A stretch of DNA of 64,000 nucleotides from Podarcis gaigeae (lineage: Eukaryota), in assembly GCA_964106915.2 (NCBI GenBank), contig OZ066919.1; one strand, given 5' to 3'. Position numbers and translations under genes: made by a program. The notes beneath the pieces were generated by a model, which was not told where the DNA came from, made no database searches, and worked only from the letters and a program-made list of their open reading frames with translations. This document shows, piece after piece, positions 1 to 64,000 of the stretch (position 1 is its first letter; every line of letters begins with the position of its first letter).

Positions 1-725
1 TTGTCTCAAAGTGGTGATTTGCCAGCTAATGAACAATACAGACCCACCCTCAGTTATCCATCCCTAGTTACTTCCAGGTTATACTACTGCAGTGCTGTCT
101 CTGTTGGTTTTCCTTTAAAGAAAGCCTTGAAAACCTCAATTAGTAAAAAATGCAGGGCCAGATTGCTAGCTGGGGATGAAAGATTGGAGCATATTCCTTA
201 CTTCCCATCCCTAAATCTGCACTTACAATTGCCAAAAGTAGATTTCAGATTGCAAGTTCCCCCTTTAAAATAACAACATATTAGCAAACCATAGCTCCTT
301 TCCTTTCCTTTTTCCTTTTCTTTTGGCTTCTTCAGATTTAAGCATTGGTTCTAGCCTTTAATGACTTGGGACCAGGTTGCCTCAGGAGCTGTGTTGCTGC
401 AGAAGTTTGCCAGATATTAAGATTAACATCAGAAGCCCTTCTTTTGGTCCTGAGTGGGGATGTGACAGGGCCTTTTTGGTCAGTGGTACTGTGGAATGCC
501 GTCTTTGAGCAGCTCTGCTGTGCCTCTTTCAGTTTTAAAAAACATGTTAAACTTCTTTTTTCAGTGTGCAGCTTGTGTATGATTTTAGTCTGTTAATCTG
601 CTTCATTTTTCTTTTCCACTTGGTTTTTAAGGCATCACTTCTTACTGTTATGGGTTATGATGCACTGTCAATTATACCAATTTTATTTTGTATGTTAACT
701 TGTGTAAGTAGGGCAGAAATGATAA

Positions 726-908
<183 letters not shown>

Positions 909-2293
909 TAAACTTGTTTTCAGACATTTTAACAGCTCTTGTAATTTGATCCCATATAAGTATTTGAGGATTCTCATACCAAAAACTGAATGAGATAAGC
1001 CTTTTCCTTACTTCCCATAGCTTAAGTACTCTCACAAGTGCCAAAAGCAAGTTTCTGCTTGCAAGTAATAAGGTGTAATTTTGTTTGTGTTCTTCCTTTT
1101 TAAAAACAATTATATAGGCACATTTTAATTATTAATTAATTATTTTAATTACTAATTATTTTAATTATTTTGTATGTATGCTCTTTGGCAAATATTGGAA
1201 TTATTAGGAGAAAATGGGGGGGTGAGGGGCAGGACTGTAGTGATGGTTAGTAAGCTGTGGAAAACTCATCCTATTTAGATCATTCCTAGACCTTGTAAGA
1301 TGCATTGTGTGGATGTTAATCTTTTGCTGGCACTTAGTGGGGATAGGAACGCTATGAAATGATGAAACGATTGGAGATTTTGGGCCAGGTCATAAATCTG
1401 TAATATACATGTTGGCTCCATACATATAAGGAAATAGCTAGAAATTTAAACATTTATTTGGCAAATCTGGTGAGAGGCAAAGGCAGTGAAGTGAGCCTTT
1501 TCTAGTTCCTTTCAGATGTCTGGAAGGACTTCAGCATCTGTGTTGGGACATGTGGAAATATTTTTCCCCACATTACAATCAGTTTCTCCCTGCCCCCCAG
1601 CCCCAGTAATGTTAGAAGCTGGCTTCCTCAGTTTTAACCACCAAGATCAGTGGTTCTTGTTTATCAGACTTGGATACGTAGAGGATTCAGAACATGCAGT
1701 TGTTTGATTTACAGAAAATGAGGTGCTTTTCTGAAGGTTGAGGTGCCCCTAGCTTCCATTGGAGAGCAGGGTAAGGAATGGGAAGCTTTTGTAATGCTCC
1801 TCTGACCCAAGCCCCATTGTACAAGTGGCTGTCCTTGCACAATTTCTGGTGAATCTGCCCAATATTTATTTAGTGGCCTCACTAGAATTAAAACATACTG
1901 TTGACAGCAATCAGAACTGTGTTCTTTTATAGTAATTGTCACTAGTTGTTTGGCTGCTAGCAAAAATGGTTTCAGCAATATGGGATGTAATTTTTTTAAA
2001 AACCTTTTAAAATCTATTTCAAACTTTAAAATTCATGCTTTCTCTGACTTTGCATATGCAGCTGTTCTTTGGTAAATACATTGCCATGGTGTTCACAGAT
2101 ATTTAAATGACTTTTTACATTTGTAATCTGCTTGCTTCTTACAGTTCTTTGTATTACTCAGTAAGGAGATCTCTGCCACAAGTCGTCACATAGAGTTGGT
2201 TGTGACATCATGTCTCAATGCCCAATTAACTTTGAGAAAACTGTCTCTAGGATATACTGTATTTGAAGGAATGCGACTCAGAGTAGCTATTAA

Positions 2294-2404
<111 letters not shown>

Positions 2405-3567
2405 TAGCATATGTGGCTACTATATAAATAAAGAAGGTATTCTAGAACATTGTGAGTGCCCTTTGGGTGCAGGCATCACAGGGTTTGGAGCGATTTTCAG
2501 CTCCAGCTGGTGTGCCCACTAAGGCCATTTCTGGAATGAGACAGCCTCACCACAGTTCTGCATGTTCTGGCCACCTCCTGTTCAGACAACTGTAGTGCCC
2601 TCTATGTTGGTTTGCCCTAGAAGACTGCCTGGAAACTGCAGATAGTGCAGGATGTAGCTGTAGGAGTCCTTACAGGCAGTTATGTGCAATGTTATGTAAA
2701 ACCTATTCTGTGGGATCTGAACTTCTTCATATTTGTTACCAGGGCCAGTTCTTTGAGCTTAAACTAATATATAAAGCCCTTCACGTCTTGTGGGTACACA
2801 TTTGTTGAACCACCTCTCCCCATGACAGCCCACACTCTTGAATTTGGCAGAAAACCCTGCTGGTGGTCCAACTCGCAGCTGCAGTTCACTGAGTAGAGAC
2901 CTGGCGCAGGGCCTTATCTTTAGTGGTGCCACCGTTATTGAACTCCTCCTCCTCCTAGCCATATCTTTAATGGGTGCCCACTGCATGTGAAGGGCACTTG
3001 TTCACATGAACATATGAAGGGCATGCCTGATTCTTAGTCTCAATTTGCGCTGTTGAATTGATTGTTGTTGGTTATTTGCTGTTATTTTTATTGATGGCAT
3101 TTGATTTGCTAGATGGAAACTGCCTTGGGGTTATTTATTACTTTTAAGTAATATATAAGAAGACAAATCAACTGTATTGTGAAACATGTTTTTCTTGGCA
3201 ACTTCTGCACCTTTGTGTCACTTTAAAAAATGGAAACAATATAACTCCACATCTTTTTATCATCTTTATCCAATCTGAAAGCCGCACACTGAACAATTTT
3301 GACAGATAATTGACTGTTCAGAAGGGAACGTTGCTGTCACTTCATAGCTTGTCCACAGGTTAAATGGATGGTGCTACCTCAATACAGAGTACTTACCTCA
3401 TTAAAGTGAGGTAATTTTCTCAAACTGCATTTTCTAGTGATTGGGTGCATTCATAGTGTGTTAAACCTACATATTTTTTAATAATCTATTTTTTAATCTA
3501 TGTATGATAGCAACAGATGGGTGCTCAATTACACTTCTGGTTATTGTGAATGTGTTTTTTTATATAG

Positions 3568-3640
3568 GAAATCATGGTGGGCTCCATGTTTCAAGCTGAA
3601 ATTCCAGTTGGGATATCTAAATACAAAGAAAATGAAAAAG
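3568..3640 (+). CDS. MIER1: MIER1 coding exon (start of ELM2 domain)
   Basis: EIMVGSMFQAEIPVGISKYKENEK; AG/GT; phase 0->1. Confidence 0.97.
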
Positions 3641-4506
3641 GTAAACTTTAATTGCTGTTAATGCTGTGGTGGTAATTTGATCCAAATTAAGAGATCTGAC
3701 AAATTTGAGGTAAAATGTTTAGAGGGAAAGGTGGCCACTGAGGTTCATGATTGAGGTAAACTTTAGCAGTTCTCATAATGTTGCAATGTGATTATCACAT
3801 TAATTCCATTGGTAAAAGTTACTATCCATTTTATCATGTTAAAAATGGTAATGAGAAACAAGCTCATGACCTAATGAATCTCTATAAGAATCTTTATTTT
3901 GGTTACTGGAAAACTGCTGTGTAAGGAATATTTATTTATTTAGCCAATAGTATAATTGTATTCAGCTGAATTTCCTGGACTGGAACTGACAGATGAAGTA
4001 ACAGCTATTAAGACTCTCATAGTCCAGGGCTTCATCACTGGGCAACACCTGCTGATCTTGTAGCGTTTGGCTCTGGTGGCAGGTGCTGGGGAAGCAAAGA
4101 TGTTAGAAGTCTCAATCCCCAATGCTTTTTGTCATGAATGATGAGTGAATACTTACTTTGTTGCACACAGCTTCCCATCAGAGCAAAGTGATAGAACTGA
4201 GTTGCCCATTTACAAGAGTTAGACTTTGCATAATGTCACCAATGAATATATATCCTTCAAGTTGCCGCCAATTATTAGGGAACCAGTAGAACTCAACTCT
4301 TCAGGTTTGCCAGCTTTACAGCTCAGCCCTGTGTTATCTACTCAGAAATAAGTCTGTTTTTTTCCGAGAAAACCATACATTGTGTAGAATTATTGACAGA
4401 AATGCTGTCAAGGAAGTCTGTTTAGCATTTTGGCTTGTTTTGGAGGTAAATGGAAAGAATTTTGGTAGATAGGTTTAAAGGTAGATGATGTTAAGACAAT
4501 ATATAA

Positions 4507-4992
<486 letters not shown>

Positions 4993-5076
4993 CAGCAGGA
5001 TCTAGCTTTGTCTTAACACTGGATTTTAAAAACAGAAACAACTGATTTTGTTCCAGTGTTTTTAAACAATAGTTGA

Positions 5077-5265
<189 letters not shown>

Positions 5266-5510
5266 TAAGAGCCCTTTAATATATCAAATATATATCTTCC
5301 ATCCATCCATTATTTTAGAGATCTTAAAATAATTCAGTTTAATATTTGTGGTTTTAATTTTTTTATTGTAAATGTTTCAGTGAAACAAAATAAATGAAAA
5401 AATGCAAAAGGAAATGAAAGGTACATTAAAAAATTACAATAATTTAGTTTACTCTTGAGAGTTTTCCTACCCTTCAGGTGTACTTATTAGTTACTATTAT
5501 GTTGATTTGT

Positions 5511-6443
5511 AGCTGTTTGACTGATGGAACCCTAAGAGTGCACATCAATGGTTCCTCGTTATTCTTGGAAAATAATGACAAGTGGGGTGCCATAGGGTCT
5601 GTCCTGGGCCTGGTGTTGTGACTTGAATGAAGGAATAGATGGGATGCTCATCAAATTGCAGGTGCCACCAGAGTGTTGTACGTGTGCCCCTTAGGGTACA
5701 TGAAAGGGATTCAAAGGGTGGGCAGCATAATTTTTTTGTTTTACTTCATCATAGGTTTTTTTAGCTGCATAAAACAATTCAAATATAAAATAATATTATT
5801 AAAACTACCCCCAAATTACATACGCCTGAGAAGGTGGTGCAGTGGTAAGACAAAACTCAAAAGGCATATACGATTATTGTACCTTTCGGAAACGCTGCCT
5901 CAGAATATAGAATCAGCATTCAAAATGGCTTTAACAGGTTGGAGAACTGGGCCAAAACTATCAAAATGCATTTCAGTAGGGACAAATGTTTAAGGAGGAT
6001 ATCAAAAAGCTGGAATCTGTGCAGAGGAGGGCAACCAAGATTTATCAATGGTCTGGAAACCAAGCCTTAAGATAAACAGTTGAGGGAGTTGGGTATGTTT
6101 AGCCTTGAGAAGAGAAGACTGAGAGGAGCTAGGATAGCCATCTTCAGATATCTGAAGGGCTGTCACAATATGGAACAAGCTTGTTTTCTGCTGCTCTGGA
6201 AGGTAGAATCTGAACCAAAAGATAAAAATAGCAAGAAAGGAGATTCTAAATAATCATTAGGATGACTTTTCTGACAGTAAGATCTGTTTGAGATTGGAAT
6301 GGACTGCTTCAGAAGGTGGTGGACTCTCCTTCCTTGGTGAGGAATAATCTGAGTTTGGGTGGCTATCTGGCAGAGACGCTTTAGCTGCCTTTCGCTAGAT
6401 GACCCTTGTAGACCTCTCCCAACTCTAGAATTCTGTGATTCTA
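5511..6443 (+). mobile_element. Degenerate CR1 LINE 3' fragment (interrupted at about 5663-5935)
   Basis: RT-like pieces (GGGGTGCCATAGGGTCTGTCCTGGG; CAGAGGAGGGCAACCAAGAT) and CR1 tail TTCTGTGATTCTA. Confidence 0.75.
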
Positions 6444-6524
6444 AAAGTTCTAGTTTCTTTAAATATAACTGAGTCCTCGTAAAATTGTCCAACTATAACC
6501 TGTAAAATTGTCCAACTATAACAT

Positions 6525-6690
6525 ATATTCAGGTAGGTAGCCGTGTTCATCTGACGCAGTCGAAATAAATAAAAATAAAAAATTGTCCAGTAGCGGCCTT
6601 AGAGACCAACTAAGTTTGTTCTGAGTATAAGCTGAGTATAATTTATTTCTACAACATATATGCCTAAGTAGATTTGATACGGCAACTATG
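6525..6690. mobile_element. Penelope-like element terminal fragment
   Basis: GGTAGCCGTGTT...CCAGTAGC..CTTAGAGACCAACTAAGTTTGTTC; reverse complement of the 40885-41017 fragment. Confidence 0.6.
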
Positions 6691-7009
6691 CACACATCTG
6701 TCTCATTCATATATAAAGTGGAGGTGGGGTTAATATATACTATGTTGTAATACTGTTGGGGGAAAACAACTTAAAGATTAAAGCAGCAGAATCCAACATT
6801 TGATGTGATCTGGAAATTAGATAAGATTGCACAGGGTGCAGCAAGGCAAGCATTTCGCTCCCCATTTGTGCTTTTTGTGTAATAGTAAACAATCCTCTCC
6901 TGCTCAATCTCTCTCCACCCATCCCCCCAAAGTTATGGTTAAGAGATGTCTGCATATGACTATGTATATTGGCTAAGTTTTTGGCTTAGAGCTGAGGCAC
7001 TGTTAGTGG

Positions 7010-8165
7010 GTGGTTCCCTAGACCAGATGGATGGGAGGTTGCCTGGTCTTGATGAGGTTACACTCCCTCTGAAGGAGTAGGTCTGTAGCTTGGGGCTACT
7101 CCTGGGTCATTTGCTGTTGGTTGAGGCTCAGGTGGCCTCGGTGGTGTAGACCACCTTCCATCAGCTTCGCCTGGTGGCCCAGCTGCACCCCTATCTGGAC
7201 ATGGATAGCCCAACTTTAGTTGTCTGTGCTCTGGGAACCTCTAGGCTAGATTATTCAAACTGATGCATTGTACATGGGGCTGCTTCTGAAGGCACTTTGG
7301 GAACTTCAGCTGGTGCAGAATTCAGTGGCTAGGGTGATCATCAGGACAAGATAGCTTGAGCATATAATGTATATCTTGACCCATCTACACTGGCTGCCAG
7401 TTAGTTTCTGGGCCCAATTCAAAGTGCTGGTTTTGACCTATAAAGCCTTGAATGGATCAGGAATGCAATAATCTCAAGGACCACCTCTCCTGATACCATA
7501 TTGGCCTGAATATAAGCCTCACTTTTCCCCCAAATTCCAACTGTTAAAAGTTAAGGTGCGGCTTAAATTTGCAGCCTTACAAAAATGGGCTTTGACGATG
7601 CTGAAACAGACATACGGTAAAACGGAAGAAAAAAAATACGTTTTTTTGCTGATTTGTGAGCTCAAGACTGCTCATTTGCCATTTGCAGGTGTGAGTGCCT
7701 ACGGAATTGTAGCAGTTGAATAGCAATTTGCCATTTGAGCAATTGTATGAGCTTGCAAGATCAAAGGCTTAAATGGGCTTGGAGTTAGAATTCTACCAAC
7801 CGCAGCAATTTTAAGCCTGTAACCCAATTTTAAGGGAGTGGCTTATATTTGGCTATTGTCTTTCTCTCCCTCTCTCTCTCTCTCTCTCCCTCCCTCTCCC
7901 TCTCCCCCCCCCCCCGAATTTTAAAGGTGTGGCTTATTTGAGGGTGTGGCCTATATTCGGGCCAATACGGTATATACCAACCTGGACTCTGCGAACATCA
8001 TCTAAAGCCCTTCTTTGTGTGCCCCTTCCATGAGTATTCTATGGCCTTTTTAATGTTTCCTTGTTCTTGGTTTATTATGTAATTTGTATTTTTATGTTGT
8101 GAACCACCCTGTGATCTTTGGATGAAGGGTGGTATACAGATAAACTAACTAATCAATCAATCAAT
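7010..8165 (+). mobile_element. L2-type LINE 3' fragment interrupted by a DNA transposon
   Basis: Motifs for SRLDY, LQLVQN and LHWLPV, CCCAATTCAAAGTGCTGG; short tandem tail (AATC)n. Confidence 0.75.
7496..7970. mobile_element. Non-autonomous pogo/Tigger-like DNA transposon
   Basis: TIRs CCATATTGGCCTGAATATAAGCC / GGCCTATATTCGGGCCAATACGG, flanked by TA. Confidence 0.8.
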
Positions 8166-8343
8166 CTTTATTACGGTGCAGAGACCCAACAAATCATTAC
8201 AAATCAATACACAATTCATACAGCCTACCTCCAAGTTAATCAAGCATTTTGTTTAGAATATAGGGCTCATTTGTTCTTGGACAAATGCTAGAACATTAGC
8301 AGTAGCAAAGTTTTTATCGGTGGTTGCAAGAACTAAATAATAA

Positions 8344-8541
<198 letters not shown>

Positions 8542-8788
8542 TGAGTAATTCAGAGCAAAAATTGCCTTAACGTTCCATATCTGCTTCTGAGCAAGACTGT
8601 GCTATTTACCCTATCTAGCTTAACATGTAATGTGGTGTTTTGGGAGGGAGAAGTAAGGGCAGTTTGCTTGGCTGGTCATTCAGGGGCACTCGCCTAAGGC
8701 GTTTGGCAAGGTGTTAATCTGCCTAAATGTCCCCATTTTGAACAATCCCTCAACTCCGAGTCTTGTCATCTCAGAGTGTGTTTCATAA

Positions 8789-8965
<177 letters not shown>

Positions 8966-9872
8966 TAAGCTGTAATCAATTTCGGTTGGTTTTGTGTTTC
9001 TGTATACAGGGAATGGGAAATGGGAAATGGGAAATGGATGTGTGCTCTTCCTAGTCAGAGTTCCACTTACAAGTCCTAGTCAGAGTTCCACTTACTCTCC
9101 TAAGTCTAGCGTTTGAATCTAGGTCCCTCTAAGTCTAGCATTCAGTTAGATTCTGATCTAAGTCCAGCAGGCTGGCTCTCCTAGCACAGCAGCACTTGTC
9201 TGTCTTTTATAGTGCTTTTTGGCCAGGGAGCCCTCAAAGTGGTGCATAAATACCTAGCAATTATTATAATTGGCCGGCTTACAGCATATCTAAAAATGGT
9301 AAAAACATCAAGCATTAAAAACCTCCCAATACGACAGTACCCAGCAATGTAATGTCAAACCAAGGGAGTAGAGTTCCATGAAAAAAAGTAGCTGGCATAA
9401 TTGTCTCCAAGCAGCTTGATTTATTAGACTTGTTAGCTGCTTGTTACACAGAAGTTTGCTGTGACTTACAGCAAAATAAGCATAAATAAAACACATTTTG
9501 GAGTGAGTGAGCTTGATGGAGACTTCAGTTTAAGAATGTGTATGCCACCCTCCAATGGAAAATGAACAGGGTTGCTTACAAAGAAGTATAAGACACATAA
9601 AGAACAGATATAAGTGGCATAAAATACCATAAAAGCATGGGGAAACTTTAAAGGTGTTTTGCCAGGCACTGCCAAGGCTTCCTGAGTTTCACAGATGGTG
9701 TAGCACCAATGACAAGAAATAGTTGATGTTGTCTTATGAAGTCTTGTTGCATTATCAAGTATGAACAATATTTTTTCCAGTTGTGCAGTACTGCAAAATT
9801 TAAAATTAATTTGTACATAGACTGCTGTGCGCTTTCCACTAATGTTTGTCTTACTGAAATGATGTTCTAGAG

Positions 9873-11165
9873 CAGTGTTTCACAACCAGAGGCCATATGG
9901 CCCCCCGGGATATTCCAGTGGGGCACAGGTGAAAATCGCACAAATGGGGCGCCGCAGCACGAGGGGCCACAGCGGGAAGTGAGAACTGAGGGGGGGAAGC
10001 ATTTTTTAAAACATACTTATTGGCTGACTATTCGCTTGGTCAATCACAAGTGAGTAAGGGGGTGGCCTACCAGGGCCTAGTGCTCCTTTTTGCCCCGTGC
10101 ATTTCTTGGAGCAGTCCTGGTTTCATTTCCAGTAGAGAGGGCGATCACTCTACTCCCGTTTTGACTAGTAGAGCCCCCATGTCGGGTAAATGTGGTAGTG
10201 GGGTGGTAATGGGTAGGGCTGGGCGAGCTGCTTGGGCCCGGTGGCAGCCTGGGCCTGACTCTGCAAGCCACAGGGTGCAATCCACCCCAGCCCCACGTGG
10301 ATCAGAGCTGTCTGCCCAATTCTGCAAGGCATGGGGTAAAATCCACCCCAGTGCCTAGCTGAGTGGGGTCATCTGGTGCTACTGACTTGCATCAAGTAAA
10401 AAACTGTCTACTCAGAAGAATGCCACACAGAGTTCAGTGGGTCTTACTCCCAGGTAAGCGTGAGGCTATAGTGTTTTATCTAGGCAGCCAGGGCTCCTCC
10501 AGATGACAATATCTTTTTGCTTCAGATCAGTGAGGACCACTTGCTTTTTAAAATTCTTCCAAATATACAGAATATATATATACTGTGTATATATATAAAC
10601 CATATATACTGTGTGCCTTATGCATTGTATCTGTAGGTTTCCCCCCTGTGTCAAATAACTGGGGTCAAATAAGTATTTTTAATTTTTACAACACATGGGA
10701 TGTTCTGGACTCAACTTCCTTGGTGGTTTCTAAGCAGAGGTTGGATGGCCATCTGTCATGGATGCCTTAGATGTGTTTCCTACATTGCAGGGGTTGCACT
10801 ATAAAGATGACCCTCGGGGTCCCTTCCAACTCCATGATTGTATATTTTTCTGCTTCAATAATATTTCATTATGTTCCTATCATTTTATGTAATTGTATTT
10901 TGTATAAATTATAAAAATTTGTAAAATATGTAAAATTCTGTTTACAAACAAAACATTTAAATAGCTACCTTTCTACCAGTAGAGGGGGTGTGTGTGCATG
11001 GGTGTAGCCAATATTTTTGTTAGGGGCTAGAACCTCAGATTGGTACTGATTTTTTTTACTTATTTATGGGGGGCAGCTGCCCCCCTAGGCTATACCCATG
11101 AGGGACCACAGGAAGGAAACAAGATCAGAAGGGGGCCATGGTCAGAAAAAGGTTGGGAAACACTG
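9873..11165. mobile_element. Non-autonomous hAT (Charlie-like) transposon, 1293 bp
   Basis: TIRs CAGTGTTTCACAACC / GGTTGGGAAACACTG; perfect 8-bp TSD TTCTAGAG (9865-9872, 11166-11173). Confidence 0.9.
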
Positions 11166-11431
11166 TTCTAGAGCAAGGGTGGACAAACTTTTTTGTGGGT
11201 GGGGCCGGGGGAGTTGAATTTCCTCAAGGGTAACCGGTCAGCTGCTGCATACCAGCAATGGATGGGATCAGAGCCCAAAGTTGGGTGGTCTTAGCCCTCT
11301 TTTCTGTTTCTGCCACCCACATGGTCCTATTTCTCCCCTTTTGCCACCCCGTTGATACAGCACTTTGAACAGAAAATGAAGATCCTGGTAGCAAACAATT
11401 GTATTAAACTTCTCTGCTTTATCCATGCTGA

Positions 11432-11605
<174 letters not shown>

Positions 11606-11772
11606 TAAAATTTCTATGTCCTTAGTATACCTGACATTTCTTAAACTAAACATTTTTCCAAAGCTCATTGCAGATATCCCATGGGCATTGTGAACAGTTC
11701 TATAATCTACACTTGATTCACAAACACACATAAGTGGTGTGGTGCTGTAAACTCAAATGGGAAATTTCATAA

Positions 11773-12249
<477 letters not shown>

Positions 12250-12702
12250 ATGTTTGGCTTTATTCCTTCAAGCAATTTTTGGGGTGTCCAAAATTTTCAG
12301 GGTTGGTAGGTTACCCTTACAGATTCAGATCCTTTAATATAATTTATTGAGATTTTGAAATACATTTTGGTTGCTTCCTAATCCTGACTGAAGAAGTTGC
12401 AGCATACCTTTCAAATCTTGAATGATACATTTAATTGGAGCACGTTCTATTGAAAAGGACTGCTTCCTCTTTAGCATTTCAAGGAAAACAGACATAAACT
12501 ACTGGGCAAAATACACTCTGAAAAGTCATCAATGTCAAATTCCATAATATTGGATAGTAAAGTTGTAAAGCAGGATTCATAAAACAAGTGAGGATCTGAT
12601 GATAGTTTATCAGTCCATAGGAAGAGAATGGTGGTTAAGGAATGCCTGTAAATCCTGAAAGTTGTATGTGAGAAAGTATTTTTTTATATATAGAAATATT
12701 TA

Positions 12703-12842
12703 NNNNNNNNNNNNNNNNNNNNNNNNNNNNNNNNNNNNNNNNNNNNNNNNNNNNNNNNNNNNNNNNNNNNNNNNNNNNNNNNNNNNNNNNNNNNNNNNNN
12801 NNNNNNNNNNNNNNNNNNNNNNNNNNNNNNNNNNNNNNNNNN
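12703..12842. other. Assembly gap (140 N) in the MIER1 3' UTR region
   Basis: Run of N. Confidence 1.
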
Positions 12843-15800
12843 GTCATGATTGAGCTGTAATTTCTAAATACAAGTGTGTAATTTTCATAACTTGTACAGT
12901 ATGGTAAACTTTTACGAGATTTGATCTGTCAGCTTCATTTTATTTTGCTAAAGCTTTTTTATTAAAAAAAGAGTAATAGTCATGTTTCAGAAAGCGGTAA
13001 AATTTTTAAATATTTAAAATTCACACCCAATTATGAATACCATAATTTTTCAAATTTCTATCTTGAGACAAATGGTGACTTAGAATTTTGGAATTTAGGA
13101 CGATGCTTTGATTGCACAAGTGTTCTTGCTTTTATAATTCTTTTTCAGATTTATTTTTATGATGAGACAACCTTAAATGCTTTAATGTTGCTAAATCTTG
13201 TTAGCCAAGGTCAGGCATTACATTGTTCATTAATTATTTTTACATTTCAGTGAGCACAGTGTAGTTGTGAAATGGGTCTGGTAGCCTTGATGAGGAACAA
13301 ATGCACAGCTCATATTTGGGCCTGATCATACATTCCAAGGAATTCACTTGGATTTATGCTGCTTACTGTTTCTTAGGAAGCAGAAGAGTCTTTGAATAAT
13401 TATTGCATATATATGTATGAATATGCCCGTGTCTGTGAGGTACTGTAAAGGCTGGTAACCTTTTTTAAAAAATAAATTGCTTGACAGATGTCCTTGACAA
13501 TGTGGCAGGAATAGTCCCTGTAGCCATGATTCCCATCCTTAAGAGGATTTAGATAATGGCCATGGTAGAGGTTTGCCATGTTTGTCCCTTATTGCCATGT
13601 AAAATGACTCATTGGAAGTATTGTTTTTGTTGCTTTTACATCAGGCTATCTGTAGTTTTCTCCATCCACTTGTCTTGAGGCTTGCTTTAAAGGTTACAAC
13701 CATGCTGTTTCAAGTTGGCCTGATAACTCTGTAACTTGGCAAAATGTGTGACGTTTGGTCTTAATTATGTGAACCTCCATTTCATTGTAGATGTCATTTA
13801 AGTTATTTAATTATTAATAGAGCCCCCTGCTTTCTCCTGAAATGTTTTGGCAGAATATGTGATCTAACTTACAGGGCTAATATTTATTGTCTAGAGCTCA
13901 GAAGCAGTGTATCTCCCAGCAGGCATGACTTGCCTCTATAGATTAAACCCTTCATCTTGTAAACTGAACTGTTTTTGGGAGGTGACATAGTTGGCAAAAC
14001 CCAGATTTGTTAAATATGGGAATCCAAAGTTTTCATAGCCTCGTATCAAAGATTGTCTCTATAAAGTATGTTAGAGCAAGGCAGCACAATGCTTTTAGAA
14101 CTCTTATTGCAACTATTTTTCTTCCTTACCTATATATCTTGCAAGTGGAAATGCTTGCAATACAATTCATAGGAAAGTTTCTAAGTATATTGTTCTCAGG
14201 CTTGTAAGTAAAATATAGCACTGTGTACATTTTCAGAAATTTTACTTTGGTCTTTGATCTTACTTTCAATGGTATGCCTAAGAAAAGTCCTGACATTCCA
14301 TAATCAATATGTAATGCTCAGCTGTTCATTAAGTATTTAATTGTAATGTGCATTTTGTTTATCCAGGTGTTTATACAATATTTTATTCATGTTCTTTAAA
14401 ATGCAGCCACTATAACTTGATAAGACATTGCACTAGTAGTACTATTTAAAATTCTAGTAATATAGTAACCTGTTCAAGAAGCTTTCAGTTCTGTTTGGAA
14501 AAGGAAAAAATACTGCTTCCAAATTGGATTGAAAAGTCAGTGCAGCTTGTGTATAGTAATTGTAATGTATATTTTTAAGCACTATTGTGTCATGATCCAT
14601 GAAGTGCATTGCGTGAAGTCTGAATCAAACCTTCAATTCAACAGGTCTGACTGTTGGACTTTATAAAAGGGTTTAAAGTGATATTTTGAAAGAAATTAAA
14701 AATTTGCAAATTAGTTTTTATAAATTTTTCACATAGTACTTTTGCACTGTTGGTAATCCCTGTGTCCCTTCCCTAGTTCGCCATCTGCAATTCTGGAAAA
14801 GCTGATTATAAAGTATTTTTTTAAACACATTGCTTACATAAATACAACTGAATATATTAAGACTGGAACTTCTGTTTCTTTTAAGAGAAGCTTGTGTCAC
14901 TAAAGCTTGTGGAACTTTTCTGATGGTGTATTTGGACTATTCAGTAGTAGTCTTCACAGCCTTGCACATTGAACTTTACATGTGTGTTATACTGATGTAT
15001 CATTAACATTTCAAAACAATTCAGGCCAGGAGAAGAGATTATTGAAGCCATAGCTCTAGGCTTACTGTATGATCCGCCATGACTTCTGTGTTACAAAGCA
15101 TTATGGGAAACAACGGAATCCATCACTTATTGACATGCTGCTGGGGTCTTGAGTGACAATAATTCAAGTCAAATGCTATTCAAACAAAATTCGCTATTGA
15201 AGTGGTGAGTAGAATAGTACACCTGTATTGTGATACACCAACCAGATATACTTATTTGCAAACATTACCAGTAACACATTTACCTGTTACTGAAAAAGAA
15301 ACCAACAAATTTTAAAACTGAGACATGGAAAAATTGTCTCAAAATTTATTTCTAAGCCAGTACAAAAATACATATGGACATAAAATTCCTTCTGGTTTCC
15401 TCTTACTTACAGTATATAAAGCCTACAGAATATACATTTTTTTAAAAAAAAAAGTTGACCCTTTATGCTAGAATTCTCAATCTTGTAAATAAATTCTATA
15501 TATGAAAATAGTTAAGAGGAAAATTAACAGCATAGAAAATAAACTAGTAAGAATTTTGTTTTATCTTCCCAGTGTATGTGGTATCTTATAGAACTTGGCA
15601 CTGCAAAGTGTTTACAAAATGCAAATGCATTCAGAACAATTTTACATGATTTTTTTAAGAAAATCTGTAGCAAATACCCTGAGAGCAACTGCCTCAGTAC
15701 AGCAGATTAGAGAGAGAGAAAAATACAAGAATTTGATTGTATCAGGAATTCATTATACATAGATGACATTTTCTGTAGTCAGGCCATGCAAATACTCTTA

Positions 15801-16023
15801 TTTGCACAAATATTTACATATATTATTCTCTATGAACTTGTGTTTTGCAGCGTTTGGTACTTTTAGGCAGGACTCTTGGGAAGAAAGTAAGACAGGCAAT
15901 GATGTGGTGAGTAATACCATACATAATTGTTAGAGTTGTAAAATTTATGTGGTGTTTGTTTGAAGTGAATGGAATGTCTTGTATTCTGCATAAGAAGCCA
16001 GTATAGTCTTTCCTAAAAAATGA

Positions 16024-16089
16024 ATCATAGAATCATAGAGTTGGAAGAGACCACAAAGGCCATCGAGTCCAACCCCCTGCCAAGCAGGA
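16024..16089 (-). mobile_element. CR1-type 3' tail fragment
   Basis: ATCATAGAATCATAGAGTTGGAAGAGACC...TCCAACCCCCTGC. Confidence 0.75.
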
Positions 16090-17551
16090 GGCCGAATTCT
16101 CAGTCGTTTAGATCTGAAGTTGGTATGGGAAGTGAAGTATTATAAAGTTGCTTTAGGTAACTGCGACTCTGATAAAGTACAAATCCAACAAAAAAGACGA
16201 TACACACCATTCATTTCAATGAGGCCCAAAAAGAAGCTACAGGACTCTACTGAAATGAATGACATTAGTGCAACATGACTATCTGGTGTGTTCTTTCCAT
16301 TGTTTGCGACCAGTGATTGTAGCTGTAGAAGCCCAACTCTCTAAAAAGCAAGTATGTATGAAGTGTGCAACTGGGGCTTATACTGTGTCCAATATATGCA
16401 TGCACACACAATATGTTGAGGTTAATGAATGGGAACAGGGTAACAATTAAACTGTAACATGCAACTTCAGATCAAGGTGGCTCTTTAGTATTTATGTATC
16501 TAGTCTCCTGTTTTCAGCCCATAATATATAACTGTGATCGAGAAACCTCAAACTTTAGGGATTTGAGGGGAAAGATGTGCCACAAGAAAGGGGAAGATGC
16601 TGGATTTATGGATTCTATTTTTTATACTGCTGCTTCACCTTATTTAAGATTGGAATAATACAGGAAGGTAGACTTTATGGAATAACAACACACACCCCCT
16701 ACAGTGGCTTTCATAACACAGTCTTCTGAAACAAAAATAGACCAAATGCTATTGGGCTATTGGTGTGCAACTGCCTTGCTGTTAAAATTTACCTCCTTTT
16801 TAAGTCTTCTCAGTAGCCAGCAACATGTGCATTTTTCCTTTTGGATAAGGCGTGTTCATATTCAAAGCATTGAAAGGTGGATTTTTTGAAATGGGTGGGA
16901 AAGGGCATCACACACCAAGAAACTTAATAAGGTTTATAAAGGTTTTTTTCCCAATGTTCTGCAACATGAAAGGTTCTGAACAGGGCAGAATACATCCCAA
17001 TGCCTAGAAGCAGAGAAAAGGGTAACAGATGCAGATTCCAGAGACAATATGTAACTTGCAACAATAATTTGACTGAGGGCCATGGCTTCAAGCCCCATGT
17101 TGGACAAAAAGATTCCTGCATTGCAGGGGGGTTGGACTAGATGATCCTTGTGGTCCCTTCCAACTCTACAATTCTGTGTGTGTAATATATGTAGGTTGTG
17201 TTTACACATGAGTATGTTTTAGTCTGAATGGTTAACACTCTTCCCCTTACATTGGAAGGAGTAACAAATCACGAACCCTGGCTTTTACATCCAAGCAGAG
17301 CATTAAGTGTTGGACTTGGCTTACCAGGATTGCTGGTATGAGCGTAACACTAACCAGGGATCACTGGTTATTGTGCTAGAGGATGAGCAATCTGTGTAAT
17401 CACAGTACACAATTAACTATGATTTATTACATGCAAGCCTGGCCCAGTTTTATGTTGCATTAGATAATACACACCCTTGTTTCAAATCATGCTTGAAAGT
17501 GCACCGGGCCTTGTCCTCTACAATCTCAAAAATCTGTTTACTGGCTGAACA

Positions 17552-17676
17552 CAGTGGCGTAGCGTGGGTTGTCAGCACCCAGGGCAAGGCAAGTAATTTG
17601 CGCCCCCTAACCCTAACCCCCAGATGTTGCGCCCGGTGCGCCCGGCCCCCCCTGCACCCCCCACGCTACGCCACTG
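17552..17676. mobile_element. hAT MITE (125 bp)
   Basis: TIRs CAGTGGCGTAGCGTGG / CCACGCTACGCCACTG; 8-bp TSD GCTGAACA. Confidence 0.92.
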
Positions 17677-19829
17677 GCTGAACATTTCCAGTTGTTGGGA
17701 GTTTGGCGACAATGCCTGGTTTAGCTCTTTGCTTCTTCAACAAATGAAACCTCCCTAAACTTTGCAAAATAGTAATTGTAAAATTTATGTCACCTTTATT
17801 CACCTTTTTTAAAGTGCAGAAGCTGGATTGAATAGAGACTTTTACTCTGAAAATAAACATGTACTGAAGTTTAAACACTATAAAAATCATTGGTAAATGT
17901 CATCAACTAGGTGATGACCTACACCCAAAGAAACCAATCTGATAAATTGCTTCTTTTGGGACTGCAAAGGTAAATCCCAGTATTAGTCTTAGTTGCATCA
18001 CCAACCTCCATTTGATAAAAGGTACATAGGACATGGGGGTTAAGAACTGTAGCCAAGGTTCCTTAAATACTGTGCTTTACTAACTGATACTTGAAGGAAC
18101 ATGATACACCAAGTCCTGAATGTATGAAGTGGTATGTAAAGTTAAGTATATGGAATGTGTTAGTTTTTGCTGGTCCAAATCTGGACCAGCTAGAAATCTG
18201 GTCCAGATTTCTAGCTTCCAAGCTAGGTTTGCAGCTTGGATGCAGAAGTTTTTGGTGGTTTAGGATGATTTTTCTATTAATACACTTTTCCTTGATGCAG
18301 AGAGAGAAACTATAGTGGAATTTTCTGTATCTTCTCCCCAGAACTCATTTTATGAAAGTTGTCTTGTTGGCTTGCCCTTTAACCAAAGTTAAGGAAAACA
18401 ACCTCTGAATGAGCTACCATCTTGAAAATTGTCACCATGGAGTCTAGATTAGAACCCATTCATCTGGCTCCTGAGAAGAGGCTGGCTGTTGCCTCATCTG
18501 GCTTTAGTGTCATTAGCATGTGTGGGCAGGCAGCAAAGTTCCTATTTATGTTGAAGTGCTTCTGTTGGCTGCAGATCTAGAAATTTCTCTTCCACACTTG
18601 ATGGAAATTGTTGGTGATCTCTCTACCTATATAATCTGATGCTTCACTAATTAGCAAAACCAATTCTATTTTGCATTTTAGTTAAAGGCATTTAAAATCT
18701 CTGGCACTGAGAGATTAGCTGTAGTTCTCCTGTTTTTAACTGACAGAATATATTGACTATATTTATAAACCTTGTGTTCCTCAATTTCTCGTTCTAAATT
18801 TCTAAAAAAAATGTATTTTCAAATTATTTTTGGAACTTAATCATTTTTCTTAAGAAAAATGCTGTTAAATACTGTTTCTAATAGAACTTGGGAGTTTCAG
18901 CCTTTCCAACCTGCATCAGTACTATTATACTTTTTTATTGTCAGTTGGTTAGTCTTGGATACACAGGGTGGAAGTACCCAGGTGGGCAAAAATGCAAATA
19001 TTACAAATAACTTTATTAAATATAATTATTACAAATAACTGAATTTGTATGGCACTGGTTCAATATTCTTTTACATCTGAATTGTCTTTAGCTACTTATT
19101 CCCAACAGTTTTGGCTACCTAGTTACAATGTTTTAAGTTATAACTTGCTTAGAGTTAGATTCATTTTTGCAGATGAGTCTGAGCTTAAAGGGGGATTCAT
19201 ACTGGGGGCATTACAATGTTATGAAAAGAATTCCTTGCAAAAGAATCCATTTGTTCTTGCCGATTCTTGAATAAGAAAATCCCACCTAACTACTGTGCTT
19301 ACAAGCCTCTTAGGTATAAATACTGCTGAAGTTAATAATACTTTACTGTGGGCCGAAAAGTTGTTTCCATTGGGATTTAAGTGATCTGAATTGCATCCTT
19401 AGTTACTACAGTCTATGCTTCATTTCTATGAGAAATTGATTGCTGTCTTATGCTGAGTGAATTGAGTCAACACTGGGCCTTTTAGCACAATAGCCTCAGT
19501 TCATTTTGAAATATTTAGGACACATTTTCTTGCTCCACTCAAGATTATAAAAGCTATAGACTAGAGCATAAGAAGTATTTGACTTCACAGATGGCGCAAG
19601 ATAGGCTGTGACTGTTTGAGCCTTATTCCTTTCAGCCTAGTGTTTAATAACCAGCTGTACATTTTGTGCTATCAGTTAAATATCTCATTCTAAAAGGCAG
19701 CGAACAATCTTCATCTTGGGTACTCTCCATTTGCACATACAATTCTATTCAGAGATACTGCACATTCTAGCGATTTGTCAGCAATCAAGGCTGAAAATCA
19801 AGAGTTACTGTTGGTAAGTGACCCTTTTG

Positions 19830-19938
19830 TCATACAGAGCTTTTCCCTTTAATGTCCATCTTGATGCTAACTTCAGACTGCTTGTTCAGTTGCTCTTCTG
19901 TAAAGGTGATGTAAGAATACACCAGGCTTCCAGCAATA
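19830..19938 (-). CDS. SLC35D1: SLC35D1 exon 12 (terminal coding)
   Basis: (S)[35 protein letters not shown]; C-terminal KxKxxx resembles a di-lysine ER retrieval signal. Confidence 0.96.
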
Positions 19939-21303
19939 CTGCAAGACACAGATTTTTCAGGTGAAAAATACAGTTTAAACTCAGTTCTCTTGAGTCATAG
20001 TAAGTAAACTCAATTTGTATTTTATATTCTACTAAACACTACAGGTAGGTAGTTGAATTAGGTGGCAAGAACATGTTATCAGGTTTGTGGTGTTAAAAGC
20101 TGTAAATGTAATGAATTGCTGCCTCTGCCTGGCTTCAGTTGTGTGGTTCTTCACAACAGCTGTAGTTTTCTAACCTCTTACAACTCCCTGATCCTACCCA
20201 GAAAAAAGTTAGGCTTTCATTCCGTATGTATTTATGGCACACAAAGCCTGCTTTTCTGTTCTCAACTGTAAGTGAAATTGTAACCGCCTTTCCACACTAG
20301 GGGGAAGTATGGTGCTTTTTAAATAGGTATACAGTGGTGCCTCGCAAGACGAAATTAATTCGTTCCGCAAGTTTTTTCTTGCCGCCAAGTCCCTCTGCTG
20401 CCAATGGCCCATTATTGAAAGCAGCACCAGTAGCAGGGACTGAGGAGCAGCATCTGTTTCACCCGTACTATTGCATTCTGCCCCTCATACCAGTCCTGGA
20501 CATATTGATACATCCCCCTGGCCTATTCTGTAGCTATGACACTCAATGAAAGATGCTACTATAAATACCATACTGCATTGCTTTTCCAGCTCCGCCCCCC
20601 GCCAGGAGTACTTTAATCATCACACACATAAATATACCTACACTACTGTTACAGTGACTGTACCTACACTACTGTTAGTGACTGTAGGCTTAAGCTTTGA
20701 TTGGTTGACACACACACCACATCACTAATGTGCCTAAAGGCATCTATAGGTGTCAAGTATTACTCTTCTTCTTTTTCCCGAAAAGAAGGCAACTGTTTAA
20801 CTATGGTCAAAGACCAGGTAATCTCCGTGAAGGCAAAATGTACTGGGAAACATATACTCGGGAAGGAGTAAATTTAGAATTAGTACAGAAGTCAAGTAAC
20901 CAGTGAAACGGTTGTCGGTGGAGCAGTCAAATGCTCCAGGCAGCCAAAACTTTTCCTGTGGGAAGTGACAGCTTCCTTTATCATTTGTTAGTGAATTAAC
21001 CCGGAAGGAGCCAAAGGTAGGGGAATGAACATACAGACACACTCGTTATGAATCAAGGTGTGCTTATCCTACCCTAATGTGTGTATTAAGAAATGTCCTC
21101 TAATTGTATGAGATTCAGTTTCAATTTTTCCTCTAAACTGCAGTTCCAGAAATCCTTATTTTTATTTCAAGTCACTTTCAGTAAAAAACTATATGCTTTT
21201 CTATACAGAAGTCATATTGATTTCAATGCTGCTTAGTTCCAGGTATGTGGATATGAGATTACAACATTTGCCACTTATGAGCTCCCCAACAGTTTTGCAC
21301 TTA

Positions 21304-21408
<105 letters not shown>

Positions 21409-21778
21409 TCAGACAGTTTTCTGTTGCTTTTTCAACATTTGTGAGATGTTAGCAAGGGGAAAATGTTACAGATAAGTCTTAAGCCTTACACTGAAAGAGC
21501 TAGCAGAATATTCTACTGAAAGTAAATAGGGGCTCTACAAAAGGTGGCACAAACTGCAAATGACAGTCTTTGTATTCACACTTCATCTTTTCGTTATCTT
21601 CCCATAAACACCATTCTCTCTTGCATAGCCCAAACCTTCAAGTCAGAGCACAGGCTCTTCTACATATCAGATTTGAGGCAACAAAACATTTTCAAAGCTA
21701 TTATTTACCCTTCCTTCCCTATGATGCACCAAGACCAGTATGGCACAACAGATCCCAAACAACTAACATGGAGTATTA

Positions 21779-21913
<135 letters not shown>

Positions 21914-22268
21914 TTAAAAAAAAACATGTAAAATACTACCAAGCTGGGCAGAAAGTAGTAGTATACTGAACAATTTCTGGTGCCTGCTGGTTTCTGAGAT
22001 TCTGGCAAAGAATGTTCAACTACAAATACCTAGATCGGCAAATGAGTTAAGTGCAACATACCGTCAAGCCCTCATATGCCTGGAGTCCACATGTACAGCA
22101 TGGTAGCAGCATTCAGACTCTCAGCCCAGAGGGATATGCATAGTCTGCATATTTCTTTTCAGCTGGTGTGGCTGGCCTGCTGTTACTGACCGAAAGCAGC
22201 TATGCTCACTAATCCATAGTTGTAAGAATACAGTGTCTCTTAGGAGAAAAAAAAGTCAAGTATCTTAC

Positions 22269-22336
22269 CCCATTACACATGACAGTGTAAACTGTATAAG
22301 GAAAAGTTTGTCTGACCAGCCTTTATATTCCATTGC
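22269..22336 (-). CDS. SLC35D1: SLC35D1 exon 9
   Basis: AMEYKGWSDKLFLIQFTLSCVMG; AG/GT. Confidence 0.96.
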
Positions 22337-22403
22337 CTAGAAGCAAAACAAATACAGTATCTTAGCAAAAAAGCTAAAATTGCAGAAGTGCTGAACCAAC
22401 ACT

Positions 22404-22685
22404 GGCTTCCGGTTTGCCGCAGGACGGAAGATGGCACGAGGTCAGAAGGACTCTATCGCTAACAGGCTTTGAGGCGGCAGACGCGAAGGCTACATACCCC
22501 CCCCAACCCCCAAGAGGGAGACTTAGGGCCGGCATAGAAGCAGCGGCGTCAAAGAGGAGTTTCCTGGTCTAGGGGCCAGTCCCGACACAAGAGATTAGCA
22601 ACCTGTGACGAGCAGCCTCATGCAGGTTCCGGGAAGCAGTAAATCTCCATATCCCCATAATTTAATAGAGCGGAAAAGGGAACCT
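22404..22685 (+). mobile_element. Probable L1/Tx1-type LINE 5' UTR fragment
   Basis: Begins GGCTTCCGG...AAGATGGC (ETS and YY1 motifs typical of L1 5' ends); CpG-rich patch in an AT-rich intron. Confidence 0.45.
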
Positions 22686-23206
22686 TACAAAAGAAACTTA
22701 CAATTGAACAAATAAATCTGGCATAAAGAAAGGGGGTAAAAAGGGATATTGGAGCAATAGAAAATGGGGCAGTACAATATTTTCACATACACTTTACTAA
22801 CACATGTCCATTTTTGTATATGTGCCCAATCCCATATGCGTATGCCAAAGACCTCATCAGGCAGCATTCACAAATTGTATCCTCAATTATGTAACATCTT
22901 TAAAATTACACAGGAAATTACTCAAATGAGCCAATCTGTAAATATTCCAAATGACTGTCATATTAAATGGGGAACCTATGCCAACACTCTCTCATCTTTG
23001 GCCTAGCTTTTTAAAGCACTCTACGTCTGTCCTTAGCATCTCCACTGAAGAAATGTAATGTGTATCAAAGGGATCATGAGCTAGGCAGCAGGGTGTGGGG
23101 CTCTTGTGTACCTGGGGTTAGGGATTGGGGGTTTTCTGAGTGTGTGTGTGGTAATGCTCAAGTATGTCCTGTGTATGTGTACTTGAGTGTTGGAGGAAGA
23201 AGTATA

Positions 23207-23364
23207 CAGTGATACCTCTGGTTACGAACCTTAGTCGTTCCAGAGGTCCGTTCTTAACCTGAGGCACCACTTTAGCTAATGGGGCCTCCCACTGCCGCCT
23301 GAGGTACTACTTCTGGGTTAGCGGAGTCTATAACCCGAAGTGTTTGTAACCCGAGGTACCACTG
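23207..23364. mobile_element. Tc1/mariner-type MITE, internally deleted, reverse orientation
   Basis: TIRs CAGTGATACCTCTGGTTA / TAACCCGAGGTACCACTG, TA TSD. Confidence 0.85.
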
Positions 23365-24644
23365 TATGTGGCTGCAGTTTGGGGGGTGGGGTGGGCACCT
23401 TGTATATTCTACTAATACTAGGATACACTCCCTGTAAGCAGAAGCAAATGATGTGAAAATACAGTGTTGAAACCTGAACACTGCAAAACGGTTATCATTT
23501 CTGCAGCATACACCTTAACTATGCCTCCCACTTATTAGAAGATTATATTAAAGAAGTAACACAATGAGCATTTCAGGAGAAAAATGTTTAAAGAAATTAA
23601 ATACTAGTTTTGACACTAATCGGCTGCTTTAAAAATGAGGAAAAATTACTGTTGAATCTAGACTAGAAACATTTGACACACAGACATATAAGCCTACCAG
23701 TTTATCAGTTGGCTACAAAGAGGAAGTTGCAAAATGCACCAGCTCAAACCCAGCACTACCTTCAGATTTCCAAAGACAACCTGCAACATACTGCACGAAC
23801 TGTACCCATGCTTAAACTAAATGCAGCAACACTCAACTGCTGGAATTTAGAAATCTACAGCAAAGCGTAGTGCTAGAAGCAGGTCAGATCACTCCATTAA
23901 TTTCCCATCTCAGAACTGACCTATTCCTCTTGGCCTTTTTGGCATCAAAAGAGACATTTGTAAGTATACAATTATCTATAATAATGTATATGAAAGCTTA
24001 CAAAGACAGTGATCATTACGAATAATATTACTGGCAGGATCACAAGTGCACAGCGAAATGACTAGCAATAGTGTCTGAACAATCCAGCAATAGCTAAAAT
24101 CCTGGGTAAGTTCTACATCACTTTGTGGTCTATGTACACACAAATATCTGGCACCCACAGAGGTCCCCTGTCAATAAAGGCTTGGCTGTGTCCCCAAGGT
24201 CAGACTTTTTTTTAATGTAAAACTGTTTTCAGTCATCAGCTATTTGATATACCTTAGAGAATTAGCATCAAAAACAGCAAAAAGTATTAACAGCAAGAGA
24301 ACAGCCCTAAAGTATATCTCAAAAGGTCCAACTAAAATGTGTAGTAAAATCAATTAAAGCGTATCCTTGTGGCACCCTTTCCCAACATTCTCAGAGCTTG
24401 CTAAAATCAGAGGAGAAAAGCAACAGCAGGAATGAGAGACAACCTTGCTTGACCCATAACAACATATGAGATAAGCAATTCTTTGTAGGAAAACAGACAG
24501 TAATAATTCTGTAGAACCTCTCCCTTTTGACATGGCTTGCTTGCTTTCTTATATGCAGTGTCTTTGGCTGTAGCATCCAACCAAGGCACTTATGTGTTAT
24601 GATCAAGCAACAGAACTTACTGCTGGGTTCTGCTGGTGTAAATA

Positions 24645-25162
24645 CTGTATTTTTTGCCCTATAGGACACACTTTCCCCCCTCCAAAAATGAAGGGGAAAT
24701 CTGGGTGCGTCCTATGGGGCGAATGCAGGCTTTCGCTGAAGCTTGGAGAGCGAGAGGGGTCGGTGCGCACCGACCCCTCTCGCTCTCCAGGCTTCAGGAA
24801 GACATCCGCAGCCTGCTTCCCAGAGCGCCCGGCGCGCTGAAAGCAGAGCGCCCGGCGCTTTGGGAACACATCCGCAGCCTAGGCAACCCTGCGGGAGTTC
24901 CTGCAGGGCTGTCTAGGCTGCGGATAGCAGCCTGCCGCCTGGCATGAGGGGCGCCCTGAAGCAGAGCGCCCTGTGCGCCGGGCAGACATCGGCCAGCCCC
25001 ACAAGCTCGGGGGACAGCAGGGAGGCGCAGCGCCGCCACCCCACTGTTCCTCGACCTGGTTCGGTTTCCCCAACCTGGTTTTGGGGGGGAAATAAAGGAA
25101 AAAAACTTTATTTCCCCCCCCAAAAAAAAACCTAGGTGCGTCCTATGGGACAAAAAATACGG
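24645..25162. mobile_element. pogo/Tigger-like non-autonomous element with internal palindromes
   Basis: TIRs CTGTATTTTTTGCCCTATAGGAC / GTCCTATGGGACAAAAAATACGG, TA TSD. Confidence 0.85.
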
Positions 25163-27431
25163 TAATAAGTGTCACAGATGTACTTTTCCAGAGCTTTAAT
25201 AGCTGGATGATAAATTTACTCACAAGTGCTCTATGGTTGGAACTAGACAGATTTTAAAGGAACTAAACTGCCAAGCATTGGCGTAAATTCTAATTCTCTT
25301 GGCTCGTATTTAACTTTATCAAGTTTATCAACTTGGATTAAGAGGGGATGGTGCTGTGTGTAAAAAGCAGAGCCACGGCCTTAGAAATATGTATCTACGA
25401 CAAAGCCAATGATTTCCCAGCTCTGTGAATGTTGAGCTTCCTGGATGTTTAACAGAGCAGACTTTGTTCACCTGAACTGCCAAGAGCTTGCCAGGGGAGA
25501 AGAAAGTTTATCCAAAAATTAGTAGCTTAAGATATTTACACATACTGTGAATGCAAACTGCAGAGTCTAGAACAGTGCTGGTATTCTCCTCCTCACTTAA
25601 TTGGTGCACATATTTCTAACTGAATACTTTTCCCCCCTCCCACAAATACATAAACACTGAGATGCTATTTTCTATCTCAAGAGGAGGTTCTTAAAATGCA
25701 ATGTGAGAAGGATTCCAGGAGAGAGGGAGGCAGCCAAAGACCACATTGGAGCCTGCTCCAGCTGCACTCTCCCCTTCCCACTGTCACAGGGGATCTATCA
25801 TCAACCGTCCAGAGGAAACAATTCCAGGTGAGAGGGAGGCAGGTAAACAGGGCATCAGGGCACTCTCCAGCTGGACTGTTTCCTTCCCATCAACTCTCCA
25901 GTGGGAAGGATCCTGATGGCAGGATGTGCCTTTTGATATTGTTGTGCTCCCCCCCCCCCCAATATAGCAACTTAGTGGGCTGTTTTTTTTGTAAGCCACC
26001 CTGGAAGGATTTGAAAGATAATTGTAATTATTCAGTCCACTCTTTAGCTGTGACCAATGCAAGTGTTTGGTATCAAATACTGTATCCAGGGTTGTTTATA
26101 ACAGGGTATGGGGAAACTGTGGCCTACTGGGTATTGCTGAACTAATGGTTCCTATCAGAAACTTTATGGATATTAGTTAATCAAGCATACATCTTGTCAA
26201 GCTAGGTCAAGAAGTCTCTCCAAAAAGGCACCTGTGGATCTGGATGTTCAACACCTTCCGCCCCCCTGTTAACACATGGAAGAAATATGGGAACCAGTTC
26301 TCTACAAATTACCTTCTTTCACAAAACCCTGTGGTTCTCTCGATGATAGACTTGTTCATATTTCAGCTACATATATCCTGATATATGACACAACATAGGT
26401 GTTCTGGGTTTACTCCAATTTTTCCCTCACAGTGATGTGAAGAATTCCTTAGAGGCATGCTGTGACATATTTGCTACAAATTTAAAGAAGTAAATAGGTC
26501 ATAGTAACACAGTATTGTGCCCAAAGCACTGTTTAGTCATCGTTTTGTTGGTGGAGTTTCAGCTCTGGCAACCTGAGGATGTGGGCAGAGCATCTCACGT
26601 GTCTGCTTATCGCTTGGGTTGGCTGCCTGGGTCCCAAGGCAATAAATGCCTTCTTGGGAGAGGAAATGGCCCTGTCTGTCCTGAAAATGGCAATTAAAAG
26701 GCCACTCCTAAAGAAGGCCTCTCTAGACAACAAGGATTGTAGTAATTATTGGCCAAGAATGAACATTCACTTCTCAAGCAAGTTGCTCTGGAGTGGGTGA
26801 CTCCTGGTAGCTGCAGGCATTTTTGGATGAAACTCTCTAGATCCATTCCATGCTGGCTTCAGGCACAGAAACTGCCTTGGTGGAGTAACCTATGCCAAGA
26901 GGACAAGGAAAAGCTCCACAGATGCTGCAACCAACTGCAGCATGGACCTTGCAGAGCACTGGCTGCGCAGCCACAGCATCTGCAAATATTGTTGCCCCAA
27001 CTGATCACACACATTACAGAAGTTGTGTCAATGCTAGGCACTGCCCCTGCAATTCCTGCATCAACTCTTAACATTGCTATGGATTATTTAGTGGTCGCTG
27101 CTAAGGAAAATAGCAATGGCAGATAACTTAGGACCATAGTATTGGCTTCCCAGGGACAATTCACATACTAGTATCATCTCACTGAAACCAATGCCAATAT
27201 AAGTGGGCCTTTCTCAATTGCTTCCCTTCCACGTATACCTTTGAAATTGTGCACTTTTTTACTTGCAGTCATGACAAATGCCAAGATTTTTAAAACTGTT
27301 CTGAATTAAAACTAAACAGTAACGTATTTAGACATCCTAGTACACAACACCATAAACTGCATTTTTTAAAAAAGCCCACAAAACTGTATTTCACAATTAC
27401 TGACCTATGGACACAAGCAATATAGTTTTCA

Positions 27432-27629
<198 letters not shown>

Positions 27630-28973
27630 TCACAAAACGAGACCTCATCCATCATCTCCTACAAGCATTATAAATGTAGCATCCTGTCTGAGTCCTTGAG
27701 ACACAAATCAGCTTCATGTTTCCCCATGGTGCAAATCAGCAATGATATAAATAATATAGCTGGCAAAACTTGTTTTCTATTTCTTAAAGATAACATCTAC
27801 TTTAAATCAAAAGTATATGAAATTATTTTTTAAAAACCCCAAATAGCTATTAAAGCATATATACTTTACTGTTTACCTTACCTATTGATGGATATAAAAG
27901 AGAGACCATAAGCACAAATACGATTTTTATACAAACCATCTGCCCCCCCCCCCCAATCATTTGCCTAGTACAGCTGCAATACTTAAACTCTGCAAAACAT
28001 AGTAAGTTGGGAGCCTGCATTGGGAATGTATATTGTTCTCCTCTCTAGAGCAAGTTGCCACCCACCCTTTAAATACAGAGCTTGAAACTACTGGGGTTAT
28101 TAAGGTCTTAACCACAGATAGCACTGATGCAAACACTCTGCTTCATTGTGATTTAGGGTGAAGGAACAAACATTCCCAAGTCTGGCTCTTGATTTACTAA
28201 CTGTAGATAAGAGGGAGCCAAGGCTGGCTTCTTGGTCAACTAGCCAAAGTTAAAAGGAAGGCAGTATTATATCTGTACTGATCCACAGACCTTTCCTTTT
28301 AACTAGTACATAATGTAGCTAACCTAATAACTCTATCCTAAACATATATGTTACTGGCAGGCTGTCGTAACATTAATAAACAATTGCATTTTTCATTACC
28401 GTACTGGTCTAACTGTTTATGTTTTCCATCCTGGCTATCATCTATTGGCACAGTAAGTTTCATGACATAATCATAAAATAAATACTTTTATCTCAGTACA
28501 AGTGAACCAGATTACATGCATTAACTTCAAGCCCCTTTGGAAGTCTGATCATTTAATATTGGTGTGAAATAGTTTCATGCCCCAAGTGGTCATGGTGTCA
28601 TAGAACACAATGTTAGAATGATTCTAGTTTTATGAATATGATACAAATAAAACAAACCCCAACCACCAGCAGAAATTAAATGCCGTATTTGAATGAGCTT
28701 TGGTCCAATACAGTATGTTTCTTATGGGCCTAATTCTGGCCTATGTTTACTTGTGCGCGCTATCCTAAACATTTGCAAATTGTTAGAATAATATGTACAT
28801 GGTGTTACAGATGTTTGTGCAGCAGCAGAGCAAAATGAAAAATAATATATAGGACAGGACAGCCACACTGTTGAAAAATGAGTATTTTCCCCCAGAAAGC
28901 AGTAACTTATTCATCCTTTACTGATCTATAAAGTGGAAAGCTGTTTTAAAATGAAGTAGCAAGCTGAACCTAC

Positions 28974-29076
28974 CTTGGAATCTAGTTTCTGTTTTACATA
29001 TGCACCGTTTGCAGCTGTCAAGACATCATTAATCAAGATAAACACATAGCCTTCCAGATCAAATGCCAGATCAGAA
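28974..29076 (-). CDS. SLC35D1: SLC35D1 exon 7
   Basis: [34 protein letters not shown]; AG/GT. Confidence 0.97.
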
Positions 29077-29200
29077 CTAGGGGCAAGAGAAGGTAATATT
29101 TAAAATCAAAGAGAAAACATAATCATGATAATTACTGAACAACTGCAATCTGCAAGCAGAGCAGGATTCTGTACAAGGATCACATTTGCAGATTAGATCC

Positions 29201-29449
29201 AAGAAGAAGAGGAAGAGTTTGGATTTGATATCCTGCTTTATCATTACCCTAAGGAGTCTCAAAGCGGCTAACATTCTCCTTTCCCTTCCTCCCCCACAAC
29301 AAACACTCTGTGAGGTGAGTGGGGCTGAGAGACTTCAGAGAAGTGTGACTGGCCCAAGGTCACCCAGCAGCTGCATGTGGAGGAGCGAAGACACGAACCC
29401 GGTTCCCCAGATTACGAGACTACCGCTCTTAACCACTACACCACACTGG
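29201..29449 (-). mobile_element. tRNA/CORE-type SINE (Squam2-like)
   Basis: Minus-strand head CCAGTGTGGTGTAGTGGTTAAGAGCGG, CORE-like TGGGTGACCTTGGGCCAGTCAC, (CTT)n tail. Confidence 0.8.
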
Positions 29450-29543
29450 TGGTGCACAAGGGAAGACCCCACTGTATCCAGTATATGCATGATCAGTCCT
29501 GCCATTTATGGTGGCACTGATCACCCATCTACAGGTGTAGATG

Positions 29544-29850
29544 TCAGGATCCCCAAGGATGTGCTCTATGGGGAGCTGGCTTCAGGCACCAGTCCCACTG
29601 GCAGACCAACTCTGTGTTACAAAGATGTCTGCAACCTGACTCCGCAGTGTAGGAATCCCTTGTAGATGCCTGCAGTGCCTGGAGACAGACAGGTTGTGAC
29701 CAGGAGGAATGACTGCTGGGAGGAGTGCAGAGAGAAGAAAGCCATGGTGCATCTGCAGCAACACAGCCAGACACCTTCATCTTCTCCAGCTGCAACCAAA
29801 CAGGTCTCTCCCATATTGGTCTCCTGAGTGCAAAACCTTAGGGGCCACTT
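29544..29850 (+). mobile_element. RTE-clade LINE 3' fragment
   Basis: RIPKDVLYGELASGTSPTGRPTLCYKDVC is the typical RTE ORF C-terminal motif. Confidence 0.8.
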
Positions 29851-30113
29851 TAGACACATCCAGGTATTTCTAGCTCTGCTTCAGAACTGCCTGCCAGGGA
29901 AGCCTTCATTTTCGACAAAAACTTCAAATTATTCTAGTCCACTAATTTATACGTCAGACAATCGTATATTGCCTTAGTTTTTCCAGGGCTTCAACTGAAT
30001 TTCTATTGACCTTTCCAACAGCTAACCAGAATATTTTAAGAAGCTAGTTGAGGAACAAGCTCATAAAAAACCTGAACAATATTCAAGCTCCTTTTAATAA
30101 TGGTATACCGTAC

Positions 30114-30182
30114 CTTGCAGCTACAAATGCACCAATTATCATTGCAAATACTGTCATCTGAATTCTCCAAGAAAATTTCTTC
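30114..30182 (-). CDS. SLC35D1: SLC35D1 exon 6
   Basis: [22 protein letters not shown]; AG/GT. Confidence 0.97.
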
Positions 30183-30704
30183 CTAAGAAGATAAAAATGG
30201 AAGAGCTTTCTCATTATTGCAGCGGGCGTTCTAGCAGCGTTCTTAAAACTGTGGTCCACAATATTCAAGAGATCATGAAAGAAACATTGAAGGAAAATGC
30301 TATAAAGCCAGGGTTTTCTGTTTATGTCAAACCCAATCAACGTCTGTGTTTGTATATGTGGCTGGGCGGAGGGAGGCCCAAACACATGTCTCTAAGAGTT
30401 TCATTTATCTCTCCTCCTCCCCCTCCAGTTTACAGCTGTCCTTAAGAATTCTCTTATGCAATTACTGTCACATAAGAAATTAGTGACCTGCAAACAATAA
30501 TCAAAAACAGTGGTCTACGATACAAAGAAATTTAAGAATTCCTAGAGTTTCAAAGCATGAAAGAAAACACTAAGCCAACAGCAAAAATCATGGTTGGCTG
30601 TCAGAGGTTGTAGAACTAAAGCAAGAACTTGCCTTAGTGGCCAATGGAGTGCCAAGGAAAGAACAGGCTCCATTGGGCCCAGCCCCATGAGGCTCCAGAG
30701 TGAA

Positions 30705-30705
<1 letters not shown>

Positions 30706-30753
<48 letters not shown>
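30706..30753 (+). repeat. (CTG)16 microsatellite, SLC35D1 intron 5
   Basis: Direct reading. Confidence 0.97.
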
Positions 30754-30756
<3 letters not shown>

Positions 30757-31846
30757 CCAAGGGAGCTGAAGCGGTTTCACCCTGGCGCCTTGCAGGGCCG
30801 GGCCAATAGAATTTGTTCCTCCCTCCACTTTTCAACATTGCAATGTATCACTAAACCACAATGTTGGCTGGCGACACACTGCGATGTTGGAAAGCTGATT
30901 ATTGCCCAGCCCTCTCCTGCACCCATCCTCCCATTTTCCAAAGGAGAAGAGTGTTTTCTTGTAATGTTGAATTTTGGCACAAAGCTCAGCATGCTCTTAG
31001 AAATTTCCTTCTCCAACTTCCCTTGTATGCAAAATGGACTTGAGAAAGGAGTCACTGGTACACATTAATAAGTCTGGCCTAAGCTTGTAGACCCACAACA
31101 CTTGACAGTATTCTTTTAATTCATTTTTCATATGAAAATTTAGCAAAGAAAAGCAAGTAAGAAATATATGAATACCAAGAGTAACGAAACAAAAAACTCA
31201 CTATCAGTTCATGTTACAGATACAGTAACCATCAGTACCTGTTTCTTAAGTTAAATAGATAAATTATTATAACCCGCCCCCCCCCCCGATGACCAAATAG
31301 TCATCTAAACAATATTTATGTCTATATGAAATATATTCAAATGTAGCCAGGGCAGTGAGGTCTTCAAAACAATGGAAAACAGACATTGGTCCTTCAGGGC
31401 TCCAAGTATGTCTCTTAGCAACCATAAGGGCTCACAAAATCCACTTTTGTTGTCCTGCTGTTAATCCTCACACTACAGGAGTATAATTGAAAAATACATA
31501 AGCATCTGGCAGTATGAAGGATTTCACCAATGCAAAACCGATGCAGATAACAACTTCAAACCAAAAAGAAGACATCGCTGGACAAAGCCCACATCATATG
31601 TGGGATTCTCAGCATTGCATCTCCAGTACTGGAGATTGATCAGTGCCTTCCTATACAAATGTGGAGTCCCATGTGCTTGAAATATTTCCTTTGTTCAACC
31701 CTAAGAACTACAAAGGATGCTTGACCTTGTGCAGGCTGCATGCCGGCATAACCAAAGGGAAATATAATGGCACTGCCATTGGCTGTATCCACCCATATGA
31801 CACAAAACACATGAAGCAACACAGTACTGTACCATCTCACAACTCA

Positions 31847-32011
<165 letters not shown>

Positions 32012-32688
32012 TCAACATCAAAGCTCATAGTGTGGTGAATGAGAACAGATGTCCCTGGGGGAAAGTCACAGGTGATTTTTATTTTTATTTTTAAAAAAAG
32101 ACTGTCTCCAACGTTTGTCAGAAGCAGGGGAAACAGGCTAGAAAATTCAATTCTTCAAAATTTAACAGTTTTGTCTTACACACGTGCAGCCCAACTGTAT
32201 TAGCTATTTTGAAGCTTGGAAACTGTGCGCAGAAAAGCTATTTATAAGTACACACTCTCTCTTCCAGTTCATGCCCTTGAAATGAGTTGGGATCTCAAGT
32301 TACAAGACCCTACATTTAAGGTTATATTTAACCACCAGTCCAGGCTGGTTACCAAAGCAAGTACCTGCCCACATCTGCACTAGGATGCAGAGAGAAATCA
32401 TTTGTTGAAAGGCTATTATATAATAATGTCTTATTCTTAACTGTACATGTCTTGCCTAGCCAGGAAAACAGGTGGCACACAAGTGGTGGAAAGCAGAAAT
32501 GAGATGCCTGACGTTGGCTCTAAAGTCTTATTTTTCAAACAATGGACTGACTGTGATTATCAGTTAAACATCTAGCTAGTTTAGATGACAACCTTGAGCT
32601 AGGTTAAGAACTTTTGAGAATTTAAGAAAAGTCACTTTTATCCAGTTGACTTGATAAAAGTCCACATATAAAAGTCTACGTATATATT

Positions 32689-33008
32689 AAAGGTAAAGGG
32701 ACCCCTGACCATTAGGTCCAGTCGTCACTGACTCTGGGGTTGCGACGCTCATCTCGCTTTATTGGCTGAGGGAGCCGGCATACAGCTTCCGGGTCATGTG
32801 GCCAGCAGCGCACGGAAACGCCGCTTACCTTCCCGCCAGAGCGGTACCTATTTATCTACTTGCACTTTGATGTGCTTTCAAACTGCTAGGTTGGCAGGAG
32901 CAGGGACCAAGCAACGAGAGCTCACCCCGTCGCAGGGATTCGAACTGCCGACCTTCTGATCGCTAAGTCCTAGGCTCTGTGGTTTAACCCACAGTGCCAC
33001 CTGCGTCC
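32689..33008 (-). mobile_element. Sauria SINE (Squam1), internal deletion
   Basis: tRNA-like head, GTGCAAGTAGATAAATAGGTAC body, CCTTTACCTTT tail. Confidence 0.93.
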
Positions 33009-33182
33009 TTCATGCCTGACGTTACGTGTGCTTAATTTGGAGACAGGTCCTGTGGTGCACCCTGTGGATCTACACACAAGTGCATAGACTTGCATCCTAA
33101 GAACATGCTGTGTTTAAAATCTGCAGGGCAGCATCAGGAAAGGTCACCTGCAGCTTTCCAGTCTGTTGTGTGCAAATGACAC

Positions 33183-33216
<34 letters not shown>

Positions 33217-33874
33217 TCCAATTCAATCTATGGAAGTTCATGGAGGTTCTGAACGATTGTTGGTAAGCTCAAATAAGGGTGAGCAAATGGAAGCTTAATC
33301 CAGACACGACAAAAGCAGTCAGGGTTAGCAGAACCACTGATCTGGAAATGGGGATACAATCTATTCTGAATGGGACAACACTGCCCTTGAAGAAGGCTTC
33401 ACAGGCTTGGAAGTGCTCCTGGACAAAGCCTTGCTCCAGGATGTAGCTGTGGCCAGGAGTACCTTTGGTCCAGCTGGATCTAGCATGCACTAAAGTTTCT
33501 GTAGCACACTCTACTTGGATAGTGGCCTGGTTCACATGTCTTGCTCAGCCAAACCATGACTTAGTGAGACATGCAAACCAGGCCTTTGTCTGGAAGGCTT
33601 TGGGTTGAAGCCAATCACCAGAAGCATAAAACTCCTTTGTTATAGACTGCTAGTCTATTTCTGGACTAGTTTTCACTTTTAAATCCCTAAAGGGTTTGGA
33701 ACCAGAATATCTGAGGAATTGCTTCGTTTTTAATTTGATCAGTATTATCTGAGGTTTCACCGTATTTTATGTTTATTAGTCTGAAATACTACATTTTAAA
33801 AATTATTTATAGAATATGAACCAGCTTGAAGACAAGAAACAGGCTGAAAGTATTTTAATAAACAAGAGTCCTAA

Positions 33875-34305
33875 ATGGCTGCCAATAAGTTTCCAGGCCC
33901 AATTCAAAATGCTGGTTTTGACCAATAAAGCCCTAAATGACTCAGGACCACAATACCTCATGAACTCCCTCTTTCCATATGAACCGACCCAGACCCTGCA
34001 ATCATCATTTGAGGCCTTTCTTCATGCACCTCCTCCATGGCAGGTTGTAGTTGGCAACGTGAGAACAAGCCTTTTCTGCGGTGGCTCCCCATTTGTGGGA
34101 GGTTCTGCCCAGGGAGGTTCATTATACACCTTTAGGCGCCAGGCAAAAACATTCCTCTCCAACCAGGCTTTTGGCTGATTAAATATGTTTGTAGAGGGAG
34201 TTATTGGTGTGGTTTTGTTTTTTTTAAATGTATTTTGGGTTTTAATCTTGTATTTTTATGTTGCAAATAGCCTTGAGATCTACGGATGAAAGGTGGTTTT
34301 TTTTA

Positions 34306-34351
<46 letters not shown>
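33875..34351 (+). mobile_element. L2-type LINE 3' fragment ending in (TAT)n
   Basis: WLPISFQAQFKMLVLTNKALN motif; (TAT)n at 34306-34351. Confidence 0.75.
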
Positions 34352-34352
<1 letters not shown>

Positions 34353-34892
34353 CAGCTAGGGAAGGTAGTAGGCCTTGGCATTTGATATTCCACAGCTCTT
34401 GACAGATTTATGCAGTAACAAGAAACTTATCACAATGTTTTCAATGTTGCTTTTTAAAATACTGAATCAACAAGGCTCTATTGAAAAGCATCTTAAGGCT
34501 ACAATTCTATACCCACTCACCTGGGAATTAGCCTCATTAAACTCAACAGAACTCACCTGAGTAACTAAGGATGTGCTGGAAGAGAGCAGAAAACCAGCTG
34601 AAGCCCCACCCCACCCCTTTCAGATAATCTGTTTGTTTGTTTTTTGTTTTTTTTTTATGATTGGCAGAGAATCTGAAAGAGCTGATTAAATGACTTGGTG
34701 ATTACTTTTATGTCCTTCTAAATTATTTATTACTAAATATGCATAGCTGAATTATGTTATATATTAATGCCAATTGTTTTGTTATATATAACTGTGACAT
34801 GACACCAGATTTGAGAATTATGGTATACTGAAACATATAAATAAATTATAAACAAATGTTCTACACAATTTTCATTCACTAAATTTGAAGTA

Positions 34893-35132
34893 CAGTGGTA
34901 CCTCAGGTTACATATGCTTCAGGTTACATACGCTTCAGGTTACAGACTCCGCTAACCCAGAAAGTGTTTCAGGTTAAGAACTTTGCTTCAGGATAAGAAC
35001 AGAAATCGGGCTCCGGCGGTGCAGCAGCAGCAGGAGACCCCATTAGCTAAAGTGGTGCTTCAGGTTAAGAACAGTTTCAGGTTAAGAACGGACCTCCGGA
35101 ACAAATTAAGTACTTAACCCGAGGTACCACTG
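34893..35132. mobile_element. Tc1/mariner-type MITE
   Basis: TIRs CAGTGGTACCTCAGGTTA / TAACCCGAGGTACCACTG; TA TSD. Confidence 0.92.
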
Positions 35133-35253
35133 TAATCAAAAAGTCCCTTCAAATTTAAGTACAGACCAACCAGAATTCAGATTACATTTTAATAAAAGCT
35201 CAATATTTTTTTTAAAATAAAAGATTAATAAAATCGTATCTTATTATCCATAC

Positions 35254-35321
35254 TTCAATTTCTTTGTGCTGAACAGTCCTGTGATTTGGTTCCCGAAATA
35301 CAGGAGAGGTAGTGGAAAAGT
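35254..35321 (-). CDS. SLC35D1: SLC35D1 exon 4
   Basis: TFPLPLLYFGNQITGLFSTKKL(N); AG/GT. Confidence 0.97.
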
Positions 35322-36199
35322 CTAGAAAGTTATGAGAGGGATAAAATAACATTCAATAAACAGGTCAAGTCAGTTGGCCGTGTAACCTTTCAAAACATTT
35401 GCACAGTTTTGTTGTTGTTGCTATTTTTTGTTTTGTTTTTTTGCAATGGGAACAGTTTTCACCAGCAGGCACACAACATAGCAAGCCTTAGGAAATGCAT
35501 AATCATGCTTCAACTGTAGCATAAAAGCTTTTGCATATTAGGGCAGTATGGTTTCACATTCTGACTTACAACACCAGCAACACACATCCTTCCTTTTTCT
35601 CAAGACTGTGTAGAATTCTGGAAACACACACATAACATCTGTCACATCAGACATTCAGTCTTCCAAGTTACACCAAGAGAGTGGGCATGGGAAGAGGAAC
35701 AAGCGCATGCAGATGTATAAACCCAGGCTAATGCTATGTTAAATAGGTCATGTACATGTACAGCAGCGGCACACCAGGAATTCATGGTAAACTAGACCTC
35801 TATAAACTGACGTTCTATTAAGCATGATGCTCCGCACGGCGATGTTTCTTTTACACGCCCGATCATGCTTAAATCCAACCTCAGAAAGCATAATTTGAGG
35901 GACCTTCAGAAATAATATAAACATGGACATATGGACATATATTCCGCAGGCAATTACTCTAAGAGGCAAGTCCCTTTGATTTAAATGACTCCCTTCTAAA
36001 TAAGCTGATACAGGTCTGGTGGGTGTAACTTTGGCCCTTGCTTGTCCAGTGTTAGTGGACATTTTTTTCAGTTTGTGCAGCTCAAGGACCTGGGCAGAAT
36101 CCTTGGAATATGTGCCAGATCCTTGCTCTTCCTGGTTCATTGAAAAGGCCAGCGAGGGACTGGCTTAGAAGATGAAGGGAGTGGTCAATGCCTGTTTTA

Positions 36200-37100
36200 T
36201 AGTGGCTTCATTCCTTCTGGGCTGGAGGAGGAGGAACAAGCTGAAACTTAATCCAGACAAGGCAGAGGTGCTCTTGGGGTCAGTCGGAAGGCAGAACAGG
36301 GAGTAGGGATTCAGCCTGTGCTGGATGGGGTAACACTCCCCCTGAAGACACAGGTTCATAGTCTGGGTGTGCTTCTGGACCCAGCCCTGAGCATGGATGC
36401 CCATGTCATTGTGACTGCAAATTTGGCACCTGCACAATTAAAGCTATCACGTTAGTGGCAGCCGTTCCTTGAGATGTCTGATTTGGCTACAGTGACGCAC
36501 GATGTGGGGCTGCCTTTGAAAAGCGCTCTGAAACTTCAACTGGCTCCAGGAGCTGCAACCAGATTCTTGACCAGGGGCGGGTTATAAGGAGCATACGGCT
36601 CCCTTGCCACAACAGCTCCAACTACCTACCAGTTTCTTTCTAGGCACAAGGCAAATTGGTGGTTATGACCTATGAAGCCCTACACGGCTTACGTCCAGGC
36701 TATTTGAAAGAGAGGATTGCCTCATACAAACCTGCCTGGGTTCTCAGGGGGAGATGCTTCTCTCAGTTCTTCGACTCTCACAGGTAACGGGGGAGAGCCT
36801 TCTCAGTGGCTGCTCCCAGATTTTGGAACCCCCTCCCTAGAAAAGCTACATTGGCTCCTTCCTTGTTGTCTTCCCCTCTGCAAGTGTAGGGCTTTTGGGA
36901 ACTGACTGCTTTTAATGAAAGGGATAGTGCTGTGCTGCTTTGATTGTAATGATTTGTGCATTTTTAATAGATCTTAATTCTATTAATATTTAATCGTTTT
37001 TTAAAAATTATCTCCTCCCCCCACCTATATTTTTTGCTGTTTGTATTTTATCTGTAAGCTGCCTTGAGTATTGTCAGGCAAAAAGGTGGGAAATAAATAG
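36200..37100 (+). mobile_element. L2-type LINE fragment
   Basis: NKLKLNPDKAEV motif (AACAAGCTGAAACTTAATCCAGACAAG) and downstream L2 3' motifs. Confidence 0.75.
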
Positions 37101-37885
37101 CTTGCCTAGGATTGTACCGTGTGGCATTCTTAACTGGGAATAAAACCCTTCAACTCTAGCAGAACATACCTATGAGGGCCAAATCAAACATTATATTAAA
37201 TGCATGATGGGAAGGTAGTCTTTTGTGATGCACAGGGAATGAGGGTGGCTCCAACAGGGGCCTCTCTCCCACAGCAAACAACAAGCAGCTCCAGGGTCTG
37301 TGTGGTTTTTTGAGGACTACAGCACTACTAGAAAAGGTTCAGCCCTCTTCTCCCTGTACACGGCTGCAGTGACTCAATTCTCATCAACAAATTTAGTCCT
37401 GTTACCTTAACATCACATGAATCAGAAACCATTTTGGCATTTGTGCCAAATCATTTTGTTTGCTTGTTTATCTGACCTCTACAGATTAGCATCTATAATT
37501 ACATTTATCAGATTCTTCCACCCAAAGTAGGATAGCAACTCTGGAAAGTTATACTACAACAAGTCAGTTAGACACAGTGGAATCTGCCTTCTTTGCTGCA
37601 GACTCACAGCTGCCCATAATAAATGAATCCTGTACAAAAGGAAAATAAAAATGCATTGGAATGACCTAACAGCACTTTTTAAATAGTTTTCTAATTTGTC
37701 ATGAGCAGCAAGCAGTACTTGTATTAATGCATTTTGATGCCTTCCTTGAAAGTTGTTCTATCTTGCATTCTTTCTACAGAATATACATACACCAGAACAA
37801 TTTAGACCACTCTTCCCCATTATGGGCATGTACGGCAAGAACTACGCTTCTGCCAGTGGCTTTGTAAATGAGAGAAATATCATAC

Positions 37886-37972
37886 CTTTCGAGGTATATT
37901 TCTGTCAAAGTCTGGAAACTTCACCACCCTGAGTGCCTTTCCCACCCAGAGCACAACCACCGTAGCCAACAT
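37886..37972 (-). CDS. SLC35D1: SLC35D1 exon 3
   Basis: [29 protein letters not shown]; AG/GT. Confidence 0.97.
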
Positions 37973-38059
37973 CTGTGAAAGGAACAAGAGAGATCACTAT
38001 TTTGCCTCTCCCTCTCCCGGCCCAATTAGAAATTTTCTTATTCAAAATTTCCAACTAAC

Positions 38060-38093
38060 CTGGCCTAGTCCCACACACAGCGAAGAAGGAAAT
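38060..38093 (-). CDS. SLC35D1: SLC35D1 exon 2 (34 nt)
   Basis: FPSSLCVGLGQ; AG/GT; phases fit exons 1 and 3. Confidence 0.96.
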
Positions 38094-38689
38094 CTGTAAC
38101 AAACAGCAGACAAATTAAACTAAACAGTGGCAACCTTCAGTGAATCATGCATAATGGAAAAAGGCTAGCCTTTGGCAGGAAAAGTTGTTTGTGGCTCACT
38201 CTCCTGCCTCAGATATAACGAATATATGGAACAGTAATAACCAAGAACTCAACGTATTTAAAAAATCATTTGCCTCCAGCAACCAACACTCTTGCATGCA
38301 TAGTCCTAACATGCTGAACTATATTTGCATAGCAGTTAGATGGCAGCATCAGTCGCTTCTTTTAATGTGTCTGTTCTGGAAGTAAACACACATATACACA
38401 AAGTGTACACAGTAGGAGGGACATTTAAAAAAAAAATGGAGAAGGGAATGTTTAACTGTTTCAATAAACCCTTTAAAACTGGGTGCCACGAAGAAGCAAA
38501 GCTGAACCCCAACATTCGCGTTATTGAAAATTATGGGGCTACACAGTGCAAAGCTCGCTGAGTTCAATGGAGCCAACAGGCTGAACAGGTACAGAATCGC
38601 AGCCTTGTGCTCTCTAAGCTAAATACTCCTTCCGTTTTGGGGATGGAGGTTTGAGGGCGCCTGGCAACTTCTGACCAAGCCATCTTATC

Positions 38690-39920
38690 TACACGCGGCC
38701 TTCATAGATGTATTTTTTTGGGGGGGGGAGGGGCGGAGGCGTGCGCTATGCCCACCGCAAATGCCCGTGCCTGGAAGTTGGGAAGAGCGAGAGGAAGGCA
38801 CCGCCACCACCCCGCGCTACTGAACATGGAGGCTTGTGGAGCGTTCCTCCTCCGAAAGCAACTTGGGAGCGGGCTCTGCAGAAGCAGCAGCAGCAGCCAC
38901 AAAGCCGAGTCCTCGCGGCCGCCTGCAGCTCAGCGCCCACGCCGGCCTGCTCCACCTCCTTTCTCCGCGCGAGTTAATCTGTAACCCGGCCGGCGCTGCC
39001 CCTCCACTTGGCGCCGGCGGCGGCGAACTTTGCCCGGAGCTCTCCCACCCGCCTCCCTTACCCGTAGCTGGTGAGGACGCTCTTGTTGACCACGACGATG
39101 AGGAAGGAGCTGAAGCCGTAGAAGGCAGCCGCCAGCAGCTTGAGGCAGACGGTGAGGCTGGGCGCCGCCGCCATGCCCGGCTCCTCATCTCCGCGAGCTG
39201 CTGCTGCTGCTGCTGCTTCTGCGGTGGGGGCTTCTCCCTTCACGCCAGAAGCCTGACGTCTGCGCGCGGCCGCCGACATGGTTGCAAGCTGAACGTCAGA
39301 CGGGGCGGAGCGGGACGCGGGCGGCATCGAAGCCAGGAGAGGCTGGGCCCAAGGGGGGCTGCCCGACGGCGTGCAGGGAGGGCGCAGCAGCAGGAGGAGG
39401 AGCGCGCAAAGCCGTGACGCGCCAGGGGCGCAGCGGGGCTCTGTTCCTCAAGCAGCAACGTGCGAGCCCGGCGTGTTGTTCTTCTGAGCGGCAAAGGGGT
39501 CGTTGTCTCCCAGCCCCGAAAGATTAGGCTGCGTCCTCCTGCGCACTTAAGTCGCTCCCCTACCCGGGAAAGGGCGGCGTCGCTTCAGCCAAGCCACCGC
39601 GTCGGAACCAGTTCTAAGACACAGAGCCAGCGAGCCACGCGACAGAATTTCCCCCGAGCGCGCAAAGGGTGCCCTTATTTTTTGCTCCTAGCCACAGTGC
39701 GGGGCTAACGCCACCACGAGAAGCCCAGGTGGGGGCGGCAGGGTAGCAGGGAAACTAAGAGTCTCTTGTCTCCCATCACGTGTTGAGAAGGGATCACGTG
39801 CAGCGCCGCCAACACGCTTGCGAGCCACGTCCGTCGGGGGCGTGAGAAGAGGCCCTTTGCGCAGAAATAGAAGTTCACAGTGCTCCTTCCTGCGCTTTAT
39901 CGCGCCGCGTGGGGGTGGGC
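38690..39920. promoter_or_regulatory. CpG island / SLC35D1 promoter
   Basis: Very GC- and CpG-rich around exon 1; GC box GGGGCGGAG near 39302; CACGTG E-boxes near 39777 and 39795. Confidence 0.9.
39062..39279 (-). CDS. SLC35D1: SLC35D1 exon 1 coding part (UDP-GlcA/UDP-GalNAc transporter)
   Basis: ACCATG start; MSAAARRRQASGVKGEAP...LTVCLKLLAAAFYGFSSFLIVVVNKSVLTSY; donor GTAAGG; the 12 exons sum to 1083 nt in frame. Confidence 0.95.
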
Positions 39921-40884
39921 AGGCCCCCCAATCAAATTAATGAATAAATAAAAATACCAAACTAACTGACCAATTGTGGCGCAGATAACTCGGTCCTGGG
40001 AGCCCCCAAACATGAAGTTTGCCGCCCCCCAAATCCTGGCTATGCCCATACCGCCGCCCACCCCCCTAATATGATTGCTTTATAAAGGATGCAACTATAA
40101 GGTACATGGAAGTCTAGCTTAGTAGCAGTTAATATAAAAGTTCAAAAAGTTGTTTCATTTTACATATAAGGAGCCACAGGCGTTTCCTTAAGTACATAGG
40201 TGGTTCATATTACGTGGTTAGCATTAAATGCCGAATTATTACTTTACCAATTTCCATGACTGCATAGTGGTAATTATTCCCATATGCACTCACTAGAATT
40301 ACTTTATCTTTTTGGAGCTCAGGAACTGCTCCAGATTGGTGGGGGTTGCAACATGTCATTGATGCAATGATAATACATTAATGTTGGATTTGTACAGAAC
40401 CATTCACACATTCCACTTTGTGAGTTGTTCCTGCTTTACTTCCCCCAAAATAACATGTTAATTGCTATCTGGAAGGACACTCTTATGCTGAAGAGAGCCA
40501 GTGTGGTGTAGTGGTTAAAAGCGGTAGGCTTATTCGATCCACTTAGAGGTTTGCAGTCTCTCTATGTACACATGCAAACACACACCTCTATCCTGGTAAG
40601 TCCAGAACATCACAATTCCAAGAACACATTCCAGCCATGAAAAAACATCAAGGGTGTGTCATTGGGAGGTGCATGACCTGGGCATAGCCGCAACAGTGAG
40701 ATAATAGAGGGCTGGAGGTCTGCATTTGGCCTTTGGGCTGAGGTTTCCCACCCCTCATTTAGAGCTTTAAAGGCCAGGACCTTGAACTGAGTTTGGATGC
40801 CACCTAGTAGCCAGCAACACTCTTTCAATAACATGGAGTATGCACCTAGGAATTCACCAGGCAGCTTTGGTTAACCTCTTTACT

Positions 40885-41017
40885 GTATCTGAAGAAGTGT
40901 GCATGCACACGAAAGCTCATACCAAGAACTAACTTAGTTGGTCTTTAAGGTGCTACTGGAAGGACTTTTTTTTGTTTTGACTATGGCAGACCAACCCGGC
41001 TACCTATCTGTAACTGT
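40885..41017. mobile_element. Penelope-like element terminal fragment
   Basis: CTGAAGAAGTGTGCATGCACACGAAAGCTCATACC...TTAGTTGGTCTTTAAGGTGCTACTGG; flanking direct repeat CTCTTTACT (40876-40884, 41020-41028). Confidence 0.75.
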
Positions 41018-41330
41018 AACTCTTTACTAGCCTTCACTTTCCCCTCTCGGAGTGGAAATTAGTACTGGAATGCCAATGCAACATCACATTTTGTGAGACT
41101 CTGGCAAAACATCAGATGGCACATGGCATTTGCTGCTTCAGTGCATCTGATATTCTACTGCCAAGCTACTATATCATTCATAATAATAATAAAAAACTAC
41201 GTATTGACAAAGATACCTCCCTCACTGGTTGCAATCCCTTTGGACTACATTGTGGCAACAGATTTGGGGGAAGTGGTTATTGTAGAGATTTATTATGCAC
41301 TTCACACAACAGTCATTTCAGAGGTTGAAG

Positions 41331-42392
41331 CTACTTTTCATTACCCACAGGTAACAGGTTCTGCATGCTCGGATCCCTATGGGATTCGGAGACATCGAAT
41401 TCTGCTGTTGGTATGCTTATAACTGGAGCGTGTGCAGACCCAGCGCTTTGCTCTTCTGAACATGCGGTCAATTCTGATTTCTGGGGCTCAAGGCTACTAT
41501 TTACTTCTTCCTGAAAGCTCCTTAGTGATAGTGATGACGTTGGCCCAATTAACCTCTCACTGTCTTCTTGGGCTGGGGACTGGACTGAGACTTCCATGTT
41601 GCTTGCCCTGTTTTCATCCAGAAAAGGTTTCTGGTGTGAATTATCCTGGTGCTTCACTTCAGACTTGCTGCTTTCCACTGATACGATTTTAGCACAACTA
41701 TGAGATGAGCATGAACTGCGAGCTGAAGGGACGGAGTTTTGGTGGTTAGCGAGTTTATTTCCAGATCTTGGAATTGGAATTGGCTTTGAGATGGGGATGT
41801 AGTCCACAAAAAGCACTCTATCCTTCTTACGGGGTTCTTCGGGGGAAGCTAACTCCTTCTCAAAAAAATCTGGAAGTTGGGATTTTATTCCTGAAATCAG
41901 ACTTCTAGATGAAATAGTACGGTATATGGCCAGCGTTGGATTCTCTCCACATACCATAAGGCCTTCTTTCTGACGCTGAGGCATGTTTGTTGAAATACTC
42001 CTTTCAGGGACCGTATGTCTGCTGAACGTTTTTGTGACACTTGCACTCATCTTCTGAACAATCTCTTTCTGAGAACTTGTGAAGATATCATCACATGGTG
42101 TTTTCTTCACAGATAAAATCTGAACAGCGATGCGTTTTGGTTTCCCAGACAGGGCTGGCTTTTTCTTCCTCTTTGTAGTTTCATTTGGGGGAGAATTTTG
42201 TTTACTTCTGGTGATTGCAGTAGATTCATTATAGTTATTTCGTAGGACCGGGTTTAGCTGCATGCATATTTCACCACTCCTATTCACACCATAAAATGCT
42301 CCTTCCCCATACATAGAAAGACATGTATTCAATGCATGCTTCTTTACATACCCTTCATTGTGGCAGTAGACAGGAAATGATTCACTTGACTT
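41331..42392 (-). CDS. C1orf141: C1orf141-like terminal coding exon
   Basis: Acceptor AG at 42393-42394; 353-codon open frame starting KSSESFPVYCHNEGYVKK (cf. recalled human EQKDTNPIIFHDTEYV); AATAAA on minus at 41289-41294; syntenic position. Confidence 0.75.
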   Translation of the reverse strand, partial: KSSESFPVYCHNEGYVKKHALNTCLSMYGEGAFYGVNRSGEICMQLNPVLRNNYNESTAITRSKQNSPPNETTKRKKKPALSGKPKRIAVQILSVKKTPCDDIFTSSQKEIVQKMSASVTKTFSRHTVPERSISTNMPQRQKEGLMVCGENPTLAIYRTISSRSLISGIKSQLPDFFEKELASPEEPRKKDRVLFVDYIPISKPIPIPRSGNKLANHQNSVPSARSSCSSHSCAKIVSVESSKSEVKHQDNSHQKPFLDENRASNMEVSVQSPAQEDSERLIGPTSSLSLRSFQEEVNSSLEPQKSELTACSEEQSAGSAHAPVISIPTAEFDVSESHRDPSMQNLLPVGNEK

Positions 42393-42507
42393 CTAGAGAA
42401 AGGAGGAGAGAAATGTTAAAACCTTTCACACCAACAAAACTGATATATTCATACATATGTAGAATTATATAAACACAGAAAACTGACTTATACTAAATTT
42501 GAATATT

Positions 42508-42640
42508 GGTCCATTTAGTCCAGTATGGTTTACACTGACCAGCAACAAATCTTCAGGATTTTAGGCAGAACTCTCTCGGAGCGCTCCGTTGGAGATGCTA
42601 GGGATTAGACCTGGGCCTTATGTACACATATGCTCTGCCT
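42508..42640 (-). mobile_element. Squam3-like SINE (degenerate)
   Basis: Reverse complement resembles the GTCAGTGTAGACAATACTG...TAGATGGACC body. Confidence 0.6.
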
Positions 42641-43415
42641 AGCTCAGTGGCAGAGCTCATACTTTGCTTGCCTGGGGTTCAGTTCAGTCCCTGAAAGTCC
42701 TGGCTGCTGCTCCAGACATTACAGCAGAATAAGAGAAAGAGCTTTATTAAAGCAGAGTACAGTACAGGTGGAACAGCAGAAAGGGGTTCACTCAATCCCA
42801 AAGCTCCTACAAACAGGATGGAGGAGTTAACCGTGTTAGGAGCCAGGCTAGAATCCCAAAGTCCAAGACGGGGGCATGAAGTTCACAACCATATGAGAGC
42901 AGCGAAGGTGTCCCAACAAGTTCTCCTGCCCACTTGGTAAGCTTTATTAGCTTGGTGAGAATGTCTAGCTTGTAGACATGCACACTGCTAGGGCAAGTGC
43001 ATCTGTTCTCACCAGCAGAGGCATGGTCTGACCCTGGGAGTGCTTATTAGACCTGTGCCCACTAAATCCAGTTCAGCCACCTCAAGTCATAGCTCTGAGG
43101 TCTCTCCAGCCACCAACAGCACAAGGGTAGGAAGCAGCTAGAACTCCTGTTCCAGCATTGTTGTCTGCCAGGGAAGAGCTTTCTTCAGAAAGGCTTTGCT
43201 CTACTGTCTCAAACCCCCCTCCCCATTCCTCCAGTCTGCCATCCCAGACCTGAACCCAAAGGCACTAAGAGACTCATGACATGAACATATCCGGGTAGGG
43301 ATAGGAAGGACCTCTGTCTGAAACTCTGGAGAGCTGCTGCCAGTCAGTGTAGACAATACTGGATTAGATGGACCAGTGATCTAACATACTGAGTAATACT
43401 AAAGCAGTTTCCTTT
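42641..43415 (+). mobile_element. Squam3-like SINE split by a solo LTR
   Basis: Head AGCTCAGTGGCAGAGC...TTCAGTCCCTGAA resumes at 43286 with CATATCCGGGTAGGG...GCTGCTGCCAGTCAGTGTAGACAATACTG. Confidence 0.75.
42696..43281 (-). mobile_element. Old solo LTR (Gypsy-like)
   Basis: Minus strand starts TGTCATGAG; 4-bp TSD TGAA (42692-42695, 43282-43285); AATAAA on minus at 42743-42748; removing it restores the SINE. Confidence 0.65.
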
Positions 43416-44444
43416 GTGCATGACCCATTCTTCAAAGAGCTCATACTAGCATTTCAGCTTCACAACGACCCCATGAGATGGGCAAGGCTGTGAGATAATG
43501 ACTTGCCCAAAAATACACACAGCTTTATAGCTAAGTAGCAATTTGACTGAAACGAGATTTCCCATATGCAAGCTCAGCATTCTCAGGCACTGTATGACGC
43601 TGGCCCCATTTCTGCATTTGTAGTATTAGTAAGATCCAATCTATATGCTTTGAAAACACATGAAGTCATTTGGGGGGGGGATAGTACTTTGTAAACGAAG
43701 TCTTCTGATTGCAATGAGGGTTTAATTCAGCAGTAAAATCAATCCCCGTATTTTGTGACACATTTCACTCAGGTCCTATAAAAACATTATATCTGTGGGC
43801 TTAGATGTCAGTTAAGCCAGTTGCTAAAGGTCATGTGAATATGGTCAAGATAACATATAACAAGGCAAGAATGTAAAAAAATTGTATATTACCATCAGCA
43901 TTAGTTGAGCAGAATGCTGATTAGCTGCTATCCAATGGGAAATGGGACTTTCTGTGTGGTGTTACTCAGAATAGGCCTATTGAGGTTAGAAACATGACTT
44001 AGTTCATTAATTTCAATTGTCCATGCTTAGCAGTAGTTGGTCGAATACACTTCCCCATTAAAAAAAAAAGAGTTTTAAAATATACAACAAAAATGTCTTC
44101 TTTTGGTCCTTCAAATAGGAATAACAGGGATAGTTGCACTGTGAAGTCTATTGGTTTATGATGTATTTTAGCAGCCTCTTGCCTACGACAGCTACTGATT
44201 TAACTGATATATTAAGCCACGGGGATTTCCATTTTTGTCAACCAGTTCTTCATAAAGAATTCTCTTACATTCTGTAATTAGCAATGAGAATTCTTTCAAA
44301 CCATGTAACCTGTTTTTCCAGTGGATATCTTAACATTGGGATCAGAATGGGAAATTCTTAAGGTAACTACTTTCTTAACCTATATAATTTTTTTAAAAAC
44401 CCATTAAATAGGTGGTAGTGGTAGCGGTGGGGAGATGGTATTAC

Positions 44445-44631
44445 CGGTAGACTGTCACATTTTGGCCTTGAACTGCCAGCTCTGATCACTTTGGCATTTG
44501 GTTTTTCTATTTCATCCTCAATGCACAGAGGTACAGAAACCTTCTTCTTTTTCAGTACTGCATCCTCAAAGTGGGTAAAAGTCTTAATATTTTTTTCCTC
44601 ATTGGTGAAATCATATTTCCAAAGAGTGTCT
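44445..44631 (-). CDS. C1orf141: C1orf141-like exon with conserved PLCxEDE motif
   Basis: ...KKKKVSVPLCIEDEIEKPNAKVIRAG... vs recalled human [25 protein letters not shown]/GT; phase 2->0. Confidence 0.85.
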
Positions 44632-45674
44632 CTGCATTTAAAAAAAAAAGTGATAGTAATAAGTGGTCACCAAACAATTAAATAAGCAATATTACTGGAT
44701 TCTTCAAAAGTAATGTGTTATCAGCCCAGTCCTGTGGAACACTCTGCCAGTTGAGATTCAGTGAGTGCCTTCTGTGCCCAATTTAAAAAATCTGCTAAAA
44801 ACTTTTCTATTCTGTCAGGCCTATGCAGGCAATTAAGAATACATTCCCACAATGGTTTACTGATGTTTGCTTTTCATTCCTTTTATCTTTTAACTTGTTT
44901 TTTTAAAATAAACTTTTTATGGTTTTATTGTTTGGTTTTGTTTTTATATTGTTGTAAACCACTGTGATATATTTTTTATGATACAGTGGTATATAAATGT
45001 CTGTCTGTATGTATGTATGAATGAATGTATGTGTTCAGATAATGCCTTTTGCAAGAGCACCAGATCAATTATTCACCTGGTATGCTTCAAAGCCAGTAGT
45101 AATACTACTATTAACAACAACATGCTTTTTCAATGTGTCAAGCACCTTGCACATGTTAATCTCAGTCATTCTTGCTACAACTCTAGGTCACTGTCATTGT
45201 CCTCCTATTGCATAGCAGTTCAGCTGCCATGGCTGAGCTGTAATTTAACTTGGGAATCTCCTACATCTACAGCTCTCCCACATTTCATTAAATATATTCT
45301 CATTTTTCCATAGGTTCCGGTGCATCCAATAAACAATGAACATAAAGCAGTTGCCTTGTCTTCTTGTTTGCATCAGAAAAATTGTCGTGAACGCAACTCA
45401 GGGTCTGAGGGAGAAACCACACAGACCAAAGCAAAAGTACCGGTTTTCAGAAATACTTTATTAATTCCATCTATTCAAGTGCTCTCGATTTTATAGCACA
45501 CTCACACATACTCTGCAGGGATATAGCTGCCAAAGACAGCTGCTCTGTCTAATCAGATGGCCAGTTCAACTTTACTGGGTGAGTCTGGAGAAGAAGAAAG
45601 CTGCTCCCTACCTACTTGCTATCCACGCTATGAATAATTGTAAAATATTTTGTCATATTCCCAATTTTACTTGC

Positions 45675-46438
45675 TGTCAGAACTGCCCTAGGTCCCAGCT
45701 CACAAAGGACCAACGCCAGGTCGTTGTTATATATACAAAAGTCTTTATTGAAGTTCAGTTTCCATTTTAAAGCCTTGGCGCGCAGCTCTACGTCTTAAAC
45801 TCTAGACCGCCGAAGCTCCGTCTGAATCTCCTCCCCTTCCACACCAGTTTAAGACTCTAGCCTTGCTCCACCTCCTCCTTAGCTCCTTCCTCCTCTGGGC
45901 CCTCCTGCCCGCTGGGGTCTCAGCCTTTCTGGACTCCTCTGACGCTGATTCCCCGGATTCACTCCCCACCCTCCGGCGGGCTTTAGGACCTGGTTCCCTA
46001 TCCGGGCTACCTGCTGTGCCGCTCGCCTGTACATTTGAACTTGGCGTGCGCACCCAGTCGGCAACCTTCCTTTCGACCGTTCCCTCGCTCCCCGATGGAG
46101 GCGTGGTCAGCCCTAACTCATCTTCTCTCTCTCCTGGAGGAGACGCTGGCCCTGATACCTGGGATTCTTCCCCCCCACTACGCTCTGGTGGGGAAGCTGG
46201 TCCTGACCTCCACCCGCTGCTCTGGGAGTCACCGCTGGCCCCTTGCTCCTGGCGCGTCCCCCCTGGGACCCCCCTTGCCCTGGCCATCGGCGCCCCCCTC
46301 TGGGAATCTTCCGATTCACTGGAATGGCTCATGGTATCTCTCGGGCCACTGTCATCTTCTCCCACGCTGCCCTCAAACTCCTCCCCTTCGCTCTCCATTT
46401 CCTCTCTTCCCTGTGCCTCTACTCCTGAGCCCCTGACA
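45675..46438 (-). mobile_element. Young solo LTR (764 bp, Gypsy/Ty3-like)
   Basis: TGTCAG...CTGACA termini; perfect 5-bp TSD CTTGC (45670-45674, 46439-46443); AATAAA on minus at 45744-45749; CpGs retained. Confidence 0.92.
45802..46398 (-). CDS. Intact 198-aa ORF inside the solo LTR (Ser/Glu/Gly-rich, Arg-rich C-terminus); expression unproven
   Basis: ORF track; Kozak-compatible GAAATGG; frame is open back to the LTR 5' edge. Confidence 0.45.
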   Translation of the reverse strand: MESEGEEFEGSVGEDDSGPRDTMSHSSESEDSQRGAPMARARGVPGGTRQEQGASGDSQSSGWRSGPASPPERSGGEESQVSGPASPPGEREDELGLTTPPSGSEGTVERKVADWVRTPSSNVQASGTAGSPDREPGPKARRRVGSESGESASEESRKAETPAGRRAQRRKELRRRWSKARVLNWCGRGGDSDGASAV

Positions 46439-47058
46439 CTTGCCTTTTTATTTTAGCTACAAAACCCCAAACCTGACCCTGCTGTCCTTCAGTATAGTCC
46501 AACAGACATCAAAAGCCACATAAAATAATATAGTAAAGGTATTCTTGATCCTGATGTCAAACAGATCCCAAAAAATGTGTCCTGTAAGCCTCATAAAAGG
46601 GAGGGGCAAGTATATTGGAGTTTCATATGCCCCATGGATTCCACATTCTTGGGCAAACAGGAGCATTTTTCGTACTCAAGCTGTGGCACTTTGATAGGCT
46701 CTGAACAATTCCATATATGTTAGTAGGAAATAAAAGTGAGATTGCCAAAGTGCTCTTTTGTAAGTATATATTTTATATTTTGTCATAAGTTTTATTTATT
46801 TTCTGACAGAGTATTATTTTCTTGGAATCAAAAGGGAGGAAAAAGACAGCTTAGCTTTCAACATATAATTGAAGGAAATTTATTCTGTAGGGGGACTGAG
46901 ATTTCTATGAACCATGGACTATAAAACAAAGACATGTAAAGACCCACAAATATTATTAGAGAAGGCATAAAAAGAACAAAGTATTTATAGAAAAGTGTTC
47001 TATATTTGTTACATATTAGAACCATAAGGTACAGGATAAAATACAGTCATATGATGAA

Positions 47059-47289
47059 CAGTGGTACCTCGGGTTACATACGCTTCAGGTTACATACGCT
47101 TCAGGTTACAGACTTCGCTAACCCAGAAATATTACCTCGGGTTAAGAACTTTGCTTCAGGTTGAGAACAGAAATCGCGCGGCGGCAGCGGGAGGCCCCAT
47201 TAGCTAAAGTGGTGCTTCAGGTTAAGAACAGTTTCAGGTTAAGAACAGACCTCCAGAACGAATTAAGTACTTAACCCGAGGTACCACTG
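47059..47289. mobile_element. Tc1/mariner-type MITE
   Basis: Same TIR family as 34893-35132. Confidence 0.92.
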
Positions 47290-48066
47290 TATTGGTTGTT
47301 GTGTTAAATGAATAGTTGGGAAATATTATCTAAATATATTCTGAAATAATGATACTGTATCAAAATAGTATTTACTGATTTTTATTCAATTGTTTTTATG
47401 GGAATTTGTTGACTTTGCATTTTGATGCCTGATACAAGCACCTCATCCTCCTTTGTAGCCATTTTATGCCTCCTTCTACATCTTCTCAACAGCCATGTGA
47501 GGGAGGTTAGGCTAAGAGTTGGTGATTGACCCAAGCAAAAATGAAAAGGGATTGTGAAATATGAAACTGCACCTGCGCAGAGTATGCTCTTTTTATCCAA
47601 GTTATCAAAGTGCTTTTTGATTGTGTTTTGGTGAGAGCTGTGAAAATGCACATGCTTTTTTTGTAGTCCCTGAAAGCTTACATAGTAGTACATTTGTTAC
47701 ATCGATTAATATTTTCTGGCACTGTATTTCATGCATTCCTTCTTGGGAGAAGGGGGCCGCTATTTGGGGAACCGCACAAGGGCCCCCAATTTGGTTTTAA
47801 TTTGGTGTTGCAGCTCATACAATAAAGATGTGACTAAAAATAAAGAAATCAGATCAGGTTATAGCTAACTTGTGGCAGCCCAGATGTCACTGGGCTCGAA
47901 CTAGCATTAGCCACAGCCGGCATGGCCAATCGTCAGACAAGATGGGAGCTGTCGTGCAATAACATCTGTAGGGCTATAGCTTAGCCACCACTGAGTTAAA
48001 TGCTATGCTAGTGCATTATAACAAGAAATCTATGTGCACTATTATTCCTTGATTATTAATAGTTAC

Positions 48067-48172
48067 CTTTTGTTCAGGTTATCTTGTAACGAATGGACAT
48101 TTGTACAGGATTTGACTTTACCCTTTCTCTTCAGTTCCTGATCAACTCCATGTTTGGCTTCATCATAAACAC
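48067..48172 (-). CDS. C1orf141: C1orf141-like internal exon
   Basis: AG/GT, open frame VYDEAKHGVDQELKRKGKVKSC..., phase 1->2 fits neighbours. Confidence 0.65.
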
Positions 48173-48853
48173 CTGAAATGACAATGAAATTTATTACATC
48201 TCACAAATACAATGGCATGGACAAGATAAAAGTGGCTTTTCACAGAGAACACTCATAGTAGTTTATATTAAATAATAACTTGAAGTCAGATAAAGTAGAG
48301 AATATGAGGGTGCAGGGTAGCACCGCTGTGGTTCTGTGGTTGGTCTGAGAGCTGATTCAGATACGAAAGCTCAGCATGGAGCTTCTGTCATTTATAAGCT
48401 GCTTATAAGCTAGCCACAAAGAGAACCTCCATACCTGCCCTAAACTATGGTTTCTCAATGAAATTATAAGCATCTGGTTTATTTTCATCATAATTACGTA
48501 TAAATCAAAATATAACTAGGTCAATACATTCTAACAAATATTTTATTTTGTACTCAAAAGGTTAGGAAATTTGTTTTAAGAAGTGCACGAGATGTACCGA
48601 ATAATATATGCAGAAATAAATCTTCGTCTGCTCTCCCAGTTTAGGCAAATGCTGCTGGTTCAAGAACCATCATCGCTAGTTTTCCCAGCCTTTGGGGGCG
48701 AAACTCAACAATTGGACTATGACTTTTTCAGTGATGATCTGTTTCTCACTGAGATGGTTCTTCAAAATTACTGAGGCATTTGTGAGGCCAAAGTGCTATG
48801 TAATGGCTACTATGGTTTTTGTTAGTCATTTTTATTATTTATTTTTCTCCAAC

Positions 48854-48953
48854 CTTTTCCCACAACAGCAGTTGTCCGGCCATCCTCATGACTGGTTCTT
48901 GTAAATACACTCCTGGGATAATCATCCATGTCACTCAGAGATTTCCTTTCATC
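48854..48953 (-). CDS. C1orf141: C1orf141-like internal exon (predicted)
   Basis: AG/GT, open frame DERKSLSDMDDYPRSVFTRTSHEDGRTTAVVGK, phase 0->1 bridges neighbours; no recalled homology. Confidence 0.5.
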
Positions 48954-49262
48954 CTGGTTGTTAGGAAACATTTTTTTGTGCATATGTCAAAGCAGTTATA
49001 CGGACTTACAGCAATTATCCTATGCAAGCAATATCACCTTGGGCTATAATTAAATGACATAGAGCCATATGAAGACAACATGTCTTTGATATAATTGACT
49101 CAAATTCCAAATGTTCTTTTAATACTTTGAGTTAGGTTTTATCATGTCACATGCAAGATTGTCCCATATCAATTTACACAAGAACTAGTCACATTTCTTC
49201 TGTATTCAAAATGCCTCTGTAGTCAACATAAGGCTATATTTTGAGGGGTGTCTCAGACCCAA

Positions 49263-49425
49263 AGTGTAGTGGATGGAGTGTTAAACTAGGAATTGGGAGA
49301 CCAAGATTCAAATTCCTACTCAGCCATGAAGGTCACTTGGTGACCTTGGGCCAGTCATTGCCTCTCAGCATAACTTCCTTCACAGGGATGTTGAGAGGAT
49401 AAAATGTGAAGGAAGGGGAACCATG
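49263..49425 (+). mobile_element. Old CORE/MIR-like SINE
   Basis: AGTGTAGTGG head, GGTGACCTTGGGCCAGTCA..CCTCTCAGC core. Confidence 0.65.
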
Positions 49426-50230
49426 TATTGAACACATTAATATATTTTAAAACATGCAGGTTTTTAGATCCTCTTTGATCCTAAAACAGAGGATCCTATA
49501 AACAGGATTGTATTGTTAAGGTTTATTTCATAGGAAAAATAGTGTGTGGCTCTAAATGTAATTTGTAATTACAAAAATTACTACTTATGCAAGTATTATA
49601 CTTATGCAAGTATTATAATTATACTTATATTTGTTAAATAAATATTCAAGAAAGCCTTTGCTATTTCTTTCACTATTCTGATTTCCCCCCTTGAAGCTTA
49701 TTTGTCCCATTTATATAATATGCCATTCTAAATTGCATCCCACAAAAGAGGAACAGTGTTGTTTAGTTTAACATTTAATGATTTTTATCTAAAATAATAT
49801 TTTTTAAAAATTGTTGGGATTAGCAGGCAACCAGAATTATCGACACTATCCTCCCCAAGGAGAACATTCCTTTCTTCTGCAGACTATTATGGGAACATTT
49901 GGCAGTAACACAGAACTGGTGTATTACGCAACACTATGCATCATTGTTGAAACAACCCAGGCTGATTAACACTGTCAAAGCCATGCAAATTTCCTCCATC
50001 AGTGGTACAGGCTTGCCATACAATCTACCGTAATTGGCTTCCTCTTTAATACATCATGCAAACATATGTTTTGACCAAAAATAACAATGTCTAACTAACC
50101 ACCACCACCACCACCGATTAATTTTTCAGCAAATAAGAACCAGTTGACCCATATACCAGACAAGTGTGCTAGATCGTTCAATAAATTATTTTATAGAAAC
50201 AGCAAGAAAACGCTTGGCAGCATGGCTCAC

Positions 50231-50340
50231 CTCTGACATTCTCCCAGGTCTTTTCTGAACTTCTGTGGCGGAATGAGCAGATTTAAGTCTTTGTTTTAGT
50301 TTCAGGAGCGTGAAACCTCCATCTAGAGCCTCCATGTTCA
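50231..50340 (-). CDS. C1orf141: C1orf141-like internal exon (predicted)
   Basis: Pyrimidine tract + CAG, donor GTGAGC; NMEALDGGFTLLKLKQRLKSAHSATEVQKRPGRMSE; phase 1->0. Confidence 0.55.
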
Positions 50341-50404
50341 CTGAAAAAACATTAAAATGTGAATAAATCACATTTTTGATGTTGTCTCTAATGTTATTGG
50401 TCAC

Positions 50405-50606
50405 CCACCGAACTCAAACCCAGCTCTGGCTCTTCTGTCGCTAGACACAGATCTAGATTCTCTCCCCTCATACGAAGAAAGGAACTTACTGCCATGCTGT
50501 TTACTGCTGCCTGTTTAGAGATTGGCTCCCATTGTAAAGACTCCAAAGGACAATTTCTGGCAGGATGGCTAGAAAATGTTTGGGATTTTTGGCTCTTTCT
50601 GGGCAC
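50405..50606 (-). CDS. C1orf141: C1orf141-like internal exon (predicted; donor ambiguous)
   Basis: Open frame VPRKSQKSQTFSSHPARNC...; phase 0->1 with donor at 50404; competing donors at 50489 and 50408. Confidence 0.45.
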
Positions 50607-51968
50607 CTAATGCAACATGGAAGCGTTATTAGAGGTCAAACTGGGCATGATCATTTCAATAATGTGTGATCACCATGTAAATAGAAGTGATGGTAATGTA
50701 AGACCTCCACTACTCATGCTTCCTTGTGGAGAGGTTATGTCACAGATAGTTAAATCCTTGACAATGTGTTCAATGTTTCAGTTATTTTATAGTGTCCTCA
50801 CTCAACTTTCATTTTTAAATGCAATTGATATATGCATGTAACACTGTACAAGTTTTGTTGGAACTGACCAATGCTATTTTACTGCATTTTTTAAAAACAA
50901 AATTCTATTAAAAAATCAAATTGTACAGCACTGAAGCCCACTGGGATAATTCAGTCTTCAATGGGCAGTATTCGATGACTGTAATCCCATATCCTATATT
51001 ATACTGCATACTAATATTGACCACATTCTCCTAGTGTGGATCCTTTTGGAGTCAAAATGGTGCCATCAACACAGAAGAGGAAGGTACCATCAGGCTTGGG
51101 GGAACCCTAGTTGCAGAAGTACTAAAAAAAATAATGGGGGGGGGAGGGTGTGGAATGTTCCAAACCAATTCCCTGCTTTAAATAAAAACAGCAAACATAC
51201 CTCTCTGATTAGTTGGTTTATGTTTCAGGTAGCTTGGAGCACTAAATAGCCTCACAACAGGTTTTCCAGAGTGATCCTTCCTTTGTGTTGACTGAGATTG
51301 GGGCCTAACAGTAATACAATAACAACAGCTGTAAACTATGGGAAACATTATATGGCTGGATACGGTTAAATAGCTTTGGGAAAGGCAGCAGAAAAGAATG
51401 TCAGCATCTTGTCAGCTTTAAAGAGATTATTTTAATTGACATGTTGGTTTTCACGGGATTACTTGTATTTACACACTAGTTTATTTCTTAAATGTTATAG
51501 TCCGTTCTTTCAACATAAAGTTATTTTTTTAAAAATTAAATTATTTTGAAATAAATTTCAGGACAGATTTCAACAAAATCATAAAGCAGTGAACAAAACA
51601 ACCCAAATGTAACAAAAAAACATTGTGGGTGGGGGCAGCCATGCAATCCTTGAAGCTGGAGACGTGAGGTTGTTGGACAGGATCACCCTGGGTTCTTATT
51701 CACCAAATTTATGCCCCATTCTTTCTCCAACAAACTCAAAGCACCAAACCTGGTTCTCTCCCTTTTATTTTCCCCCAACTCCCTGTGAGGTAGCTTAGGC
51801 CCAAAGCTTAGGCACACATCTCTTACTTTTGGAATGCATGCATGCATATTACATACATACACAATGAATATGTTTCTGCAAGATAAGGGTTAGTGTAACC
51901 CTCAGCAGAAAGGTGGAAGGTATTTGTTCCACAGAAATGTTTGTTTGTTCTGTACAAACTCAACAGAC

Positions 51969-52122
51969 CCGCCATGCTAGTAAGCTTTCATTGTGCTTGC
52001 AGCATATGCGGGAGCTGGGCTGAGTCCTCCACTTGTTAGCTAACTTATTATTGTTGGCCAAGGTCCTTGCATTGGAAGACAAAAACGAGCGAAGGATTGG
52101 ATACAACATGACAAGTCTCCAT
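51969..52122 (-). CDS. C1orf141: C1orf141-like internal exon (predicted)
   Basis: Open frame WRLVMLYPILRSFLSSNART..., phase 2->0 fits; weak donor GTCTGT. Confidence 0.4.
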
Positions 52123-52261
52123 CTGCACCAAGACACTGATAAATAAATTCATCCTATTTATTGTAAAAAAAAAAAAAAATTGATCGTTAAACACCCCCCC
52201 CCCGATAAAATTATTAGTAAAAACAGCAATTTAAAGCATTCAAATAATAATTAAAATAAGT

Positions 52262-52680
52262 GATAAGCTAAATAAAAAATTAAAACACATGTAAAATGAT
52301 CTACATATCTGAGTAGGCTTGTCTATACAAAAATGTTTCTAAAAGGCACCAAAAAGAGTACAGTGAAGGCATCTGCCTGATGTTAATAGGCAGGGAATTC
52401 TAAAGTGTAGGTGCTACCACACTAAATGACTGGTTTCTTATAAATGCAGAGCAAGTATTATGTAGCACCTGTAACAGTCCCAGTTCCACAGACTGAAGCG
52501 GTCCAGTATAAATATATGGGATAAGGTGAAACCACTGGTAAACTGGTCCCAAGTTGTTAAGGGGTTTATATACTAATCATATTGTCTTGAACTTGATCTG
52601 GTATCAGATTGGTAACTAGTGCAGGTCTCTGAGCACAGGCGTCACATGCTGACAGCGTCTTACTCCCGTAAGTAATCATC
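52262..52680 (-). mobile_element. LINE (L2-like) 3' fragment
   Basis: Resembles the minus-strand 3' end of the L2-like elements seen elsewhere in the window. Confidence 0.5.
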
Positions 52681-53182
52681 ACTCAAATCAATCATTTTAT
52701 TTGTATGCCTCCTTTCCGAACTTATAACCATTCTCAAGGTGCCTTACAACTTTGTAGAAATTAAAGAACTACAAACATAACAAAAATAGTCATAAAGAAA
52801 ACATCAAAAAGTACACAACCAAATGTGGAACCATTTCCACATATAAAAATGTGATACAAGATAAAGATGCGAATAATTAACAGCAACAACTCCCACCCCC
52901 AACAAACAATACCCCAGCCCGAGATTCTGTTCAGCAACCTCAGCTTTTGTAGCTGGAGTCAGTCAGTGTCCTGCCCTCCCAGGCCAGGTGGGGAAAGGCC
53001 TGCAAGGCAGGGAGCAGCTCTTCCACACATCCAAATAGATTTGATTTTTATCCATTCTTTTATTAGACACAAATTTAAACATAAAACCTATCCTGTACCT
53101 GCTGCAAATTGTATACATACATTTATTCATAATGATTATGTCCACAAAGTATTCTAAATTGAGCAAGGAATATGAATACATA

Positions 53183-53546
53183 AGGTAAAGGTAAAGGTAC
53201 CCCTGCCCGTACGGGCCAGTCTTGACAGACTCTGGGGTTGTGCGCCCATCTCACTCAAGAGGCCAGGGGCCAGCGCTGTCCGGAGACACTTCCGGGTCAC
53301 GTGGCCAGCGTGACATCGCTGCTCTGGCGAGCCAGAGCTGCACACGGAAACGCCGTTTACCTTCCCGCTGGTAAGCGGTCCCTATTTATCTACTTGCACC
53401 CGGAGGTGCTTTCGAACTGCTAGGTTGGCAGGCGCTGGGACCGAGCAGCGGGAGCGCACCCCGCCGCAGGGATTCGAACCGCCGACCTTTCGATCGGCAA
53501 GTCCTAGGCGCTGAGGCTTTAACCCACAGTGCCACCTGCGTCCCCC
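53183..53546 (-). mobile_element. Sauria SINE (Squam1), full length, young
   Basis: Complete head/body/(ACCTTT)n tail; 13-bp TSD ATATGAATACATA (53170-53182, 53547-53559). Confidence 0.95.
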
Positions 53547-53805
53547 ATATGAATACATACCTCTTTCTAAATAAGGACCATTTTTTAAAAAAATGATGAG
53601 AAACTACACTAAATCATAAAGAACCACCTTATTTGTCCACCTTACTTACTAGTGTATCAGACCAGTCCTCAGGGTTCAGAGAGCAATACAAAGCATTCTG
53701 AGGAGTCAAGTGGGGAAACTATAGTATGGAGATCGTTCAAGAAGATGGACTTAACTACCAAAAATAAACACCGGTATGAACTTAAGGGGTGGGTGGGTGT
53801 CTCAC

Positions 53806-53975
53806 CTTTGTGACTGCTGAACTGCGCTCTGATCATCTTGAATAACATGCTGAGTGGATGGAGTTACAGAAATACTTGATTTTACAGATCGAGACAATTC
53901 ATAATTCAGATTCAAGTCAAATGTCAGGGGAGTTCTCACACACGGGTTTACCTGTACTCTCCCCAGCTTTCGGCA
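53806..53975 (-). CDS. C1orf141: C1orf141-like exon with PLTFD motif
   Basis: CRKLGRVQVNPCVRTPLTFDLNLNYE vs recalled human AIPLTFDFQLEFEE; AG/GTGAG; phase 0->2. Confidence 0.8.
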
Positions 53976-54954
53976 CTGTTAATAAAAAAGATACAGCATT
54001 CACTGGTATAGTGTTTCATGCTTTTCACTAAGGGCAGAAAGTTCCAGGGCAGCTTTATGGAATGGTTTGTTTGAGAGCAATGAGGGCTAGGGGAAAATGG
54101 TGTTTTAAGATGTTTGCTTTTATACAGGGTGAGTGGGTAGTTAGCAGATAGGCCCTTCTTCAAGGACTCCCACCAAATGAGGTGTGTGTGTGTGGGGGGG
54201 GGGGTGTTATAAGTGAAATTGAAACCCTGGTTGTGGAATGTACTACCAGATTGGTTTGCCTGGGCCTTAATGTTCCATTGCCACAATTTTATTATTTTCC
54301 TTTAGCGCTTAAATGTTACTCTTTGCTCTTTGTATTTTTTCTGAATTTGGAATTTGTTTGAACGCTGCTTCAAATTTTATTACTTTATATGAATGTTATT
54401 TTTAACCTGTTTGTTTTTTATTATGTAAACTTGGGCACAACTCCTACTGCAGAAGAATATAGATATGTACAAGTGTAAGCCCTCCTTGCATGATGTTATG
54501 ATGTGGGTCTTCTGGAAAATGTTGAATTGGAAAACCAGGGCAATTTGCCTTGGAAAATTTTCAGTCTGCACTGGAAATTTTTCTGATGCCCTAGAGAGTG
54601 GCTTAATTTAGGTTGTTTACTTTAGTTGTATGTTGCAAACAAAGCTAAAAACTTTGGAGGGGCTAAGGTTGCCTAATATTTTATTTGCAATTGTTATCCA
54701 TCTGTTGTTTCCAGTAAACCTAGGAATCAGAATTTTTTCAATGGAAAAAGAAAGCGCTGGGAAATATTCTGCTCCACATCACTACACTCCATACCCTCTT
54801 TTTGTGACAGGGACACTGTATGTGCATAAAGGCATACAGATGTACAAATATACACGGAGTTCTAAGGGACCACATACAAGAGTTGCTCTTACAACTTTTC
54901 CCATGTAGAACCTGCATACTAGGGACTTAGTATTGGAAACCTAATGAATAATCC

Positions 54955-55101
54955 CAGTGGCGTAGCGTGGGTTGTCAGCACCCAGGGCAAGGCAAGTAAT
55001 TTGTGCCCCCTAACCCGTGGATTTGCGCCCCCTAACCCTAACCCCCAGATGTTGCGGCCAGTGCGGCCGGCCCCCCCTGCACCCCCCACGCTACGCCACT
55101 G
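54955..55101. mobile_element. hAT MITE, same family as 17552-17676
   Basis: Same TIRs; 8-bp TSD AATAATCC. Confidence 0.92.
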
Positions 55102-55129
55102 AATAATCCATTCACTAGGGTATCCCTAT

Positions 55130-55515
55130 CAATCAAAATGGAAAACTACATTATACGAAAAGCTAAAAGCCTGAGGGTTTTGTCACAAGCACTGATAGCT
55201 GCAGGTTACGAGAAAGCCAGAGCAACAATTCGCCAACGAATCTGGGACGTAGAATTTCAGTGTCATGTGAGTGAGATGAATAAACACCCAGAAATCAAAG
55301 ACAATAGGAGAGGTTTTACCCCAGCAATATATCTGTCAAAATTACAAATATCTAAATAGAGACGTTCGTTCACCCTTGCTAGATTCAATGCGCTGCCATC
55401 TGCCTTATTGCAGAGCAGATATATGGGTAAACTGTTTGCAGAGTGAGTCTGCCTCTGTGGCCTGATAGAGGTAGAAACCGTGTGTCATGTCTTGCTATGA
55501 TATCGTTTTTATAAC
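55130..55515 (+). mobile_element. Non-LTR retrotransposon 3' fragment with Cys/His knuckle (RTEX-like)
   Basis: RRSFTLARFNALPS...CLCG..EVETVCHVLL; similar fragment on minus at about 35750-35990. Confidence 0.55.
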
Positions 55516-55781
55516 ATCTAGCCTGGAGTTCAAGAGAACTTGAAAGCTTGTTCCCTATTCTACAACGGTTTGGTTGACCCTAATAAAGGTATTGCCCAAC
55601 TTTAGATTTTGATATATTTCAAAACAAAGTCATAACTGTTCCTATGGCTTATATTATACGTACCTCAATTAGCTCATATTTGCTAAGTCTTTTCTTCTCA
55701 TATTGCTTCATAACATCGAGTTTTACCAGTACTCTCTGGACCATGTTTATTCTTCATTCCCTAGGGCAAAGTTCTTTTTTC

Positions 55782-55783
55782 GA

Positions 55784-55821
<38 letters not shown>
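55782..55821 (+). repeat. (GAAA)n microsatellite
   Basis: Direct reading. Confidence 0.95.
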
Positions 55822-55822
<1 letters not shown>

Positions 55823-56567
55823 GGAAAAAGTAGCAAGAATGAATCTGCTGCTATTGCTTGGCAGAGATTGGGAGTGGTGCACAACCTTTGTAACAACGTA
55901 AAAATGTAATTCAGAGATGGGGAAAATAGGGACCAGAACAGGAAGTGTTTAAGCTTTTAAATAAATAAATATCTGCTTATGTTACATGTTTTCCTTTTTG
56001 CTCACAGTTGCATAGAAACTGTTTGATCTGCGGGATTGCTCTGAAAGTTTTTCCTTGTTCTATATATGAATGGTTTGCTTAGAGGTAAGTCTGTGTTCAC
56101 CGGGGGAATTACTCATAAGTGCTCATAAGACATCAGCCTTAAAACTGCTATTGCAGCCCTGCTCTGACTGGTCAAAGGAGCAGCAACACAACAAGAAGTG
56201 GGAAACAGCTAGACTGACCAATGTTTTGGCTTTTTAAAAATCTACACACTGTCTGCTATGAAAGTCACAGAGAAAATGGTGGCCTTCATTATGCAATGTA
56301 GGATACAAGAGATTTTATCTCTCCTGAAAAAGTAGTTACTGTAGTTGTTTTGTTAAATGTATATTCAAATACCAGAAATTTAACCTGCTTTTTTCCAGTT
56401 TTACTGAAAGCTTCCACCCCCCTTTTTTAAATAAGATTCTCTTACAGAATGACAGAAAGCTTCTATTTTTTATTCATATTCCTCTCGGAGTTCAGGATTT
56501 CATTGTATTTAGCAAAAAGAAAAGAAAGGCTGAATCAGTATGTTTTACACATCTTTCAGTTAAAGTA

Positions 56568-56785
56568 CATTGGTACCTTGGGTTACAAATGCTTCAGGTT
56601 ACAGACTCCGCTAACCCAGAAATAGCACCTCGGGTTAAGAACTTCAGGATGAGAACAGAAATTGTGCAGCAGTGGCGTGGCAGCGGGAGGCCCCATTAGC
56701 TAAAGTGGTACCTCTGGTTAAGAACAGTTTCAGGTTAAGAATGGACCTCCAGAACGAATTAAGTTCTTAACCCGAGGTACCGCTG
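56568..56785. mobile_element. Tc1/mariner-type MITE
   Basis: Same TIR family, TA TSD. Confidence 0.9.
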
Positions 56786-57038
56786 TAACCTATTTTGAAA
56801 TAACACACAATTTTTTCCTGATAAGAGTAAAATGTTTTCAACTGATATTACTAAAGAAAATGCTTAAGATTTTAATATATTGTGGTACAGACTGAGAGAT
56901 GAGTTTGAAAGAGATCACTCAATGATCCCATAAACTCAGTGACTCTTGACTGTAAAAGAACAATGATTAGCAGGAGTATAGAAACCAGTCTGATAAGATC
57001 TTCCCCCAAATCCTATACTAACTGCCTCCATATACTGT

Positions 57039-57393
57039 AGGTAAAGGTAAAGGGACCCTTGACCATTAGGTCCAGTCGTGACCGACTCTGGGGTTGCGGT
57101 GCTCATCTCGCTTTATTGGCCGAGGGAGCCAGCGTACAGCTTCCGGGTCATGTGGCCAGCATGACTAAACCACTTCTGGCGAACCAGAGCAGCACACAGA
57201 AACACTGTTTACCTTCCCGCTGAAGCAGTACCTATTTATCTACTTGCACTTTGACGTGCTTTCACACTGTTAGGTTGGCAGGAGCAGGGACCGAGCAATG
57301 GGAGCTCACCCCATCACGGGGATTCGAACCGCCAACCTTCTGATCAGCAAGTCCTAGGCTCTGTGGTTTAATCCACAGCATCACCCGTGTCCC
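57039..57393 (-). mobile_element. Sauria SINE (Squam1)
   Basis: Full body and tail as in the other copies. Confidence 0.94.
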
Positions 57394-58887
57394 ATTGTAA
57401 CTAAAGAGATTGCCAAATACAGGTGAAGAAACTAAATTATCTGGAAGATATGTGTTTCTTTTTGTTCCCCCTCTTTTCAGCTGCAGGTAATGTCACTGTG
57501 TGTGTGTCTCTGTGTGAAAGAGAACAAAAGACTTGGGCAGTCTGGACATGAAAAAGGTAGAGACTTGGCTTGCCATCTACTGTGAATCAAGTCATACAGC
57601 ATTTGGGAGACCCCTAGAAATCTAATGGGGGGAAGCAAGATATATTGGAATATATTATTGTTGTGAGACTTCCTTCTCATGCTAGATGTATACTGTACAT
57701 CAGTAAATAAAACTTACATCACAGAACCTTTACCATTCTGCAATGGCCTTCAGTCCAAGGCCACCAAACTCAAGGCTCGTGTTCAGAGGACACCTGAAAC
57801 CTCTCACTGCTTAATAATTGGGACACATGTAATAAAATGTTTAAGCAGACTAAAGCCGCTTCCTAATGCTTATTCTTGCTGCTAAGCCTGTTGTTTCCCA
57901 TGATATAATACAAGTTGTTGTCCACTTGTCCATAGACTCTTTCAGGAAAAAAGCAGATTGGCAAGGAAAAAAGCAGATTGGTTTGAACCCGAGGTTCAAA
58001 CCTAAAAGGACTCTGAAATTGGTTCTTTTTAATACCTACATAATTAAGAAACAGAAAGGCTGCAAACAATCTCTGCTTTCTCAAGGTGATCTTCATTCCA
58101 GAGGCTCATAGGATTTGCGGACCAGATAACATGTTAGCCTCTTGGGCATCTATTCCAGTTCCCCAGCGTGAGAAATTCCAGTAGTAGAGACTGGTGAAAA
58201 ACAAGAACCAAAAAAGAAAAGAAAAAGAAAGTACCACAACCAAGTATGTGAATTGAGTGAGATGCAAGGAGCCTAAGGCACTGAATTCTTCCTTGACTTT
58301 TAAGGACAGTCATTCATATGCAGAGTCAAGAAAGATTCCTTGAAGCTCAAATTCCTTTGATCCTCAGTGCCTTGAGGCCAGGCCAAGATCAAAGGCCATG
58401 ATGGCCTTGCAAGTTAGGAGAACATTCTCGGAAGAAAGGAAATGCCCCAGGAATCTATGGAGCAAGGTGCAACAGAATCAAGAGGGGATTCTTTACCTGC
58501 TGTGCCTCCATATAGGCCTTCTGTGACAAACCCCCAAGTGTTCTCTGAAGGTTGGATTCTAATAGAACCTCTCTAAATCCATTATGTCATCATCATCTGT
58601 GACTAGCCCAGCTTCAGAAGAAGCACACTTCCATTCTAACAAATATCACCTGACTAGAAATGAATAGGTTAGAAACTTTTTAACTTCCAGAGTTAATGTT
58701 GAATGCATTACTTCCAGCAAATGAGCCACCGTAGCTGCTAGAGGGCTGTGAAAATTTGTGTCCCAAGCTTTTTAGACCCACCTACCCATGTACTATACGA
58801 AACCCAAGTGCTGCATTGGTTGCCAGATGTGAAATATATTGGCATTATTTTCAGCTCTTCTACCCCATTACAAAGCAGAAGTGATTA

Positions 58888-59055
58888 CCATATTTTTCTG
58901 TGTATAACACACCCCTATGTATAAGACGCCCTCTATTTTTTGGGACTCAAAATTAAGAAAATGCACTATGCACTATCTGTGTATATAAGATGACCCCTTA
59001 TTTTAAACTTCAAAAATTTAGGAAAAAACATAGTCTTATACATGGAAAAATATGG
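58888..59055. mobile_element. pogo/Tigger-like MITE
   Basis: TIRs CCATATTTTTCTGTGTATAA / TTATACATGGAAAAATATGG, TA TSD. Confidence 0.8.
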
Positions 59056-59194
59056 TATGTTTAGCAAGTTTTTTGTTTTGTTTTTTACAAAGCTGATCTA
59101 CAGCCTTTTCCATTGAGATAAATAGGGTGTTAATGCATGCAGCTTGCCAGTAAATGATGTCTGTAATAACACAGGACTAAACACATTCAGATAC

Positions 59195-59196
<2 letters not shown>

Positions 59197-59238
<42 letters not shown>
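59197..59238 (+). repeat. (CA)21 microsatellite
   Basis: Direct reading. Confidence 0.97.
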
Positions 59239-59242
<4 letters not shown>

Positions 59243-59692
59243 TTTTTGTGAACAAAAACCCATGTACACTGTTAGGTTTAAAAATCACATTTGTTTATAT
59301 TTTGCAGCTATTTACCTATGCTTGAAAAGCATTCCAAGTTGCAGTTTCCAACATTAAAATCCCATTGCACCCTTCTGCCTTTCTGGTCACCATTTTAGAA
59401 ACATGTTAAATCCTAACCCTGACCCCAATATGCCCCAATGTTCTTTCTAACCTACTAAAGGTATTTATTTTGTTAATGGAAGTAAGCAACAATAAAAACT
59501 TTACTACTCGGGTGAATTGTTTTTCTCTGTCCACAACCACTACTGTGGGTAGAACATAGTACAAAACTCAATACCCTTCTTGTTAATCTGGTTTTGAAAA
59601 TACATTCAAGTGGGTTAAATTTAACCATCAGAAAAGGCAGTAGACTCATGATTGCAACTGAAAGGAATTAAAATGTTTATTGATACACATTG

Positions 59693-59695
<3 letters not shown>

Positions 59696-59729
<34 letters not shown>
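59696..59729 (+). repeat. (TG)17 microsatellite
   Basis: Direct reading. Confidence 0.97.
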
Positions 59730-59733
<4 letters not shown>

Positions 59734-60453
59734 CATCTGCAACAAATGTGGTGAGGTTGCTATGCAACCGCTTGCCAAGGCCACAAGGGATGAGGGTACG
59801 GGGAGGCCAATATAGCTCCTTACCAAGGGCAGAAGGGAGCCTAGGTACCACCTCTGCTTCCAAGAGCAGAACCAGCTCTTCCACTCACAGAAAGGCCTTT
59901 GTCTCAGAAACTGACGTCATTGCCACCTGTCTTGCTATGGCTTCCTCATCTGCTGTGCTGCTGTTTGATGTCCTTCTTAAGTTCTTATCAAATAAGATTG
60001 GATTTCATATCCTTGTTATTTACTGATGACACTTTCCTCATCCTCAGACCAGCTATCGATGTCCTATTCAGACAGCAAAAATTACACTGAATCAAAAGTC
60101 AGCTTCACCATTTCTCAAAGGTTGCACAGAGCTGGACTTTTCCATTTTGGGTTGTCATGGAATCAGCCATATCCGGTGGTTCTTTGAGTGTTTGCAGAGA
60201 CAGATTAATATCTAGTAGTATGGAACACCAGTTGCAGGTATCCTCGTGGAAGAGAAGAGCAATGATCGGTTTGAATAAAGAGTTGACTATCTAGAAACAC
60301 CCTAGTAGAACCAAGGCTGGACAATTTTGATATGAATACTGCTGAAAACTTGCCTTGGTACAGATAATTAGAGAAAATTGCCCTGACAAAATGCTTAACT
60401 TTTAATTCACTGTTTTCAAACCCTAAAAGATTAGAAACCTTGACAGCTTACGG

Positions 60454-60721
60454 TATGGGTAGACAAACTAAGGCCCGGGGGCTGGATCTGGCCCAATCGC
60501 CTTCTCAATCCAGCCTGCAGACGGTCTGGGAATCAGCGTGTTTTTACTTGAGTAGAATGTCTCCTTTTATTTAAAATGCATCTCTGGGTTATTTGTGAGG
60601 CCTGCCTGGTGTTTTTACATGAGTAGAATGTGTGCTTCTATTAAAAATGCATCTCTGGGTTATTTGTGGGGCATAGGAATTTGTTCACACACACTCCCCA
60701 ATATAGTCCAGCTGACCCCTG
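60454..60721. mobile_element. hAT non-autonomous element with internal tandem duplication
   Basis: Ends TATGGGTAGACAAACT / GCTGACCCCTG; near-TSD GCTTACGG/GCTTAGGG; internal unit of about 70 bp present twice. Confidence 0.75.
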
Positions 60722-61869
60722 GCTTAGGGCATGCTATAAATGCAATATTGTGCTCGCTGCAGTTCTCCAGGCAGTAAGAGTTCCAGGGCTGCAGCATTTA
60801 CTCTGCTTTCATTACTTTTGGAAGGCAATCTCTAGAGATGTACTGGCATAATATTTGGTTTATTTACAAATACACAGGTTGAGCATAGATGGAAAAATAG
60901 CTCAAGCACACAACAGACAACCAGAACCCACCATATCAAATCTCCAGCAGCCAAGGATTTATACAGAACCCCAACTCAGCTTATTTCCTCTTACTTAAAC
61001 TGCAGTCTATTTTTTTGTTCCCTTTCAGACAGAGATAAGCTGCCCTCATCCCTAGCTTGACTTCTTAGTTCCCATTGAGACAGGTTGCTGGGATATCAAT
61101 GCTATCAACATCCTTTTGATAAACTTAAGCAAATGGCCAGGTGTTACCCCAGAAAGGAACCCACACTTCACAGAAATCTGATAGGAAACCCGTAACTAAA
61201 ATTACCTTAGAACCAGGCTTCAAGGAGGTGGGAGGGGTTAGGAGAAAGGAGGCAGATTTTTTTTTTTTAAAGAGCTGTGGGTTTTCCTACACTGACTCAT
61301 ACAGAGTAGAATTTTCTTAAACTAGAAACAATATGCTGTTCTCAAATTATTGGTAATGTAGGTCACCAACTGCTTCTCTTCCCCCCTCTCAGTTGATTCA
61401 TGCAGCAGTGAATTCTGAATAAGATACATTAGGGAAGAAGGAAAGTTTTATTCTGCAACTATTAGTAATGAAATCAAGTTAAGCGTGGAACTGGGACACA
61501 TGGCCTGATGGAGAATAAGGTAAATCTATCAATATCTTCAAGACAATTGATAAGCCTGAACTATGTGGGGTTGTTTTCCAAATCTTTGTTAGCAGGGTTA
61601 AACTACAGTGTATCACAGCTTTTTTTGACTATGCTGTTAATAGGTGGGTGTACATATTTTCTACAGCAGTTAAAAATTATTAGCATTTGACTGTTATAAA
61701 ATTTCAGAGCATGCAATGTTAAGATGTTTTGTGCTAAGCTGGTATAATAGAGATGGTCTTGATCTTCCCATAGACATCGGTTCTTCCTGTTTGACAGGCT
61801 TATCCCTTTTTTATCACCTGCCTCTGTTAAGATATTGCTTTTAATCTTTCCCTTGCTTTATTCTACGTA

Positions 61870-62100
61870 CAGTGGTACCTCAGGTTAAGTACTTAATTCA
61901 TTCCAGAGGTCTGTTCTTAACCTGAAACTGTTCTTAACCTGAAGCACCACTTTAGCTAATGGGGCCTCCTGCTGCCGGAGCACGATTTCTGTTCTCATCC
62001 TGAAGCAAAGTTCTTAACCTGAGGTACTATTTCTGGGTTAGCGGAGTCTGTAACCTGAAGCATATGTAACCTGAAGTGTATGTAACCCGTGGTACCACTG
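61870..62100. mobile_element. Tc1/mariner-type MITE, reverse orientation
   Basis: Same TIR family, TA TSD. Confidence 0.92.
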
Positions 62101-62854
62101 TACACACATCTACACTAGAGTTCTTTAGGATATAGATCCCTCCTCTGACAGATGAGGTGAAGCATGTACTAGTGCTGAAGCATTCTATTTTAAGATTAAA
62201 TATTATTTAGATAAAGGTTACATGCCCTCTTGCTGTCCCTAGCTATCAGAGATGGTTCCTGTTCTTGTTACCTATCCTGTAGGTAACCTTGTAAATCACT
62301 GTTCCTATTTTGTCCCTGGCTTTGCTCGTTGGGGATGCCTTGCTTTTGTCAGTGTGAGCTGCTTGAATTCTGTTTTTTTTTCAGAGTTCTGCTCTTCCAA
62401 CCGGGTTCTCTGCAAGCGAGATCTCTTGTGGAGAGTGTTAGCAGGACTGTTTGTGTCCCTAATCACACATCAGAGAAACATGCGCATCTACAGATGTAGC
62501 TTCAGAAGCAAGATATCTAGGGATCTTTTATCCAGAGTCGTTGCACGTCACTGGGGACACTGCACTGCAACTTTAAATCTCTTTAATTAAATGGGGGGAA
62601 TCAACAAGGGACACTGAATCCCCATTTCAAAGTTCCAAGAGAAAACCTGCATTTAATTACAGCACTAAAACAGCATTTGAGAGTAGGATAGTTTTATGTC
62701 CTCACTCCTGAATTACAAAATTCAGTGTGTACGGAATAATAAAGTGGTTCAAGTAAAATTGTACAAAGACTACCCAAACCTAGGCTGCTTAAAGAGCAGC
62801 TTACGTTTAACTGTTTGCTATGATAAAAACAGGAATAGAGGTAGGGAATCTTAC

Positions 62855-63596
62855 TGTTGCAGTTGCACCTCCTAATAGCTGGTACAGCAGGATTAGAGGT
62901 GAGATGGACACCATTGCTAGAGACAGGATGAACTTTAAACTAAGTTTATTGGTTTATTAAAGGGGTGCATAAGGAAATACTGGTATTTTCACTAGGGTCT
63001 TAAAGGTGCATGTTACTGCCTCCCTTCTCCTGATGTTCACCAGACAAACAAGACAGTGGGTATTAATATTTAGCCCTCATCTTTCTTTGGAAACCCTCAC
63101 ACCTCCCTCATGGGCTCCCTTCTCCTGAAACTCCTCCAGCTGTAAAATCTCAACTGTCTGAAAGCTGCCTCCAATACTTATGAAAATGACCTTTCATGGT
63201 GTACTATGGTCAGGTCAAACCTACATTTAACTTGGAATCCAAAGAAATGAAGCAAAGAACCACTCAACTTCTTCCACAATACCAAAGGAGTTTGGAGGTG
63301 GGATGATGGGTTTGCGGGGAGGTCAAAGTTAAGCATTGAGTTGCTCTTTCCACCCCAGCGTTGTTGTCAGCCTTGCTGATGTGGTCCAAAGGAAAGCAGA
63401 GCAATACATTTGGCACCAGCTGGGCTGCAGGAGTTGCTGGAAGGAGATGTGCAAGGTGCCATCCAACCCTCTTAGGGACTCTACTCCAGATTTGTGTAGG
63501 GTTTACTCCTTAGCCTTTTCTTATCCTGAAGATATGCTGCAAGGTCTCTCCTAGATGGGCTACCTTCCCATCTGTCCCTCACTTCCCTCTACAACA
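62855..63596 (-). mobile_element. Old solo LTR-like element (742 bp)
   Basis: TGTTGCAG...CTACAACA inverted termini (7/8); TTTAAGAC box then AATAAA on minus as in the 45675 LTR; no TSD recognisable. Confidence 0.6.
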
Positions 63597-63915
63597 TGTG
63601 CAAAAAAGCCTTCTTGACCACTGGACCCACTATTTGTCTCATCCACTCAATCTGCTGGAGCCAGTCTTCACTTGCAAAGGAAGTTCTTAACTTACCGAGG
63701 GTCTGAGGCCCATCAACTACTCTCACCTGGTTTAGCCAGCCAGTCAAAGTCATTCCTGTGTTGTGGGCACCGCCGCATGCCGAAAGCTTCTAGGAGCCAC
63801 AGGTGAAAGCTGAGTGCAGAGTGGGGACCAAAGGTGGACAAACTACCCCAGAAAGGTACGTCCCCCACCAGAGGTACTACCAGTGCTATTTTTCTAGAAA
63901 AAGAGGTGCCAGAAC

Positions 63916-63985
63916 CAGTGCTTTTTCTGGGGGGTACTCAAGGGTATGCAGTACCAGCACTTTTTCTCCTGGAAGAAAAGCACTG
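63916..63985. mobile_element. 70-bp hAT MITE nested in another hAT end starting at 63881
   Basis: CAGTGCTTTT / AAAAGCACTG; near-TSD GCCAGAAC/GCTGGAAC. Confidence 0.75.
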
Positions 63986-64000
63986 GCTGGAACTCACCAT

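Follow-up and report, generated by a model that had tools for sequence, protein, structure and literature searches.

Why should a solo long terminal repeat (LTR) consist almost entirely of one open reading frame, and what does that frame encode? The window analysed here, a stretch of 64,000 nucleotides from contig OZ066919.1 of the lizard Podarcis gaigeae (assembly GCA_964106915.2), carries such an LTR on its minus strand. The earlier note on this DNA proposed that the LTR encodes a separate accessory protein, left behind as a portable mini-ORF at every solo LTR. Our analysis gives a different answer: the frame is the last 211 codons of pol, which in full-length copies runs through integrase, a chromodomain best read as degenerate, an acidic linker, the polypurine tract (PPT) and all of U3. 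That the frame is a Pol tail under selection we regard as nearly certain. The whole reading, in which this selected tail is a disordered extension of integrase with nuclear-import and chromatin-tethering signals, is probable. The features of the locus, in window coordinates, are the following.

45670..45674, no strand: left copy (CTTGC) of the 5-bp target-site duplication
45675..46438, minus strand: solo LTR of 764 bp, TG...CA, subfamily A, of what looks like a self-priming chromovirus-type Gypsy retrotransposon
46439..46443, no strand: right copy (CTTGC) of the duplication, matching the left copy
45802..46437, minus strand: 211-codon frame plus stop, the C-terminal tail of Pol (integrase) with its upstream part cut off; continuous with integrase, chromodomain and linker in full-length copies
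46396..46398, minus strand: first ATG of the frame (codon 14), without conservation between subfamilies (Thr there in F, F2, G and P0001)
45838..45907, minus strand: approximate span of the basic segment RRAQRRKELRRRWSKARVLNWC, the sole predicted helix of the tail, at low confidence (from charge profile and structure model)
45848..45854, minus strand: TATA-like TCTTAAA box over the V-L-N codons; in A, B and F it precedes the self-primer by approximately 30 bases; putative in function
45813..45823, minus strand: 11-base self-primer, its first base being the predicted transcription start (U3/R border); in full-length copies it is complementary to the sequence following the 5' LTR, and A differs from B/F by compensating changes in the pair
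45744..45749, minus strand: AATAAA, putative polyadenylation signal

The element itself is as first described: 764 bp long, bounded by TG and CA, flanked on both sides by a perfect CTTGC duplication, and with the minus strand as its sense strand. Its closest named proteins come from Podarcis, in agreement with a lizard solo LTR of Gypsy type. Beginning at LTR base 2, at the 5' edge, the sense frame runs without a stop for 211 codons to a TAG at 45802-45804. Counted from the first ATG it has 198 codons, or 597 bp including the stop, which agrees with the length given in the earlier note, and AATAAA likewise lies where that note had placed it. The tail is of low complexity (33 S, 32 G, 27 E and 26 R among 211 residues), with an acidic front and a basic end; the arginine cluster described as terminal is followed by 21 more residues. 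The length of the frame was compared with chance by three shuffle schemes, of 3000 shuffles each. In only 3-4 of 3000 shuffles did the sense strand give an ATG-started ORF of 198 codons or more, so that the refuting case named in the earlier note, 200-codon ORFs at similar frequency in shuffled sequence, does not apply. A stretch of 212 or more codons without a stop, in whichever of the six frames, appeared in 69-108 of 3000. At 59% GC the length alone is only moderately unusual, and it is the family data that decide. The second count is what speaks for a chance open frame in GC-rich DNA, spread by recent amplification, but none of the nine subfamily representatives has a stop in this frame, even where amino-acid identity falls to approximately 50%, which refutes this explanation and leaves it with practically no probability.

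A genome search with the LTR returned 4131 first-look candidates, of which the best 40 scored were 93-100% identical, and the frame was open over at least 207 codons in 21 of 30 fetched copies, the window copy included. Counts of exact LTR-start patterns gave 1064 for subfamily A with its variants C, D and E, 2622 for B, 842 for F, 95 for F2 and 63 for G, the letters being labels of the present analysis. Paired LTRs approximately 5.8 kb apart enclose gag and pol, with the Pfam domains Retrotrans_gag, RVT_1, RT_RNaseH, Integrase_H2C2, rve and SH3_Tf2-1 in this order, that is, the gag-then-pol order of Gypsy elements, and the best PDB match of Pol is the Ty3 Gag-Pol (E=2e-137). The protease has no Pfam match and is visible solely as a DSG motif in the sequence. 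In one region (L097) pol lies in the -1 frame of gag, and a GGGAAAC heptamer was spotted by eye in the gag/pol overlap of A and F; Gag-Pol would be produced through a putative -1 frameshift, to which the observed frame relation points. Between integrase and LTR, no env-like frame was found in full-length copies. Two observations on individual loci may be added. In L100 the pol region is interrupted by a nested Copia-type element (approximately 5800-8350), and a single contig of 29.5 Mb (C32) accounts for 27 of the 40 best matches to the older subfamilies' internal 3' region, a clustering as expected of a non-recombining sex chromosome.

A tRNA primer site is absent, including one of the tRNA-Met type of CRM elements, and a self-priming site is present instead. 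At 30 of 32 listed TGACA-GTAAG sites, some of which are repeated by overlapping loci, a complement of 11-12 bases stands 146-150 bases before the LTR end; the other two are without it. The self-priming partners change in step between A and B/F, and the duplex forms in folds of A and B, the fold of F having failed. According to the available parts of two sources, self-priming is a hallmark of the Tf1/Sushi group (10.1101/2022.12.06.519325, PMC6317226). The element looks like a self-priming chromovirus of Tf1/Sushi type, with at least 4,600 LTRs. From the position of the self-primer, transcription is predicted to start at window position 45823, approximately 30 bases after the TCTTAAA box, which lies inside the ORF, and 21 bases before the end of the frame. 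Almost the whole frame lies upstream of this predicted start, so that the promoter of a solo LTR should not express it. The sequence TTTAAGAC is indeed found at 45792-45799, where the earlier note had seen it, but it sits downstream of 45823, and TCTTAAA is the TATA-like box that is conserved.

The full-length copies show where the frame comes from. The earlier note had left it to such copies whether the ORF starts upstream of the PPT or is reached by splicing, and in them the open frame reaches the LTR from pol, upstream of the PPT. In L097 a single frame of 1526 codons runs from before the protease motif to the LTR stop, and in L100 and L101 1132 and 1216 codons, respectively, are open to the same 3' LTR stop; L098 and L099, which belong to one tandem array, have a frameshift in the G-run of the PPT, so that three of the five regions are continuous. 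Exact PPT-LTR junctions number 1049. In 13 of the first 30, all 501 upstream codons are free of stops, and in all but one of these 13 the frame continues for at least 209 codons into the LTR, which makes 12 unbroken copies in 30 consecutive ones. The junction is often broken in older copies, and in an older set just 2 of 30 loci are unbroken end to end. The distant F clade is built alike, with a frame of 1331 codons and a tail approximately 50% identical, and UniRef entries from Podarcis muralis contain Pol with the tail already attached. The frame stops just inside R. The internal ATG of the window copy is Thr in F, F2, G, one D copy and the Podarcis muralis proteins, and the idea of a portable mini-ORF at every solo LTR is not supported. 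A solo LTR keeps the frame only because U3 remains in place after LTR-LTR recombination, as a fossil rather than a gene.

The same copies bear on the accessory protein. The tail could also, or mainly, be a separate product, made from a subgenomic or spliced RNA, started at an ATG in the PPT (MDVR...) or released by the protease. Nearly all copies do have an in-frame ATG in strong context (GGG ATG G), five bases ahead of the 3' LTR, and a GTAAG resembling a splice donor follows every 5' LTR examined. Contigs from three runs (X1, X3 and X4), aligned to the subfamily B LTR, covered all 30 bins in each run and yielded neither indels nor joints informative on splicing. Nevertheless, the frame runs on from pol, the PPT ATG is absent from solo LTRs, one locus (L040) has GTG in its place and distant families have V or S there at the protein level, while the AAG of GTAAG belongs to the self-priming duplex. 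We consider a separate protein quite unlikely, and the proposal of the earlier note gives way to a frame that is continuous with pol.

Selection on the tail was measured between natural copies of different subfamilies. Its dN/dS is 0.33-0.38 (bootstrap 0.23-0.60) at a dS of approximately 0.5, and 0.33 for the window copy against subfamily B; the values are 0.28-0.29 for the linker, 0.07-0.16 for the chromodomain and 0.08-0.12 for RT/RNase H and integrase. Closer subfamily pairs give 0.38-0.58 for the tail, and the signal is weak for the window copy against C (dN/dS 0.58, codon-position p=0.4). Under a neutral null that keeps the base and CpG class of each change, amino-acid changes fall below expectation in 15 of 15 pairs, which are not independent, with a probability of at most 1/2000 in nine and at most 0.036 in 14, one close pair lying above significance (0.09). 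Net indels within the frame amount to 3, 9 and 63 bases, all in phase, and after the stop to 1, 2 or 4 bases. Between the window copy and F, 104 residues are identical, 52 of them via different codons, and substitutions are distributed over the three codon positions as 51/73/103. In EPGPKARRR nine of nine residues are kept with six different codons, and in SSESEDSQxGAP 11 of 12 with seven; six motif blocks are kept via synonymous codons in this way, the basic block least (9-10 of 22 residues common to F/G). These results show that the tail is conserved as a protein, by purifying selection. To this extent the earlier note was right: the frame fills U3 and persists between subfamilies, with the indel phases and dN/dS of a preserved frame.

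It could still be asked whether the protein matters. Pol might read passively into a purine-rich U3 in which the open frame (for example, a stop near the poly(A) site) or the promoter DNA is selected, with little protein function. The low-complexity composition fits this explanation, as does a tail dN/dS three to four times that of the enzymes. Moreover, many chromoviruses seem to read only a few codons past the PPT: 120 relatives were scanned, and 75 of the 104 that bear a chromodomain end within 30 residues of it. Motif blocks kept via synonymous codons, on the other hand, go beyond what DNA-level constraint or the avoidance of stops would produce by itself, and we judge passive read-through to be unlikely. 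The opposite strand offers another candidate. An antisense frame (45806-46456, plus strand), overlooked in the earlier note, is equally long in the window copy. Its third codon positions coincide with those of the sense frame, so that dN/dS cannot separate the two, and the sense frame might be the shadow of a real antisense gene. Yet stops interrupt the antisense frame in six of the nine representatives (B, C, E, F, G and F2), whereas the sense frame is uninterrupted in all of them and is the only one of the two to join pol; a real antisense gene is highly improbable.

The selected Pol tail is long. Pol continues for approximately 360 residues past the chromodomain, approximately 210 of them in the LTR. 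The chromodomain matches Pfam Chromo with E=0.013 and 15.8 bits, below the cut-off of 25.1, and HP1 weakly (E=0.27-0.68), with the cage W and Y aligned to R and T; the first cage position is presumably N, by HP1 numbering. Related proteins with an intact W carry a Pfam chromodomain. The domain is best read from these alignments as degenerate, with its aromatic cage residues lost. For the tail itself, no Pfam family was found at E up to 0.1 and no relative in the PDB, the best match having E=0.11. An AlphaFold model of chromodomain, linker and tail, made with 11 sequences, has a mean pLDDT of 38 and is poor even over the chromodomain; a helix is predicted over the basic end in a subfamily B homologue (387-410, pLDDT approximately 45-52). 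The tail is predicted to be disordered save for this one helix, mostly from its composition.

A profile-free search of 1.84 billion representatives gave 10 matches, and all the named ones are from Podarcis. Two distant proteins (P0012 and P0013) have an intact chromodomain W, an acidic linker and a glycine-rich PPT-like stretch, followed by shorter tails that end in a basic patch and LLCW; the tails of the distant families would lie in LTRs as well. Eleven of the 104 chromodomain-bearing relatives extend for at least 100 residues past the domain, entries from Vipera and Python among them, and at least one of the eleven is a gene-model fusion. P0012, P0013, P0037 and P0045, from distant chromovirus families and one of them from Vipera, likewise have an acidic-then-basic extension after the chromodomain at their end, and this suggests that the tail arrangement may be wider in squamates.

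The following mechanism is proposed for the tail. Genomic RNA would start at the self-primer in the 5' LTR and end in R of the 3' LTR, so that U3 would be transcribed only at the 3' end of the RNA. Gag-Pol made by -1 frameshifting would carry the tail, which would remain on integrase after processing. Host factors may then bind SSESEDSQxGAP, WxSGPASPPE, RAPSSNV, EPGPKARRR, SASxESR and the basic helix ending in LxWC, and these motifs would act in place of the crippled chromodomain, as is proposed for the LTR-encoded CR motif in plant CRM elements. We favour a tail that is kept on integrase and bears import and tethering motifs on account of the tail features, the lost cage and the precedents of CRM and Ty5. 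We suggest only tentatively that the tail serves mainly to select targets; import, particle assembly or stability may well be its chief role instead.

Comparison with known systems helps to define what is particular to the lizard element. HIV nef and MMTV sag are U3-overlapping ORFs as well, but they are separate genes with their own start; coding in U3 is common to them and the lizard element, whose frame is the end of pol, without a conserved start of its own. The targeting domain of Ty5 lies outside the LTR. In the available part of the source it is a phosphorylated integrase domain that binds Sir4 and steers the element to telomere-proximal silent chromatin (PMC4700185); Ty5 differs in being a Copia-type element, and that part describes integration into silent chromatin near telomeres and not into the repeat arrays. 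The element resembles the V-clade of the Tf1/Sushi group (Sushi-ichi, Amn-san) in Gypsy order, SH3 and, in what is best read as a degenerate form, chromodomain after integrase, self-priming, a -1 relation of gag and pol and a CCHC-like Gag motif, as these features are defined in the accessible portions of two papers (10.1101/2022.12.06.519325, PMC6317226), and it is by these features that the element is placed there. In contrast to that group, the lizard Pol goes approximately 360 residues past the chromodomain and the cage residues are lost; its U3 is purine-rich, whereas fish Sushi U3 is T-rich in the excerpt at hand (PMC3601003).

The arrangement of the tail has its closest parallel in plants. 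The view that a U3-overlapping ORF is not a standard feature of Gypsy LTRs proves too strong, since in CRM group A and in some Bingo chromoviruses (Bingo1-4 and Bingo7 of beet) the pol frame also enters the 3' LTR; in the accessible parts of the CRM papers the LTR portion in CRM group A encodes the CR motif, a putative targeting domain that replaces the chromodomain (PMC3059260, PMC3605345). The lizard pol frame likewise extends into the 3' LTR. As far as those parts go, CRM elements differ in belonging to plants, in tRNA-Met priming and in their centromeric location, whereas the lizard element keeps a degenerate chromodomain upstream of the PPT and has subfamilies biased to telomere repeats. 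The resemblance, compared by arrangement, is likely a convergence. The arrangement is thus known in plants, and the lizard case is a further variant of it. A vertebrate pol running into the LTR was not found in our literature search; Repbase, Dfam and Butler et al. 2001 were beyond this search and may record the frame.

The subfamilies also differ in where their copies lie. Two patterns detected 56 LTR-like junctions within telomere repeats, divided almost evenly between the orientations (29 and 27). They represent 54 distinct contexts, and after four that were not LTR starts had been dropped there remained 27 for F, 8 for F2, 11 for G, 1 G-like, 2 for B and 1 degenerate case for A. The share of LTR starts in telomere repeats is therefore 17% for G, 8% for F2 and 3.2% for F, against 0.08% for B and 0.09% for A; the window's own subfamily has no telomere bias (1 degenerate case in 1064). 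In the F clade 46 of 1000 LTR starts lie in (TTAGGG)n, against 3 of 3686 in the others (Fisher p=6e-28, with copies treated as independent). The assembly has 18,860 matching repeat sites, from which 0.01 would be expected by chance for F; the arrays are probably assembled incompletely, so that the excess over chance, though not the contrast between F and B, is inflated. One further B copy in a degenerate array was missed by the exact pattern. Most F-clade copies are dispersed.

Telomeric solo LTRs have the duplication and telomere repeats on both sides, in both orientations, and in a tree of 20 telomeric and 30 dispersed F LTRs the telomeric ones interleave with the dispersed. Flanking duplications, orientations and tree together point to mostly independent telomeric insertions, although at least one pair (L268 and L270) shares its flank and is a local duplicate. 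All telomeric junctions, save one degenerate case, use a CTAAC/GTTAG duplication. This phase was considered as a special signal and rejected: A/T stands at -3 and +3 around the 5-bp duplication at 46 of 46 dispersed A, B and F sites, and CTAAC/GTTAG is the only telomeric phase with A/T at these positions, which amounts to ordinary integrase action, not sequence recognition. Sequences of HxLxP type are TRF2-docking motifs. Docking through such a sequence in the linker of F was likewise discarded, as G and F2, with the stronger bias, are without the motif there. Retention near chromosome ends cannot be separated from insertion preference in the telomere excess, and the bias is not assignable to the tail, because F, F2 and G are set apart from A and B by their integrase core, chromodomain and linker too. 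Among the telomeric insertions (L132, L134, L135, L166-L219) several ends have repeated insertions split by short telomere runs. In L134 (1585-1662) the terminal telomere array joins the interior of an F element just upstream of the PPT, as if a broken element had been capped by telomerase.

Chromosome ends are rich in this family also outside the arrays. On contig C1, 32 of 80 PPT-LTR junctions are found in the last 0.7 Mb, and on C2 the first 0.47 Mb contains 17; telomere arrays are present at both of these ends. Within the terminal 210 kb of C1 there are 21 B LTR starts, most of them in non-telomeric DNA, against 0.4 expected from the genome mean. A dense B zone on C1 (138.14-138.85 Mb; L166, L280-L299) has as its inner border a degenerate telomere array with a B insertion, and the end of C1 may have grown outward from an older telomere.

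Among elements known from telomere repeats, SART, MoTeR and Zepp are non-LTR retrotransposons. According to the available part of one source, SART/TRAS, Tx1-1_ACar of the anole, MoTeR and Zepp insert in telomeric repeats, which includes one lizard example, and TRAS and Tx1-1_ACar are non-LTR elements (PMC10088271). The present family differs from the SART/TRAS group as an LTR element that inserts in both orientations with a 5-bp duplication and has most of its copies dispersed. A vertebrate LTR element in telomere repeats was not found in our literature search.

The host surroundings of the solo LTR were also noted. A 353-codon host frame without a Pfam match (41331-42392, minus strand) lies 3.3 kb downstream on the strand of the LTR; we take 39058-39447 (minus strand) to be a nucleotide-sugar-transporter-like first exon, and 4507-4878 (plus strand) is an ELM2-domain host exon. 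The LTR promoter or poly(A) signal could affect the gene of the 353-codon frame.

For the family, these results mean that U3 does double duty, as a promoter and as approximately 210 codons of selected protein. Thousands of solo LTRs carry the fossil frame, which gene predictors call hypothetical proteins, as with P0009 and P0014. However the tail is read, the telomere bias of the sister clade stands; it is the less expected of the two results and brings the targeting idea within reach of a test. It is conceivable, though on balance doubtful, that in lacertid chromoviruses the cage was lost and an LTR-encoded tail took over targeting, in parallel to the plant CR motif, and that changes in the tail retarget the element, as in F, F2 and G towards (TTAGGG)n arrays, building and remodelling subtelomeres. 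If the tail steers integration, the subfamilies would amount to a natural series in which a common enzyme core is combined with various tails and with targets that differ measurably (0.08% against 3-17% telomeric), and the choice of sites by vertebrate chromoviruses would become testable.
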